Source: a virus (Duplodnaviria > Caudoviricetes). Taken from it: a stretch of 48,162 bases of DNA. Positions within the stretch are counted from its first letter, which is position 1; the number at the start of each line of letters is the position of its first letter. The notes beneath the pieces are model-generated. The model made no database searches and was not told the origin of the DNA. It saw only the letters and a program-made list of their open reading frames with translations. The position numbers and the translations under genes were made by a program. Location: positions 1 through 48,162 of IMG/VR virus record IMGVR_UViG_3300037440_000441; one strand, 5' to 3'. Shown here one piece after another: positions 1-48,162 of this stretch.

Positions 1-20
1 GCTACGCTCGTGTGGTGAAT

Positions 21-503
21 TTAGCACTTTGTCTTGGCGTCGTCACGCCTTTTCCCATACATACGGAACAGCCGCGCGCCGTCTTCCTCGACCGGCCCAT
101 CGAAACCGAGCAGCCGAAACCAGCGCGCGGCGTCGGGGTGGGGCGACAGGGTGTATACGTCGAATCGGCAGCCAGGGCGCCGATCGAACACGGATCGCGC
201 GTATTTACGCCCTTCCCGCACCAGCGCAGCGCCGAGCGTGAAGAACTTGGCGGACGCCAGCAGCAGGGTCGTGCGAACCATCGGATCCTGTCCGTGCGGG
301 AATGTCCCGACTATGACGACCGGCTCGCCGTCAATGAACCCGGTCTCGACCTCGGCGCCCTCTGAATCCAGAAGCGCGCTGCATTCCTTCAAGAAGAGCC
401 AATCCGTGTAGCCTGCGGCCTCGATCTCGTGCCGACTTATGTCACTCAACGTATTCATGATTGCGTATATGTGCGCGACGGTGGTTGGGCGAAGCTTGAA
501 CAT
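21..503 (-). CDS. T7 gp13-like / GNAT-fold virion assembly protein
   Basis: Start MFKLRPTT after a GGAGG RBS. Lies between the tail nozzle and the ejection proteins (across the circular junction). C-terminal 'WFRLLGF' is typical of gp13/GNAT-like proteins. Confidence 0.55.
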   Translation of the reverse strand: MFKLRPTTVAHIYAIMNTLSDISRHEIEAAGYTDWLFLKECSALLDSEGAEVETGFIDGEPVVIVGTFPHGQDPMVRTTLLLASAKFFTLGAALVREGRKYARSVFDRRPGCRFDVYTLSPHPDAARWFRLLGFDGPVEEDGARLFRMYGKRRDDAKTKC

Positions 504-658
504 CACTTCGCCCCCTCCTTGCGGCGAAAACGAGTTCGGAGATATCTGAAGCCCGAAGCGACGCCGGCAAATATGTCTTCCAGCAGCAGCCCGAACGCCA
601 ACGGCCACAGGAGCGGGAACAGCAGGCAGAAGAAGTACGCTTTCTCCCTCTCGCTCAT
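503..658 (-). CDS. small membrane protein (51 aa)
   Basis: MSEREKAYFFCLLFPLLWPLAFGLLL... has a hydrophobic segment. Its stop overlaps the next start (TGATG). Confidence 0.5.
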   Translation of the reverse strand: MSEREKAYFFCLLFPLLWPLAFGLLLEDIFAGVASGFRYLRTRFRRKEGAK

Positions 659-675
659 CGGCTCTCTGCGATGCG

Positions 676-3063
676 TCACTTCGCCTCCTCGCCCTTGTGG
701 TGGATGGCCATGCTGGAGAAACTGGCGTTGCCGGCCGCGCTGCACGTCATCTTGAGCGCAACCATGGGTGTCCTGGCCGGCAGGTGGATGCTCGCCCGGT
801 GGTAGGTCGTCTCGTTGAGCACGCCGATGTCGACAATCTTGGTCTCGTCGTCCGGGTCGACCAGAATCTCGATCGACCAGTCGTTGGTGAGCGCGGCGTC
901 GAAGCTGTAGCCACCTTTGAACGTGGCCGGCATGTCGGCCGCCATGAACGGCAGTTCGACCAGGATGGTCTGCTCGTCTTCGTCCGGGTAGGTCGCGTTG
1001 TCGGCGCCGCCGTAGAGATAGATCACGTCGGCGCCGCGGGCATAGACGCGGCCGCGCACCTTGGCGAAGTCGGACACCGAGAAGCCCGGGTCGTAATAGG
1101 ACCAGGCGGTGATCTTGCTGCCGGGGAAGTAGGACAGTGACAGGATGAGATCGCCAAGCGCCAGCATGTAGCGGCCCTCGGTCGGCTCGAGCACGCCGAC
1201 GGCGCGGGCGACGGTATCCTCTATCAGCGTGTCGATCTCGGCGCGCACGAACGGATCGACCGCGCTGCCGACGTCGGCGACGAAGGCCGAGCCGGAAGCG
1301 TCCCGGGCCCGCAAGCTGCGCACGCCGGTGGTGTCGAGGTAGAAGACATCGTTGTTGCCGTAGGGCACCACGCTGCGCGGCGCGATCGTACCGGTGTTCT
1401 CCAGCGGCTGGATCACGTTGATCTCGGTGGCGTCGGCCGCGAGCTCGTAGATGCGCGTCGTCTGACGGCTGAAAATAGCCGCTTTGCCCTCGTAGCTGGC
1501 CGCGCCGGTCAGCCGCTCGGTGCCCTCCGAATCGTTGGCCATGTTGATGAAGCCGGCGCCGCTCGACGCGCCGGGATCGGACCAGTCGGACGCATCGTTC
1601 AGCTTGCAGTAGAACAGCAGGCTGTTGGCGGTCGACCACACCCGCTTCTTGTAGACGAACAGGCTGGTGCCCATGCCGGCGCCGCGCCCGGTCGCCTTGT
1701 AGTCGGTGCCGTCGATCGTGACGGTGAACACGTCTTGCGGGTCGAACGTGCCGCTCAGGAGCGCGGTGGTGACCTGCGCCACGGCGGCCACCGCAGTCAC
1801 GCCGCTGGCCATGTTGGTATCGGTCTTGGTGACGTCGCCGGCGACCGTGGACGCGACAACGAAGCCGTTGGGCGTCGCACCCGTGCCGACCGCCGCCCGG
1901 ATCGTCACTATGGCCGATGCGGCGGACGCGGTGTACTCATGCGTCGATGTGCCGTTGTTGATCTCGGCGGCGAGCGCGGTGGCGGTGGCGCCGTTCGACG
2001 AAATCCAGTCTATACTGGTGCCGAGAAGCTCGACGGAATTGACCGTGACCGAAGTGATGTTGTTGACGCCGGCGTCAAACGTACCTCCGGTGATCTCAAC
2101 CGATCCGGTCGCGCGCACCTCGGCCACCGCCGCGACGTTCGCCTGCTCCTCGGTGAGCGTGATGTCCTGGTCGTTGGTGTTGCCGCCGGCCATGTCCACC
2201 GCGTTGCCGAGAGTAACGTCGCCGCCGACCGTGCCGCCGACCGCACCGTTCGACGCGGCGCCCGTCGCCGCCGCGGTGATCGTGATCGTGGCGCCGCTGG
2301 CGGTCGCGGTGTAGTTGGGGCTCGACGTGTTGGACGTGATCTGCGCGGCGACAGCGGTCGCGGTGGCCGCGTGACTGGTCGCCCAGTCGACGGCCGCACC
2401 GAGGATATCGGTGCCGCCGACCGTGATCGTGCTGACCTCGTTGGTGCCGGGGTCGCTGGTGCCGGCCGTGATGTCGATCGAGCCGACCGCGTTGACGGCG
2501 GTGTCGGTGGTTGCTTTGGCGGGCGTGAACGCCGTGCCGGCCACCTTGGCGGTGATCGTGATCGTTTCGCCGAAGCTCGACGCCATCACGTCGTCGGACT
2601 GGTCGATCTTGGCCGCCAGGTACTCGGCAAGCGTCGTCAGGTCCGAGTTGAGGTCCGCCAGGGCGTCCCAGTCGGACACCCGGGTGCCGTCGTAGAAGTG
2701 GGCGATGTTGCCATCGGCGTACTCGGCGATGACGTAGAGCTTGCCGTCGAATCCCTTGGCGTCGAGCACCCGCGACATGGCCGCTCCGGACGGGTGCTGC
2801 AGCCGCTGATACTGAATGCCGAGCGGCATGCTGGCCGCCAGGTCGGTGTTGCCGAACACGAAAAGCTGGTTCTTGACCGCCGCCATGCCGTAGGTCAGCG
2901 CCGGCAGGGTGTAGGTGCTGACGAACTTCTTGGCGCGCTCGATGTCGCCGCCGCGGCTGATGTGCGCATTGCGCAGCGTCCACAGCGTACCGGGCACGCC
3001 GACCACGCGCTTGCGCCGCCGGTCGAGACCGTACTTGAAATCGGCTACGTGGAGATAGGGCAC
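676..3063 (-). CDS. tail nozzle / tail tubular protein B-like, with internal Thr/Ala-rich repeated insertion
   Basis: 795 aa. N-terminal 'DFKYGLD...LRNAHISRGG.IE' and C-terminal 'KITAWSYYD' resemble podovirus nozzle proteins. Follows the adaptor gene. Confidence 0.7.
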   Translation of the reverse strand: MPYLHVADFKYGLDRRRKRVVGVPGTLWTLRNAHISRGGDIERAKKFVSTYTLPALTYGMAAVKNQLFVFGNTDLAASMPLGIQYQRLQHPSGAAMSRVLDAKGFDGKLYVIAEYADGNIAHFYDGTRVSDWDALADLNSDLTTLAEYLAAKIDQSDDVMASSFGETITITAKVAGTAFTPAKATTDTAVNAVGSIDITAGTSDPGTNEVSTITVGGTDILGAAVDWATSHAATATAVAAQITSNTSSPNYTATASGATITITAAATGAASNGAVGGTVGGDVTLGNAVDMAGGNTNDQDITLTEEQANVAAVAEVRATGSVEITGGTFDAGVNNITSVTVNSVELLGTSIDWISSNGATATALAAEINNGTSTHEYTASAASAIVTIRAAVGTGATPNGFVVASTVAGDVTKTDTNMASGVTAVAAVAQVTTALLSGTFDPQDVFTVTIDGTDYKATGRGAGMGTSLFVYKKRVWSTANSLLFYCKLNDASDWSDPGASSGAGFINMANDSEGTERLTGAASYEGKAAIFSRQTTRIYELAADATEINVIQPLENTGTIAPRSVVPYGNNDVFYLDTTGVRSLRARDASGSAFVADVGSAVDPFVRAEIDTLIEDTVARAVGVLEPTEGRYMLALGDLILSLSYFPGSKITAWSYYDPGFSVSDFAKVRGRVYARGADVIYLYGGADNATYPDEDEQTILVELPFMAADMPATFKGGYSFDAALTNDWSIEILVDPDDETKIVDIGVLNETTYHRASIHLPARTPMVALKMTCSAAGNASFSSMAIHHKGEEAK

Positions 3064-3759
3064 CTAACTCACCCGGATGACGGCGTGACTCGGGTGCCGG
3101 GGCGGCCTGCCGAGACCGAGGCGCACGGTGCGCCCCTGCCCGCTCGTGCGCCCCTTGAGTGTGGAGTAGAGCCGTTGCGCCTGCTGCAGCTTGGCCTGCG
3201 CGTCCTTGGATTCCTGAGCGAGCGCCAGTTCGGACGCCGAAAACAGCACGATCAGGTTGTCGTCCAGCCGGCAGATGTCGGCGTCGGCCACCAGCCGGTC
3301 ATGCTGTTCGAAGCCCTGGATCTGAAATTCCTGGCTGCTGGTCGACGGCATCGGCCAGAATTCGAGCTGGGTGGCGGATCCGGTGTAGCGGACATCCCAG
3401 CGCAGCACCGGCTCGGCGCGCTCGTCGCTCTCCGGGTCGTAGATGCCGTAGTGCTCGATATCGATGCCGCGCTCGAGGTCGACGGCCAGCCCGTCGCGCC
3501 ACGCGACCATGCGCTCGATGCGCTCGATGTCGCAGCCGGACGGCATGTTGTAGTAGCGCTGGCCGGCGCTCAGGGTGGTGCGGGTGAACACCCGGCGCAG
3601 GTGCGGCCAGTCGAAGTCGTAGTACAGCGTCTCGTAGACGCGATTGATCGTCTGTTCCAGCGAGTCAATGTCGTCGACACCGACCGCCGCCGAGACGTCG
3701 CGCCGAAGGTCCGCGCGGAGCCGCGTCTTCAGGTTGAGGAACGTGACCCCGCGCGCCAT
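3064..3759 (-). CDS. head-tail adaptor / tail tubular protein A-like
   Basis: 231 aa with 'TFLNL...INRVY...DWPHL...GQRYYNMP...FWPMP' adaptor-like motifs. Synteny supports the call. Confidence 0.7.
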   Translation of the reverse strand: MARGVTFLNLKTRLRADLRRDVSAAVGVDDIDSLEQTINRVYETLYYDFDWPHLRRVFTRTTLSAGQRYYNMPSGCDIERIERMVAWRDGLAVDLERGIDIEHYGIYDPESDERAEPVLRWDVRYTGSATQLEFWPMPSTSSQEFQIQGFEQHDRLVADADICRLDDNLIVLFSASELALAQESKDAQAKLQQAQRLYSTLKGRTSGQGRTVRLGLGRPPRHPSHAVIRVS

Positions 3760-3762
3760 CGG

Positions 3763-4164
3763 CTAGTCCAGTACGGTTTCGAGCGTCTTGCTCTCGGCCG
3801 CGACCGCCGCCTGGTCGGCCGCGATCTGCTCCTTGGTACGCCGGACGCGCTTGGGCGCCGCCGCGGCCACGGGCTCGGCCGGCGTGTCGTCCGGACCGAA
3901 TCCGGCGAGATGCACCGGCATGCGGTTCGGCATGTCGGGGGCGCCGTAGACGGCCTCGACCTTCTTCTCGCCGTAGATTGCCGCCAGCCGTGCACGCTCG
4001 ATCGTCTCGGTGACGTGGCGATCGTCGGTGAGCACCAGGTCCATCACCGCGTCGGCGCCGTGCTCGCGACGGAGCAGAACGACTTCGGCGGCCGACAGGC
4101 CGGTCTTGCGGACCTCGTGGAGCACGCTGCCCCCGAGGCGGATTTTCGCTGAGTAGTACTGCAC
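3763..4164 (-). CDS. hypothetical morphogenesis-operon protein
   Basis: 133 aa, AGGA RBS, tightly packed in the operon. Confidence 0.6.
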   Translation of the reverse strand: MQYYSAKIRLGGSVLHEVRKTGLSAAEVVLLRREHGADAVMDLVLTDDRHVTETIERARLAAIYGEKKVEAVYGAPDMPNRMPVHLAGFGPDDTPAEPVAAAAPKRVRRTKEQIAADQAAVAAESKTLETVLD

Positions 4165-4199
4165 GGTTTAACGTCCTTCTTGCAGTTGAGGGAAGTGGT

Positions 4200-4224
4200 G
4201 AGGCGGGCCGACGAAGCCCGCCTC
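4200..4224. terminator. GC-rich hairpin after the capsid/decoration genes (possible terminator or attenuator)
   Basis: GAGGCGGGC-N7-GCCCGCCTC. No clear U-tract on the minus strand. Confidence 0.4.
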
Positions 4225-4243
4225 TCCTTCTTGCGAGCGGCTA

Positions 4244-5506
4244 TCAGCCGCCGTACTGCGCCACGCCCTTGTCGGCGGGGTTGGTCAGTGCGACCAGCAG
4301 CATGTAGCCGTCGTCGCCGTCGCAGGCGTCGAGCGGGTCGTAGGTGCCGCGAACGTCACCGGTGGTGGCGGTCGCCTCGGCATCATCGGCCGCGACAAAC
4401 GTGCCGACGGTCGTGATCTCGATGTACCCAGTCAGGGCGCCGGCAGTGTCGAAGTTCGAGGCCGGCAGGATTTCGAGCTCGTCACCCACCGCCACAACGG
4501 TCGACGCATGACCGAGCGTCGGGGTGTCGGAGTCGAGATCGCCGGCGCCGCCGCCGTCCGCAACCGTGACCGACAGACCGTCGACCGCGGTGTTGTTCAC
4601 CTTCATGGTGACCGCGCCACCGGTCGTGACCGCCTTCCATGCGATCGTGACCAGCTTGGAGATCACCCCGGCAACCGGGGACGGCACGCTGATCGGCGTG
4701 GCCGCCAGCAGGTCGGTCTGGTCGATCTGGAACGGTATCCGGGCGATGCCCGGACGCAGATCGGTCAGGACACCGTCCTTGTACTCGGCGAGCACGTTAC
4801 CGACCTCGCCGACACGGACCGGCAGGCCTAGAACGTCGCCGGTGCCGACCGTCAGCGAGGTGATGTTCGCCGACGTCGAAATGCCGGTGAGCTCTACCAT
4901 TGCCTTCTTGCCGGCGAGCGAGGTGCCGGACCCGGAGCTCTCGACCACCGTCTCGCCGTACACGTCAAGACCGGTAACCGTCACGACGGCGGTGCCGGTC
5001 CAGCTCGCGACCACGTTCCGGGGAACGTCAGCCTTGCCAACCAGGGCCGCCGCGGCGATAGCCCCGGCAGCATTGGTATCGACCGAGAACACGCCGGCCG
5101 CCGTCAGATCCTGCGACTCGCAGTAGCCGTTGGGGTCGGCAACGTCGGGCGAGCCGAGATTGATCAGCGCGACCTGGGCCGGGATCTGGCGAACCCGATC
5201 CCGATTCTCGACCGTGTTGTCGATCCGCTTGTCCTCGGCACCGGGCCGGTCGATTTGCAGACGGCACGCCGACTGCGCCGGCCAAGACACGCCCGACTTG
5301 TTGGTCAGGGTGATGTCGGAAGCGTTGGCGTTGAACGTCAGCGTGAAGTCCGCCGGGGCGTTGTACTGGTTGCCCGCGACGAACAGGACGTGCTTGCCGG
5401 GGGTCCAGTCGTAGTCGCCCTGGCTCCGGCCTTCGGGGTAGCCGACGGTGACGGTGCCGTTGTTGGCTACCGCGCTCGCCAGCGAGAAAGTGGTATTGTC
5501 GAACAT
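4244..5506 (-). CDS. putative head decoration / minor capsid protein
   Basis: 420 aa, Gly/Ala/Thr/Val-rich, immediately downstream of the major capsid gene. C-terminal 'ATATTGDVRGTY.P' motif. Confidence 0.55.
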   Translation of the reverse strand: MFDNTTFSLASAVANNGTVTVGYPEGRSQGDYDWTPGKHVLFVAGNQYNAPADFTLTFNANASDITLTNKSGVSWPAQSACRLQIDRPGAEDKRIDNTVENRDRVRQIPAQVALINLGSPDVADPNGYCESQDLTAAGVFSVDTNAAGAIAAAALVGKADVPRNVVASWTGTAVVTVTGLDVYGETVVESSGSGTSLAGKKAMVELTGISTSANITSLTVGTGDVLGLPVRVGEVGNVLAEYKDGVLTDLRPGIARIPFQIDQTDLLAATPISVPSPVAGVISKLVTIAWKAVTTGGAVTMKVNNTAVDGLSVTVADGGGAGDLDSDTPTLGHASTVVAVGDELEILPASNFDTAGALTGYIEITTVGTFVAADDAEATATTGDVRGTYDPLDACDGDDGYMLLVALTNPADKGVAQYGG

Positions 5507-5539
5507 CTGAGTTCTTCCTTTCCTGAGTTCTTCGGCCGC

Positions 5540-6583
5540 TTACGCGATCGAATACACTCCGTTGGCGTTGCGCTGCTTGCAGATCAGCCCACCGACGTAG
5601 GTCATCGCCCGGTAGAACACGTATTTGTTCTCAGGACGCGCCGGCGAGTGCTTCTTCATGTTCTCGCCCTCGACCACGTAGGGGTGGATGGTCTTGGTGT
5701 CGAGCACGTAGCCGTACTTGGCCAGGCCCTCGTCATCGAGCGTCGGGTCGTATTCGAGCTCGACACCCTTGAAGGCAAGGTCGGCCACGCTGGCGTCGAT
5801 GCGCCCGCCCTTGGCCCAGCCGGAGAGGGTGAAGTCGCCCTTGGACCGCAGTTCCTTCTCGAAGGCGTCGATGAAGTCGGACCCGCACAGGAACAGATTC
5901 GGCCGACCGCCGTAGCGGCGCAGCTGGCGCATTTCCTGCTGCAGCTTGGTGACCAGGTTGAGGTTGCTGGCAGTCGACGTGTCGATCGCGAGCGACGCCC
6001 GGTTGCGCCACCAGTCGTTCGCCACCTGGTCGATGCCGCCGACGATGGACGCCGAGGTCGGATCGTCGAGGACGAAGGACCGGATGCCCGGGATGAGCAG
6101 CGCGTCCTGCGTGCCGTCCCGCCAGTACATCTGGTTCAGACCGCGGTCGGTGCCCTCGGTCATGTCCTCGATCTTGTCATCGAGCAGGTTGGCCAGCATG
6201 GTCTTCTCGCGGTCGCTGTGCCGCGATTCGGACTTGCCGGTCGCCGTGTCGACGATCGAGATGCCGTCCTTGACCATCTCGTCCATCGTGAACTTGATGC
6301 CCGAGTGGATGAACTTGTACGGGTAGAACGCCTTCTTGATGTTGGCGGGGTTGCCGTAGCTGACCTCGTCGTCGCTGGCGAAGCCTTCGATCGTGGTCGA
6401 GTAGATGCCCTTGACGCGGACGTCGAGCATCTCCTTGCCGCCGGGGAAGGTCTTCTCCTTGGCGCGCATGGCGCGCAGGAGCGGCTTGTCCTGAAGGGTC
6501 TGAGACTTGACCTTGCCTCGGTCAAGGTGGAGATCGATCGTCGCGTTGGCGATGTTCTCCAGTTCCTGGGTGGTGAACGGCAT
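5540..6583 (-). CDS. major capsid protein
   Basis: 347 aa, follows the scaffold. 'GGIDQVANDWWRN' and 'FKGVELEYDP' are typical HK97-fold podovirus coat motifs. Confidence 0.85.
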   Translation of the reverse strand: MPFTTQELENIANATIDLHLDRGKVKSQTLQDKPLLRAMRAKEKTFPGGKEMLDVRVKGIYSTTIEGFASDDEVSYGNPANIKKAFYPYKFIHSGIKFTMDEMVKDGISIVDTATGKSESRHSDREKTMLANLLDDKIEDMTEGTDRGLNQMYWRDGTQDALLIPGIRSFVLDDPTSASIVGGIDQVANDWWRNRASLAIDTSTASNLNLVTKLQQEMRQLRRYGGRPNLFLCGSDFIDAFEKELRSKGDFTLSGWAKGGRIDASVADLAFKGVELEYDPTLDDEGLAKYGYVLDTKTIHPYVVEGENMKKHSPARPENKYVFYRAMTYVGGLICKQRNANGVYSIA

Positions 6584-6614
6584 CGGGGTGGCCCTTTTGG
6601 GTCACCCGTCCGGT

Positions 6615-7604
6615 TTAGCCGAGTATCGCGTTGATCACGCCCAGCGTGTCGGTTGGCGTCGGCGTCGGACGGGTCGAAGCGTTCCCGGTCACCATCTGCT
6701 TTGCTTCGCGCTTGGGCTGCAGCCGCTTGATCTCGGCGTTCACGTCCTTGAGAACGCTATCGGCGAGAGCGACCATTGCCTTGCCGTCCGTGGGGTATCC
6801 CGACTGACGGACGCGAAGCTCGACGAGTTGATTGACCCGGTCCTGCTTCAGCTTCCAATCGGGATCGTTGGTCGCCTGCCGCTCGTGCCAGTCGTCCGCC
6901 GCCTTCACAACGTCGCCTATCCGCGCCTGTGCCGCCTGACGCTCTTGCGTCTCACGTGCCCGCTGCTGATCCCGCTCGGTCCGTTCCCTGACGAATTTCG
7001 TCTCGGCTTCGGCCTGAGCGATACGGCGGGCGTCCGCTTCGGAGACATACCCCTGGCGGACCTTCTCCTGCATGTCCTCCGGCACGGTGTAGCCGGCGAT
7101 ACGTGCAAGCTCCTGGACGAGAGGTGCGAGAACCTCGAGGGCCTTTCGCGGCTCGTTCTTCATCAGGGCCATGATCTCGAAACCCTGCTTGACTTCGGCG
7201 GGGGCGAGATCGGAGGCGTCCATGAAGGACGTGATCTGCTCTAGGCTCTGCGCTTGCGGCTTCAGTGCATCGACTTCGGCCTGCAAGGTGTTCTTCACAT
7301 CGACCAGCTGGCGGATGCGACGCTGGGCGTTCGGCGTATACTGGCTCGTTTCCTCTTCGGTGGGGTCACCGTCGAGGTCGTCCTTGGCTTCGTCTTTCGA
7401 CTCGTCCTCGGACTCGTCAGTCGCTTCGATCCCAACATCCGAGGCCGGCGATTCCTCGTCGCCACCCAGCGCCGCTTGCACGACGTCTAGGGTGGTGCGT
7501 GTTTCTACGCCTTCCGCGGCGGACGGCTCCGCGGCATTCACGTCCGGTTCGGTGGCTTCGACTTCCGTCTCGACCACCTGGTCTTCGTTTTCCGTTGGCG
7601 GCAC
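6615..7604 (-). CDS. capsid scaffolding protein
   Basis: Acidic N-terminus and coiled coil ('AQRRIRQLV'), between portal and MCP. GTG start at 7604 is inferred. Confidence 0.7.
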   Translation of the reverse strand: MPPTENEDQVVETEVEATEPDVNAAEPSAAEGVETRTTLDVVQAALGGDEESPASDVGIEATDESEDESKDEAKDDLDGDPTEEETSQYTPNAQRRIRQLVDVKNTLQAEVDALKPQAQSLEQITSFMDASDLAPAEVKQGFEIMALMKNEPRKALEVLAPLVQELARIAGYTVPEDMQEKVRQGYVSEADARRIAQAEAETKFVRERTERDQQRARETQERQAAQARIGDVVKAADDWHERQATNDPDWKLKQDRVNQLVELRVRQSGYPTDGKAMVALADSVLKDVNAEIKRLQPKREAKQMVTGNASTRPTPTPTDTLGVINAILG

Positions 7605-7668
7605 GGATTTTACGCCTTTGTCAAACAACGTTGCCCTACAATCGCATATTAAAGCGACATCCGCAACA

Positions 7669-9780
7669 TCATAATGGCAGCATGCCCTGCTCCGGCGCCG
7701 GGTAGGCCGGCTGCGGCCCTTCCTGCCCCTGGGCGGGGGCCTGCTGGTTGCTCTGACCTTCCGGCCCCTGCTGCGCCGGGTCGGCCGTCGGATCCTGCAT
7801 ATTGGACGGCGGCTGGCCGGCAATGGCGTTGAGCGCCTGAATGCTCGGCATGCCTTCGACGTAGATGCTCTCCAGATCGAGATCGAGCAGGCCGGTGTAT
7901 TTGTCGACCAGGGGGCCGGGGGGCACGCCGGGGAGCTGGATCAGGAACGGCATGCCGCGCTCCATGTTGGCTAGGTCCGCGGCGCGGTTCGGTCGGCCGG
8001 AACTTCCCGCCTTGATCTCGAGATAGAGATCCTTGGCCACGCTCTCGCGCGTCTCCTGCACGTCCGGCCAGACAGCACCCGGCCCGACGATCTCGACCAC
8101 GGTTTCCTTGGCGAGCTCCATCAGCATCAGGTGGCCGCCGGCGCGGGCCAGGTTGGTCAGGACGCCGTCAAGATCGTCGGCATTGTCGGCCAGCCCGCTG
8201 TTTTGGCTGTTCTGCGCGATCGACGCCTCGGTGGCGGTCGAATCCGACGTGGCGCCAAGCGTCGCCTCCTGCGCGCCGACGGTGCGCAACAGGTCGTTGA
8301 AGTGCATCTCGACCTCGTAGAGGTTGGGGTCGATCGGCGCGGTCACTCCGCGCTGCACCAGATCCTCGACCTTCTGGCCTTGGAGCAGCGCCTGAATCTT
8401 GAACACCTCGTGCGCGGCGTGGTTGCCGAGCCGGGTCATATCCGCCTCCTCCATGCCGGCCGCGACAACGTAGTAGGGCTTGGACGCGATGCGGTGCTCG
8501 CGCAGTCCCTCGCGCGACCGGTTATATTCTTGCTGAATGTGGCGCGAAAGCCACACATCGCTCGGCGGGTACAGATCCGTTTCGCTTTCGACCTCGTTGA
8601 AGACCAGCGCGAACACGTTGAAGAACCGCTCCAGATAGACGTCCGGAGCAGCCGGCTCGCGGATGAAATCGCAGTAGCCGTCGATCACAGTGAACACCTG
8701 CTGGTTCACCTTGTCCTGCACCTCCCACACCTTAGCGCAGCCGTCGTCCTTCTTCTCGGTCACCGCGCCCTTGTCGGTGTAGCCCATGAACTCGCCCTTG
8801 ATGTCGACGCCGTAGGTCTCCAGCACCTCGCGCGGGCTCATGTCGAACTCGTGAGCGATCCAGTGCGCGCCGGCGAACGTCTTCAGATGCCGACACTTCT
8901 TGTCGATGATGATCTCCTTGGCCCGCGGGAAGTCGATCACCGGCCCCTCGCGCACCAGCAGCGTCTCCTGGTCCTCGAGGTCGCGCAGGTTGAGCCGCAA
9001 CTGCTCGACCTCGGCGCGGGTCTCGTCCATCTCCTCGGCCGCGATCTCACTCAGGGTCGCCTCGGTCGCCTTGATCTTCGACGTGATGTCCTCGATCGCC
9101 GAGGTGATATCGGGCCGCTTTTCGAGGATGCGCTGGAAGCCGAGCTTGAAGTAGCTGACGCTGCACACCTTGGTGCGCCGCACCGCCGCCTTGATCTGCT
9201 CCTTGTAGCCATACGCCTGCTCGTCCATGTAGTATTTCCACAGGATCTGCATGGTCTTGCCCATCTGGTCGAGCTGACGCATCTCCTGCTGCGCCTGTGC
9301 CACTTCGGCCAGCAGCGCCATCGCGTTGGGGTCGACCATCGGCTGGCCGGTCATCGGGTCGACGTTCTGCATGCCGGCCTGCGCCTGCATCATCGCCATC
9401 TGCAGCGACTCCGGCTTGCCGTCCCAAATCTGGAACATCAGCCGATCCTTGCGGCTGGCGATTGCCGTCGGGTTCTTGGCATAGAGCTGCGACACCGCCT
9501 GGTTGATGTGGCGATTGATGATCGGCACGACGTACTTGCCGGCCTCTACCCACGCCGCTTCGTCGCCGCCCGCCGCCATCTGCATGCACAGGTCCATGCG
9601 CTTGAAGGCCGCCTCGTGGTGCTGCTTGGAATCCTTGATCCGCGCGATCCACTCCTTGACCAGCGCGGCGCGCGCCGGGTCCACGTCGTAGTCGCCCGAC
9701 GCCTTGTCGCCGCGCACCAGCGCGCCGGAGCCCGCATCCTCGGACGTGTTCACCGAATGGCCTTCGACGTCTTCTTCCAT
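7669..9780 (-). CDS. portal protein
   Basis: 703 aa directly downstream of TerL. 'TATEASIAQ' motif and Gln/Pro-rich tail typical of podovirus portals. Confidence 0.85.
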   Translation of the reverse strand: MEEDVEGHSVNTSEDAGSGALVRGDKASGDYDVDPARAALVKEWIARIKDSKQHHEAAFKRMDLCMQMAAGGDEAAWVEAGKYVVPIINRHINQAVSQLYAKNPTAIASRKDRLMFQIWDGKPESLQMAMMQAQAGMQNVDPMTGQPMVDPNAMALLAEVAQAQQEMRQLDQMGKTMQILWKYYMDEQAYGYKEQIKAAVRRTKVCSVSYFKLGFQRILEKRPDITSAIEDITSKIKATEATLSEIAAEEMDETRAEVEQLRLNLRDLEDQETLLVREGPVIDFPRAKEIIIDKKCRHLKTFAGAHWIAHEFDMSPREVLETYGVDIKGEFMGYTDKGAVTEKKDDGCAKVWEVQDKVNQQVFTVIDGYCDFIREPAAPDVYLERFFNVFALVFNEVESETDLYPPSDVWLSRHIQQEYNRSREGLREHRIASKPYYVVAAGMEEADMTRLGNHAAHEVFKIQALLQGQKVEDLVQRGVTAPIDPNLYEVEMHFNDLLRTVGAQEATLGATSDSTATEASIAQNSQNSGLADNADDLDGVLTNLARAGGHLMLMELAKETVVEIVGPGAVWPDVQETRESVAKDLYLEIKAGSSGRPNRAADLANMERGMPFLIQLPGVPPGPLVDKYTGLLDLDLESIYVEGMPSIQALNAIAGQPPSNMQDPTADPAQQGPEGQSNQQAPAQGQEGPQPAYPAPEQGMLPL

Positions 9781-9782
9781 GG

Positions 9783-11426
9783 CTACCAGCCTTTGTTGGC
9801 GGCGGCGCGCTGCTCAGCGCCCACCCGTGCTTTGGTGTTGGCGAGGATCCAGCCGATCGAGCCGGTCGGATGCGGGTTGTCATTAGCCGGGCGGCGCTTG
9901 GCCGGGCCGTATTCCTTGTCGAGCCCCTGGCCGACGTGCGCGATGAAGTCGACGAAGTCGTCCTTGGCGGCGCGGGGGAATTTCAGCAGCTGCTGGCGGG
10001 CGTCCTTGTACCAGGGCGCGAACCGCGGAAAGCGCACCATGCCCATCGACATGCGGCCCTGGATCGACCGGGCCCGGGTCATCTTGTCCTTGGCCGGCGT
10101 CACCGGATCGAGCGTGACGTAGGTGCTGCTCTCGCGCATGCGCTTGCGCAGGAACGGGCCGAACGCCTTGGAGATCAGTTCGTTCTCCAGCCACCACAGT
10201 TGCGGCTTGTGCAGCTTGAACTGGCGGATCAGCTCCTCGACCGTCTTGTCGGTCTCCATCTGCCGCCAGGCGACGTCCGGCATGATCCAGAGGTTGTCGT
10301 CCTTGTCGACGCCGACGCAGCCGATGACGGTATAGTCGCGCCCCTGCTTCTCGCTCACCGCATGGTCGGACGCGCCATACATGCGCAGTTCGGAGCGCGG
10401 CGGCAGATCGGCCATGTCGTACTCGACAAGATATTCGGCCTTGAAATAGTCGCCGTCATCGGGCGACGGCTTGCCCATGACCAGCGCGTCGAAGCTCGCG
10501 CTGTCACCGGCGCGCCACTCGGCGAAGAACGCCAGATCCTTCTCCTTGGAGTAGAGCGCCGACATCGGCACGTCGCCGAACTGCTCGATCACCGCCGGGT
10601 CGGTCGGCTGCTCGAGCGTCAGCCCGAGCGCCTTGGCGAGCTTGGGGTCGGTGACCACGCCGGGAAGGTTCCAGTAGTCCCACTTCAAGATGTCGTGCTT
10701 GAACCGCTTGCCGCGCTCAGGATGATCCGGGTCGACCAGCCGGCCAATCAGGTCGTCCTCGTGCCAGCGTGTGTGCAAAACCACCATACGGGTAGTATTG
10801 CCGCCGCGAGAAAAGGCAACGGCGAAGAACTTCTTCCAGTTCTGCTCGCGCAACAGTTCCGACTGCGCGTCCTCGTCGTCCTTGATCGGATCGTCGATGA
10901 TGAAATAGTCGGCAGTACGTCCTGTGATCGAGCCACGCAGCCCGGCGAACACGATGCGCCCGCCCTTGGTCGTCAGCATGCTGGTCTTCGACTGCGAACC
11001 CTTGACCAGCCGGAAATCAGGAAACACCTGCTTGAACTGCGTCGAGTTGACCGTCTGCAGGAACATCTCGCCGAGCTCGGCCGCGCGGACCTCGTTGTAG
11101 CTAGCGATGATGATGCGCGCGTTCGGGTTACGCCCGGCGATCCATCCCGGTCCGAAGATCGAAAGCGCCTGGGTTTTCCCGTGCTGAGGCGGCATCGAAA
11201 CCGCGGTGCGGCGCCGCTTACCCGCCTCGGTCTCCTCGATCACCTTGCACAGGAGATCCCCCTGCGGCGTGTCGTCGTACGTCGTCTTGCCGGGGTCGTC
11301 GGGCGCCGACGTGTCAGGCATCATGAAGCGCATGAACGGCTTCATGTGCTCGCCCGCTTCCCGGGCGGCCAGCATGCGCTTGGCGGCAAGGACGCGCGCC
11401 TCGAGGTCGTCGTTGCGCTCGGTCAC
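9783..11426 (-). CDS. terL: terminase large subunit
   Basis: Walker A 'MPPQHGKT', 'GSITGRTAD', Walker B 'IIDDPIK', 'TRWHEDDLIG', nuclease 'FPRAAKDDFVD'. Confidence 0.95.
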   Translation of the reverse strand: MTERNDDLEARVLAAKRMLAAREAGEHMKPFMRFMMPDTSAPDDPGKTTYDDTPQGDLLCKVIEETEAGKRRRTAVSMPPQHGKTQALSIFGPGWIAGRNPNARIIIASYNEVRAAELGEMFLQTVNSTQFKQVFPDFRLVKGSQSKTSMLTTKGGRIVFAGLRGSITGRTADYFIIDDPIKDDEDAQSELLREQNWKKFFAVAFSRGGNTTRMVVLHTRWHEDDLIGRLVDPDHPERGKRFKHDILKWDYWNLPGVVTDPKLAKALGLTLEQPTDPAVIEQFGDVPMSALYSKEKDLAFFAEWRAGDSASFDALVMGKPSPDDGDYFKAEYLVEYDMADLPPRSELRMYGASDHAVSEKQGRDYTVIGCVGVDKDDNLWIMPDVAWRQMETDKTVEELIRQFKLHKPQLWWLENELISKAFGPFLRKRMRESSTYVTLDPVTPAKDKMTRARSIQGRMSMGMVRFPRFAPWYKDARQQLLKFPRAAKDDFVDFIAHVGQGLDKEYGPAKRRPANDNPHPTGSIGWILANTKARVGAEQRAAANKGW

Positions 11427-11710
11427 TTGGTCTGCTCCACCAGCTTGACCAGCAGGGAATCGATGCGCTCGTTGGTGCGCCGCTGCTCGTCGCGCATGGC
11501 GATCAGCATGGTCTCGATGCGGGTGATGTGCCCGGTCAGGTCGTCACGCCGGACATACTCGTCGCGCACCTTGTTGACCCGCTCGTGCAGCGCGGCATCG
11601 CCGTCGGCAATCGTCTTGGCCACCTGGCGGTCGCGCATGACGTAGCCGCCGATGGCGGCAGCCGCGGCGGCGACGGCGCCGACAATCTCGGTGGTCGAGA
11701 ACTCCGCCAT
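11423..11710 (-). CDS. small TM + coiled-coil protein
   Basis: MAEFSTTEIVGAVAAAAAAIGGYV followed by a coiled coil ('YVRRDDL..HITRIE'). Overlaps the terL start. Confidence 0.6.
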   Translation of the reverse strand: MAEFSTTEIVGAVAAAAAAIGGYVMRDRQVAKTIADGDAALHERVNKVRDEYVRRDDLTGHITRIETMLIAMRDEQRRTNERIDSLLVKLVEQTK

Positions 11711-12150
11711 CAGAGCGCCCACGTGACGGCGAGAACGGTCAGCACGCCGAGCAGCCAGCCCGCCATACCGCCGGCGGTGACACCGCAGAAGGCGAGATAT
11801 TTGGAAGGCATCTCCTCCCCGCACGCGGCGTCGCCGGTGCTGCCGTTGGCGATCTCCATGAACGTCGGGATCACGTCCTTGGCGTTATGGTAGAACCGCC
11901 TCTTCGCCGAGCCATCGTCCGGCTTGCCGATCAGTGCGTCGCGCAGCGCGCCGGTCATCGCCGGGTCGGCGAGCACCTTGTCGCGGGACGGGAACAGGTA
12001 CGCCTTGCCGTAGCTACGGCCGCGCAAGGTGTAGTTGATCGAGGAGTCCACCCACGCGATGGCCGACACCAGGGCGGCGAACGCCATGTGGCGGTATGTC
12101 GGGGCGGGTGCTATGCTGGTCATGCGTACCGGCGGTGTTGGCTCTGCCAC
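11710..12150 (-). CDS. hypothetical membrane protein
   Basis: Hydrophobic N- and C-terminal segments. Downstream of a predicted promoter. Exact start uncertain. Confidence 0.5.
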   Translation of the reverse strand: MAEPTPPVRMTSIAPAPTYRHMAFAALVSAIAWVDSSINYTLRGRSYGKAYLFPSRDKVLADPAMTGALRDALIGKPDDGSAKRRFYHNAKDVIPTFMEIANGSTGDAACGEEMPSKYLAFCGVTAGGMAGWLLGVLTVLAVTWAL

Positions 12151-12191
12151 AGGGAGTGCCGACAGCGAACGGCCGTTACGCTAGATCAGGT

Positions 12192-12225
12192 CGAATATAG
12201 CGTGTCGCGCGGTGTAGCGCAACAA
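12192..12225 (-). promoter_or_regulatory. sigma70-like promoter (copy 1 of a duplicated 34-bp element)
   Basis: Minus strand TTGCGC-N17-TATATT. 30/34 identical to 14382-14415. Confidence 0.65.
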
Positions 12226-12380
12226 AAGCGACATTGGTGCTGGAGGGTTGCAATCGTGGAATGGATGTTTGGGACAACCGGACTGCTGGCAGGGCTGGGC
12301 ATCGGGCTCGCACTAGGTGTGCATTTCGCCAGGGGGCGTGAGCGCAACCGGAGAGTGGCCGGGTTCTTGCGGTCCGGCGT

Positions 12381-13220
12381 CTAGCGCCACGACGCCAGCA
12401 CCAGGTGTTTGCTGGCGCCTGCCCCTGACGCGAAGTCCGCTTCGATCGTCAGCCCGGTCTGCGCGTCTGCGAACGCATCGGAGGCAGAGCTCTGCGTCTG
12501 AGCCGATTCCAGTTGGAAATCGGACCGTTCCGTCAGCCCTGCCGTCCACGTCACAGTTGTCGTTGTGAAGGTCAGCGCCCCACCAACCGCCACGCCGCCG
12601 GCCGAAATGTTCAGGTCGTCCGAGATCGGGTCGGCCGCCGAAGCGGAACCTGTGTCGGTCGGTGTCGCGGACTGGACATTATGCGCCTGGAACGCGTCGA
12701 TGGCACAGCGGGCGCGGGCGGCGCTGAACGTGATGACGATATCGCCCGTCGTCCCGGTCGGAACTACTGCGTACCAGATATGCGCGTCGACCGTGGCGGT
12801 GTCGTTGCTGGCAACCGCCGGCGCTGCCGACACGCCGCCGATCGTCATCGTGCTGATGGTGACAGCAGTGCCACCCGCGCCGCTGGAATAGACAACGACG
12901 GGAATCAGACGGCCCGCAGCCTCCGTCCCCAGCGCATGGCCGGCGAAGGTATACGTGGTCAGGTTGGCCGTGCTCGACCCTGATGCGGTCCACGCTATGG
13001 TGGCAGGGGGTCCGCCCCCCGGCACCGCCAGCACCAGGAACATCGCCTCTTTCGCCTGCTCCCGGGTGATCAGTTTGCGCCGCACCAGATCGGAGATGGC
13101 GACACGGCGCGCCGCACGGTCCATCGGCAAATAGCCGGGCGTCAGCAGGCGGTCACCGACCGGTCGGATGATCGCCGGCGCGGGCGGCAGCCACAGAGGC
13201 GGTGGGCCGAGATCGATCAC
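12381..13220 (-). CDS. putative tail/virion beta-rich protein
   Basis: 279 aa, Ala/Thr/Gly-rich, coupled to the upstream tail-fibre-like gene. Confidence 0.55.
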   Translation of the reverse strand: MIDLGPPPLWLPPAPAIIRPVGDRLLTPGYLPMDRAARRVAISDLVRRKLITREQAKEAMFLVLAVPGGGPPATIAWTASGSSTANLTTYTFAGHALGTEAAGRLIPVVVYSSGAGGTAVTISTMTIGGVSAAPAVASNDTATVDAHIWYAVVPTGTTGDIVITFSAARARCAIDAFQAHNVQSATPTDTGSASAADPISDDLNISAGGVAVGGALTFTTTTVTWTAGLTERSDFQLESAQTQSSASDAFADAQTGLTIEADFASGAGASKHLVLASWR

Positions 13221-14326
13221 GTCAGGTCAACCGCGCCGGACGCGCCCATGAAGATCGCCTTGGCGCCGTCTGGCGAGTAGAAGACGAACACCATCGTCTC
13301 GTCGACAGTGCTCGACACGGTGGTCATCGTTCCGAGGAACACGGCATCCCACGCCAGTGTCTTGGCCGAACTGGCGTGCTGAGTGACCGCCAGCGAAAAG
13401 AACATCCCGGCTTTCATGTTCGACGGCGCATCGACGGTCGTGTCCTCGGTCAGGACGTGCAGCGCCGCCTGCGCCGCCGCGACGTCCCATGCCACCGCAT
13501 TGGAGGTCGACGTCAGCGCGGCCTGGTCGAAATTCTGCGCCGCGGTCCACTCGTTCGCCTCGGCCAGCGTCTGCGCGTCGATCGCCTGCGCGGTGCGCAG
13601 CGGCGTCATCGCCTTGGTGTTGTCCGAGCCGGCTTCCGCCTCCGACTGGTTCGCCGGGCCCTCGATCGTGCCGGTGAGCGTGCGCACCTGCGCCGCGGTA
13701 AGATCGGTCGGAGCGCCGCTGCCGGCTGCCGCTGCACGGCCTTTGATGGTCGCTTGCGCCATGTTGGCCAGGCGGGCGTTGGCGATGGCGCCGGTGTCGA
13801 TCTCGAGCAGCGTCTGCACCTGCGCAACGGTCAGGTTCTCCGGCGCACCGGTCGACGTACGGCGGCCCTTGATGGTCGACGCCGCCATGTCGGCCAGCTT
13901 GGCGTTGGTGAGCGAGCCGTCGTCGATCGTGTTGGCGGTCGACAGGTCGGCTAGAAGCTCCCACCGCTCGGCCGCCAAGTCGGTCGCGAAGGTGCCTGCG
14001 GTGTGGGACACCAGGCAGGCGTAGAACTTGTTGTTGATGAAGACGGTGGACGAATCGGCGACGTAGTTGGTCCCGGTCTCCCACGCTACCGGCGCAGCGA
14101 AGCCGATCGCCAGTCCGGCCGAAAGCTGGTCGGATCCGACCACGCCATTGGCCAGGGCACCGTCGTCGCGCTGCAGCAGAGCGAGATTCTGCGCGAACGC
14201 GTCCAGCGTGATCTTGACCTGGTTGAACTCGCTGTCGAGCGAGACACCAGACATCGGCGCGCTCGGCGACGCGGCCTGGTAGTCCTGAAAACTGGCCTGA
14301 CGGTTGTAGGTGGGCGGTTGTGCCAT
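13217..14326 (-). CDS. tail fibre-like protein
   Basis: N-terminal 'PTYNRQASF...LDSEFN' virion-attachment segment. CBM-like 'W.TGTNY...Y.C..SHT.GTF..DL...W' module. Duplicated 'NAKLADMAASTIKGR / NARLANMAQATIKGR'. Confidence 0.65.
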   Translation of the reverse strand: MAQPPTYNRQASFQDYQAASPSAPMSGVSLDSEFNQVKITLDAFAQNLALLQRDDGALANGVVGSDQLSAGLAIGFAAPVAWETGTNYVADSSTVFINNKFYACLVSHTAGTFATDLAAERWELLADLSTANTIDDGSLTNAKLADMAASTIKGRRTSTGAPENLTVAQVQTLLEIDTGAIANARLANMAQATIKGRAAAAGSGAPTDLTAAQVRTLTGTIEGPANQSEAEAGSDNTKAMTPLRTAQAIDAQTLAEANEWTAAQNFDQAALTSTSNAVAWDVAAAQAALHVLTEDTTVDAPSNMKAGMFFSLAVTQHASSAKTLAWDAVFLGTMTTVSSTVDETMVFVFYSPDGAKAIFMGASGAVDLT

Positions 14327-14381
14327 GCTGGTCGCACTCGCGGCTGTTCAACCGGCGGCGACGCGGCCATTACGCCCTGCC

Positions 14382-14415
14382 CGAATGTAGCGTGTCGCTC
14401 GTTGTCGCGCAACAA
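14382..14415 (-). promoter_or_regulatory. sigma70-like promoter (copy 2), head of the late operon
   Basis: Minus strand TTGCGC-N17-TACATT. Near-identical to 12192-12225. Confidence 0.65.
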
Positions 14416-14461
14416 GAATTGATCTATGCTACGGACAACCCTGTCTCCGGAGCCTGTACCC

Positions 14462-15679
14462 ATGTCCGATCTTTCCAACTTCCTGCTCGCCGGCAAGAAC
14501 CGCAGCCACATCGACGGCATGGATCCGCGCCTCGCCGAGCGGCTTGCCGCGCTGCTCGGCGCCGCCCCGGGCCAGGCGACCATCTATTCGGGCTACCGCG
14601 ACCCGAAGCACCAGCAGATGCTGTTCGAGCGCGCGGTCGCCAAGTACGGCTCACCGCAGGCCGCCCGCAAGTGGGTGGCGCCGCCCGGCAAGTCGCAGCA
14701 CAACGCCGGCTCGGCCGCCGATCTGCGCTTCGCCTCGCCGCAAGTGCGCGAATTCGTCCACCAGAACGCCGCGAAGTACGGGCTGGCGTTTCCGCTCGGT
14801 CACGAGCCGTGGCACGTCGAGCTCGCCGGCGCCCGGGACGGCAATGCGGCCGAATATGCGCCGTCCGGCGCCGGTGCGCTGCCGCCCGACCACCCGCTGG
14901 CCATTCGCAAGCCGTCCGAGCCGCTTCAGGCAACCGATCTGCTGATGGAGTTGCAGAATCCGGCGCCGACGCGGCGCGACCCCACCGAAATGTCGCTCGA
15001 CAACGACCAGATGAGCGGGACCGACCTCCTGCTCGACCTCCAGCGCAGCCCGAGCGGCCTGACGGTGTCGCCGCGGGCCGAATCAGCCACCCCCGTCGGG
15101 CCCGACATGGACTTCGTGCCGAAAATCGACCCGCAGGCGGTCGAATTCGCCCCGCCGCGGCGCCCGGTGACGCCAACACCGCCATTTTCGGCCGCCGCAG
15201 CCGCTCCGGCGCCGGCTACGCCCGATATCTGGTCGCCGCCGGTGATCGACCCGCAGCTTTCGCGCGGCGATCCGTCCGACAACCCGCCCTTCCCGCCCCA
15301 GCCGCAGCCGAACATGGCACGGATGGCCAACGTGCCGCAGCCAGCGGCCAAGCCGTCGCCTGAATCGATCGTTCCGACCACGCCGCCGGCGCTCACGCCC
15401 GATCGCAAGGACGATCCGCTGCTCGAGGCGCTGTTGTCGCGCCGGCCAGGGGGTGGCGGTGGGGCTCCGGTGGGCGAAAAGCCGCGTCCGGACATGGATC
15501 TCGGCGATCAGGGGTCGATTCTCGACGGGGTGGCACCGCTGCAGATGGCTCAGGTCGCCCCGCCTGACGCGCCGGGCAGCGATCTCACGTCTCTGGGGGC
15601 GGTTCTCGCGCGGATCCTGCAGGAAGCACTGGCGCCGCAGATTTCGCTGCAGCAGCGGCAGGCGGCTGGGCTCGTCTAG
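14462..15679 (+). CDS. M15-family (VanY-like) peptidoglycan peptidase domain + long Pro-rich disordered tail
   Basis: 'IYSGYR..QQ.LF...VAPPGKSQHNAGSAAD...YGLAFPLGHEPWH' has the SxH..D and EPWH zinc motifs. GGAG RBS. Confidence 0.8.
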   Translation: MSDLSNFLLAGKNRSHIDGMDPRLAERLAALLGAAPGQATIYSGYRDPKHQQMLFERAVAKYGSPQAARKWVAPPGKSQHNAGSAADLRFASPQVREFVHQNAAKYGLAFPLGHEPWHVELAGARDGNAAEYAPSGAGALPPDHPLAIRKPSEPLQATDLLMELQNPAPTRRDPTEMSLDNDQMSGTDLLLDLQRSPSGLTVSPRAESATPVGPDMDFVPKIDPQAVEFAPPRRPVTPTPPFSAAAAAPAPATPDIWSPPVIDPQLSRGDPSDNPPFPPQPQPNMARMANVPQPAAKPSPESIVPTTPPALTPDRKDDPLLEALLSRRPGGGGGAPVGEKPRPDMDLGDQGSILDGVAPLQMAQVAPPDAPGSDLTSLGAVLARILQEALAPQISLQQRQAAGLV

Positions 15680-15809
15680 CCGCTGCCCGCAGCCCTATGC
15701 TGGCGACTGCGGCGCTGTCGTGGTCCGGATACCCGTTGGCGATCATCTTGAGCGCAGCTTCGAGCAGATTCGCCCGGCGCACCATCTCCTTTAGCCGGTC
15801 CTGAATCAC
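15585..15809 (-). CDS. hypothetical protein
   Basis: VIQDRLKEMVRRANLLEAAL..., last of a chain of coupled small genes. Its 3' end overlaps the convergent M15 gene. Confidence 0.35.
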   Translation of the reverse strand: MIQDRLKEMVRRANLLEAALKMIANGYPDHDSAAVASIGLRAAARRAQPPAAAAAKSAAPVLPAGSAREPPPET

Positions 15810-16003
15810 GACGCTTCCCTCTCTTCCCAAAGGCACGCCTCGCGCCAGTGCGGCAGCGGGGCGCGGATCGGCTCCGGTCGCACAGCGTGGCCAGTGAAGC
15901 GGTAGTTGTGGCCGGTGTGGGTGCACCGGGCGCAGGTCGAGTGCTCGCCGTGGCGGCGCACGTCTGTCGAGCCGCAGGCCGGGCAGATGGGGGTGGTTTT
16001 CAC
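15806..16003 (-). CDS. small zinc-ribbon protein
   Basis: CPAC...CARC, GTG start overlapping the upstream stop. Confidence 0.5.
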   Translation of the reverse strand: MKTTPICPACGSTDVRRHGEHSTCARCTHTGHNYRFTGHAVRPEPIRAPLPHWREACLWEEREAS

Positions 16004-16353
16004 GCCGTCCCCCTCATGGCGCGGGCTGTTTCGACCGCCTCGGGGTTTTCGTCGCGCCATTTCTGCCAACTCTCGTCCGTCAGCTTCCACTCCAGCCATT
16101 CGGGATGGTCCGGCTTCGGCTCGAACGGCTCTTTGCCTTGACTGCAGCGAGCGCAGAACGGGCCGGCGGCGCTCAGATGGTGGCCGCAGAAGTGCAGACC
16201 GCAGCCATCTTCGCCGCCGTAGACATCGCCGCCACAGACATACCCGATGCCCCGGTCAATCTTCCGGTCGCACTCGGGATGGTCGCAGTGGGCCGGCACG
16301 CCGTACCCAATGTCGCGCTTCCAGTTCGAGTCGTAACCAACAGCCCAGCTCAT
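16000..16353 (-). CDS. Cys/His-rich phage hypothetical protein
   Basis: MSWAVGYDSNWKRDIGYGVPAHCDHPEC...IDRG..YVCG...GCGLHFC. Confidence 0.7.
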   Translation of the reverse strand: MSWAVGYDSNWKRDIGYGVPAHCDHPECDRKIDRGIGYVCGGDVYGGEDGCGLHFCGHHLSAAGPFCARCSQGKEPFEPKPDHPEWLEWKLTDESWQKWRDENPEAVETARAMRGTA

Positions 16354-16574
16354 CACGTTTCCCACGTCCACGGGCCGCACTTCCACGTCCGGCCACGGAT
16401 CGAGTTGCGCAGGTCGCGCTGCTCGCGTGCGTGCGCCTCGGCCGCGGCATACAACTGGTCGCCAGTCTTCGTGATTTGGCTCCGGAAGGCCAACTGCTGT
16501 TGGTACGCAGCCTGTTGAACGAGCGCGGCTTGATGCGCGTGCGACTGAGCGAAAGCTCCGAAAACACTGAGCAT
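16353..16574 (-). CDS. hypothetical protein
   Basis: MLSVFGAFAQ..., with stop/start overlaps on both sides. Confidence 0.45.
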   Translation of the reverse strand: MLSVFGAFAQSHAHQAALVQQAAYQQQLAFRSQITKTGDQLYAAAEAHAREQRDLRNSIRGRTWKCGPWTWET

Positions 16575-16660
16575 CACGGCACACCGTTCCACTTAGCCAC
16601 CACGATGACCGCGAAGACCACGAGCGCGATGCCGGCGACGATGAGCAGGGTGGGGTTCAT
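16574..16660 (-). CDS. 28-aa single-TM peptide
   Basis: MNPTLLIVAGIALVVFAVIVVAKWNGVP, GGAG RBS, fills the gap between coupled ORFs. Absent from the ORF track. Confidence 0.5.
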   Translation of the reverse strand: MNPTLLIVAGIALVVFAVIVVAKWNGVP

Positions 16661-16662
16661 GG

Positions 16663-16962
16663 TCAGAATCTCCCGATGCCGTCGAGCGCCTCGGCCAGCC
16701 TATTGTTCAGCACGTCCAGCTTGTTCGCCATCACCGCCGAGCGGCTCCGATAGCATGGCGGCTCCGCGGGTCCACCTGCCCCGGCGGTTTGGGTCGCTGC
16801 GGACGGGCAGGGGCCGATCTGGCGGTCACGCAGGCATTCGGCTTGCTCGGCCAGGTCACAGAGGCGGTGCAGCCGGTTCATCATGCTGTCGGCGATGATC
16901 TCGAACTCGGGAGCATCCTTGGCTTCAGAAGCCGTGCTGAGCGCGTATCCACTGGATTCCAT
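16663..16962 (-). CDS. hypothetical protein
   Basis: 99 aa, AAGGAG RBS. Confidence 0.6.
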   Translation of the reverse strand: MESSGYALSTASEAKDAPEFEIIADSMMNRLHRLCDLAEQAECLRDRQIGPCPSAATQTAGAGGPAEPPCYRSRSAVMANKLDVLNNRLAEALDGIGRF

Positions 16963-17053
16963 ATCGGTCTCCTTAGGGTTGAAAGTTCCCCCGACCGGCG
17001 GGACAGGAGGGGGAGGGACGCACCGGCCGGGGGTTATCGCCTCTAGGGCGAAT

Positions 17054-17182
17054 TCAGAAGGGGAAGCCTTCGATCTCGTTGATCGCGTCGTCGAGAGCGT
17101 CGAGAATGTCGCGCTCTTTCATGCCCTGCTCGCGCCACTTGGCGATAAGCTCGGTCAGTTCAGTCTCGAAGGTCGCGCCCAT
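17054..17182 (-). CDS. 42-aa acidic hypothetical protein
   Basis: MGATFETELTELIAKWREQGMKERDILDALDDAINEIEGFPF, strong GAGGAGG RBS. Absent from the ORF track. Confidence 0.6.
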   Translation of the reverse strand: MGATFETELTELIAKWREQGMKERDILDALDDAINEIEGFPF

Positions 17183-17209
17183 GGGTTGTTCCCTCCTCGG
17201 GGGTTAGGT

Positions 17210-17339
17210 TGATCGGCGGGCCGGCGCGCTCGGGATCGAACCGGGACACCGTCGCTGTTGGCCTTCTGCTCCTACCGGCCCTTGTCCGGTCTGTGGAGGC
17301 GGTTTCAAGCCGCTTGACCTAGTGGCCGCCCGCCGATCA
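17210..17339 (-). ncRNA. candidate structured RNA / 5' leader
   Basis: A perfect 12-bp terminal stem (TGATCGGCGGGC/GCCCGCCGATCA) encloses several hairpins, including a T-loop-like CGG-TTCGATC-CCG. Begins just downstream of a promoter-like sequence. Confidence 0.45.
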
Positions 17340-17346
17340 GTAGCGC

Positions 17347-17376
17347 GACAATGGCATACATTTCAGACAATGGCAA
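17347..17376 (-). promoter_or_regulatory. putative promoter with tandem 10-bp direct repeats (TGCCATTGTC x2)
   Basis: Minus TTGCCA-N17-CATTGT. Plus-strand gacaatggca at 17347 and 17366. Confidence 0.45.
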
Positions 17377-17566
17377 GAGGGGTGTAGTTCGAAAATTTCT
17401 GCAATTTTCTGTGGACAGGCGAGACGGTCTCCGCAGGGCGCGCCGGCCCCCTCCCCAGGGGGCGGGTCCGGCCTGGCTGCTCGAGCGCGGTCAGCCGGCG
17501 CAGATCCGGGCCGATAGCCCTGTCTCCGCCCCGTTCGGGCGGAGTATAGTTTGACAGAACAAGGGT

Positions 17567-17582
17567 TTAAACGAATTTTAAC
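17567..17582 (+). promoter_or_regulatory. CtrA-binding box
   Basis: TTAA-ACGAATT-TTAAC matches the TTAA-N7-TTAA(C) consensus exactly. Intergenic, in a GC-rich genome. Confidence 0.6.
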
Positions 17583-17593
17583 GCCCAAGCTCC

Positions 17594-17670
17594 GATCACG
17601 TTTTGTAACAATCTGTAACAATTCGTGATCAGCATAAGCTGAGCTTATGGATCGATAAGCTGAGCTTATG
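17594..17670. repeat. cluster of palindromes and tandem repeats
   Basis: GATCACG...CGTGATC flanks TGTAACAAT x2. ATAAGCTGAGCTTATG palindrome occurs twice (17634, 17655). Confidence 0.75.
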
Positions 17671-17717
17671 CATCGGCATATCCGATGGGTGCATCGGCCG
17701 CGCCGATAGATGGCCGA

Positions 17718-18203
17718 TCAGTCGAATATGTCGACCATCGGCTTTGACGCCTTGACCGCCCTGACTGGCTTGGCACGATTAGCGAGCTCTTCCTCGCCCT
17801 TGTCGACAAACTCTCTAAGTTCATCCGTCGTCATCTCGTGCGGATCCTTCACGCGATCAGCCATCGCCGACTCAACGGCCTTGGGCGCGATGTGGCCTGC
17901 CCGGTCTAGCATGTCGCGAGCGCAGACCACTCGCAACCTAGGGTCTGCAGTGTCATCCTTCAGCACACCCAGGACGACGCCCAGCGCCAGCGGCGCGCCT
18001 TCGGTGGCAATGCGCCGTTGCATCTCCTGGTGGAGTATCAGCGCCAAGCGCGGATCACGACGGAACACCGCGGCCGCATCCTCAGGAAACGAGTAGCCAG
18101 CCAGTGTAGCAGCGCCGGCCGGATCATGCCCGGCAGCGATGTGACGCACTAAGGCTGCCTGCATGTCTGGCGTGCCGAGATAGTCGGCGATTTCACTGGT
18201 CAT
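17718..18203 (-). CDS. putative terminase small subunit
   Basis: N-terminal HTH 'AATLAGYS', helical core 'RLRVVCARDMLDRAG', 161 aa. Confidence 0.6.
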   Translation of the reverse strand: MTSEIADYLGTPDMQAALVRHIAAGHDPAGAATLAGYSFPEDAAAVFRRDPRLALILHQEMQRRIATEGAPLALGVVLGVLKDDTADPRLRVVCARDMLDRAGHIAPKAVESAMADRVKDPHEMTTDELREFVDKGEEELANRAKPVRAVKASKPMVDIFD

Positions 18204-18317
18204 TAGGTCAACGATCCTGACTTAAAGTTATGTTTGACACGTCGCGCTTTGTATGATCTGGTCGGGATACAGATTGCCACAAAGGCAGCGTAAACGCCAA
18301 CTCTAGGAGAAACCACG

Positions 18318-18497
18318 ATGACCGAGACAACCACACATGGCCTGGGCCAAGGCTGGTACGCCAACATGATGCGGACCGATGGCGCGGAGACAATGACAAT
18401 CCGCAATCCCGACAAAGGCATCAGGATCGATCTGCCTGCCGAGTCGGTCGCCTTGCTCAGGAACATTCTTGAGGGTAGCGAGCGTCTCATCCCCTAA
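18318..18497 (+). CDS. early hypothetical protein (59 aa)
   Basis: AGGAG RBS, MTETTTHGLGQGWY... Absent from the ORF track. Confidence 0.6.
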   Translation: MTETTTHGLGQGWYANMMRTDGAETMTIRNPDKGIRIDLPAESVALLRNILEGSERLIP

Positions 18498-18534
18498 CCG
18501 CCCACACCGTGAAGCGCGCGCCGGGATCCGCCGG

Positions 18535-18850
18535 CCGCGCCCGCACTGCCTGAAAACCCGCCCATAGGAGACGCTACAATGCGCATCACGCACATATCAG
18601 AATACCGCTACCACCATCACCTTCCTTCCGGCCGGCATGCATCGATCTATGGCGCCTGCCCCTGGCGCAGCGATGCCGAGAAAGCGCAATGGGAACTGCG
18701 CACGCGCGGCTGGACCTGGCATCTCAGCGACGGGACCGTCGGTCTCGGTCGCGTGCCAGCTGCAACCCGCGAGGAAGCGCAGCAGGTCATGGATAGCTTC
18801 AACGCACGGTGCAGCTGCCCGGCATAACCGCGCCCGCACTGCCTGAAAAC
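18535..18850 (+). repeat. 23-bp exact intergenic direct repeat (18535-18557, 18828-18850)
   Basis: CCGCGCCCGCACTGCCTGAAAAC occurs twice, each copy just upstream of an RBS. Confidence 0.9.
18579..18827 (+). CDS. early hypothetical protein
   Basis: 82 aa, AGGAG RBS, bracketed by the 23-bp repeats. Confidence 0.6.
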   Translation: MRITHISEYRYHHHLPSGRHASIYGACPWRSDAEKAQWELRTRGWTWHLSDGTVGLGRVPAATREEAQQVMDSFNARCSCPA

Positions 18851-18872
18851 TCGAACCTTGGAGGGACTACAA

Positions 18873-19697
18873 ATGCGCACGACAATCCACACATACAGAT
18901 TCGACGTAAACAACCCCGATGAAAAAGCAGCGTACGACGCTTTGCGCGCCAAACTGAGATCTGCCGGCCTGAAATGCTTCGAGACATGGGGCGGCGGATC
19001 TCACTACAAGCCGGACCTGGACGGCCGCGAGATCGAACTGGAAACGAAACACCTATTCAGCAACCAGTGGAACACCGCGCCAATCGACGGCATCAGCGAC
19101 AAAGGCTTGCGAGTTTTCGATTGGGCCCAGGACTACCAGATTGAAGCGAAATGGCTCAAGCGCGGCCATTGGCTCGAGCAAACGGCCGAGATGCGCGAGA
19201 TCCGCCGGAACACCAATAAGTGCGGCTATTGCGGCTCCCAGGAGCCGGCCGCAAAGGGTTATGTTTTCTGCCCGCACTGCCTCGATTCCGTTTATTTGGT
19301 GGCCAATATGCTGCACCTGACTCGCATGCTCCCTGTCGACGCAGAAACCGACCGCGCACCTCTGACCGAAGCGGAATCGGCGCATCTGCTGCCGCAGTAT
19401 CGCGCGGCGCAAACACAGAACACGGAAAAGCGGAACACTGCCGCGCGACGCGAAATAGAAAGCGAGTGCGCCAACATGAAGCGCCGAGCGCATACCAAAA
19501 GAGACGGGATGCTTTGGCTGCTGGATCACGGCTTCCCGACCGACAACGTGATCTATTACAGCACAGACCTGTTTTGCTTTGGCTGGCGATCGCCGATAGA
19601 CGCGGAGGTACTTTCCGCACTGCTGGACATCATCAGCGAATTCCCCTTCCCGTACGAAATCAAGTGCGCCGACGGCAGCACCTTGTCCGCAACGTAG
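18873..19697 (+). CDS. early hypothetical protein with CxxC...CxxC zinc finger
   Basis: GGAGG RBS, 'CGYCG...FCPHC'. Confidence 0.7.
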   Translation: MRTTIHTYRFDVNNPDEKAAYDALRAKLRSAGLKCFETWGGGSHYKPDLDGREIELETKHLFSNQWNTAPIDGISDKGLRVFDWAQDYQIEAKWLKRGHWLEQTAEMREIRRNTNKCGYCGSQEPAAKGYVFCPHCLDSVYLVANMLHLTRMLPVDAETDRAPLTEAESAHLLPQYRAAQTQNTEKRNTAARREIESECANMKRRAHTKRDGMLWLLDHGFPTDNVIYYSTDLFCFGWRSPIDAEVLSALLDIISEFPFPYEIKCADGSTLSAT

Positions 19698-19708
19698 GAT
19701 AATCAGCC

Positions 19709-19831
19709 ATGCGCCGACATACGATCAAAGCCCTGGCAGACGAAGCCTGCAAGGCGATGGTGTTCGCCCTGGCCATGTTCTGCTGGATCTTTCTAGCGGC
19801 ATCGTTCGCCGCGATCACGATGGGAGTCTGA
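19709..19831 (+). CDS. small membrane protein (40 aa)
   Basis: AGGA RBS, hydrophobic C-terminal half, fills the operon gap. Confidence 0.45.
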   Translation: MRRHTIKALADEACKAMVFALAMFCWIFLAASFAAITMGV

Positions 19832-19834
19832 TCA

Positions 19835-20320
19835 ATGGAACCGAAGAATCTGAAACGCTGGACCATGCCGGATCACTATTTCGGCGCCAAATGGCCAGAG
19901 TACTACTCATCTGGCGTCGGGCAAAGCCGTGACTCCGACTCGCTCGAGCGGTCAAACTTCACTTGCATGCTGCGCGCGCTCGGAGACGAGTCCGAAACCA
20001 TCATTGTAGTTCGCGAGAATCATTGGGCGGTCGGTTGGGCAGCATGGATCGCGATCCATGAATCCGACTCTCGGGCCCTGGCGATCGCTGATGACATTGT
20101 TGCCGGCCTGCAGGATTACCCTGTAATCGACGAGGGCCATTGGTCAGAGGTCGAGCACGAGGATGCGCAAGAAACCTGGACCAACTGCTTCAATGACCGG
20201 GAACGGCTCGGGTACATCAAGCGCAACCGATCGCAATTTGAATTCCACGATTACGCGGACCTGATCGGTTGCGTGCGCGGCCGCTATTTCGCCGGGTACG
20301 CGTCGGAGCTGCTGCGGTGA
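19835..20320 (+). CDS. early hypothetical protein
   Basis: 161 aa, 'RDSDSLERSNF...HWAVGW...LQDYPVIDE'. Confidence 0.7.
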   Translation: MEPKNLKRWTMPDHYFGAKWPEYYSSGVGQSRDSDSLERSNFTCMLRALGDESETIIVVRENHWAVGWAAWIAIHESDSRALAIADDIVAGLQDYPVIDEGHWSEVEHEDAQETWTNCFNDRERLGYIKRNRSQFEFHDYADLIGCVRGRYFAGYASELLR

Positions 20321-20642
20321 CCCGCATCGCCTGGACGGTCCTGCGACTGGCCGTGTTCCTGCTGCTGATCGCATCTTTCGCCAACGGACAAGGTTTTGTT
20401 TGACACGAAACGCGGATGCCGCCATTATCCGAATCGGAGCTTGACACCTCCGTTTGGCGGTATCCGCCCCCGAAAGCAAGGCGGCATTCTTGTGCCCAAT
20501 TGCGTCCCGGTTCGCCGGGATCGGCGGGAGGCCGGTAGCGGTAACGCCCGGGCCTGTCCAAACCAGGTGTCACCTCCCGTCGCCATCCGGCCTGACAGCC
20601 CTCTGGCGGCGCCCTTAAACGCCTGTTTGGAAGGCTGACGCA

Positions 20643-20867
20643 ATGACCCTGAGCAAACTGAAAACCATTCTCTGTGCCGCATATGACGGCCACCGCGAAC
20701 TGCACGAAGACCGGAGCGGGCCCTCATCGGTACGTTTTCGCTTCGATGGCGAAATAATCCGCGTGGACGGAGAGATCGATTTCGACACATATCGACGTAT
20801 CTGCGCCGCGCTGAGCGCTGGGCCAAGCGGACCTTTCGCGCGGTACTTGCTCCCGCCCGGCGAATAA
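20643..20867 (+). CDS. hypothetical protein
   Basis: 74 aa, GGAAGG RBS. Confidence 0.45.
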   Translation: MTLSKLKTILCAAYDGHRELHEDRSGPSSVRFRFDGEIIRVDGEIDFDTYRRICAALSAGPSGPFARYLLPPGE

Positions 20868-20930
20868 CCGCGGATTGATGCTTTACAAACCAGCCCTTCA
20901 ACCCGATATTCAGGGTTGGAGGGTTTTTCT

Positions 20931-21161
20931 ATGCTTACAATCCTGACCATCCTGGTTGCGATCGCAACCGCACCGCTGTGGATCCCCGTGGCTGCCCTGC
21001 TGATACACATCGCGCTCCGTCTCGGAATATTCATCATCGCCGCGGCATTGATATTCGGCACGATCAGCACTCTAACCAGTCCAGAGAAGGCGCCGCCCGC
21101 TAAAAGCTTTTCGACCACGGGCAACATCGTAATCGATCGGGAAGGTAACCGGATCCGGTAG
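20931..21161 (+). CDS. two-TM membrane protein
   Basis: GGAGG RBS and two long hydrophobic stretches. Confidence 0.55.
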   Translation: MLTILTILVAIATAPLWIPVAALLIHIALRLGIFIIAAALIFGTISTLTSPEKAPPAKSFSTTGNIVIDREGNRIR

Positions 21162-21179
21162 TCCGGTCGGCCGAGAGGT

Positions 21180-21435
21180 TTTTAGCGTTTTCCAAAATCT
21201 CCAAAATCATCCGGAAAAGGAATGCTTGGAAAACGGAAGCCCCTATATAGGGGGCTTTCCGAATTTTCCAGGGACCAAATCATGCGTTTTCCTTATTTTC
21301 CAAATTTTCCAAGCCAACCACAACCCATTGATCGCTATCGATAATCTGGATGAACCCAGCTTTTTCCAAGACTTTTCCATGGTTCCGAATCGTCTTTTCC
21401 AGAACCCTCTCCTGGAAAGGTCGTTTTTCCAGGAA
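21180..21435. other. putative replication origin (TTTTCC iteron-like repeats, AT-rich, hairpin)
   Basis: About ten TTTTCC(A) copies plus inverted GGAAAA copies, and an AAGCCCC-TATATAG-GGGGCTT hairpin, at the 3' end of the prim-pol/helicase gene. Confidence 0.5.
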
Positions 21436-23355
21436 TTCGCTCTTGCTTTCCCCCTCAAATTGACGTGTTTGCACCGTGCAGCTTTTACCTGTTGCATTTG
21501 TCCACACAGTCGCCACGGCGTCGAATAGGACGTCCATGTGTATTGGCCGGTCCCCGAACGGACCGCCGGTCTTCTCGGCCGCCAGGCGTGCCGCGGCCAG
21601 GGTTCTGCGCTGCCCGTCGTTGAGTGCTTCGACCGTTACGGTCCCTGGGCTCAGCAGCGCCACGACGCATGAGCGAATGGGATCTCCTTCGGTGTCGGCG
21701 CCTAGGTCAACCGCATCCAGCCGGAACCGCACCGGCGGCAGGGCGTCCATGTCCCGCTGCTTGTTGGCATGCACGGTGTTGTCCGCTATCTCAATCTCTG
21801 TGTCCGTGGCCGCACGGAGACCGGACCAGCCGCGGGCGCCTTTCGCCCTGTCCTTGCCCGAATGGTGGATGATCATGATGTGCGCGCCGACCCGGGCTCG
21901 GATGCGGTCCAGGTTCTTGATCAAAGCACCCATGTCCGTGCTCGAGTTCTCATCGCCACCGGACAGCGCGCGGGATAGTGTGTCGATCACGAGCAGCGAC
22001 ACCTCGCCGAGCGTCTCGATCTCCAGTATGAGCTCGTCGAGATCGGTTTTGCTGTTGAACAGATTGATGGGGTATCGAAGGATGTGCAGGTCGATGTCGG
22101 TGCCGCCTTTGGCTCTCTTGAGCGCCTCGCATCGCTTGGCGAAGCTGCGCCCGCCCTCGGCCACCACGTAGACCACCCTGCCCCGGTTGACGTGCCTGCG
22201 GTTCCACGCGACGCCGGCAGCGATGTGGTAGGCCATGTCGAGCGCCACGAACGTCTTGCCCGAATTAGATTCCCCGTACATCACGCTCATGGCCCCCTGG
22301 TCGAGCCAGCCCTTGATCAGCGGCGTCACGGGGTCCGCCAGTGCTTCCCATGCCACGTCGGCGAACGGCACCGACTGAAACCGTCGACTGGTCTGCCCAT
22401 CGGTAGCGCCTTCCCGCGTCCCCAGGCAGTTCGGGTTGACGAACGGCAGGACGTTGTCGAAGTCCGCTGCCGGACTGGCCACGCCAAACGGGTTCTGTGC
22501 GTAGCGATATGCGTTGGCGATCTTGCGTTCGAGCTCGTCGGCCGGCCACGATGGACTCACCTTTTCGGTCTCGTTCCAGTGCTCGGCGATCAGCGGGACC
22601 GCCGTACCCTCGGAAACTCCAAAGTCTCGCACCATGCACGCAACCCAGAAGGTTGTTTCGTCGCCGTGATTTCCCTGCGTCGCTTCGGGCGCCTCGTCCC
22701 TCAGCCACTCGATTGCGCGACGTATTGCCGCAGGGGCATCCAGATCAACCAATGCTGGCCTGTCGTCGCGATCGACTGCCGGTGCCCGCCCCTGGCAGCG
22801 CAGGCACCGTTCGATCATGTCGTCGGCCATCGGCTCGATCGGCGAATCGGCCGGCGTCAGCCACTCGTAGGTGAGACCGCCGATGGTCGATCCTGGCGCG
22901 ATCACATATCCGTGATAAGCACGCACATCGACCCCCGGCTCCAGTTTCTCGACGGTATTGCGCAGATCCACGTCCTCGGGCGCCGACAGATAGACGTGCA
23001 CGCCGCCGCTGGCCGTGCGGGCCCTGAGCGAGCCGACAGGCAGCGTGCCGATCATGTCCCACGCCTCGAGCGTGGCGAGACCGGCCTTGCCGTTCTTGCA
23101 GTCGAAATCGAGCACGACCAGTCCGCGGCCGGTGGCGATTCCGATGTTGTAGTGCTCAGGCTCGCCCAGCGCGTCAGACCAGTAGCGGGCGACAATCGCC
23201 GGATCATCAGACGCGCGCTCCGGCCATTTGTCCACCGCTGGCTTGCGTCCATCGACCACGAGCGGGAACACGCGAAAGCCTCGTTTCGCCAAGGATATGG
23301 CTACATTTCGCTTGTCATCTTGCGTGCTGGTGGCTACATTGGTTCTGGCGTTCAC
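21280..23355 (-). CDS. bifunctional primase-polymerase fused to AAA_25/RepA-like helicase
   Basis: 'NIGIATG..LVVLDFD', 'TASGGVHVY', 'GVDVR...GYVIAPGS'. Walker A 'GESNSGKT', 'LLVIDT', 'HHSGKD...RGWS'. Confidence 0.92.
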   Translation of the reverse strand: MNARTNVATSTQDDKRNVAISLAKRGFRVFPLVVDGRKPAVDKWPERASDDPAIVARYWSDALGEPEHYNIGIATGRGLVVLDFDCKNGKAGLATLEAWDMIGTLPVGSLRARTASGGVHVYLSAPEDVDLRNTVEKLEPGVDVRAYHGYVIAPGSTIGGLTYEWLTPADSPIEPMADDMIERCLRCQGRAPAVDRDDRPALVDLDAPAAIRRAIEWLRDEAPEATQGNHGDETTFWVACMVRDFGVSEGTAVPLIAEHWNETEKVSPSWPADELERKIANAYRYAQNPFGVASPAADFDNVLPFVNPNCLGTREGATDGQTSRRFQSVPFADVAWEALADPVTPLIKGWLDQGAMSVMYGESNSGKTFVALDMAYHIAAGVAWNRRHVNRGRVVYVVAEGGRSFAKRCEALKRAKGGTDIDLHILRYPINLFNSKTDLDELILEIETLGEVSLLVIDTLSRALSGGDENSSTDMGALIKNLDRIRARVGAHIMIIHHSGKDRAKGARGWSGLRAATDTEIEIADNTVHANKQRDMDALPPVRFRLDAVDLGADTEGDPIRSCVVALLSPGTVTVEALNDGQRRTLAAARLAAEKTGGPFGDRPIHMDVLFDAVATVWTNATGKSCTVQTRQFEGESKSEFLEKRPFQERVLEKTIRNHGKVLEKAGFIQIIDSDQWVVVGLENLENKENA

Positions 23356-23382
23356 GCGTCACTCTCCTAAAGGCCAACTTTG

Positions 23383-23413
23383 GCACCTTGTCGGTTGTAT
23401 TCCGACAAGGTGC
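23383..23413. promoter_or_regulatory. 12-bp inverted repeat upstream of the prim-pol gene (operator or RNA hairpin)
   Basis: GCACCTTGTCGG-N7-CCGACAAGGTGC. Confidence 0.55.
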
Positions 23414-23590
23414 TCATTTTCATGCTCAATGGGCGTGCGCGTCAAGCTTTGCGCGCCAGAGCCTCTCTGCGATAGTCCCTCACTGCCCGCGCCTCGCGCT
23501 CATAGACGCGGGCGTTGTGCGCCCCGGACAGGTAGTCGGTGAGCGCCTGTAGCTCGCGCATCTCGCGGTTGAAGGAGGCACGGGCGGGGG

Positions 23591-24187
23591 TCATGGCTGA
23601 CGCTCCCGGTTATGCTGCCGCAGACGGCATTCCCACCGCCTTTTTGGCTTTCCCATCACCTCCTGGTATTCGCGACTGTCGGATAGATGATCGTTTTTGC
23701 GCCAACCGGGCAGAACAGGCTTGGTATCGGCCGCGTGACACCATCCGGCCCCGCGAAGCGAAGCCCCGCTTTCATCCGTCAGCGTGTAGGAAACAATGAA
23801 ATCAAACCCCATGTGTCGGCAAACACGGGTGCACGCCCCATAGAGGAACGAGACGGCGTTCTTTGGGGCGCTATCGTCCACGCATGTGCGCAGAACCTCC
23901 GCTACGTGCCCATATTTTGCTTTGTCCATGTAGGTCGCTGACAAAGGGTTGCCGACGATAGCTACACCAACAACGCGGCCCCCGCACTCGCACGCGATGG
24001 CGAATTTGCCACCATCGCGTGATGTTCTCCCGTTGTGCCTATGGTGCGCCTGCACGAAGTCGTTAGCCGCGCGCAACGTGATCGGCTTGACCGTGAACTG
24101 GAGCGGAGAGGTCGGAATCGAACCGCCGTCTTCCCGTTGGTAGGGCTGCACTTCCATTGTGCTATCTCCGCGTTCGGCCGCAGTCAT
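23591..24187 (-). CDS. Mom-family / XF1762-like GNAT DNA-modification enzyme
   Basis: 'AANDFVQAHHRH...GVAIVGNP...EVLRTC...NAVSFLYGAC...MGF..IVSYT...ESGASLRGAGW...K.RW'. Start at 24187 (coupled ATGA) or 24157 (GGAG-N8-ATG). Confidence 0.75.
   Translation of the reverse strand: MTAAERGDSTMEVQPYQREDGGSIPTSPLQFTVKPITLRAANDFVQAHHRHNGRTSRDGGKFAIACECGGRVVGVAIVGNPLSATYMDKAKYGHVAEVLRTCVDDSAPKNAVSFLYGACTRVCRHMGFDFIVSYTLTDESGASLRGAGWCHAADTKPVLPGWRKNDHLSDSREYQEVMGKPKRRWECRLRQHNRERQP
24099..24171 (-). ncRNA. tRNA-Gly-like element embedded in the 5' end of the Mom-like gene
   Basis: GCGGAGA TA GCAC AATGGAA GTGC A GCCCTACCAACGGG AAGAC GGCGG TTCGATT CCGACC TCTCCGC T CCA. Perfect 7-bp acceptor, 4-bp D stem, T-loop, U73 and CCA. 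Anticodon arm shortened, T stem with a bulged A. Confidence 0.75.
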
Positions 24188-24528
24188 CTCTTCACCGGCT
24201 CTACGAGAGCGGCGCGACCGATGGCGAGAACGTCCGCTTCGCACTGACCACTTTCGGCGTCATCGAGGATCGTCGTAAGTGCATCCCTCAGTCCATCTAT
24301 CACCCGTGCCTGGGCTTCTAGGGCGGCGGCGGCTTTGTCCATAGCCTCGCAAAGCAGTTCCGGGTCGGCAACTCGTACATACCCGTCCTGCACGAACGTC
24401 GCGTTTGACGCTGCCCGCCGGAGACACGCAATGTCTTCGTTCAGCCACCCCACCAGTCCCTTGATGTCAGCCGGCAGGCCCTCGCACTGGCCTGTGGCAG
24501 GCTTGCCGCACTTAACGCAGATGCCCAT
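24184..24528 (-). CDS. hypothetical protein
   Basis: 114 aa, GGAGG RBS, coupled to the Mom-like gene. Confidence 0.6.
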   Translation of the reverse strand: MGICVKCGKPATGQCEGLPADIKGLVGWLNEDIACLRRAASNATFVQDGYVRVADPELLCEAMDKAAAALEAQARVIDGLRDALTTILDDAESGQCEADVLAIGRAALVEPVKR

Positions 24529-24591
24529 CGCTCTCGTCCTCCGTGTTCGTCGTAATGTGGCGGGTGTCGCCCGCCGCCGAGATACAAATGC

Positions 24592-24629
24592 AGATTACTC
24601 TTGCCAATCGAATCATGCAAGGCTAGTAT
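24592..24629. promoter_or_regulatory. overlapping divergent sigma70 promoters
   Basis: Plus TTGCCA(24601)-N17-TAGTAT. Minus TTGCAT(24620)-N17-TAATCT. Confidence 0.65.
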
Positions 24630-24637
24630 CTGCGTGC

Positions 24638-24838
24638 ATGACAACGAAGCCGACACTTTTAGACAAAGTCGAGATGGCCATGGACCTGACCGGCATGAGT
24701 GCGACCCGATTCGGCTACCTCGCCGTTGGCGATCCGGCCTTCGTACTCAAGCTGCGCCGCGGCCGCCAGTCGCGGCCCGGTACGGTCAAAAAGGTGACGG
24801 CGTTCTTGGACGAGGTGACAGCAGGAGGAGCGCGATGA
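24638..24838 (+). CDS. Cro-like HTH protein
   Basis: 66 aa, 'TGMSATRFGYLAVGDPAFVLKLRRGR'. First gene of the rightward arm. Confidence 0.75.
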   Translation: MTTKPTLLDKVEMAMDLTGMSATRFGYLAVGDPAFVLKLRRGRQSRPGTVKKVTAFLDEVTAGGAR

Positions 24839-25140
24839 ACGTGGTGCCGGGGGCGAGCATCGAATTCGATCCGGACAGCGAGCCAGAGCGCGAAGCGCTG
24901 GTGCTGTGGGACGATCTGGTAGGCGCCGGCGACCACGCCTACCGCAACCTGCGGGATCTCAAAGTGCCGCACCGCATGGCAAGCACGATGGTGGTCGCAC
25001 AGACTTTCAACGCCGCGTTCGCCGGCATGGAGCACATGTGCGGACAGGAAGGGCACCGGGCGGGCGAGGAATTCTGCCTCGCCTGGTGCAAGGAGCAATT
25101 CAGACTTTTTAAGGAGGGCTGTGGGGATGAACAGGGCTGA
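24835..25140 (+). CDS. hypothetical protein
   Basis: AGGAGG RBS, coupled start. Confidence 0.6.
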   Translation: MNVVPGASIEFDPDSEPEREALVLWDDLVGAGDHAYRNLRDLKVPHRMASTMVVAQTFNAAFAGMEHMCGQEGHRAGEEFCLAWCKEQFRLFKEGCGDEQG

Positions 25141-25609
25141 GATTCTTGACAAGGCGAAGGAAGCGGTCTCCGACCGCGAAGGCAAGTACGGACATCCGAG
25201 GGAGAACTTCGGTCGCATCGCGAGGCGGTGGAACGCCCACATCGACAATCGGTACGGCGGCAAGCCTTACAGTTTGGACGCAGACGACGTCGCCGCCATG
25301 CTGGTCGACGTGAAGCTCGCCCGCGCCGAGAGCGGTGTCTACCATCCGGACAACTTCATTGACGTCGCCGGCTACGCTGCTCTGGCCGCCGAGATTGGTG
25401 CTTCGGCTGTTCGCGACACCGAGACGGTGGTCGAGGTACGGGTCAACTACGAGGAAAAGCTCAAAAAATTTCTGCGCGAACGCGGCCCGCTGCCGGACGA
25501 CCACCGCGACACGTTCGCTTGCACATGCGACGCCAAGGACTTCAACGACATTCCCTTCATGGGGTGTCCGTTGGGGGATTACCTGACCGCTGGCGGGCTG
25601 GCGAAGTGA
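25127..25609 (+). CDS. DUF6378-like protein
   Basis: 'EIL..A...V.DR...YG.P..NF.RIA..W...DVA.ML..VKLAR...DN.ID.AGYA'. Confidence 0.8.
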   Translation: MNRAEILDKAKEAVSDREGKYGHPRENFGRIARRWNAHIDNRYGGKPYSLDADDVAAMLVDVKLARAESGVYHPDNFIDVAGYAALAAEIGASAVRDTETVVEVRVNYEEKLKKFLRERGPLPDDHRDTFACTCDAKDFNDIPFMGCPLGDYLTAGGLAK

Positions 25610-26070
25610 CTCTGCTCGCGCTCGACCTGGGCACGAATACAGGTTTCGCCTTGGCCCAATCCGAGGGCCACGGCGGCATGACGGTGGTCTCCGGCACGTG
25701 GAGCTTCAAGCCGGGCCGCTTCGAGGGCGGCGGTATGCGCTATCTGCGCTTCGCCGCCAAGCTCGACGAGATGCACGGCGCGGTCGGCATCTCCCAGGTA
25801 GCCTTCGAGGAGGTGCGCGCGCACAAGGGCTGCGACGCCGCGCACGTCTACGGCGGCCTGATGGGCCAGCTCACCGCATGGTGCGAGAAGAACGAGATCC
25901 CCTACGAGGGCATCCCGGTCGGCACCATCAAGAAGTTCGCGACCGGCAAGGGCAATGCCAACAAGACGGCGATGATCGAGGCGGTCGAGAAGTGGGGCTA
26001 TCACCCCGAGGACGACAACGAGGCCGACGCGCTGGCGCTGGCGCACTTTGTGAAGGAGCGGAAGTCATGA
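25606..26070 (+). CDS. RuvC-like Holliday junction resolvase
   Basis: 'LLALDLGTNTGFA', 'FEEV', 'IKKFATGKGNA.K', 'DDNEADA'. Confidence 0.85.
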   Translation: MTLLALDLGTNTGFALAQSEGHGGMTVVSGTWSFKPGRFEGGGMRYLRFAAKLDEMHGAVGISQVAFEEVRAHKGCDAAHVYGGLMGQLTAWCEKNEIPYEGIPVGTIKKFATGKGNANKTAMIEAVEKWGYHPEDDNEADALALAHFVKERKS

Positions 26071-26285
26071 CACACCAGGAGAAGATTGAGGCCCGACGCC
26101 GCTTCGGCGTTCCGGCGCTGGCGATCGCTCTGCTGACTCTGTCTGCATGGTTTGCGGCTCAGGTTGGACCCGCAGAGGATCTCTCGTTTTGGGAAGCGTG
26201 GCTCGGCACCTGCACGATAGTCACCTTGGTCACAGGCACCGTTTTCGCCATTGTCACGGCTGTCACCTGGTTCGAACTAGACTGA
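26067..26285 (+). CDS. two-TM membrane protein
   Basis: AGGAG RBS, two hydrophobic helices. Confidence 0.55.
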   Translation: MTHQEKIEARRRFGVPALAIALLTLSAWFAAQVGPAEDLSFWEAWLGTCTIVTLVTGTVFAIVTAVTWFELD

Positions 26286-26289
26286 TCCC

Positions 26290-26604
26290 GTGGCCAAAGC
26301 GAAGTCTAAGCCGACCAGGCGCAACCCCGACGACGCGCTGCAGGACGAAGCGATCAGCGCATGCGTGAAAGAGTTCGCCACGTGGCTGTCCGGCGCCAAG
26401 AGCCGCACGATTGGCTCGCTGACCAAGGAAGAGGCGACGAAGCTATGCACCGCGGTGGTGCATGCGTGGATCCGCAAGCGGGCCGAGCAGGCGCAGCGGC
26501 CGGAAGTGATGGCGAGAGACCTGGACAGTTTCATCCGGGTCGAGTTCGATGATCCGCTGCCGGACACGTTTGGGCCAGCCAAGAGCGCAGATGTTTTCGA
26601 CTGA
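26290..26604 (+). CDS. hypothetical protein
   Basis: 104 aa in a tightly packed operon. Confidence 0.6.
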   Translation: MAKAKSKPTRRNPDDALQDEAISACVKEFATWLSGAKSRTIGSLTKEEATKLCTAVVHAWIRKRAEQAQRPEVMARDLDSFIRVEFDDPLPDTFGPAKSADVFD

Positions 26605-26617
26605 GATGTATGAAATT

Positions 26618-26857
26618 ATGCCTGACGACGAGCGACAAGATTGGTTGGAAGAGGCGAAGCGGCTGCTCGCCGAGATCGGACCGCAGTATTCCGAGATCGC
26701 GCGCCGTGTCGGCCGGAGCCGCCAGCTGGTCCACTACCACCTGACCGGCGCCCGCAAGCAGCGCCGCCGGCTGACGCCCGAGCAGGCCATGCGCCGCCGC
26801 GTCTATGCGCGGGAATACGCCCGCCGCTACCGCGCCAAGAACCACCCATCCGACTGA
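26618..26857 (+). CDS. small HTH protein
   Basis: 'YSEIARRVGRSRQLVHYHL'. Confidence 0.6.
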   Translation: MPDDERQDWLEEAKRLLAEIGPQYSEIARRVGRSRQLVHYHLTGARKQRRRLTPEQAMRRRVYAREYARRYRAKNHPSD

Positions 26858-26873
26858 CCAAAAGGAGACACCG

Positions 26874-27551
26874 ATGATCACTTTCACGATCGAGGCCGAC
26901 ACGCCCGAGGACTTCGTCCGCCAGGCACGGGTGCTGTTCCCGCTGGCGCAGATCACCGTGCAGCGGCCGATGGCCGACGAGCCGACTCTTGAGTCCGGCT
27001 GGCGGTCGATCGATCCGACGGCAACGGCCACCGAGGCGATGCATGCCGAAGCCGAGGCGCTGCTGGCCGACAAGCCCAAGCGCAAGCGGCGCACCAAGGC
27101 TGAGATCGAAGCGGACAAGGCGGCTGAAGACGAACCGGCCAAGGAAGCGGCCACGGTCGAAACGCTGCCGGTCTCGATCGAGGACATTCGCGAGGTCGCC
27201 AAGGCCATTCAGGCGAAGCTCGGTGAAGAGGCGCTCGCCGTCGTCAGTCCGATCTATGAGTCGGTCGGCGCCACCCATACGAGCAAAGTGCCTGCGGACA
27301 AGTACGAGGAGGTCCACACCAAACTGGTTGCGGCGCTGGCCGAGATCGAGGCCGCAGCGCCCGCCGGCGAGGTGACGGTGCAGGAGGTGCGCGCCGCAGC
27401 CCTGGCGGTGTTGGCCAAGCACGGCAACGACGACGGTCACGCCCGCAACATCGCCGTGGCCAAGAAGCTCGGTCACGACAAGCTCACCCAGCTCGAGCCG
27501 TCGCAATACGCCGAGGCGGTCGCGCTGCTCAAGGCCGAAGTGGAGGATTGA
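26874..27551 (+). CDS. hypothetical Ala/Glu-rich protein of the replication module
   Basis: AAGGAG RBS. Two repeated C-terminal helical units ('SIEDIR...YEEV', 'TVQEVR...YAEAV'). Confidence 0.7.
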   Translation: MITFTIEADTPEDFVRQARVLFPLAQITVQRPMADEPTLESGWRSIDPTATATEAMHAEAEALLADKPKRKRRTKAEIEADKAAEDEPAKEAATVETLPVSIEDIREVAKAIQAKLGEEALAVVSPIYESVGATHTSKVPADKYEEVHTKLVAALAEIEAAAPAGEVTVQEVRAAALAVLAKHGNDDGHARNIAVAKKLGHDKLTQLEPSQYAEAVALLKAEVED

Positions 27552-27554
27552 CCG

Positions 27555-27755
27555 ATGGCGACGGCGAGGGCAGTTGCCCGTGCAGCGACGGAGATGTTCG
27601 CGGCCGAGATTCGGATGAGCGATGCTCGGTCGAACCTGGAACTGGCAAGCGACGCCTTTACCTGCGCAGAGCAGGCGCACAGAGAGGCCAAGGATGTCTT
27701 CGACACTGCGACGGCAATCCTGGTCGCTAACGAGAGGAGCAAGCGACGCAAATGA
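27555..27755 (+). CDS. hypothetical coiled-coil protein
   Basis: GGAGG RBS, coupled. Confidence 0.5.
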   Translation: MATARAVARAATEMFAAEIRMSDARSNLELASDAFTCAEQAHREAKDVFDTATAILVANERSKRRK

Positions 27756-28135
27756 CCGAACGCATCACATTCTCGGTCACGCTGCGGCGTGACGACGCGC
27801 TCCACCTGCAAGAGGCGGCCAACGAGGGCGGTCTGCTGTTGTCCGAGTATGCGGCGCGGTGCCTGGCGTCGATCGCCGAGGACGACCGGAACTTCGGGTA
27901 CGGGACGCTGCTGCCCGCTCAGGGCGAGACGCAGGTGGTCGGCGGCATCGACCGGTCGCCCAACCCCTGGTGGCGAAACCACGCGGACACCGGTGTGCCG
28001 GGCCACCCGCCGCTGGTCGACGACGAGTGCGTGTGTGCCTGCTGCGAGGGGGAAGGCCGGATCGCTCGCACGAAGGGCATTCACCTTGATGCGGTACCCT
28101 GTCCTTATTGCCGGGGAGACTGGCCGTGGAACTAG
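27752..28135 (+). CDS. hypothetical protein with C-terminal zinc finger
   Basis: 'CACCEGEG...CPYCRG'. Confidence 0.5.
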   Translation: MTERITFSVTLRRDDALHLQEAANEGGLLLSEYAARCLASIAEDDRNFGYGTLLPAQGETQVVGGIDRSPNPWWRNHADTGVPGHPPLVDDECVCACCEGEGRIARTKGIHLDAVPCPYCRGDWPWN

Positions 28136-29370
28136 CACATTCCCAGCGCGCCCATGCGAAACTCGCTCCCAGCGCCAGCGAGCGATGGATCAACTGCCCC
28201 GGCTCCATTCGGCTCTCCGAAGGCATCGAGAACGTGTCGTCGAGCTTCGCCAACGAAGGCACGGCGGCGCACGAGCTCGCCGCGCACTGTCTCAAGACCG
28301 GCTTCGACGCCGACCGCTTCGCCGGCATGGTGATCGATATCCGCGGCAAGGAGTGGCACGAGAAGTTCCTGAACAAGGGAGCGCCGACTGACGGCATGCA
28401 CCGCTTCGAGATCGACGACGAGATGGTCGACGGGGTGCAGGTGTATCTCGACCACATCGACGAATTGCGCGCCAAGCTCGATGACATGGAGATCGAGATC
28501 GACGTCGAGCACCGCTTCGACCTGACGCACGTCCATCCCGAGATGTTCGGCACCGGCGACTGCGTCATCTACTCGCCGGAGCACCGCTCTCTCTACGTCA
28601 TTGATCTGAAGTACGGGCGCGGCGTGATCGTCGACCCGGAAGAGAACGCGCAGCTGCTGACCTATGGCGTCGGCGCGGTCAAGCGGCACCACAACCGGCC
28701 GATGATCGCGGTGCATCTGACGATCGTGCAGCCGCGCGGCGCCGGTCAGCCGGTGCGCACATGGTCGACCGACATCCTCGAGGTGATGGAGTTCGCCGAT
28801 ACGTTGCGTGAAGCGGCACAGCGTACCGAGCAGGCCGACGCGCCGCTCAAGGTGGGCGACTGGTGCAAGTTCTGCCCCGCGGCTGCCCTGTGCCCCGCAA
28901 ATCGCGAAGCGGCGCTCGCCGTCGCGCGTGCCGAATTCAGCGAAGGAGCGATCACCGTGACGGATCCCGAGAAGATGGACATGGCCGCCGTAGCCGAGTC
29001 GCTCAAGCACGCCGACGTGCTGGAGAACTGGCTGAAGCGGCTGCGCGAGTACGCGCATGCGCAGGCGACCGCCGGCACCATGCCCCCTGGGTTCAAGCTG
29101 GTGGCGAAACGCGCCATCCGCCGGTGGAAGGACGAAGGCACGGTCATCTCGGCGCTGCGCGGTGTGTTCGGATTGGAAGACGCCGACATCTATGCCGAGC
29201 CGAAATTGCGCTCGCCCGCTCAGGTCGAAAAGGTCATGGGCAAGAAGGAAGCGGCCGAGCTTGGCCAGTTCATCATCAAGCAGTCGAGCGGCACCGTGCT
29301 CGCGGTCGAGAGCGACAAGCGGCCGGCGGTCAAGGCCGATGCGTCCGGCGATTTCGTGGAGGTGGCGTGA
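28126..29370 (+). CDS. DUF2800 / Cas4-like PD-(D/E)XK exonuclease
   Basis: 'HAKLAPSASERWINCPGS', 'EGTAAH', 'GTGD', 'IDLKYG', 'QLLTY', 'WCKFCPA...CP'. Confidence 0.88.
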   Translation: MELAHSQRAHAKLAPSASERWINCPGSIRLSEGIENVSSSFANEGTAAHELAAHCLKTGFDADRFAGMVIDIRGKEWHEKFLNKGAPTDGMHRFEIDDEMVDGVQVYLDHIDELRAKLDDMEIEIDVEHRFDLTHVHPEMFGTGDCVIYSPEHRSLYVIDLKYGRGVIVDPEENAQLLTYGVGAVKRHHNRPMIAVHLTIVQPRGAGQPVRTWSTDILEVMEFADTLREAAQRTEQADAPLKVGDWCKFCPAAALCPANREAALAVARAEFSEGAITVTDPEKMDMAAVAESLKHADVLENWLKRLREYAHAQATAGTMPPGFKLVAKRAIRRWKDEGTVISALRGVFGLEDADIYAEPKLRSPAQVEKVMGKKEAAELGQFIIKQSSGTVLAVESDKRPAVKADASGDFVEVA

Positions 29371-29453
29371 TGGAGGCGATCGGCAACGCGATCAGCGACA
29401 CCGCGTTTCTGGCCTTCTTGGCGTTCGTCTTTTGGCTGTATTTTCGGAAGTAG
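29370..29453 (+). CDS. 27-aa TM peptide
   Basis: MEAIGNAISDTAFLAFLAFVFWLYFRK, GGAGG RBS, TGATG coupling. Confidence 0.45.
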   Translation: MEAIGNAISDTAFLAFLAFVFWLYFRK

Positions 29454-29509
29454 AAATCGGCACCCGCGACACGCCGAGCCACGTCTGAAGTGTCGCTTTT
29501 ATGGACTGA

Positions 29510-30121
29510 ATGAGAGATACAAAAATGGACTTGAATGCATGCGTGAAGACCTCGGCGGGCAACATCCGCACGCCGAAGTCGAAGCTGGCCTACGTCTACC
29601 TGAACGAGCCGACCCTGCCGAAGGGCGAGACCGACAAGGACAAGGCCAAGTACCAGGTGTCGGTGCTGTTTCCCAAGGACGCCAATCTCGACCTGATGGT
29701 TGCGGCGGTCAGCGAGTGCATCTCGGAGAACCTGACCGAGGCGCAGGTCAAGGCGACCAAGGTCAAGAAGCCGTTCCTGAAGACCGAGGAGCAGCCGTCG
29801 CTGAAGGAGTACGCGGAGGATTTCCCGATCATGATTCGGGCATCGGCCAAGTTCAAGCCGCAGATCGTGGCGGCCGACCTCTCCGAGATCAACGACCCGA
29901 GCCAAGTCTACTCCGGCCGGTGGGGCATGGTGTCCCTGCGCCCGTACTTCTGGGAGCACCCGACCGGCGGCAAGGGCGTGAGCTTGGGGCTGACCAACGT
30001 GCAGCTTCTCGATCACGACACGCCGATGGCCGGCGGTCGTGTCGACGCGGCGGACGACTTCACGCCGATCGCCGGCGTTGCGTCCTCGACGCCGACCAGC
30101 ACCGAGGGACTGTTCGACTAG
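29510..30121 (+). CDS. DUF2815 / gp2.5-like single-stranded DNA-binding protein
   Basis: 'KYQVSVLFPK', 'VYSGRW', 'KGVSLGLTNVQ', acidic tail ending 'LFD'. Confidence 0.88.
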   Translation: MRDTKMDLNACVKTSAGNIRTPKSKLAYVYLNEPTLPKGETDKDKAKYQVSVLFPKDANLDLMVAAVSECISENLTEAQVKATKVKKPFLKTEEQPSLKEYAEDFPIMIRASAKFKPQIVAADLSEINDPSQVYSGRWGMVSLRPYFWEHPTGGKGVSLGLTNVQLLDHDTPMAGGRVDAADDFTPIAGVASSTPTSTEGLFD

Positions 30122-30224
30122 GTGCGCTGCCGGGTTGGCCCCTGGGCGCCCGGTCCTAGGCACGTCGGGGGTGCGTGCGCGCGAACACCCCCAACCCATC
30201 AAGCCCACCGAAGGACCAATACCT

Positions 30225-30476
30225 ATGACCGAACACCAAGGCTCGCCGGTTGCCGGATACCGGCCGCAGAACGACGACAGGGTCAACGCTGTCAACTCTA
30301 ACAAGGAGATGGAAGAGCGCGTGTTGCGCGCCCTTGACGAACTGCGTGACACGGCGGACTGGGTCGACCAGCGGTGGCTGGCGATCGGCCGCACGCACAT
30401 CGAGCAGGGCTTCATGGCGGTCAATCGCGCCGTGTTCCAGCCGTCCCGTGTTGCTCTGCCGGAGGACTCGGAATGA
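30225..30476 (+). CDS. acb2: Acb2-like anti-CBASS cyclic-oligonucleotide sponge
   Basis: 'GYR...N.NKE.EE...[24 protein letters not shown]' matches the recalled Acb2 signature (GYR...RWLAIGKT.IQ.G.MA..RA..QP). Confidence 0.8.
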
Positions 30477-30754
30477 ACACCGACACCCCCGCCGACATCG
30501 GCCACAACAGCGCCACCGGCATTGCCCGCGACCAGCTCCGGTCGATCGTCGAACGCATCGAGCGGATGGAGGAAGAGAAGTCCGCCGTCGCCGCCGACAT
30601 CAAGGAAATCTACGCCGAGGCCAAGGGCAATGGCTTCGACACCAAGACCATCCGCAAGGTCATCCGGCTGCGCAAGATCGACAAGGTCGAGCGAGAGGAG
30701 CAGGAGGCGCTGCTGGATGTTTACTGCCAAGCGCTTGGCATGATCAATGGGTGA
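30473..30754 (+). CDS. gapR: GapR/DUF2312 nucleoid-associated protein
   Basis: '[47 protein letters not shown]...[13 protein letters not shown]'. Confidence 0.9.
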
Positions 30755-31085
30755 CGTGATGCGCCGCGTCATCATGGAGAGCCCCTACGCCGGCGACGTC
30801 GAGAAGAACGTGCGCTACGCCCGCGCCTGCGTGCGGGACTGCGTGCTGCGCGGCGACAGCCCGATCGCCAGCCACCTGCTGTTCACGCAGCCTGGTGTGC
30901 TGGACGACACCATCCCCAAGGAACGCGAGCTCGGCATCGAAGCCGGGCTCGCGTGGGGGCACGAGGCCGAGGCGACGGTCGTCTACTCGGATCTCGGCAT
31001 CAGCAAGGGCATGAGCTACGGCATTGCCCGGGCCAACGACGAGGGGCGGCCGGTCGAGTTTCGCGCGCTGGGCGGGTGGACGTGA
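30747..31085 (+). CDS. nucleoside deoxyribosyltransferase-like fold protein
   Basis: '[14 protein letters not shown]...PIASHLL...ERELGI..G...GIS.GM..GI'. Confidence 0.6.
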
Positions 31086-31696
31086 TGCTGAAACGCACGC
31101 CCAGCCCCGAGGTCTTCCTTGCGGAGATCAACGCAATGGAAACCGACGCGGTGCTGTCGCGCAACGAGGCGGCATTGCTGCGCCAGATCGCCAAGGCGGG
31201 GCCGGCCGGCATCAACGGGCGGAAGCTCGGGCGCATCCTGTTCTCGCGACTGAGCGACAGGTCGTCGCACAAGCAGGTCCACGTGCTGCTGTTCCGTGTC
31301 CGACAGAAGACGGCGGGCGTGTCCGCAGCTTTCAGTCTCGTCACCGAGCTGCGCAGCCACAACAGCACCTACCGGCTGGAAGCGGCGGCCGGAGCCTACA
31401 CCTGGCGCTTCCGCCCGGTGCCGGGTGACGTCGTCGACCGGATCACGGCGTACTGGTGGGCCCCGCTCGAGCGCCTGCTGCTGCAACAGCTTCTGTCGAC
31501 TGGAGCGACGTTCACCAGCACTCGTGATCTCGCCGACCGGATCTACGCCGGCCGGGCCGACGGCGGGCCGGACTACGCTGTCAACATCGTCAAGGTGCGC
31601 GTCCACTCCGTTCGCCGGGTGCTCCGTGCGCTCGCCCCGAGCGTCCGCATCGCCAGCAAGGCGCACCACGGCTACAGGCTGGAGGTGGCGGGGTGA
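31085..31696 (+). CDS. tandem OmpR/PhoB-type winged-helix DNA-binding protein
   Basis: Two units ending 'VHVLLFRVRQK...TYRLE' and 'IVKVRVHSVRRVL...GYRLE'. No receiver domain. Confidence 0.65.
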   Translation: MLKRTPSPEVFLAEINAMETDAVLSRNEAALLRQIAKAGPAGINGRKLGRILFSRLSDRSSHKQVHVLLFRVRQKTAGVSAAFSLVTELRSHNSTYRLEAAAGAYTWRFRPVPGDVVDRITAYWWAPLERLLLQQLLSTGATFTSTRDLADRIYAGRADGGPDYAVNIVKVRVHSVRRVLRALAPSVRIASKAHHGYRLEVAG

Positions 31697-32250
31697 TCAA
31701 CCTCGGCGCGGCCATGGTTGGCGGCAACGGCAACCGGGAGAAGGACGACTTCTACCCGACGCCGCCGGAGGCGACGGTTGCGCTCATGCTTGCGGTGCGC
31801 CTGGCGCCGTGCATATGGGAGCCGGCCTGCGGCGACGGGGCGATGTGCCGGGTGCTCGAGGCGGTCGGGCACAAGGTCGTGGCGACCGACCTGATCGACC
31901 GCGGCTACGGCCGGGGCGGTGTCGACTTCCTGCAGCAGAGTGAGCCGTTCGACGGTGACATCGCCACCAACCCGCCGTTCAAGACGGCAGCGGCATTCAT
32001 CGAACATTCAGCCACCCTCGCAGCGAGGCGGTTCTTCCTGCTCAAGGTCTCCTTCTGGAACGCCGCGCGGCGGATGAAGCTGTTCACCGAGCACCCGCCG
32101 TCGCTCGTCATGCCGTTGACGTGGCGGCTCGACTTCACCGGCGGCGGTGCGCCGACCATGGATTGCATGTGGTGCGCGTGGGGCACGCCTGAGCGCGGCT
32201 TCAAGCCGCTGCCGCGACCAGGTGCTGCTGTGATGGAGATGCTCACGTGA
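31693..32250 (+). CDS. DNA amino-methyltransferase (N6-adenine type)
   Basis: 'DFYPTP', SAM motif 'WEPACGDG', catalytic 'TNPPF'. Confidence 0.85.
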   Translation: MINLGAAMVGGNGNREKDDFYPTPPEATVALMLAVRLAPCIWEPACGDGAMCRVLEAVGHKVVATDLIDRGYGRGGVDFLQQSEPFDGDIATNPPFKTAAAFIEHSATLAARRFFLLKVSFWNAARRMKLFTEHPPSLVMPLTWRLDFTGGGAPTMDCMWCAWGTPERGFKPLPRPGAAVMEMLT

Positions 32251-32774
32251 CTGAAACGTGGAGAGCGATTCCCGGCTTCGAGGGATCATACGAGGTATCG
32301 GACCTTGGGCGGGTGCGCAGCCTGGATCGAGTGGTCTGGTGCGAGGGGCCGATCAAGGGCCGCTACCCCTCGCGCAAGCCGGGGCGTTTCTTGCGCCCGG
32401 GTCCAACTGCATCTGGTCACAGAACTGTGTGTCTCGGTCGGGGGTCCGGTTCGTTTTTGGTGCACGCACTTGTGCTCGCTGCGTTCGTAGGCCCGTACCC
32501 TGTCGGGGCCGAGATCAGGCATCTGAACGGCACCCCGAACGACAATCGGCTTAAGAATCTAGAGTACAGCACGAGATCACGAAATGGACAGGACAAGAAA
32601 TGGCACAGAGGGCAGTCGACCTACAGGCTGTCGCCCGAAGAAGTAGCGGTCATTAAGCGGCGCCTGCGGGACGGCGTTACCGGGGCCAGCATCGCCCGGA
32701 ACTACGGCATAGCCCAATCAACAGTGTCGGCTATCCGGCACGGGAAATTCCACAATGACATCTTGTCATATTGA
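32247..32774 (+). CDS. NUMOD4-HNH homing endonuclease
   Basis: 'WRAIPGFEGSYEVSDLGRVRS', 'VHALVLAAFVG...HLNG...DNRL.NLEY....N'. Confidence 0.9.
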   Translation: MTETWRAIPGFEGSYEVSDLGRVRSLDRVVWCEGPIKGRYPSRKPGRFLRPGPTASGHRTVCLGRGSGSFLVHALVLAAFVGPYPVGAEIRHLNGTPNDNRLKNLEYSTRSRNGQDKKWHRGQSTYRLSPEEVAVIKRRLRDGVTGASIARNYGIAQSTVSAIRHGKFHNDILSY

Positions 32775-34842
32775 TTTTGAGAGTCGTTCAGCCGTCGACC
32801 TGAAGAAGAGCGGCGCGCACGCCTATGCCGAGGACGAATCGACGGCGGTCTGGTGCTGCGCCTACGCCTTCGGCGACGGGCCGGTCGAGTTGTGGAAGAT
32901 GGGCGAGACCTGCCCGCCGGCGATCGCCGAGCACGTCGAGAACGGCGGCATCTTTGTTGCCCACAACGCGGCTTTCGAGCGAGCGATATGGCGGCACGTG
33001 CTGCACGAGCGCCAGGGGTGGCCCCTCCCCGGCATCAAGCAGTGGCGCTGCACCATGGCGATGGCCTACGCGATGGCGCTGCCGGGCTCGCTGGAGAACG
33101 CCGCGGCGGCCATGGGGCTGGCCGACGGCAAGGACATGGCCGGTCATCGGGTGATGATGCAGCTGGCACGGCCGCGCAAGGTCGACCCGGTGAGCGGCGC
33201 CGTCACATGGTGGGATCTGCCGGAGAAGCTCGAGACGCTCTACGCCTACTGCAAGCAGGACGTCGTGACCGAGCGCGCGCTGGAAAAGCGGCTAGTACCG
33301 TTGTCCGACTTCGAACAGCGGCTGTGGTGGCTGGACCAGATCATCAACGACCGTGGCGTGCATGTCGACGTGGCGCTGTGCGAGGCCGCGACCAAGGTGG
33401 TGCGTCACGTCACCGAGAAGCTCAACGCCGAGATGCGCGAGGTTACCGACAAAGAGGTCAGCGCCTGCACCAACACCAACCAGATTGCGACGTGGCTGCG
33501 CAGCCGCGGTCTCGAGGACACCGAATCGATAGCCAAGGACATCGTGGTCGAACTGCTCGCCCGGGACGATCTCGCCGACGACGTGCGCCGCGTGCTGGAG
33601 CTTCGTCAGGAAGCCGCCAAAGCGAGCGTCGCCAAGATCACCGCGCTGATGAACGGACGCTCCACAGACGGCCGTGCGCGCGGCCTGCTGCAGTACAGCG
33701 CGGCCTCTACGCGGCGGTGGGGCGGCCGGCGCTTCCAGCCGCAGAACATCAAGCGGCCGGAGCTCGACGACATCGACGAGGCGATCGCGGCGGTGATGAC
33801 CGGCAACGCCGACATCGTCGACATGCTGTTCGGCCCGCCGTTGTCGGTGGTCGGCGACTGTCTCCGTGGCATGGTCGCGGCGCCCAAGGGACGCAAGATC
33901 ATCGCGGCCGACTTCGCCAACATCGAAGGCAGGGTAGCCGCATGGCTGGCCGGCGAGCAGTGGAAGCTCGACGCCTTCCGCGCCTACGATTCCGGCACCG
34001 GGCCCGACCTCTACAAGGTGGCCTACGGCCGCTCGTTCGGCGTGCCAACCGACAGCGTCGACAAGTCGCAGCGTCAGGTGGGCAAGGTGCAGGAACTGGC
34101 GCTCGGCTACCAGGGCGGTGTCATGGCCTTCCAGTCGATGGCGAAAATCTACGGCGTGAAGATCGGAGAGAGCTACGGCCTGCTGCGTGATGCGGCCGAT
34201 CCGTCGCTCGTCGACAAGGCGCACGACGCTTACGACCAGCGCGGCAAGGGCAGCGGCGTCGGCCGGGAGAACTGGATCGCCGCCGAGATGGTGAAGCTGG
34301 CGTGGCGCGACGCGCACCCGCGTATCGTCCGCTCGTGGTACGACATCGAGGACGCAGCGGTGCAGTCAGTGCGGAGCCCGGGCGAGACGGTGGCGTGCGG
34401 CCGGCTGAAGTTCAAGACGGTCGGCATGGTCGACGGCCGCCCGTTCCTGGCGATGGGCCTGCCGGGCGGTGGCGTCCTCTGGTATCCGTACGTCGAGATC
34501 GACCAGACGGTGACGCCCTGGGGCGCCACCAAGGACATGGTCACCTTCCGCGGCGTCGATACCTACACCCGCAAATGGGGACCGACCACCACCTACGGCG
34601 GCAAGCTGTTCGAGAACGCGGTGCAGGCGGTCGCGCGCGACGTGTTGGCCGCGGCGATGGTGCGGCTGGAGAAGGCGAACTACCCGATCGTGCTGACCGT
34701 CCACGACGAGTGCGTCAGCGAGGTCGACGACGGGTTCGGCTCGGTCGACGAGTATTGCGCGATCATGCGCGAGGTGCCGGACTGGCTCGACGGCTGTCCG
34801 ATCGCGGCCGAGGGATGGCAAGGAGAAAGGTACAAAAAATGA
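32755..34842 (+). CDS. family A DNA polymerase
   Basis: Exo I 'IDFE', Exo II 'AHNAAFER', Exo III 'YCKQD'. Motif A 'ADFANIEGR', motif B '[13 protein letters not shown]', motif C 'VHDE'. Confidence 0.95.
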
Positions 34843-35189
34843 GAATTCTGGTGTGCGGTGGGCGCGATTTTTCCGACGCAGAGATGCTGGACCGAGAGTT
34901 GGAACGCTGGCACAAGAGCGATTTTGGCCCCATTCGCCAGATCATCCATGGCGCGGCCCGAGGAGCGGATACGCTGGCTGGCCAGTGGGCGGAACGCCGA
35001 GGCATTCCCGTAGTCTCGTACCCTGCGAATTGGGCGAAGCATGGACGCGCAGCGGGACCAAAGCGCAATGCCGAGATGCTGGAGAAGAGCAACCCGGATC
35101 TGGTTGTAGCGTTTCCGGGCGGTCGGGGGACCGCGGATATGGTGCGGAAAGCGCAGGACGCTAACATGTCGTACGTGCGGGTTGAATAG
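34839..35189 (+). CDS. DUF2493 / YspA-like SLOG-family protein
   Basis: '[10 protein letters not shown]', '[10 protein letters not shown]', '[11 protein letters not shown]', '[11 protein letters not shown]'. Confidence 0.88.
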
Positions 35190-35250
35190 GCTGGCTTTCG
35201 TGTCGCTTATTCGGTAGAATGTCGCTCGACATTTTCTCAGGGAGCCTGAC

Positions 35251-35544
35251 ATGGGCGAGACCAGCTACCGACTCGGCACCACAACCAAGGTCAGCCTGTC
35301 GGACACCAGCGCCAAGACCAGCGGGCTGAACGCCGCGGCCGGCAACGGCTTTCGCACCTTCCGCCTGTGGTCCGACGTCGACTGCTTCGTCAAGATCGGC
35401 TCCTCGCCGACGGCCACCGTCACTGACGTGCCGCTGACCGCCAAGGTCGCCGAGTACGTCGATCTGCGCGCCGACGAGGACGTCGCCGGCATCGTGGCGA
35501 GCTCGACCGGCAATCTCTACGTCACCGTCTGCACCAAGGGCTGA
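35251..35544 (+). CDS. small beta-rich putative virion protein
   Basis: GGAG RBS, Thr/Ser/Val-rich, upstream of the LamG gene. Confidence 0.55.
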   Translation: MGETSYRLGTTTKVSLSDTSAKTSGLNAAAGNGFRTFRLWSDVDCFVKIGSSPTATVTDVPLTAKVAEYVDLRADEDVAGIVASSTGNLYVTVCTKG

Positions 35545-35547
35545 CCG

Positions 35548-36279
35548 ATGCCGACGCTCGCGTCGCCGGGGCGGTTGATGGGGGCGCACGGGCGCGGGCC
35601 CGCAGATTCCGGGGGCGATCCGCTGTTCGCCAACGTTCAACTCCTGCTCGAATTCGAGGGCGAGGACGCTGCAACCGCGACGACGGATGTGAGCACGAAC
35701 GGGCACACCGTCACGTTCAACGGCGATGCGCAGATCGACACGGCGCAGGCCGATGTCGGCGATTCGTCGCTGCTGCTGGATGGGACGGGGGATTTCGTTA
35801 CCGTCGCGCACGATGCCGGCTTCGTTCCCGGCACCGGCCCGTTCTGTTTCGAGTGTTCGTTCCGGCCGGCGGCATTGCAAGACATCGAGCTGTTCGGCTT
35901 CTATGACGGGGCAGGCTCGAACCAGCTTTTCACATGCGCAATTAATATCGCCGGGGGCGGCGCCGGCCTCATAACGGTTTGGACCACAGACTCCTTCACC
36001 GAGACGTTCGCGTCGGACCTGACCTTTGCGATCGACACCTGGTACAAGCTTCGTGTCGAGCGTGCCGGAGACGACACGCTGCGCATTCTGCTCGATGGCG
36101 TGGTCGTTGGCAGTGCTGAGAATACGCAAGACCTGTCCGGCGGCAGTCCGGCGTTCCGTCTCGGCGGCGGCTTCATGTCGAGTGCGTTCAACGGCCATAT
36201 CGATCATCTCCGCTACACCACGGCGGAACGTGACGGCGGCGCCTACACCCCCTCAACCGATCCGTTCCCGACCTCGTGA
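35548..36279 (+). CDS. LamG/concanavalin A-like domain protein
   Basis: 'NVQLLL.FEG...SLLLDGTGD...WY.L.V.R...LDG...FNGHIDHLRYT'. Confidence 0.8.
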   Translation: MPTLASPGRLMGAHGRGPADSGGDPLFANVQLLLEFEGEDAATATTDVSTNGHTVTFNGDAQIDTAQADVGDSSLLLDGTGDFVTVAHDAGFVPGTGPFCFECSFRPAALQDIELFGFYDGAGSNQLFTCAINIAGGGAGLITVWTTDSFTETFASDLTFAIDTWYKLRVERAGDDTLRILLDGVVVGSAENTQDLSGGSPAFRLGGGFMSSAFNGHIDHLRYTTAERDGGAYTPSTDPFPTS

Positions 36280-36512
36280 CTTCTCCCCTCGCCAGCATGC
36301 TCCTGGCGCTGATGAGCGCCCCGTCGGCGGCGCCGCTGCGGCCAGAGCAGCACAGCATGCGCAACCTGTTCTACGAGGGCGCCGAGATGCCGCTGTCGCC
36401 GCGCATGGCCGAGAAGCTGGTCGGCGGGCAGGCTCGAGCAGAGGGCCCCGAGTTCCAGCGTAGGCAGCGGCCGGTGCGCAACCGGTGGCGCGGGTTCGAG
36501 TTCGGCGCCTAG
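36276..36512 (+). CDS. hypothetical protein
   Basis: 78 aa, GTG start overlapping the LamG stop. Confidence 0.4.
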   Translation: MTSPLASMLLALMSAPSAAPLRPEQHSMRNLFYEGAEMPLSPRMAEKLVGGQARAEGPEFQRRQRPVRNRWRGFEFGA

Positions 36513-36619
36513 TTGCGAACGATTCCTAACGCTCAAGATAACGCCCAAAAGTGCTGTATTTGAGCGTGCAAGCTACATCGTTCTACACCGGTTTTCCCTT
36601 TAGATTCAAAGACTTTAGC

Positions 36620-36664
36620 TGGTACCCCGTAGGGGAATCGAACCCCTGTTTCCGCCGTGAGAGG
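36620..36664 (-). other. attP core: 3' half of tRNA-Glu(CUC)
   Basis: Minus strand CCT-CTC-ACGGCGGAAACAGGGGTTCGATTCCCCTACGGGGTACCA runs from anticodon loop to CCA. The 5' half is absent. AT-rich context ~0.7 kb downstream of the integrase. Confidence 0.85.
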
Positions 36665-36746
36665 ACCGTATTGTCGCTTGTAGGGAAAATATTGTTTAGC
36701 TATTTCAGCCGGTTAGAGTTTATGTCGCGCTACAAAGTACGACAAA

Positions 36747-37004
36747 CTACGGCCCCGGATGGGGCGTTACGCCCAAGGATTTGACCGCTTCTCGACGGCC
36801 CGACCATGTCTCTATCGAGTCGACCAGCATGCCGAAGGCCATGGCGATGAATGCGCACGCCGAAGTCGTAGCAAAGAGACCGGCAACGGGGTGCCCGCTC
36901 TCCCATACGATCCAGACTACGTCCCACCCCACATACAGGTACACGGGGAACCCTAGAAACTTGAACGCCGCCCAGCAGCCTGACCGCAGGTTTCGCACGT
37001 CCAT
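36747..37004 (-). CDS. membrane protein
   Basis: Two hydrophobic stretches, AAGGAG RBS. Confidence 0.5.
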   Translation of the reverse strand: MDVRNLRSGCWAAFKFLGFPVYLYVGWDVVWIVWESGHPVAGLFATTSACAFIAMAFGMLVDSIETWSGRREAVKSLGVTPHPGP

Positions 37005-37109
37005 CGCTCTTCTCCTTCTACCACCGGCCCTTGGCCGTTCCGACCGTCCACACCGCGCAGGCCGCGACGAGCAGCGCCACCCATAGCCAGCCGGTGTCGG
37101 CCCACTCGA

Positions 37110-37364
37110 TCACCTAAAATCCACAGCGTTCTTTGTCCGCTCGTCCACGCGGAACCGCAGACCGCACACCCGGCCTTCCCTGATTCGACTCCCGAGGGAC
37201 GGCACGCGCTGGTAGTCGTTCCCCTCCTCGGCGATGGCCGCGCTCAGGGCGTCTGCGTCGCGGAGGCTCTCTACTTCGATGACGATTCGTAGCTTAGTAG
37301 GGTCAATCCTGTGCCTTTTGAGCCAGAAAGCTAGGTGCTTCATCGCGTCTATCACGGCATTCAC
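37110..37364 (-). CDS. hypothetical protein
   Basis: 84 aa, coupled to the integrase stop. Confidence 0.5.
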   Translation of the reverse strand: MNAVIDAMKHLAFWLKRHRIDPTKLRIVIEVESLRDADALSAAIAEEGNDYQRVPSLGSRIREGRVCGLRFRVDERTKNAVDFR

Positions 37365-38422
37365 TCCGCTGCCTGTCCAAGAACCTCATGCAGGAACTCC
37401 GGGCTGTGGTGCCCGTAGACCCGCTCCACCGTCGCCACCGTGTCGCCCAGCAGCTTCGCCACGCTATAGATGCTCTTGTTGTCCTGCAGCAGGTGGGTGG
37501 CGCGGCTGTGCCGCAGGATGTGTGGATTGCGCTTGTGGCCGAGACCGATCGATTCGCAGTGCTGGCGGAACGGCCGGTACATGTCGGTGTGCGTGTTGAA
37601 CAGCAGATCGCTCTCGGACGCCTCCAGCAGCGCCTCGATGTCTGGCCGGATCTCGTCGAACAGCGGCACCACCGGCCGGCGCTTGCACGTGCGGCGCATG
37701 CCTGGCGGGTGCAGGTTGATCTGCCGGGTCTCCAGATTGATCTGGCCGCGGCGCAGCTTCTCGATCGAGCGCCGGCGCGCGGCGGTGTAGTAGCCAATCC
37801 GGATGAAGCGGCGCAGCCGGTCGTCCTCGGCCGTCATCAACCGGGCGATCTCGTCACGGGTGTACCACTCGTCATCCCGAAGGGGCTCGCCCTCGTTGTC
37901 GTCCGGCCAGTCGATCGACGGTGCGTCCTTGCGCTCGAGCCGGCGCCATTTGATGGCATGGTTGGCCGCCGCGTTCAGCGTGACGAGCTCGCGCCGGATA
38001 GTGGGGTCGCTGCCGACCTTGCTCTGGCGCCGCCTGCCGCCACCGATGCGGCCGGCGCGCCTGGCCTCGGCGTACTGGTGGGTGAGCGGCACATCGACGT
38101 CGCGCATCTCGGTGCTGCCGAAGAACTCCTTGAGGTGGCCGACGATGTCCTCCTGGCGGCGCACGTCGGCGCAGTTGCGGCGCACGTGCTCCTTCAGGTA
38201 GTCGTCTAGCCCCTGGGAGACAGTGAGGTGGTCGCCCCGGTCGGCGAAGACTTCCTGCCCGCCCGAGAGGAAGGCGGCGAAGCGACCTTGTGCTTCAGCA
38301 GCGTCTTTCGTAGCCAGGCTGATGCGCTTGGTTCGACGGGCTTCCTGATCGTACCAGTGGACGTAGAAGGTGCCGCTGCCGTTCTCTTCGAGCCACGGGA
38401 CTTGCTTCGACGGTCGGGCCAT
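37361..38422 (-). CDS. int: tyrosine integrase
   Basis: 'YTAARR' (R), 'HILRHSRAT' (HxxR), 'LLGD...ERVYGH' (Y). Confidence 0.92.
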   Translation of the reverse strand: MARPSKQVPWLEENGSGTFYVHWYDQEARRTKRISLATKDAAEAQGRFAAFLSGGQEVFADRGDHLTVSQGLDDYLKEHVRRNCADVRRQEDIVGHLKEFFGSTEMRDVDVPLTHQYAEARRAGRIGGGRRRQSKVGSDPTIRRELVTLNAAANHAIKWRRLERKDAPSIDWPDDNEGEPLRDDEWYTRDEIARLMTAEDDRLRRFIRIGYYTAARRRSIEKLRRGQINLETRQINLHPPGMRRTCKRRPVVPLFDEIRPDIEALLEASESDLLFNTHTDMYRPFRQHCESIGLGHKRNPHILRHSRATHLLQDNKSIYSVAKLLGDTVATVERVYGHHSPEFLHEVLGQAAE

Positions 38423-38580
38423 ATGCTCTTGAACTCCTCGATCTGCTCTGGCGCGAAGCGGGCGTGGCCGCCGGGCGTGCGGTGCATTGGCGTCACGTGG
38501 CCGGCGCGCATGTATCTCTGCAAGGTGCGCGGACAGACGCCGATGGCCGCTGCGAACTCACTTAGGGTCAGCGTGCTCAC
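38206..38580 (-). CDS. excisionase-like HTH protein
   Basis: 'LTLSEFAAAIGVCPRTLQRY...RTPGGHARF', with a low-complexity tail overlapping the int start. Confidence 0.75.
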   Translation of the reverse strand: MSTLTLSEFAAAIGVCPRTLQRYMRAGHVTPMHRTPGGHARFAPEQIEEFKSIWPDRRSKSRGSKRTAAAPSTSTGTIRKPVEPSASAWLRKTLLKHKVASPPSSRAGRKSSPTGATTSLSPRG

Positions 38581-38962
38581 CCTTGACCAGTTCCATCACC
38601 TTGATCGCCACCGGCCACGACACCGGCTGGTTGACGCGCAGCCACACCGTGCCGTTGCCCATGTCCTCGATGGCGACCGACTTCTGCGCTTCGGCCACGG
38701 GCGAGCCGCCGCCAGGGATCAGCTCGCTGGGCTCCATGTTCAGCGCCTTGCACATCGCGTGCAGCGACTCGTTGTAGGGCAGCGTCTTCCCGCGAACGTA
38801 CTTCGACACTTGGTCGCGGGTGAATTCCTTCGGCTTGCCGGTCTTCTTGTCTATCGGCATGTGCAGAGTGGCCTGCCGGGCGAATTCGCTCTGGTTCCAG
38901 CCCCGTTCCGTCAGCGCGTCCCACAGGTGTTTGGCGAATATCCTCTTCCTCTCGTCCGACAT
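38558..38962 (-). CDS. XRE-family repressor-like HTH protein
   Basis: 'F...L...L.ERGWNQSEFAR...RDQVSKYVRG..LP....L...CKAL...P.EL'. Confidence 0.8.
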   Translation of the reverse strand: MSDERKRIFAKHLWDALTERGWNQSEFARQATLHMPIDKKTGKPKEFTRDQVSKYVRGKTLPYNESLHAMCKALNMEPSELIPGGGSPVAEAQKSVAIEDMGNGTVWLRVNQPVSWPVAIKVMELVKGEHADPK

Positions 38963-39070
38963 TGTCGTATCTCCGTCCTTCCCTCGTAGCCGCAAACTAC
39001 GACATAGTAGACAATGTGTCAAACATCAATAGGCGGACGTGAAAATGATTAATGCACGCACAGCAAGCAG

Positions 39071-40654
39071 TTACGCCCGCCACGCCCCGTCAGGTTGCAT
39101 CAGAATCAGTTGTCGCTTGCCGTTCCGTAATTGAACATCGCAAGCGACAGCCCACGAGCTCATGCCCTTGTTGTAGCCCATCTCGAGCGAGCATACGCCG
39201 ACCTGGTGCGCGCCGTCGAGGATGCCGGGTGCATGCCCGTGGCCGGACGTGCTCTTCGGCCCAATCCGGGCGAACTGTCTCAATCCGCCGCGGCTTCCGT
39301 TGGCGCCGAGGTGTCCGTGCATGCCATATTCCACGGCGCCGACGGCGAAGCTGTCGTCTTCCCTGAGAAAGCGCACGCCCTCCAGGTCGGCCATCTGGCG
39401 GCAGGCGTGCTCGAATATCGAAAAGCGGGTGTCGCCGCGCGCGATCGCCTCGAACACGGCGAGCTGGGAGCGCAGGAAGAACAGCGCATTCGCCGGGTCC
39501 ATGCCGTAGGCCGAGGTGTTCTTCAGCCACTTGAGGAAGGCGAGATCGTGGTTCGATTCGACCACCACCGATTCGCACCAGTCGCGCTTCGTGTCGCGCA
39601 GGAAGGTCGCAGCACCCCGGATGTCGGCTTCGACCGAGTCCTCGTTGCGGCACCACCGCTCGAACAGGAAGTGGATGTCGCCGAGATTGTGATGGTTGCG
39701 CGACCGGAAGTCGAGCACGTCATGGAAAAGCTGGTACTCCGGCCGCAGTGTGTCGAGCATGTTGGCCTCGCGGAAGAACAGCTGCTGGGCGACCGACGGC
39801 TCGAGCTTCTCGTGGTGGATGTCCGGCCAGGCGATCGCGCGCACCCGATGGCCGGTCGTTATCTCGCCGCCGGCAACGCCGGTGTCGAGGTCTTGGAAAC
39901 TGCCGTCCTCGTCGGCCAGCAGGTGGCGCATCCATGTGCGTCCGCGGCTGTCCACCTCGATCAGCAGCGCGCCGAGAATGTGGTGGAACTGCGCCTTCAT
40001 GCCGGCTTTCTTCTGGATGTAGTTCGGCAAGGTCACCGCGCCGGTCGTCAGGTTGAACTTGGCGCCGGTCGACTTGGGCTGCGCCACGGTGGTCAGCGCC
40101 ACCTTGGCGTGCGGGAACACGCCGTGCAGCGAGCCGCTGTAGCCCTCGAGGCCGCTCAGGGGGTGGACGGCAGTCGGCAGGGTGTTCATTTCGGCACAGA
40201 TCGCCACGGCGCCTGCCACGTGCGTCTGCTCGAACGACAGGTGCGGCTGGATCTCCTCGGCGAACAGGCCGCTCTTCGGCGCGTGGTCGCTGTACAGCGC
40301 CTTGTTGTAGGTGAAGCCACCGACGATCAGCCGGGCGTCGAGATGGGCGGCATAGGCCGTCAGGTTGGCGAGGAAGGGCCCGTGGACGGTGGTGGCGTCC
40401 TGCGCCGCGGTGACGATGAACCGCTTGATGCCGGTGCGCGGTCTGGCGACCTTGCGCGGCTCCGGCACGTCGTGGTGGCTGATCTCCATGCCGCCGGGCT
40501 CCAGGCCGGTCATGCGTGCGTTGCGCAGCCGCGCCTGGAAGGTCGAGCGGTTCATGCCGAGGTGGACGGCGGCGCGCGCCTCGTTGCAGCCGCACTCGTG
40601 CCAGGCGTCGATGGCCTCCTGCAACTGCTCGGTGCCGAGGCGGTGGCCGGCCAT
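39071..40654 (-). CDS. N-terminal HTH + metallophosphoesterase, T5 A1-like protein
   Basis: 'TAAQD.T.VH..F', 'PDIHH', 'HDVLDF..RNHH', 'SNHD', 'HGHLGANGSRG', 'GHGH'. Confidence 0.7.
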   Translation of the reverse strand: MAGHRLGTEQLQEAIDAWHECGCNEARAAVHLGMNRSTFQARLRNARMTGLEPGGMEISHHDVPEPRKVARPRTGIKRFIVTAAQDATTVHGPFLANLTAYAAHLDARLIVGGFTYNKALYSDHAPKSGLFAEEIQPHLSFEQTHVAGAVAICAEMNTLPTAVHPLSGLEGYSGSLHGVFPHAKVALTTVAQPKSTGAKFNLTTGAVTLPNYIQKKAGMKAQFHHILGALLIEVDSRGRTWMRHLLADEDGSFQDLDTGVAGGEITTGHRVRAIAWPDIHHEKLEPSVAQQLFFREANMLDTLRPEYQLFHDVLDFRSRNHHNLGDIHFLFERWCRNEDSVEADIRGAATFLRDTKRDWCESVVVESNHDLAFLKWLKNTSAYGMDPANALFFLRSQLAVFEAIARGDTRFSIFEHACRQMADLEGVRFLREDDSFAVGAVEYGMHGHLGANGSRGGLRQFARIGPKSTSGHGHAPGILDGAHQVGVCSLEMGYNKGMSSWAVACDVQLRNGKRQLILMQPDGAWRA

Positions 40655-40890
40655 CAGTGTTTCGGCAGGTGAAACTGGGTGCGGCCGACGACGGCGCACT
40701 TGGGGATGGTCATCACGCCGGCCACCTGATCGCCGGCGATGTGCGCGGCGATCGTCACGAAATGCTCGTCCTCGTGCAGAACGTAGCCGAACGAGGTGCA
40801 GGCCGCGCCGGTCGTGTCGATGTCGTCACGCATCACCCAGCCGCTGCCGTGGTGGCAACTGTCTATCCAGTGGATGATCTCAGGGGTCAA
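40654..40890 (-). CDS. small hypothetical phage protein
   Basis: 'IHWIDS...GW...C.S.GY.......V..A...IP..AV'. Confidence 0.6.
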   Translation of the reverse strand: MTPEIIHWIDSCHHGSGWVMRDDIDTTGAACTSFGYVLHEDEHFVTIAAHIAGDQVAGVMTIPKCAVVGRTQFHLPKH

Positions 40891-40891
40891 C

Positions 40892-41311
40892 TCACCGTCG
40901 CCTCGTCACCATGTCGGTGATCTTCTCGACACTCCGGCCGCCGACATAGCCGCCGACACAGATCGTGGTCAGCGTGAAGAACCATTCCAGGCCCACGTCG
41001 CCGAACCGCACCTGAGGCAGCAACCCCCACGTCAGCAGGAACGGATAGGCGAAGATGACGAACCAGATCGAGCCGAACGAGGACAGGGCCACGATCGGCC
41101 GCCAGTTGCGGGCGAGCCATGAATCGCTTTTCGTCTCGGCAATAATGACATCGGCCTGCGATTTCGACACTTCCGAGATGGTGCCCATGACCGCCTTCTC
41201 GACTTCGGCCCGTGCTTCGGCCTCAGAGAGCTTGCGGTCCTGGATCTTGTTGAACACTCCCATCACGGCATTGACGATGGGGCCGCCGAGCAGGGACAGG
41301 AGGAAGCCCAT
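40892..41311 (-). CDS. 3TM (GTA-type) holin
   Basis: 'AETKSDSWLARNWRP', two further TM segments, 'GGY..GRS.EK'. Confidence 0.8.
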   Translation of the reverse strand: MGFLLSLLGGPIVNAVMGVFNKIQDRKLSEAEARAEVEKAVMGTISEVSKSQADVIIAETKSDSWLARNWRPIVALSSFGSIWFVIFAYPFLLTWGLLPQVRFGDVGLEWFFTLTTICVGGYVGGRSVEKITDMVTRRR

Positions 41312-41315
41312 GGGA

Positions 41316-41567
41316 TTAAGCCTTCCTGTCTTTGGCGAGATGGGCGGCAACGTTGAACACCAGGAACAGCCACGGGGCATATTCGGCACCCGCGACGGTT
41401 CGCCAGTCGTAGACCGCGAGGAACTGGAGTAGCCCGGCACTGCCAGCAACGGCGCTCGACAAGCCGAGCGTCAGCTTCGTGAGATAGCCTTTCGGCACCG
41501 CGTACCACGCGATGCCGAACAGGCCCGCCATCACTAGGACGGCGAAGAAGGCATAGGCGAGGTCCAT
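41316..41567 (-). CDS. multi-TM membrane protein (lysis cassette)
   Basis: Three hydrophobic segments, coupled. Confidence 0.55.
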   Translation of the reverse strand: MDLAYAFFAVLVMAGLFGIAWYAVPKGYLTKLTLGLSSAVAGSAGLLQFLAVYDWRTVAGAEYAPWLFLVFNVAAHLAKDRKA

Positions 41568-41749
41568 CAGAAACCGCCGTGATACCAAGCGATGAGAAAG
41601 ACGACGGCGATTACGCCAATGATCGCCTTCGGCTTCCAGCCACGCATGAAGATGCCCTGCCAGAAGGTGTGACCGGCCTTGACGCCCTGGTCGGCGACGT
41701 GGGCGGCTTCCTTCTTAACGGTTTCGCCAGCTTCGTTGAGTTCAGTCAT
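41567..41749 (-). CDS. C-terminally anchored membrane protein (lysis cassette)
   Basis: AAGGA RBS, C-terminal TM. Confidence 0.55.
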   Translation of the reverse strand: MTELNEAGETVKKEAAHVADQGVKAGHTFWQGIFMRGWKPKAIIGVIAVVFLIAWYHGGF

Positions 41750-41761
41750 GTGAATAGTTCC

Positions 41762-42322
41762 TTAGCGCCTGAATAGGTTGAGCAAAGCCTTGACCAGCGC
41801 CATGAGCCAAGAATCTGCGGGTTCGGTGGCCGGTTGTTTGGCCGGTTCGGGAACGCCCGGATCGTCGGGCTGGCGGACGGGGGACGCGCCTTCGTTCCAC
41901 AGGTCGGCTTCGGCCTTGCGGCGACGGGTCAGGCCGGCAAGCACCTTGCCCCCGGCCTTGTTCCACTTCGCCAGTTCGACCGGCACGGCGTCGTACATGC
42001 CGAGATTCAGCTTGCGGGTGAGGGTCGCCTTGCCGATCGCCCCGGTGTTGTAGTGGAAGCTCACCAGCGCATCGAACTGGTGCTGCTTGAGCGGCACCTT
42101 GACGGCGTTCAGGACGCCCGCTTCGTACTTGGCGAGGTCGCGCACCAGGATCGCCTCGGCTTCGGCCTGCGAGATGGTCAGACCCGCCGTGACGGCCGGC
42201 GCACCAGCCGCGCTAGTGTGACCGTATCCGATCGTGAGCACACCGACAGAATCGCGGTACGCCTTCAGTCGACAGCCCTCGAATTCCTTCAAGAGCGCAA
42301 CGCCCCGCGCGCTGGTTTTCAT
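41762..42322 (-). CDS. endolysin, GH24 lysozyme
   Basis: 'FEGCRLKAYRDSVGVLTIGYGHT' (E-x8-D-x5-T), 'QFDALVSF.YN.G', 'GLTRRRKAE'. Confidence 0.93.
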   Translation of the reverse strand: MKTSARGVALLKEFEGCRLKAYRDSVGVLTIGYGHTSAAGAPAVTAGLTISQAEAEAILVRDLAKYEAGVLNAVKVPLKQHQFDALVSFHYNTGAIGKATLTRKLNLGMYDAVPVELAKWNKAGGKVLAGLTRRRKAEADLWNEGASPVRQPDDPGVPEPAKQPATEPADSWLMALVKALLNLFRR

Positions 42323-42357
42323 CGCCGGAATCCTGTGGGTTTGCTACGGGCTGGAGA

Positions 42358-43191
42358 CTACTTCTTGCCGCCCTTTTCCTTCGTCACGCGGTCGGCGCGG
42401 CACTTCGCGTCGTCCGCCGCGTCGTCGTAGACAGAGGCGAAGCAGGCTTCGGCCAGGAACTCGCGGAGGATCATTGCGGGGATGGCCAGGCCAATGAACG
42501 TCGCGGCCTGGTGGCCCGCGGCGGGAACGCCGATCATGGCGCCGTTGTCGTCGTAGAGCGCACCACCGGAGTTGCCGCCGAACATGCCGCCGGAGTACTG
42601 GAGCATCGGCAGCTTTTCGCCGAGCGCCCACGGGAACTCGAAGGTGCGGTTGACCGACGAGATGATGCCTTCGGTCACCGTCGCGTCAAGACCGGCCGGG
42701 TTGCCTACCGCATATGCGTGCTCGCCGCGCTGCGTCACGGTGGCGGAGCCTTGGACGCGGCTGGCCACGGTCTGCGGGATGGTGTCGGCCTTGATCCTGA
42801 GCAAAGCCAGATCCCGGGTCTGCTTCTTGGCTACGATCTCGGTGACGTAGGAGGTCTGGCCGACAACGGTGAAACCCTGATAGGCGCGCTGGGTGATCGG
42901 CACGTCTTCGAGCTTCTCGCGCTTGATCTTGATGATCCTGCCGTCGGAAGCGGTCTCTTCGCGCTCCGTGGTATTCACGAAGCCGTCGATGCAGTGGTAG
43001 TTGGTGAGGATCAGCTTGGCCTTCAGGTCGACGAGGGTGCCGCTGCACCCGCTGGCGACGATGAAATTGGTCTGGTCAATTTGGCGGTTCATCGCCTCCC
43101 GTTCCCACGCCTGCGCTTCCGGTCGCCCCATGACGACGATCACGAACAGGAAAACGCACGCCCACACCATCGCATCGCGCAGCTTGGTCAT
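42358..43191 (-). CDS. secreted trypsin-like (S1) serine protease
   Basis: Signal/TM N-terminus, triad motifs 'TNYHC', 'DLALL', 'GGNSGG'. Confidence 0.88.
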   Translation of the reverse strand: MTKLRDAMVWACVFLFVIVVMGRPEAQAWEREAMNRQIDQTNFIVASGCSGTLVDLKAKLILTNYHCIDGFVNTTEREETASDGRIIKIKREKLEDVPITQRAYQGFTVVGQTSYVTEIVAKKQTRDLALLRIKADTIPQTVASRVQGSATVTQRGEHAYAVGNPAGLDATVTEGIISSVNRTFEFPWALGEKLPMLQYSGGMFGGNSGGALYDDNGAMIGVPAAGHQAATFIGLAIPAMILREFLAEACFASVYDDAADDAKCRADRVTKEKGGKK

Positions 43192-43258
43192 CGGTCCATC
43201 CTTCCGAAGTGGAGTTTGTAGCTTGATGTCGCGATAATACGCCTACAAAGTACGACAG

Positions 43259-45496
43259 TCAATCCGAAGAGAAACTGTCGTCGTCGGTCGATTCGCGCGA
43301 GCCGGCCCCCAGCGCAAGCAACTGGTTGAGCCGCGAGTTCCAGCCGGGCCCCTGAATCTCCGACACCGGCTTGTCGAGCAGATGGCGGGCGAGGTCCGGA
43401 TCGAACCACATGCGGTCGACCAGCCGCTTCATCTTGCTTTCCAGCGTCATCTGCTTGAGCCCCGGAACGAGGTTCAAGCCGACGCGGATGCGCTTCATGA
43501 TCATGCCGGTCTTGATGGCGTTGCCGGTGTAGGCCAGGACCGCGGCCTCGAAGGCGTTGGCGAGCTGCTGGTTCTCGGCGGTGGCCGATCCGGCGACCGA
43601 CTGGCGGCCGAGGTTGCCGAGCGGCTCGAGCATCTTGTGCGCGCGGCGCAGCGCGTTCATGTCCTCGGGGCTGAACACCTTCGCCAGCCCCTTCTCGTGC
43701 TGCTTGAACACCTTCTGCAGCGCGGCGATCGACACCGGCCCTTCGGCCGCACCGGTGAGCGCGGTGTTGGTCGTCGTCACCTGGTCGGCCAGCACCTCGG
43801 CCACGGCCGCGCGCCAGCCGCGCATCGCCTCCGGGTTGGTGCCGATGGCCTCGTTCACCTGGTCGAGCAGTTGTTCGGTGCCGTACTCGCGACCGCCGAA
43901 GATGCGCTTGGCGACGTTGCGCGGATCCTTCTCCATCAGCGAGGCGACCGTGTCGCTGTCACGCAGCGCGTTGATCGGCTTGCTGCCTTCGCGGTACTTG
44001 TTCAGGTACTGACCGAACTCTGGCGCGGCTTCGTTGATCTGAGCGTCGAGCGCGTTGCGCACTTCGATCAGTTCCTTCTTGGCGTAGCGGCCGGTGGCTG
44101 TGTCGGTGCGCCCGTCGATGATGTCGCTGATCGCCTTGCGCGTCTCGTAGAGACCGCTGACCGAGGTGTCGAGCGCCTCGGGATTGTCCGGATCGACCCG
44201 CGCCGGCTTCAGCATCTCGCGCGCCTTGGTCAGCGCGTCGCGCACCGCTGGCCGCTTGGCCTCGCCGAGCATGGTGTCGATCGCGTCGGCCACCGGCTGC
44301 GCGTCGACCATGGCACCGGACTCCTCGGCTCGCTTGAGCAGCGGCAGCGCGTCGGCGTCGCGCGCATCGGCCAGATCCTTTGGACGCTGCTGCGCGAACT
44401 CAGTGGCGGCCCCCTGGTCGGCATCCGGATCGCGCAGGCCAGTGACGCGATCCTGAGCGGCGTCCTTGAGTCGCTGGTCACTCTCCTGGAACGGCACCGG
44501 ATCGCGGCCGCGCGCGCCGCGCTCCATCGCCACCATGCCGATGTCGTCGCTGGCGATGCCGGAGGTCGGCGCAGGCTCGCCGGCGTTGCGCGCCGCCTCC
44601 ACCCGCTGGCCGATGCGCGCGCTGGCCTTGGCCGGGTCGGTGGCCGCGCCCTGCACCATGCGCGCGGTGTGTTCGGCCACGCGGCGGCTGGTCGAGCCGA
44701 GCGTGTCCGGATCGAGCGCGATGCTCGGGTCGGCCACGATGCCCATCCCCGTGTTCCACGCCTGCTTCGGCGAACGAACAACATTAGCAGCGATCGAGCC
44801 GCCTAGGCCGCCGACCAGCACGCCAAGCATGTCCGCGATGGGGTTGTCGGGGAAGTTCTCCTGCGACTGGTCTATGCCGAGACCCGAGCCGACACCAGCG
44901 GCGGCATCCCCAACCAGCGTCTTGCCGGGACTCTGCGCGTAAGGCCGCATGAGCCCGTCCAGGGGCCCCGGCTTAGGCGCCGCGGCACCGGGCGCGAACT
45001 TGGCTCCTGCCGCCGCGGACAGGCCGGCACCCGAAGTCAGCGCCGCCGTACCGAACCGGTTGATGTCCCCGAGCTGCCGCTCGCCACGGCTGCGCTCTTC
45101 TTCCTCGAACGGCTTGAACCCCGCAAACTCAGAGAGCGTGGACATCATGTTCGAGATGTTGTCGGCCCCCATGAACGGCTCTTCAATGCGGGGCAAGTTG
45201 GTGCTCACGTCCGGAACACCGGGGATCATTCCGGGGATCTTGGACAGCAGGTCGACCGTAGAGAATCCGAGATTGGCCGCTCCCGACATCAGGTCGACCG
45301 GCATGCCGGCCACATCCGCCAGCCCCTTGCCGACGTCCTGCGTGCCCATGGCAAGCGGACGGGCGGGACCGCTGCGGAACGCCTCTCCGGCGTTCTGCTC
45401 CTTTACGATAAACTTGCGCCCGGCGCGGACCGCCTCCGAAGGGTCGTCGGTTTCGATCTCAAGGATGCGGCCGTCCTCCAGTTCAACCTCGATCAC
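43259..45496 (-). CDS. internal virion / ejection protein (large)
   Basis: 745 aa, Ala/Gly-rich helical, last of the ejectosome-like cluster. Confidence 0.65.
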   Translation of the reverse strand: MIEVELEDGRILEIETDDPSEAVRAGRKFIVKEQNAGEAFRSGPARPLAMGTQDVGKGLADVAGMPVDLMSGAANLGFSTVDLLSKIPGMIPGVPDVSTNLPRIEEPFMGADNISNMMSTLSEFAGFKPFEEEERSRGERQLGDINRFGTAALTSGAGLSAAAGAKFAPGAAAPKPGPLDGLMRPYAQSPGKTLVGDAAAGVGSGLGIDQSQENFPDNPIADMLGVLVGGLGGSIAANVVRSPKQAWNTGMGIVADPSIALDPDTLGSTSRRVAEHTARMVQGAATDPAKASARIGQRVEAARNAGEPAPTSGIASDDIGMVAMERGARGRDPVPFQESDQRLKDAAQDRVTGLRDPDADQGAATEFAQQRPKDLADARDADALPLLKRAEESGAMVDAQPVADAIDTMLGEAKRPAVRDALTKAREMLKPARVDPDNPEALDTSVSGLYETRKAISDIIDGRTDTATGRYAKKELIEVRNALDAQINEAAPEFGQYLNKYREGSKPINALRDSDTVASLMEKDPRNVAKRIFGGREYGTEQLLDQVNEAIGTNPEAMRGWRAAVAEVLADQVTTTNTALTGAAEGPVSIAALQKVFKQHEKGLAKVFSPEDMNALRRAHKMLEPLGNLGRQSVAGSATAENQQLANAFEAAVLAYTGNAIKTGMIMKRIRVGLNLVPGLKQMTLESKMKRLVDRMWFDPDLARHLLDKPVSEIQGPGWNSRLNQLLALGAGSRESTDDDSFSSD

Positions 45497-46863
45497 TGGA
45501 TGACCTCCCCCTCGCTATTGAGGCGGATTCGCGGCACTGCTGGCTGCGCAGGCGCACTCTGCGCCGGAGCGGCTGTTCCGCCTTGCGGAACAGCCGAGGC
45601 GTTGGCCGGCGGGGCACCGCCACCAAGATAGCGATCGACCACGATCTGGCGGCTGGCGATGATCTTGCGCGCCGCGTCGATCTTGGCCTTGAGCGCCGGC
45701 GCGCTCGACAGGATGGCTTTCGGGTCACCGAGAATCTCGCGCATGAACACGACGTCCTTGTCGCTGACCGAGCGGTTTTCCTGGCCGGCGAGCGCACTGG
45801 CGCCGGAATAGATGATCAGGCCCCACACGGTGTCGACCTCAGGCAAGCCGGTGTCGTAGCCGCCGAACACGATGTTCGGATCGACGCCGCTGGCCGAGAG
45901 GGTCGACGCGACCTTCTGCGCCGCCTCGCTGATCGTGCCGGCACCGAGCAGCTGTGCGGCATTTTGTCCCAACTGGCCGATCTCCTGGCCGATCGAGCGC
46001 ACCGCGCCGGTCAGTCCGAATCGGGTCGGGTCGCTGAGAAGCTCGTCGGCGTGGCTGGCCAGCGCCTCGAACTGGTCGTAGGCGATGCGCTTCGACTGCA
46101 GGTCGGTGCGCACGGCGTTGGTCAGCCCGACGGCACCGGCGTCGCCTTCGACGTTGCCGATGTAGCCACCGGGCGGCAGCGGCTGGCCAGTCTGCGAATC
46201 GGTCTGGCCGTCGTAGGTAATGAAGTTCCCGCTGCCGTCGCGCATGATGTAGTTGCGCGGCGTGCGGCTCGATGCGTCGGCGCCGAGATAGTTCTGTTCG
46301 GGCGCCGGCAGTTCGCCCATCTGGCCGAAGTGCGTGCCGGCCAGCGTGCCCTTGCGCTCGGTGTCGCTCAGGATCGGCGACAGCCCGGTGAGATTGCCCT
46401 GCTGGCCGAACACCGGATTGCCCTGCGCGTCGAGTGCCGGCAGCGGCTTCTCGTTGAACTGGCGCTGCGTCTCACCCAGCGTCGCCTCGAACGCCGGCTT
46501 GGTGCTGCTGTAGGCACCGCCCGCGCCGGTCGTCGCGTTGACAGCGGCATCGCTGCCCGCGCCCTGCTGCTGGTGAACGCGCCAGCGGTCGTAGTCGGCG
46601 AGCTTCGACGGGTCGATACCGGCGCCGAACATGGCGGCGCCGGCGGCGTTGGCCGGAATGTTCTCGCCCGGCTTGCCGAACAGGCCGAGGATCTTCATCA
46701 TCTCCTCGGTCTCGGTGTTCTGCCGCTGCATCTCGTAAATCTTCTGCCGCTTGAGCTCGTCGCCCAGCGGGTCGGCCTGCTGGCGTCCGCGGCCAAGCGA
46801 CTGCAGCATCTCGCCCATTGGGCCGAGACCGGAGCCGCGGTAGCTGTTGATGATCTTGGGCAT
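45493..46863 (-). CDS. internal virion / ejection protein
   Basis: 456 aa, Gly/Ala/Gln-rich. Synteny supports the call. Confidence 0.6.
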   Translation of the reverse strand: MPKIINSYRGSGLGPMGEMLQSLGRGRQQADPLGDELKRQKIYEMQRQNTETEEMMKILGLFGKPGENIPANAAGAAMFGAGIDPSKLADYDRWRVHQQQGAGSDAAVNATTGAGGAYSSTKPAFEATLGETQRQFNEKPLPALDAQGNPVFGQQGNLTGLSPILSDTERKGTLAGTHFGQMGELPAPEQNYLGADASSRTPRNYIMRDGSGNFITYDGQTDSQTGQPLPPGGYIGNVEGDAGAVGLTNAVRTDLQSKRIAYDQFEALASHADELLSDPTRFGLTGAVRSIGQEIGQLGQNAAQLLGAGTISEAAQKVASTLSASGVDPNIVFGGYDTGLPEVDTVWGLIIYSGASALAGQENRSVSDKDVVFMREILGDPKAILSSAPALKAKIDAARKIIASRQIVVDRYLGGGAPPANASAVPQGGTAAPAQSAPAQPAVPRIRLNSEGEVIQ

Positions 46864-47489
46864 CAGCCGAAGAAACCCCCCAGCCCGGAGAGCAGACCGC
46901 CGAGACCACTGCGCGGCTTGTTCGCCTGCACCTCGGCGAAGTCCTGCTCGTATGGCAGTATCGCCATGTTGCCGCGGCTGAAGTCGTTCTGGATGCCGAT
47001 GTCGCGGCCGGCGCCGGTGGTGTCGACGCCCTGGTCGAACCAGTAGTTGGAGTAGCCACCGAGTGCGCCGAGCGCCTTGGCCTGGGTGGTCGACTGCTGG
47101 AACGTGTCGAGCATCTTCTTGGCAAGCGCGCTGCGCACGATCGGCGGCGCGGAGCCGCTGATCGGCGCGCCCGCCTCATAATCCGGCGTCTCGATGTTGG
47201 CGGCGATCGCCTCGCCAGTGCCCGTCTTGGCCGCGTTGAGATCGCCTTCCGGGTCGGCCGCCTGGCCGTCGGTGCGCTTGTCGAACCGCTCGCGGGCGAC
47301 GCGCGCGTATTCGTCGTTGCGCTTCAGCGCCGACTGAAGCCGCTCGTTGCGCGCCTTGGCGATGCGCGCGGCATTCTTCTGATCCTCGCTGGCCGTGACC
47401 ATGCCGCCGATGCCCTGGAGCAGGCCGCCGAGAAGCATGCCGAAGGGGCCGCCGCCGGCGCCTGCCGCTGCTCCACCTGGAAGGCACAT
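46863..47489 (-). CDS. internal virion protein (gp14-like)
   Basis: MC- start, Gly-rich hydrophobic termini. Confidence 0.6.
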   Translation of the reverse strand: MCLPGGAAAGAGGGPFGMLLGGLLQGIGGMVTASEDQKNAARIAKARNERLQSALKRNDEYARVARERFDKRTDGQAADPEGDLNAAKTGTGEAIAANIETPDYEAGAPISGSAPPIVRSALAKKMLDTFQQSTTQAKALGALGGYSNYWFDQGVDTTGAGRDIGIQNDFSRGNMAILPYEQDFAEVQANKPRSGLGGLLSGLGGFFG

Positions 47490-47499
47490 GGCGCGGCTC

Positions 47500-48126
47500 C
47501 TACTTCACGACCGAGCTTGAGCCCGATCCGCTGGCCGTATAGAGCGACGGCGTCTTGCTGGCGTAAGGATTGCCGAGTTGCGACTGCTGCTGGCCGCTGT
47601 TGGCGAAGCCACTCAGGATGCCGGCGAACAGCGAGCCGAGAGGCGAGAAGCTGGGCGGCGCGGCCAGCGCGGTCGCCTGTCCAGTGGCGCGGGCGCCGAT
47701 GCCTTCCGGGTCGGCGCTCGACTGGTTGAGCGCGTAGAGGTCGGTCTTGGAGTTCTCGACGTTCGAGCGCAGGCTGCGCGACGCCGCATCAGCATCGTTG
47801 GCCACCTGGGTGCGCCCCTGGTCGTAGCTCTTCTGCAACTCGCCGAGCTTGGCGATGCCGGGGCTGGATTCGAGAATGCCTCGGCCGGACAGCGCCGCGG
47901 TCAACTGGTCGAGCGCGGTCTTGTACTGATCGTCGACCTGCGGGTTGTAGTAGCCGGTGTAGCTGTCCTTGTAGCCGCCGTAATAGTCGTCGTTGAAGCC
48001 GGAGTAGGCTTCGTCGATCTTGCCCTTGCCGGCCGTGATGTCGGCTTGGCGCTTCTGCTCGCGCGCCCTGGTCTCGGCTTCGGCCTTGGCGGCTTCATCC
48101 CCTGCTTTGGACTTTGGCATGCACAT
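47500..48126 (-). CDS. internal virion protein
   Basis: MCMPKS start, typical of ejection proteins following a gp13-like gene. Confidence 0.6.
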   Translation of the reverse strand: MCMPKSKAGDEAAKAEAETRAREQKRQADITAGKGKIDEAYSGFNDDYYGGYKDSYTGYYNPQVDDQYKTALDQLTAALSGRGILESSPGIAKLGELQKSYDQGRTQVANDADAASRSLRSNVENSKTDLYALNQSSADPEGIGARATGQATALAAPPSFSPLGSLFAGILSGFANSGQQQSQLGNPYASKTPSLYTASGSGSSSVVK

Positions 48127-48162
48127 CGCGGTCAACCCTGATCCTGAGATCCGGATTGAGCG

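Follow-up and report, generated by a model that had tools for sequence, protein, structure and literature searches.

A tRNA-Gly-like RNA written in frame into a phage Mom-like gene, and its possible dual use as message and glycyl donor

The operator of the E. coli thrS gene is an autoregulatory leader that mimics a tRNA. The locus described here resembles it in that tRNA identity elements stand close to a start site, but the gene that would be regulated does not encode a synthetase, the whole cloverleaf with its CCA lies inside the ORF, and the same RNA family also occurs where initiation cannot be touched. A second reference is Mom of phage Mu which, according to the available sections of PMC13219725, moves glycine from Gly-tRNA-Gly onto DNA adenine, accepts all three E. 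coli tRNA-Gly isoacceptors, reads or is sensitive to the charged tRNA 3' end, and requires part of its unstructured N-terminus. The protein of our locus shares with Mu Mom the GNAT fold, the equivalents of R111 and S124 and the glycine link. It differs in belonging to the XF1762 subfamily, without equivalents of D149, R151 and Y159, and its gene carries a tRNA-Gly-like RNA within the ORF, whereas Mu uses host tRNA and Com control. As in Mu com-mom (PMC6483171, in the parts available), the start region of the Mom gene lies in RNA structure; unlike there, this structure is a full tRNA mimic and an alternative coupled start stands outside the fold. Finally, we infer a likeness to the staphylococcal non-proteogenic tRNA-Gly used with FmhB, FemA and FemB, which combines Gly identity, a T-stem altered at the EF-Tu site and a GNAT-fold glycyl transferase as partner (PMC7826273 and PMC3239215, both available in part). 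As far as these sources go, the staphylococcal RNA has changes of T-stem pairs, whereas the locus RNA has a T-stem bulge and a shortened anticodon loop; it is moreover phage-borne, lies in frame inside the coding sequence of the enzyme, and its predicted acceptor is DNA.

The locus is part of a window of 48,162 nt (the whole stretch of viral DNA that was analysed). All the features of the Mom-like and tRNA-like locus are on the minus strand, which an earlier, sequence-only reading had left unstated, and they are the following:

24184..24528, minus strand: upstream ORF, 114 aa, whose TGA (24186-24184) overlaps ATG 24187
24192..24196, minus strand: GGTGA, candidate Shine-Dalgarno (SD) for ATG 24187, predicted duplex -8.4 kcal/mol
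24185..24187, minus strand: in-frame ATG that precedes G1 by 16 nt and overlaps the stop of the upstream ORF
23591..24187, minus strand: Mom-like GNAT ORF, 198 aa (188 aa if begun at 24157)
24099..24171, minus strand: tRNA-Gly-like element, 73 nt, with G1 at 24171 and an encoded CCA at 24101-24099
24165..24171, minus strand: acceptor 5' strand, with G1, C2 and G3 as Gly identity bases; it includes GGAG 24169-24166
24166..24169, minus strand: GGAG, candidate SD for ATG 24157, predicted duplex -6.6 kcal/mol
24148..24162, minus strand: D arm, 4 bp and a 7-nt loop
24155..24157, minus strand: ATG in the D-loop (nt 15-17 of the element), which may be a secondary start
24133..24145, minus strand: shortened anticodon-like arm, 3 bp and 7 nt, with the invariant CC at 24140-24139
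24110..24127, minus strand: T arm, in which A 24112 bulges out between the equivalents of pairs 51-63 and 50-64
24099..24109, minus strand: acceptor 3' strand, with discriminator U 24102 and CCA
23630..24097, minus strand: XF1762/Mom domain, residues 31-186, beginning directly 3' of the element CCA
23442..23594, minus strand: downstream ORF, 50 aa, whose ATG overlaps the Mom-like stop in a second ATGA overlap

Translated in frame, the element gives residues 6-30 of the Mom-like ORF. The upstream ORF (24528-24184) starts with a CxxC motif and has no Pfam or PHROG match. Two further signals were observed around the operon: a 13-pair hairpin at 23382-23414, terminator-like or a processing signal, in the gap between the primase-helicase gene and the Mom-like operon, and a plus-strand promoter-like site at 24601-24629, within the divergent gap. 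The database protein for the Mom-like gene has 161 aa and begins at TTG 24076, within the domain and without the first predicted strand. This TTG was rejected as the start, since it would cut the strand that the model predicts at residues 31-36.

The kinship of the protein to Mom is indicated by several searches. Its ORF matches NF045478 (XF1762 family) with 132.7 bits, above the curated cut-off of 50, and PF25680 (Mom) partially, with 32.1 bits against a gathering cut-off of 27.1; phrog_1384 is a further, weaker Mom match. The structure model has a mean pLDDT of 79, residues 1-21 being below 50 (low confidence), and Foldseek with this model returned Mu Mom (8BV8) at ranks 1 and 2, with E 1e-8, TM 0.62 and 15% identity. 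A PDB sequence search with a profile of the close clade gave nothing significant, and a search of the viral collection with the single protein found no second locus. From profile alignments, R100 and S113 correspond to the catalytic R111 and S124 of Mu Mom, and these equivalents are invariant in 24/24 close homologues; the positions of D149 and Y159 are Leu in 24/24, and the position of R151 is without Arg in the XF1762-type protein. Because these last three equivalents are missing, the chemistry of the XF1762-type protein is unproven. We think that a DNA-modifying activity of this Mom-like branch is likely.

The RNA itself is close to a tRNA without being recognized as one. The isolated 73-mer folds as a cloverleaf of -25.4 kcal/mol (z -1.86; 10/200 shuffles were as good). 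The Rfam tRNA model (RF00005) scores it at 28 bits (E 0.0009), just under the 29-bit cut-off, and ARAGORN and Rfam at gathering level called nothing in the whole window; our family covariance model R1 gives 84 bits to the element, which is part of its training set. What it shares with Rfam tRNAs is the cloverleaf, and what separates it from them is the sub-cut-off score, the T-stem bulge and the short anticodon arm. The set of bases by which bacterial GlyRS identifies its tRNA (G1-C72, C2-G71, G3-C70, C35, C36 and U73, as listed in the available part of PMC9976931) is complete. The anticodon stem has 3 bp below a 7-nt loop, instead of the canonical 5 bp and 7 nt, and the uninterrupted 5-bp T-stem of a decoding tRNA-Gly is replaced by a bulged one, in 56/56 and 42/49 elements of two sets; on this geometry of anticodon loop and T-stem a decoding tRNA was rejected. 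An attachment-site remnant was rejected as well, the element being a whole covarying cloverleaf, unlike an ordinary tRNA. In the mismatched anticodon arm (24145-24133), the 7-nt loop would show CCA (Trp) at the decoding positions. Leader and trailer pair over 4 bp at this locus, a pairing that is not conserved (at least 3 pairs in 12/152 loci; shuffled mean 7.3, maximum 15). No variants in the element were found in one DNA run, which may itself be the source.

Relatives of the element were gathered with a DNA pattern made of the T arm and the acceptor end, in which protein information is limited to the element's own codons. It yielded at least 120 viral loci (about 280 estimated), with 96 distinct elements including this one, and 44 loci in genomes, several of which are chance matches. 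Among 55 elements of the 5' type, 96.9% of cells are paired, against 41-53% in slid controls; two-sided changes occur at 13/21 pairs, compensatory changes are present in all four arms, and 0/500 shuffles of the 55 sequences reach the observed pairing. Invariant pairs in this set are partly fixed by the search pattern and hence uninformative. A less biased set was obtained by fetching loci with Mom-domain alignments from which the RNA-encoded peptide was left out, followed by a covariance model search. Its 77 elements of 76 nt, none identical to a pattern hit, have G1 in 77, C2 in 74, G3 in 77, C35 in 77, C36 in 77, C70 in 76, G71 in 74, C72 in 76, U73 in 66 and CCA in 66; the bulged T-stem A is found in 76/77, and U55 is kept in merely 55/77. 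The third codon positions of the T arm are near-fixed (33/41, 47/50, 40/50 and 41/42, that is 80-98%), whereas 15 conserved four-fold codons in the Mom domain average 0.42. The tRNA-like fold proposed by the sequence-only reading is thus confirmed beyond chance by family covariation and, judging from these alignments, the element is a real cloverleaf under RNA-level selection, with Gly identity bases and a link to Mom.

Other parts of the structure are more variable. Anticodon loops of 5'-type elements have mostly 4-6 nt, the 73-nt relatives have an anticodon-like arm of 4 bp and 5 nt, and many 3'-type copies are only 66-71 nt long with a reduced D arm. In copies of this last kind (L344, L345, L347, L350, L396, L402, L403 and others) the T-loop is altered too; the acceptor identity bases, the CC and the bulge are retained. 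ARAGORN called 83/152 members of the family, 63 of them without an assignable anticodon, and labelled 5/152 as tRNA-Trp. The bulge falls, by what we take to be the usual pair numbering, among the pairs that determine EF-Tu affinity; it may affect EF-Tu binding and is a candidate natural EF-Tu anti-determinant. That affinity is set by three T-stem pairs, and weak binders include non-ribosomal donors, as described in the available part of PMC3239215.

The association with Mom genes is strong in the loci collected. PF25680 is matched by 81 of the 90 tested ORFs that overlap pattern hits. The element stands just upstream of the Mom domain at 67/80, 12/80 (plus 2 weak) and 41/61 protein-fetched loci and just downstream at 54/80, one further distant match having been dropped; these fractions are not family-wide, because the seed alignments came from element-bearing clades. 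At general XF1762 loci the element was found in 0/73. It is tied to several deeply diverged Mom clades, with varied placement. At 49 distinct 3'-type loci the Mom ORF enters the RNA right after its conserved C-terminus; these copies shift frame, and a stop falls inside the RNA in 10/49 and before G1 in none. Among 37 re-examined loci, the RNA lies 6-18 nt 3' of the Mom stop in 5, the Mom start comes 12-19 nt past the CCA in 3, and in 3 the RNA is on the opposite strand, tail to tail with Mom; 14/37 showed no Mom match within the 300-900 nt examined. Such varied placement favours a product acting in trans. Bulged elements whose examined flanks had no Mom match are those of L209, L210, L211, L214, L215, L233, L241 and L032.

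In cultured phages, blastn with two elements returned ordinary tRNAs, unannotated matches and Salinibacter phage B2_17, where a bulged tRNA-Gly copy without encoded CCA comes directly after a stop. The Mom-like ORF of this phage (L404:1845-2543) seems frameshifted, and the frame of the conserved C-terminus stops just before the RNA. In Arthrobacter phage BarretLemon (L553:1101-1174), an unannotated, unbulged tRNA-Gly-like RNA overlaps the end of gene 71, which is Mom-like and is present in about 20 related Arthrobacter phages; Microbacterium phage Dropshot has an ordinary-looking unbulged tRNA-Gly on the strand opposite its Mom-like gene. Twelve further Mom-like regions of cultured phages contained 2 tRNA-like matches, both bulge-free. 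Tandem Mom-like pairs were also seen on shared contigs (L489/L419, L502/L414 and L529/L411), the first member with the RNA and the second without, as if a single RNA served both enzymes; L411 holds a decayed RNA remnant.

We think that the locus is rather probably a dual-use transcript, which serves either as mRNA or as the source of a cut-out, non-ribosomal glycyl donor for its own enzyme; the start, the processing, the charging and the use are steps that we infer. Ribosomes from the upstream gene would restart at the coupled ATG 24187 and translate through the fold. Transcripts that escape translation would fold, and RNase P, from its general behaviour, would cut them at 24172/24171, with 3' trimming after the CCA. 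The released RNA would be charged with glycine by the host glycyl-tRNA synthetase and, once glycylated, it would evade EF-Tu and become the glycine donor of the Mom-like enzyme. The competition between ribosomes and nucleases would divide the transcript pool and cap the enzyme output. Because cutting the transcript destroys the message, the two fates would be exclusive without a dedicated sensor, and the proposal of the sequence-only reading that mRNA and mature tRNA are mutually exclusive fates of each molecule holds by geometry, whichever start serves. In our view the output cap results from the overlap itself rather than from a switch dedicated to feedback. At this locus the D-loop ATG would serve as a secondary start, and a minority of relatives would use it as their main one.

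Some observations go against this dual-use reading. A pure donor would need neither the frame that is open across the element in 151/152 5'-type loci nor the clustering of starts at -4 to -16. A private donor is not required either, because most XF1762 genes do without the element and Mu Mom takes all three isoacceptors, and the T-stem bulge could also hinder RNase P. A self-balancing cassette, in which uncleared mRNA of a DNA-glycylating enzyme would be matured into its private, EF-Tu-proof Gly-tRNA while binding of GlyRS or of the enzyme would shift the split and replace Com control, seems doubtful to us; 5'-type genes would there lose or hide their start, and 3'-type genes would lose their stop. 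No Com match was found in a search whose positive control was silent, and Pfam gave no Com-family match.

The sequence-only reading proposed a possible autoregulatory switch, with 24157 as the working start and the fold, held by GlyRS, the enzyme or RNase P, hiding the SD in a Com-independent feedback. The geometry is as it described: GGAG 24169-24166 is nt 3-6 of the element, within the acceptor 5' strand, an 8-nt spacer (24165-24158) separates it from the in-frame ATG 24157 in the D-loop, and the second ATG, at 24187, shares this frame and is coupled to the upstream stop. GGAG is mostly paired, with a mean unpaired probability of 0.09-0.24 in seven sequence contexts and 0.0 in the isolated 73-mer. 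A need for restraint would also fit with what is known of Mom, the overexpression of which kills E. coli (PMC7261163, available in part) and the translation of which is activated by Com (PMC6483171, likewise). However, a GGAG and a D-loop AUG are roughly expected of any tRNA, because the Rfam consensus has a G-rich acceptor 5' strand and a D-loop AUG; the fold stands by covariation, whereas the motif pair as a signal is only weakly beyond chance. The computed opening cost is 15.3 kcal/mol at 24187 vs 17.2 at 24157, and removal of the acceptor 3' strand leaves the latter at 17.3 (secondary structure only); GGAG stays covered by other local pairing, and the contribution of the acceptor helix is about 0. 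The SD of 24187 is the stronger of the two. Across the 53 loci with a D-loop ATG the helix adds a median of 1.3 kcal/mol, and at least 2 in 20 of them (again secondary structure only).

The distribution of starts was studied in a pooled 5'-type set of 152 distinct out of 203 loci. An in-frame ATG is present at -1 to -21 in 100/152, compared with 15 and 31 in the other two frames, and any start within 30 nt upstream in 127/152, with peaks at -10 and -13. The start overlaps a stop in 54/150 upstream starts, against 53/794 internal control codons and 2/53 D-loop ATGs. Among 22 close proteins with the RNA-encoded peptide, the gene calls begin upstream of G1 in 17, and a start at -7 or -10 is present in four of the five distinct relatives that are nearest at the DNA level. 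ATG 24187 is likely the main start of the Mom-like gene. The D-loop ATG occurs in 53/152 elements, with large differences between clades (0/56 in one, 10/12 and 23/32 in two others); it is absent from the five nearest DNA relatives (0/5), where two have TTG and one GTG instead, and the corresponding residue of the 22 close proteins is Met in 4 and Leu in 9. These counts, which derive from comparing genomes, differ from a conserved SD and start inside a structure of the com-mom or thrS operator type: a ribosome-binding site and AUG within the fold is not a shared design of the family.

In some relatives the D-loop start looks more serious. In 16/152 loci a D-loop ATG is present and the preceding 30 nt contain no start in frame (raw Fisher p 0.001); on a quick, long-branched tree of 136 rows, these D-loop-only starts imply 8 or more independent changes. 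The predicted SD of D-loop ATGs has a median of -9.0 kcal/mol vs -2.2 for internal ATGs, and the SD before nt 15 weakens to -5.1 in 5'-type elements without a start there and to -3.5 in 3'-type ones; where both starts are present the D-loop SD is the stronger in 22/37, and for 3 of the 22 close proteins the D-loop Met is the start picked by gene callers. The raw associations between starts and SDs (p 0.001 and 0.00004) vanish in phylogenetically independent pairs, which are 10-11 in number and of low power (median p 0.69, 0.63 and 1, the link between D-loop ATG and SD giving 1), and compensation between SD and upstream start among D-loop ATG loci has p 0.13. Some relatives probably do initiate in the D-loop, and this locus may do so too. 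A regulatory switch at the start keeps in its favour the D-loop-only loci and their strong SDs, and has against it the poor conservation and the null independent pairs. Moreover, initiation is out of reach for 3'-type, separate and antisense copies, and uncut mRNA lacks the free aminoacylated 3' end that Mu Mom reads, according to the sections available of PMC13219725. We therefore consider the switch unlikely.

It is also improbable, in our opinion, that the RNA is released and charged without being the preferred donor of Mom, acting as a sink for host defences that target tRNA-Gly, as a damper of Mom or as a top-up of the tRNA pool. Such a decoy or reserve would be in line with the acceptance of ordinary tRNA-Gly by Mom (PMC13219725, available sections), with the unbulged tRNA-Gly genes that adjoin Mom-like genes in Dropshot and BarretLemon, and with the 14/37 loci that have no Mom match nearby. 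However, the RNA is closely linked, physically, to several Mom clades that diverged deeply, and it has lost the geometry needed on the ribosome, with anticodon loops of 5-6 nt, missing D arms and the T bulge; both traits fit a donor better than a pool top-up. Least of all do we believe in a captured tRNA gene now decaying, or retained solely for its encoded N-terminal peptide, a very improbable and already largely refuted reading for which the frame open in 151/152 loci, the part of the unstructured N-terminus needed by Mu Mom (PMC13219725, as available) and the single decayed remnant in L411 might speak, against the compensatory changes in four arms with fixed wobble bases, the frame shift of 3'-type copies with an internal stop in 10/49, and the pLDDT below 50 of residues 1-21.

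A literature search, with most subscription papers outside its scope, returned no paper that describes a tRNA-like RNA within Mom genes or next to them. The main text of PMC13219725 contains nothing on a tRNA-like RNA, an overlap or XF1762, and tRNA-like RNA at Mom genes is unmentioned in the available parts of PMC7824862 and of a Mom preprint. A dual-coded, Mom-linked tRNA-Gly-like RNA would be a new form of dedicated aminoacyl donor, which is known as a kind.

Mom has only recently been shown to draw glycine from charged tRNA. If the dual-use reading is true, phages supply an aminoacyl donor of their own, which EF-Tu does not see, for a DNA modification that evades restriction, and the locus would be an example from nature of a sequence that is at once a tRNA and an in-frame coding region. 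The RNA family is widespread, mostly unannotated and written into Mom coding sequences; it flags wrong start calls, such as TTG 24076, and leads one to expect glycine chemistry in the XF1762 branch, which is uncharacterised. Moreover, a regulated either-or split of the transcript, should there be one, would account for the restraint of toxic Mom-like genes that have no Com.
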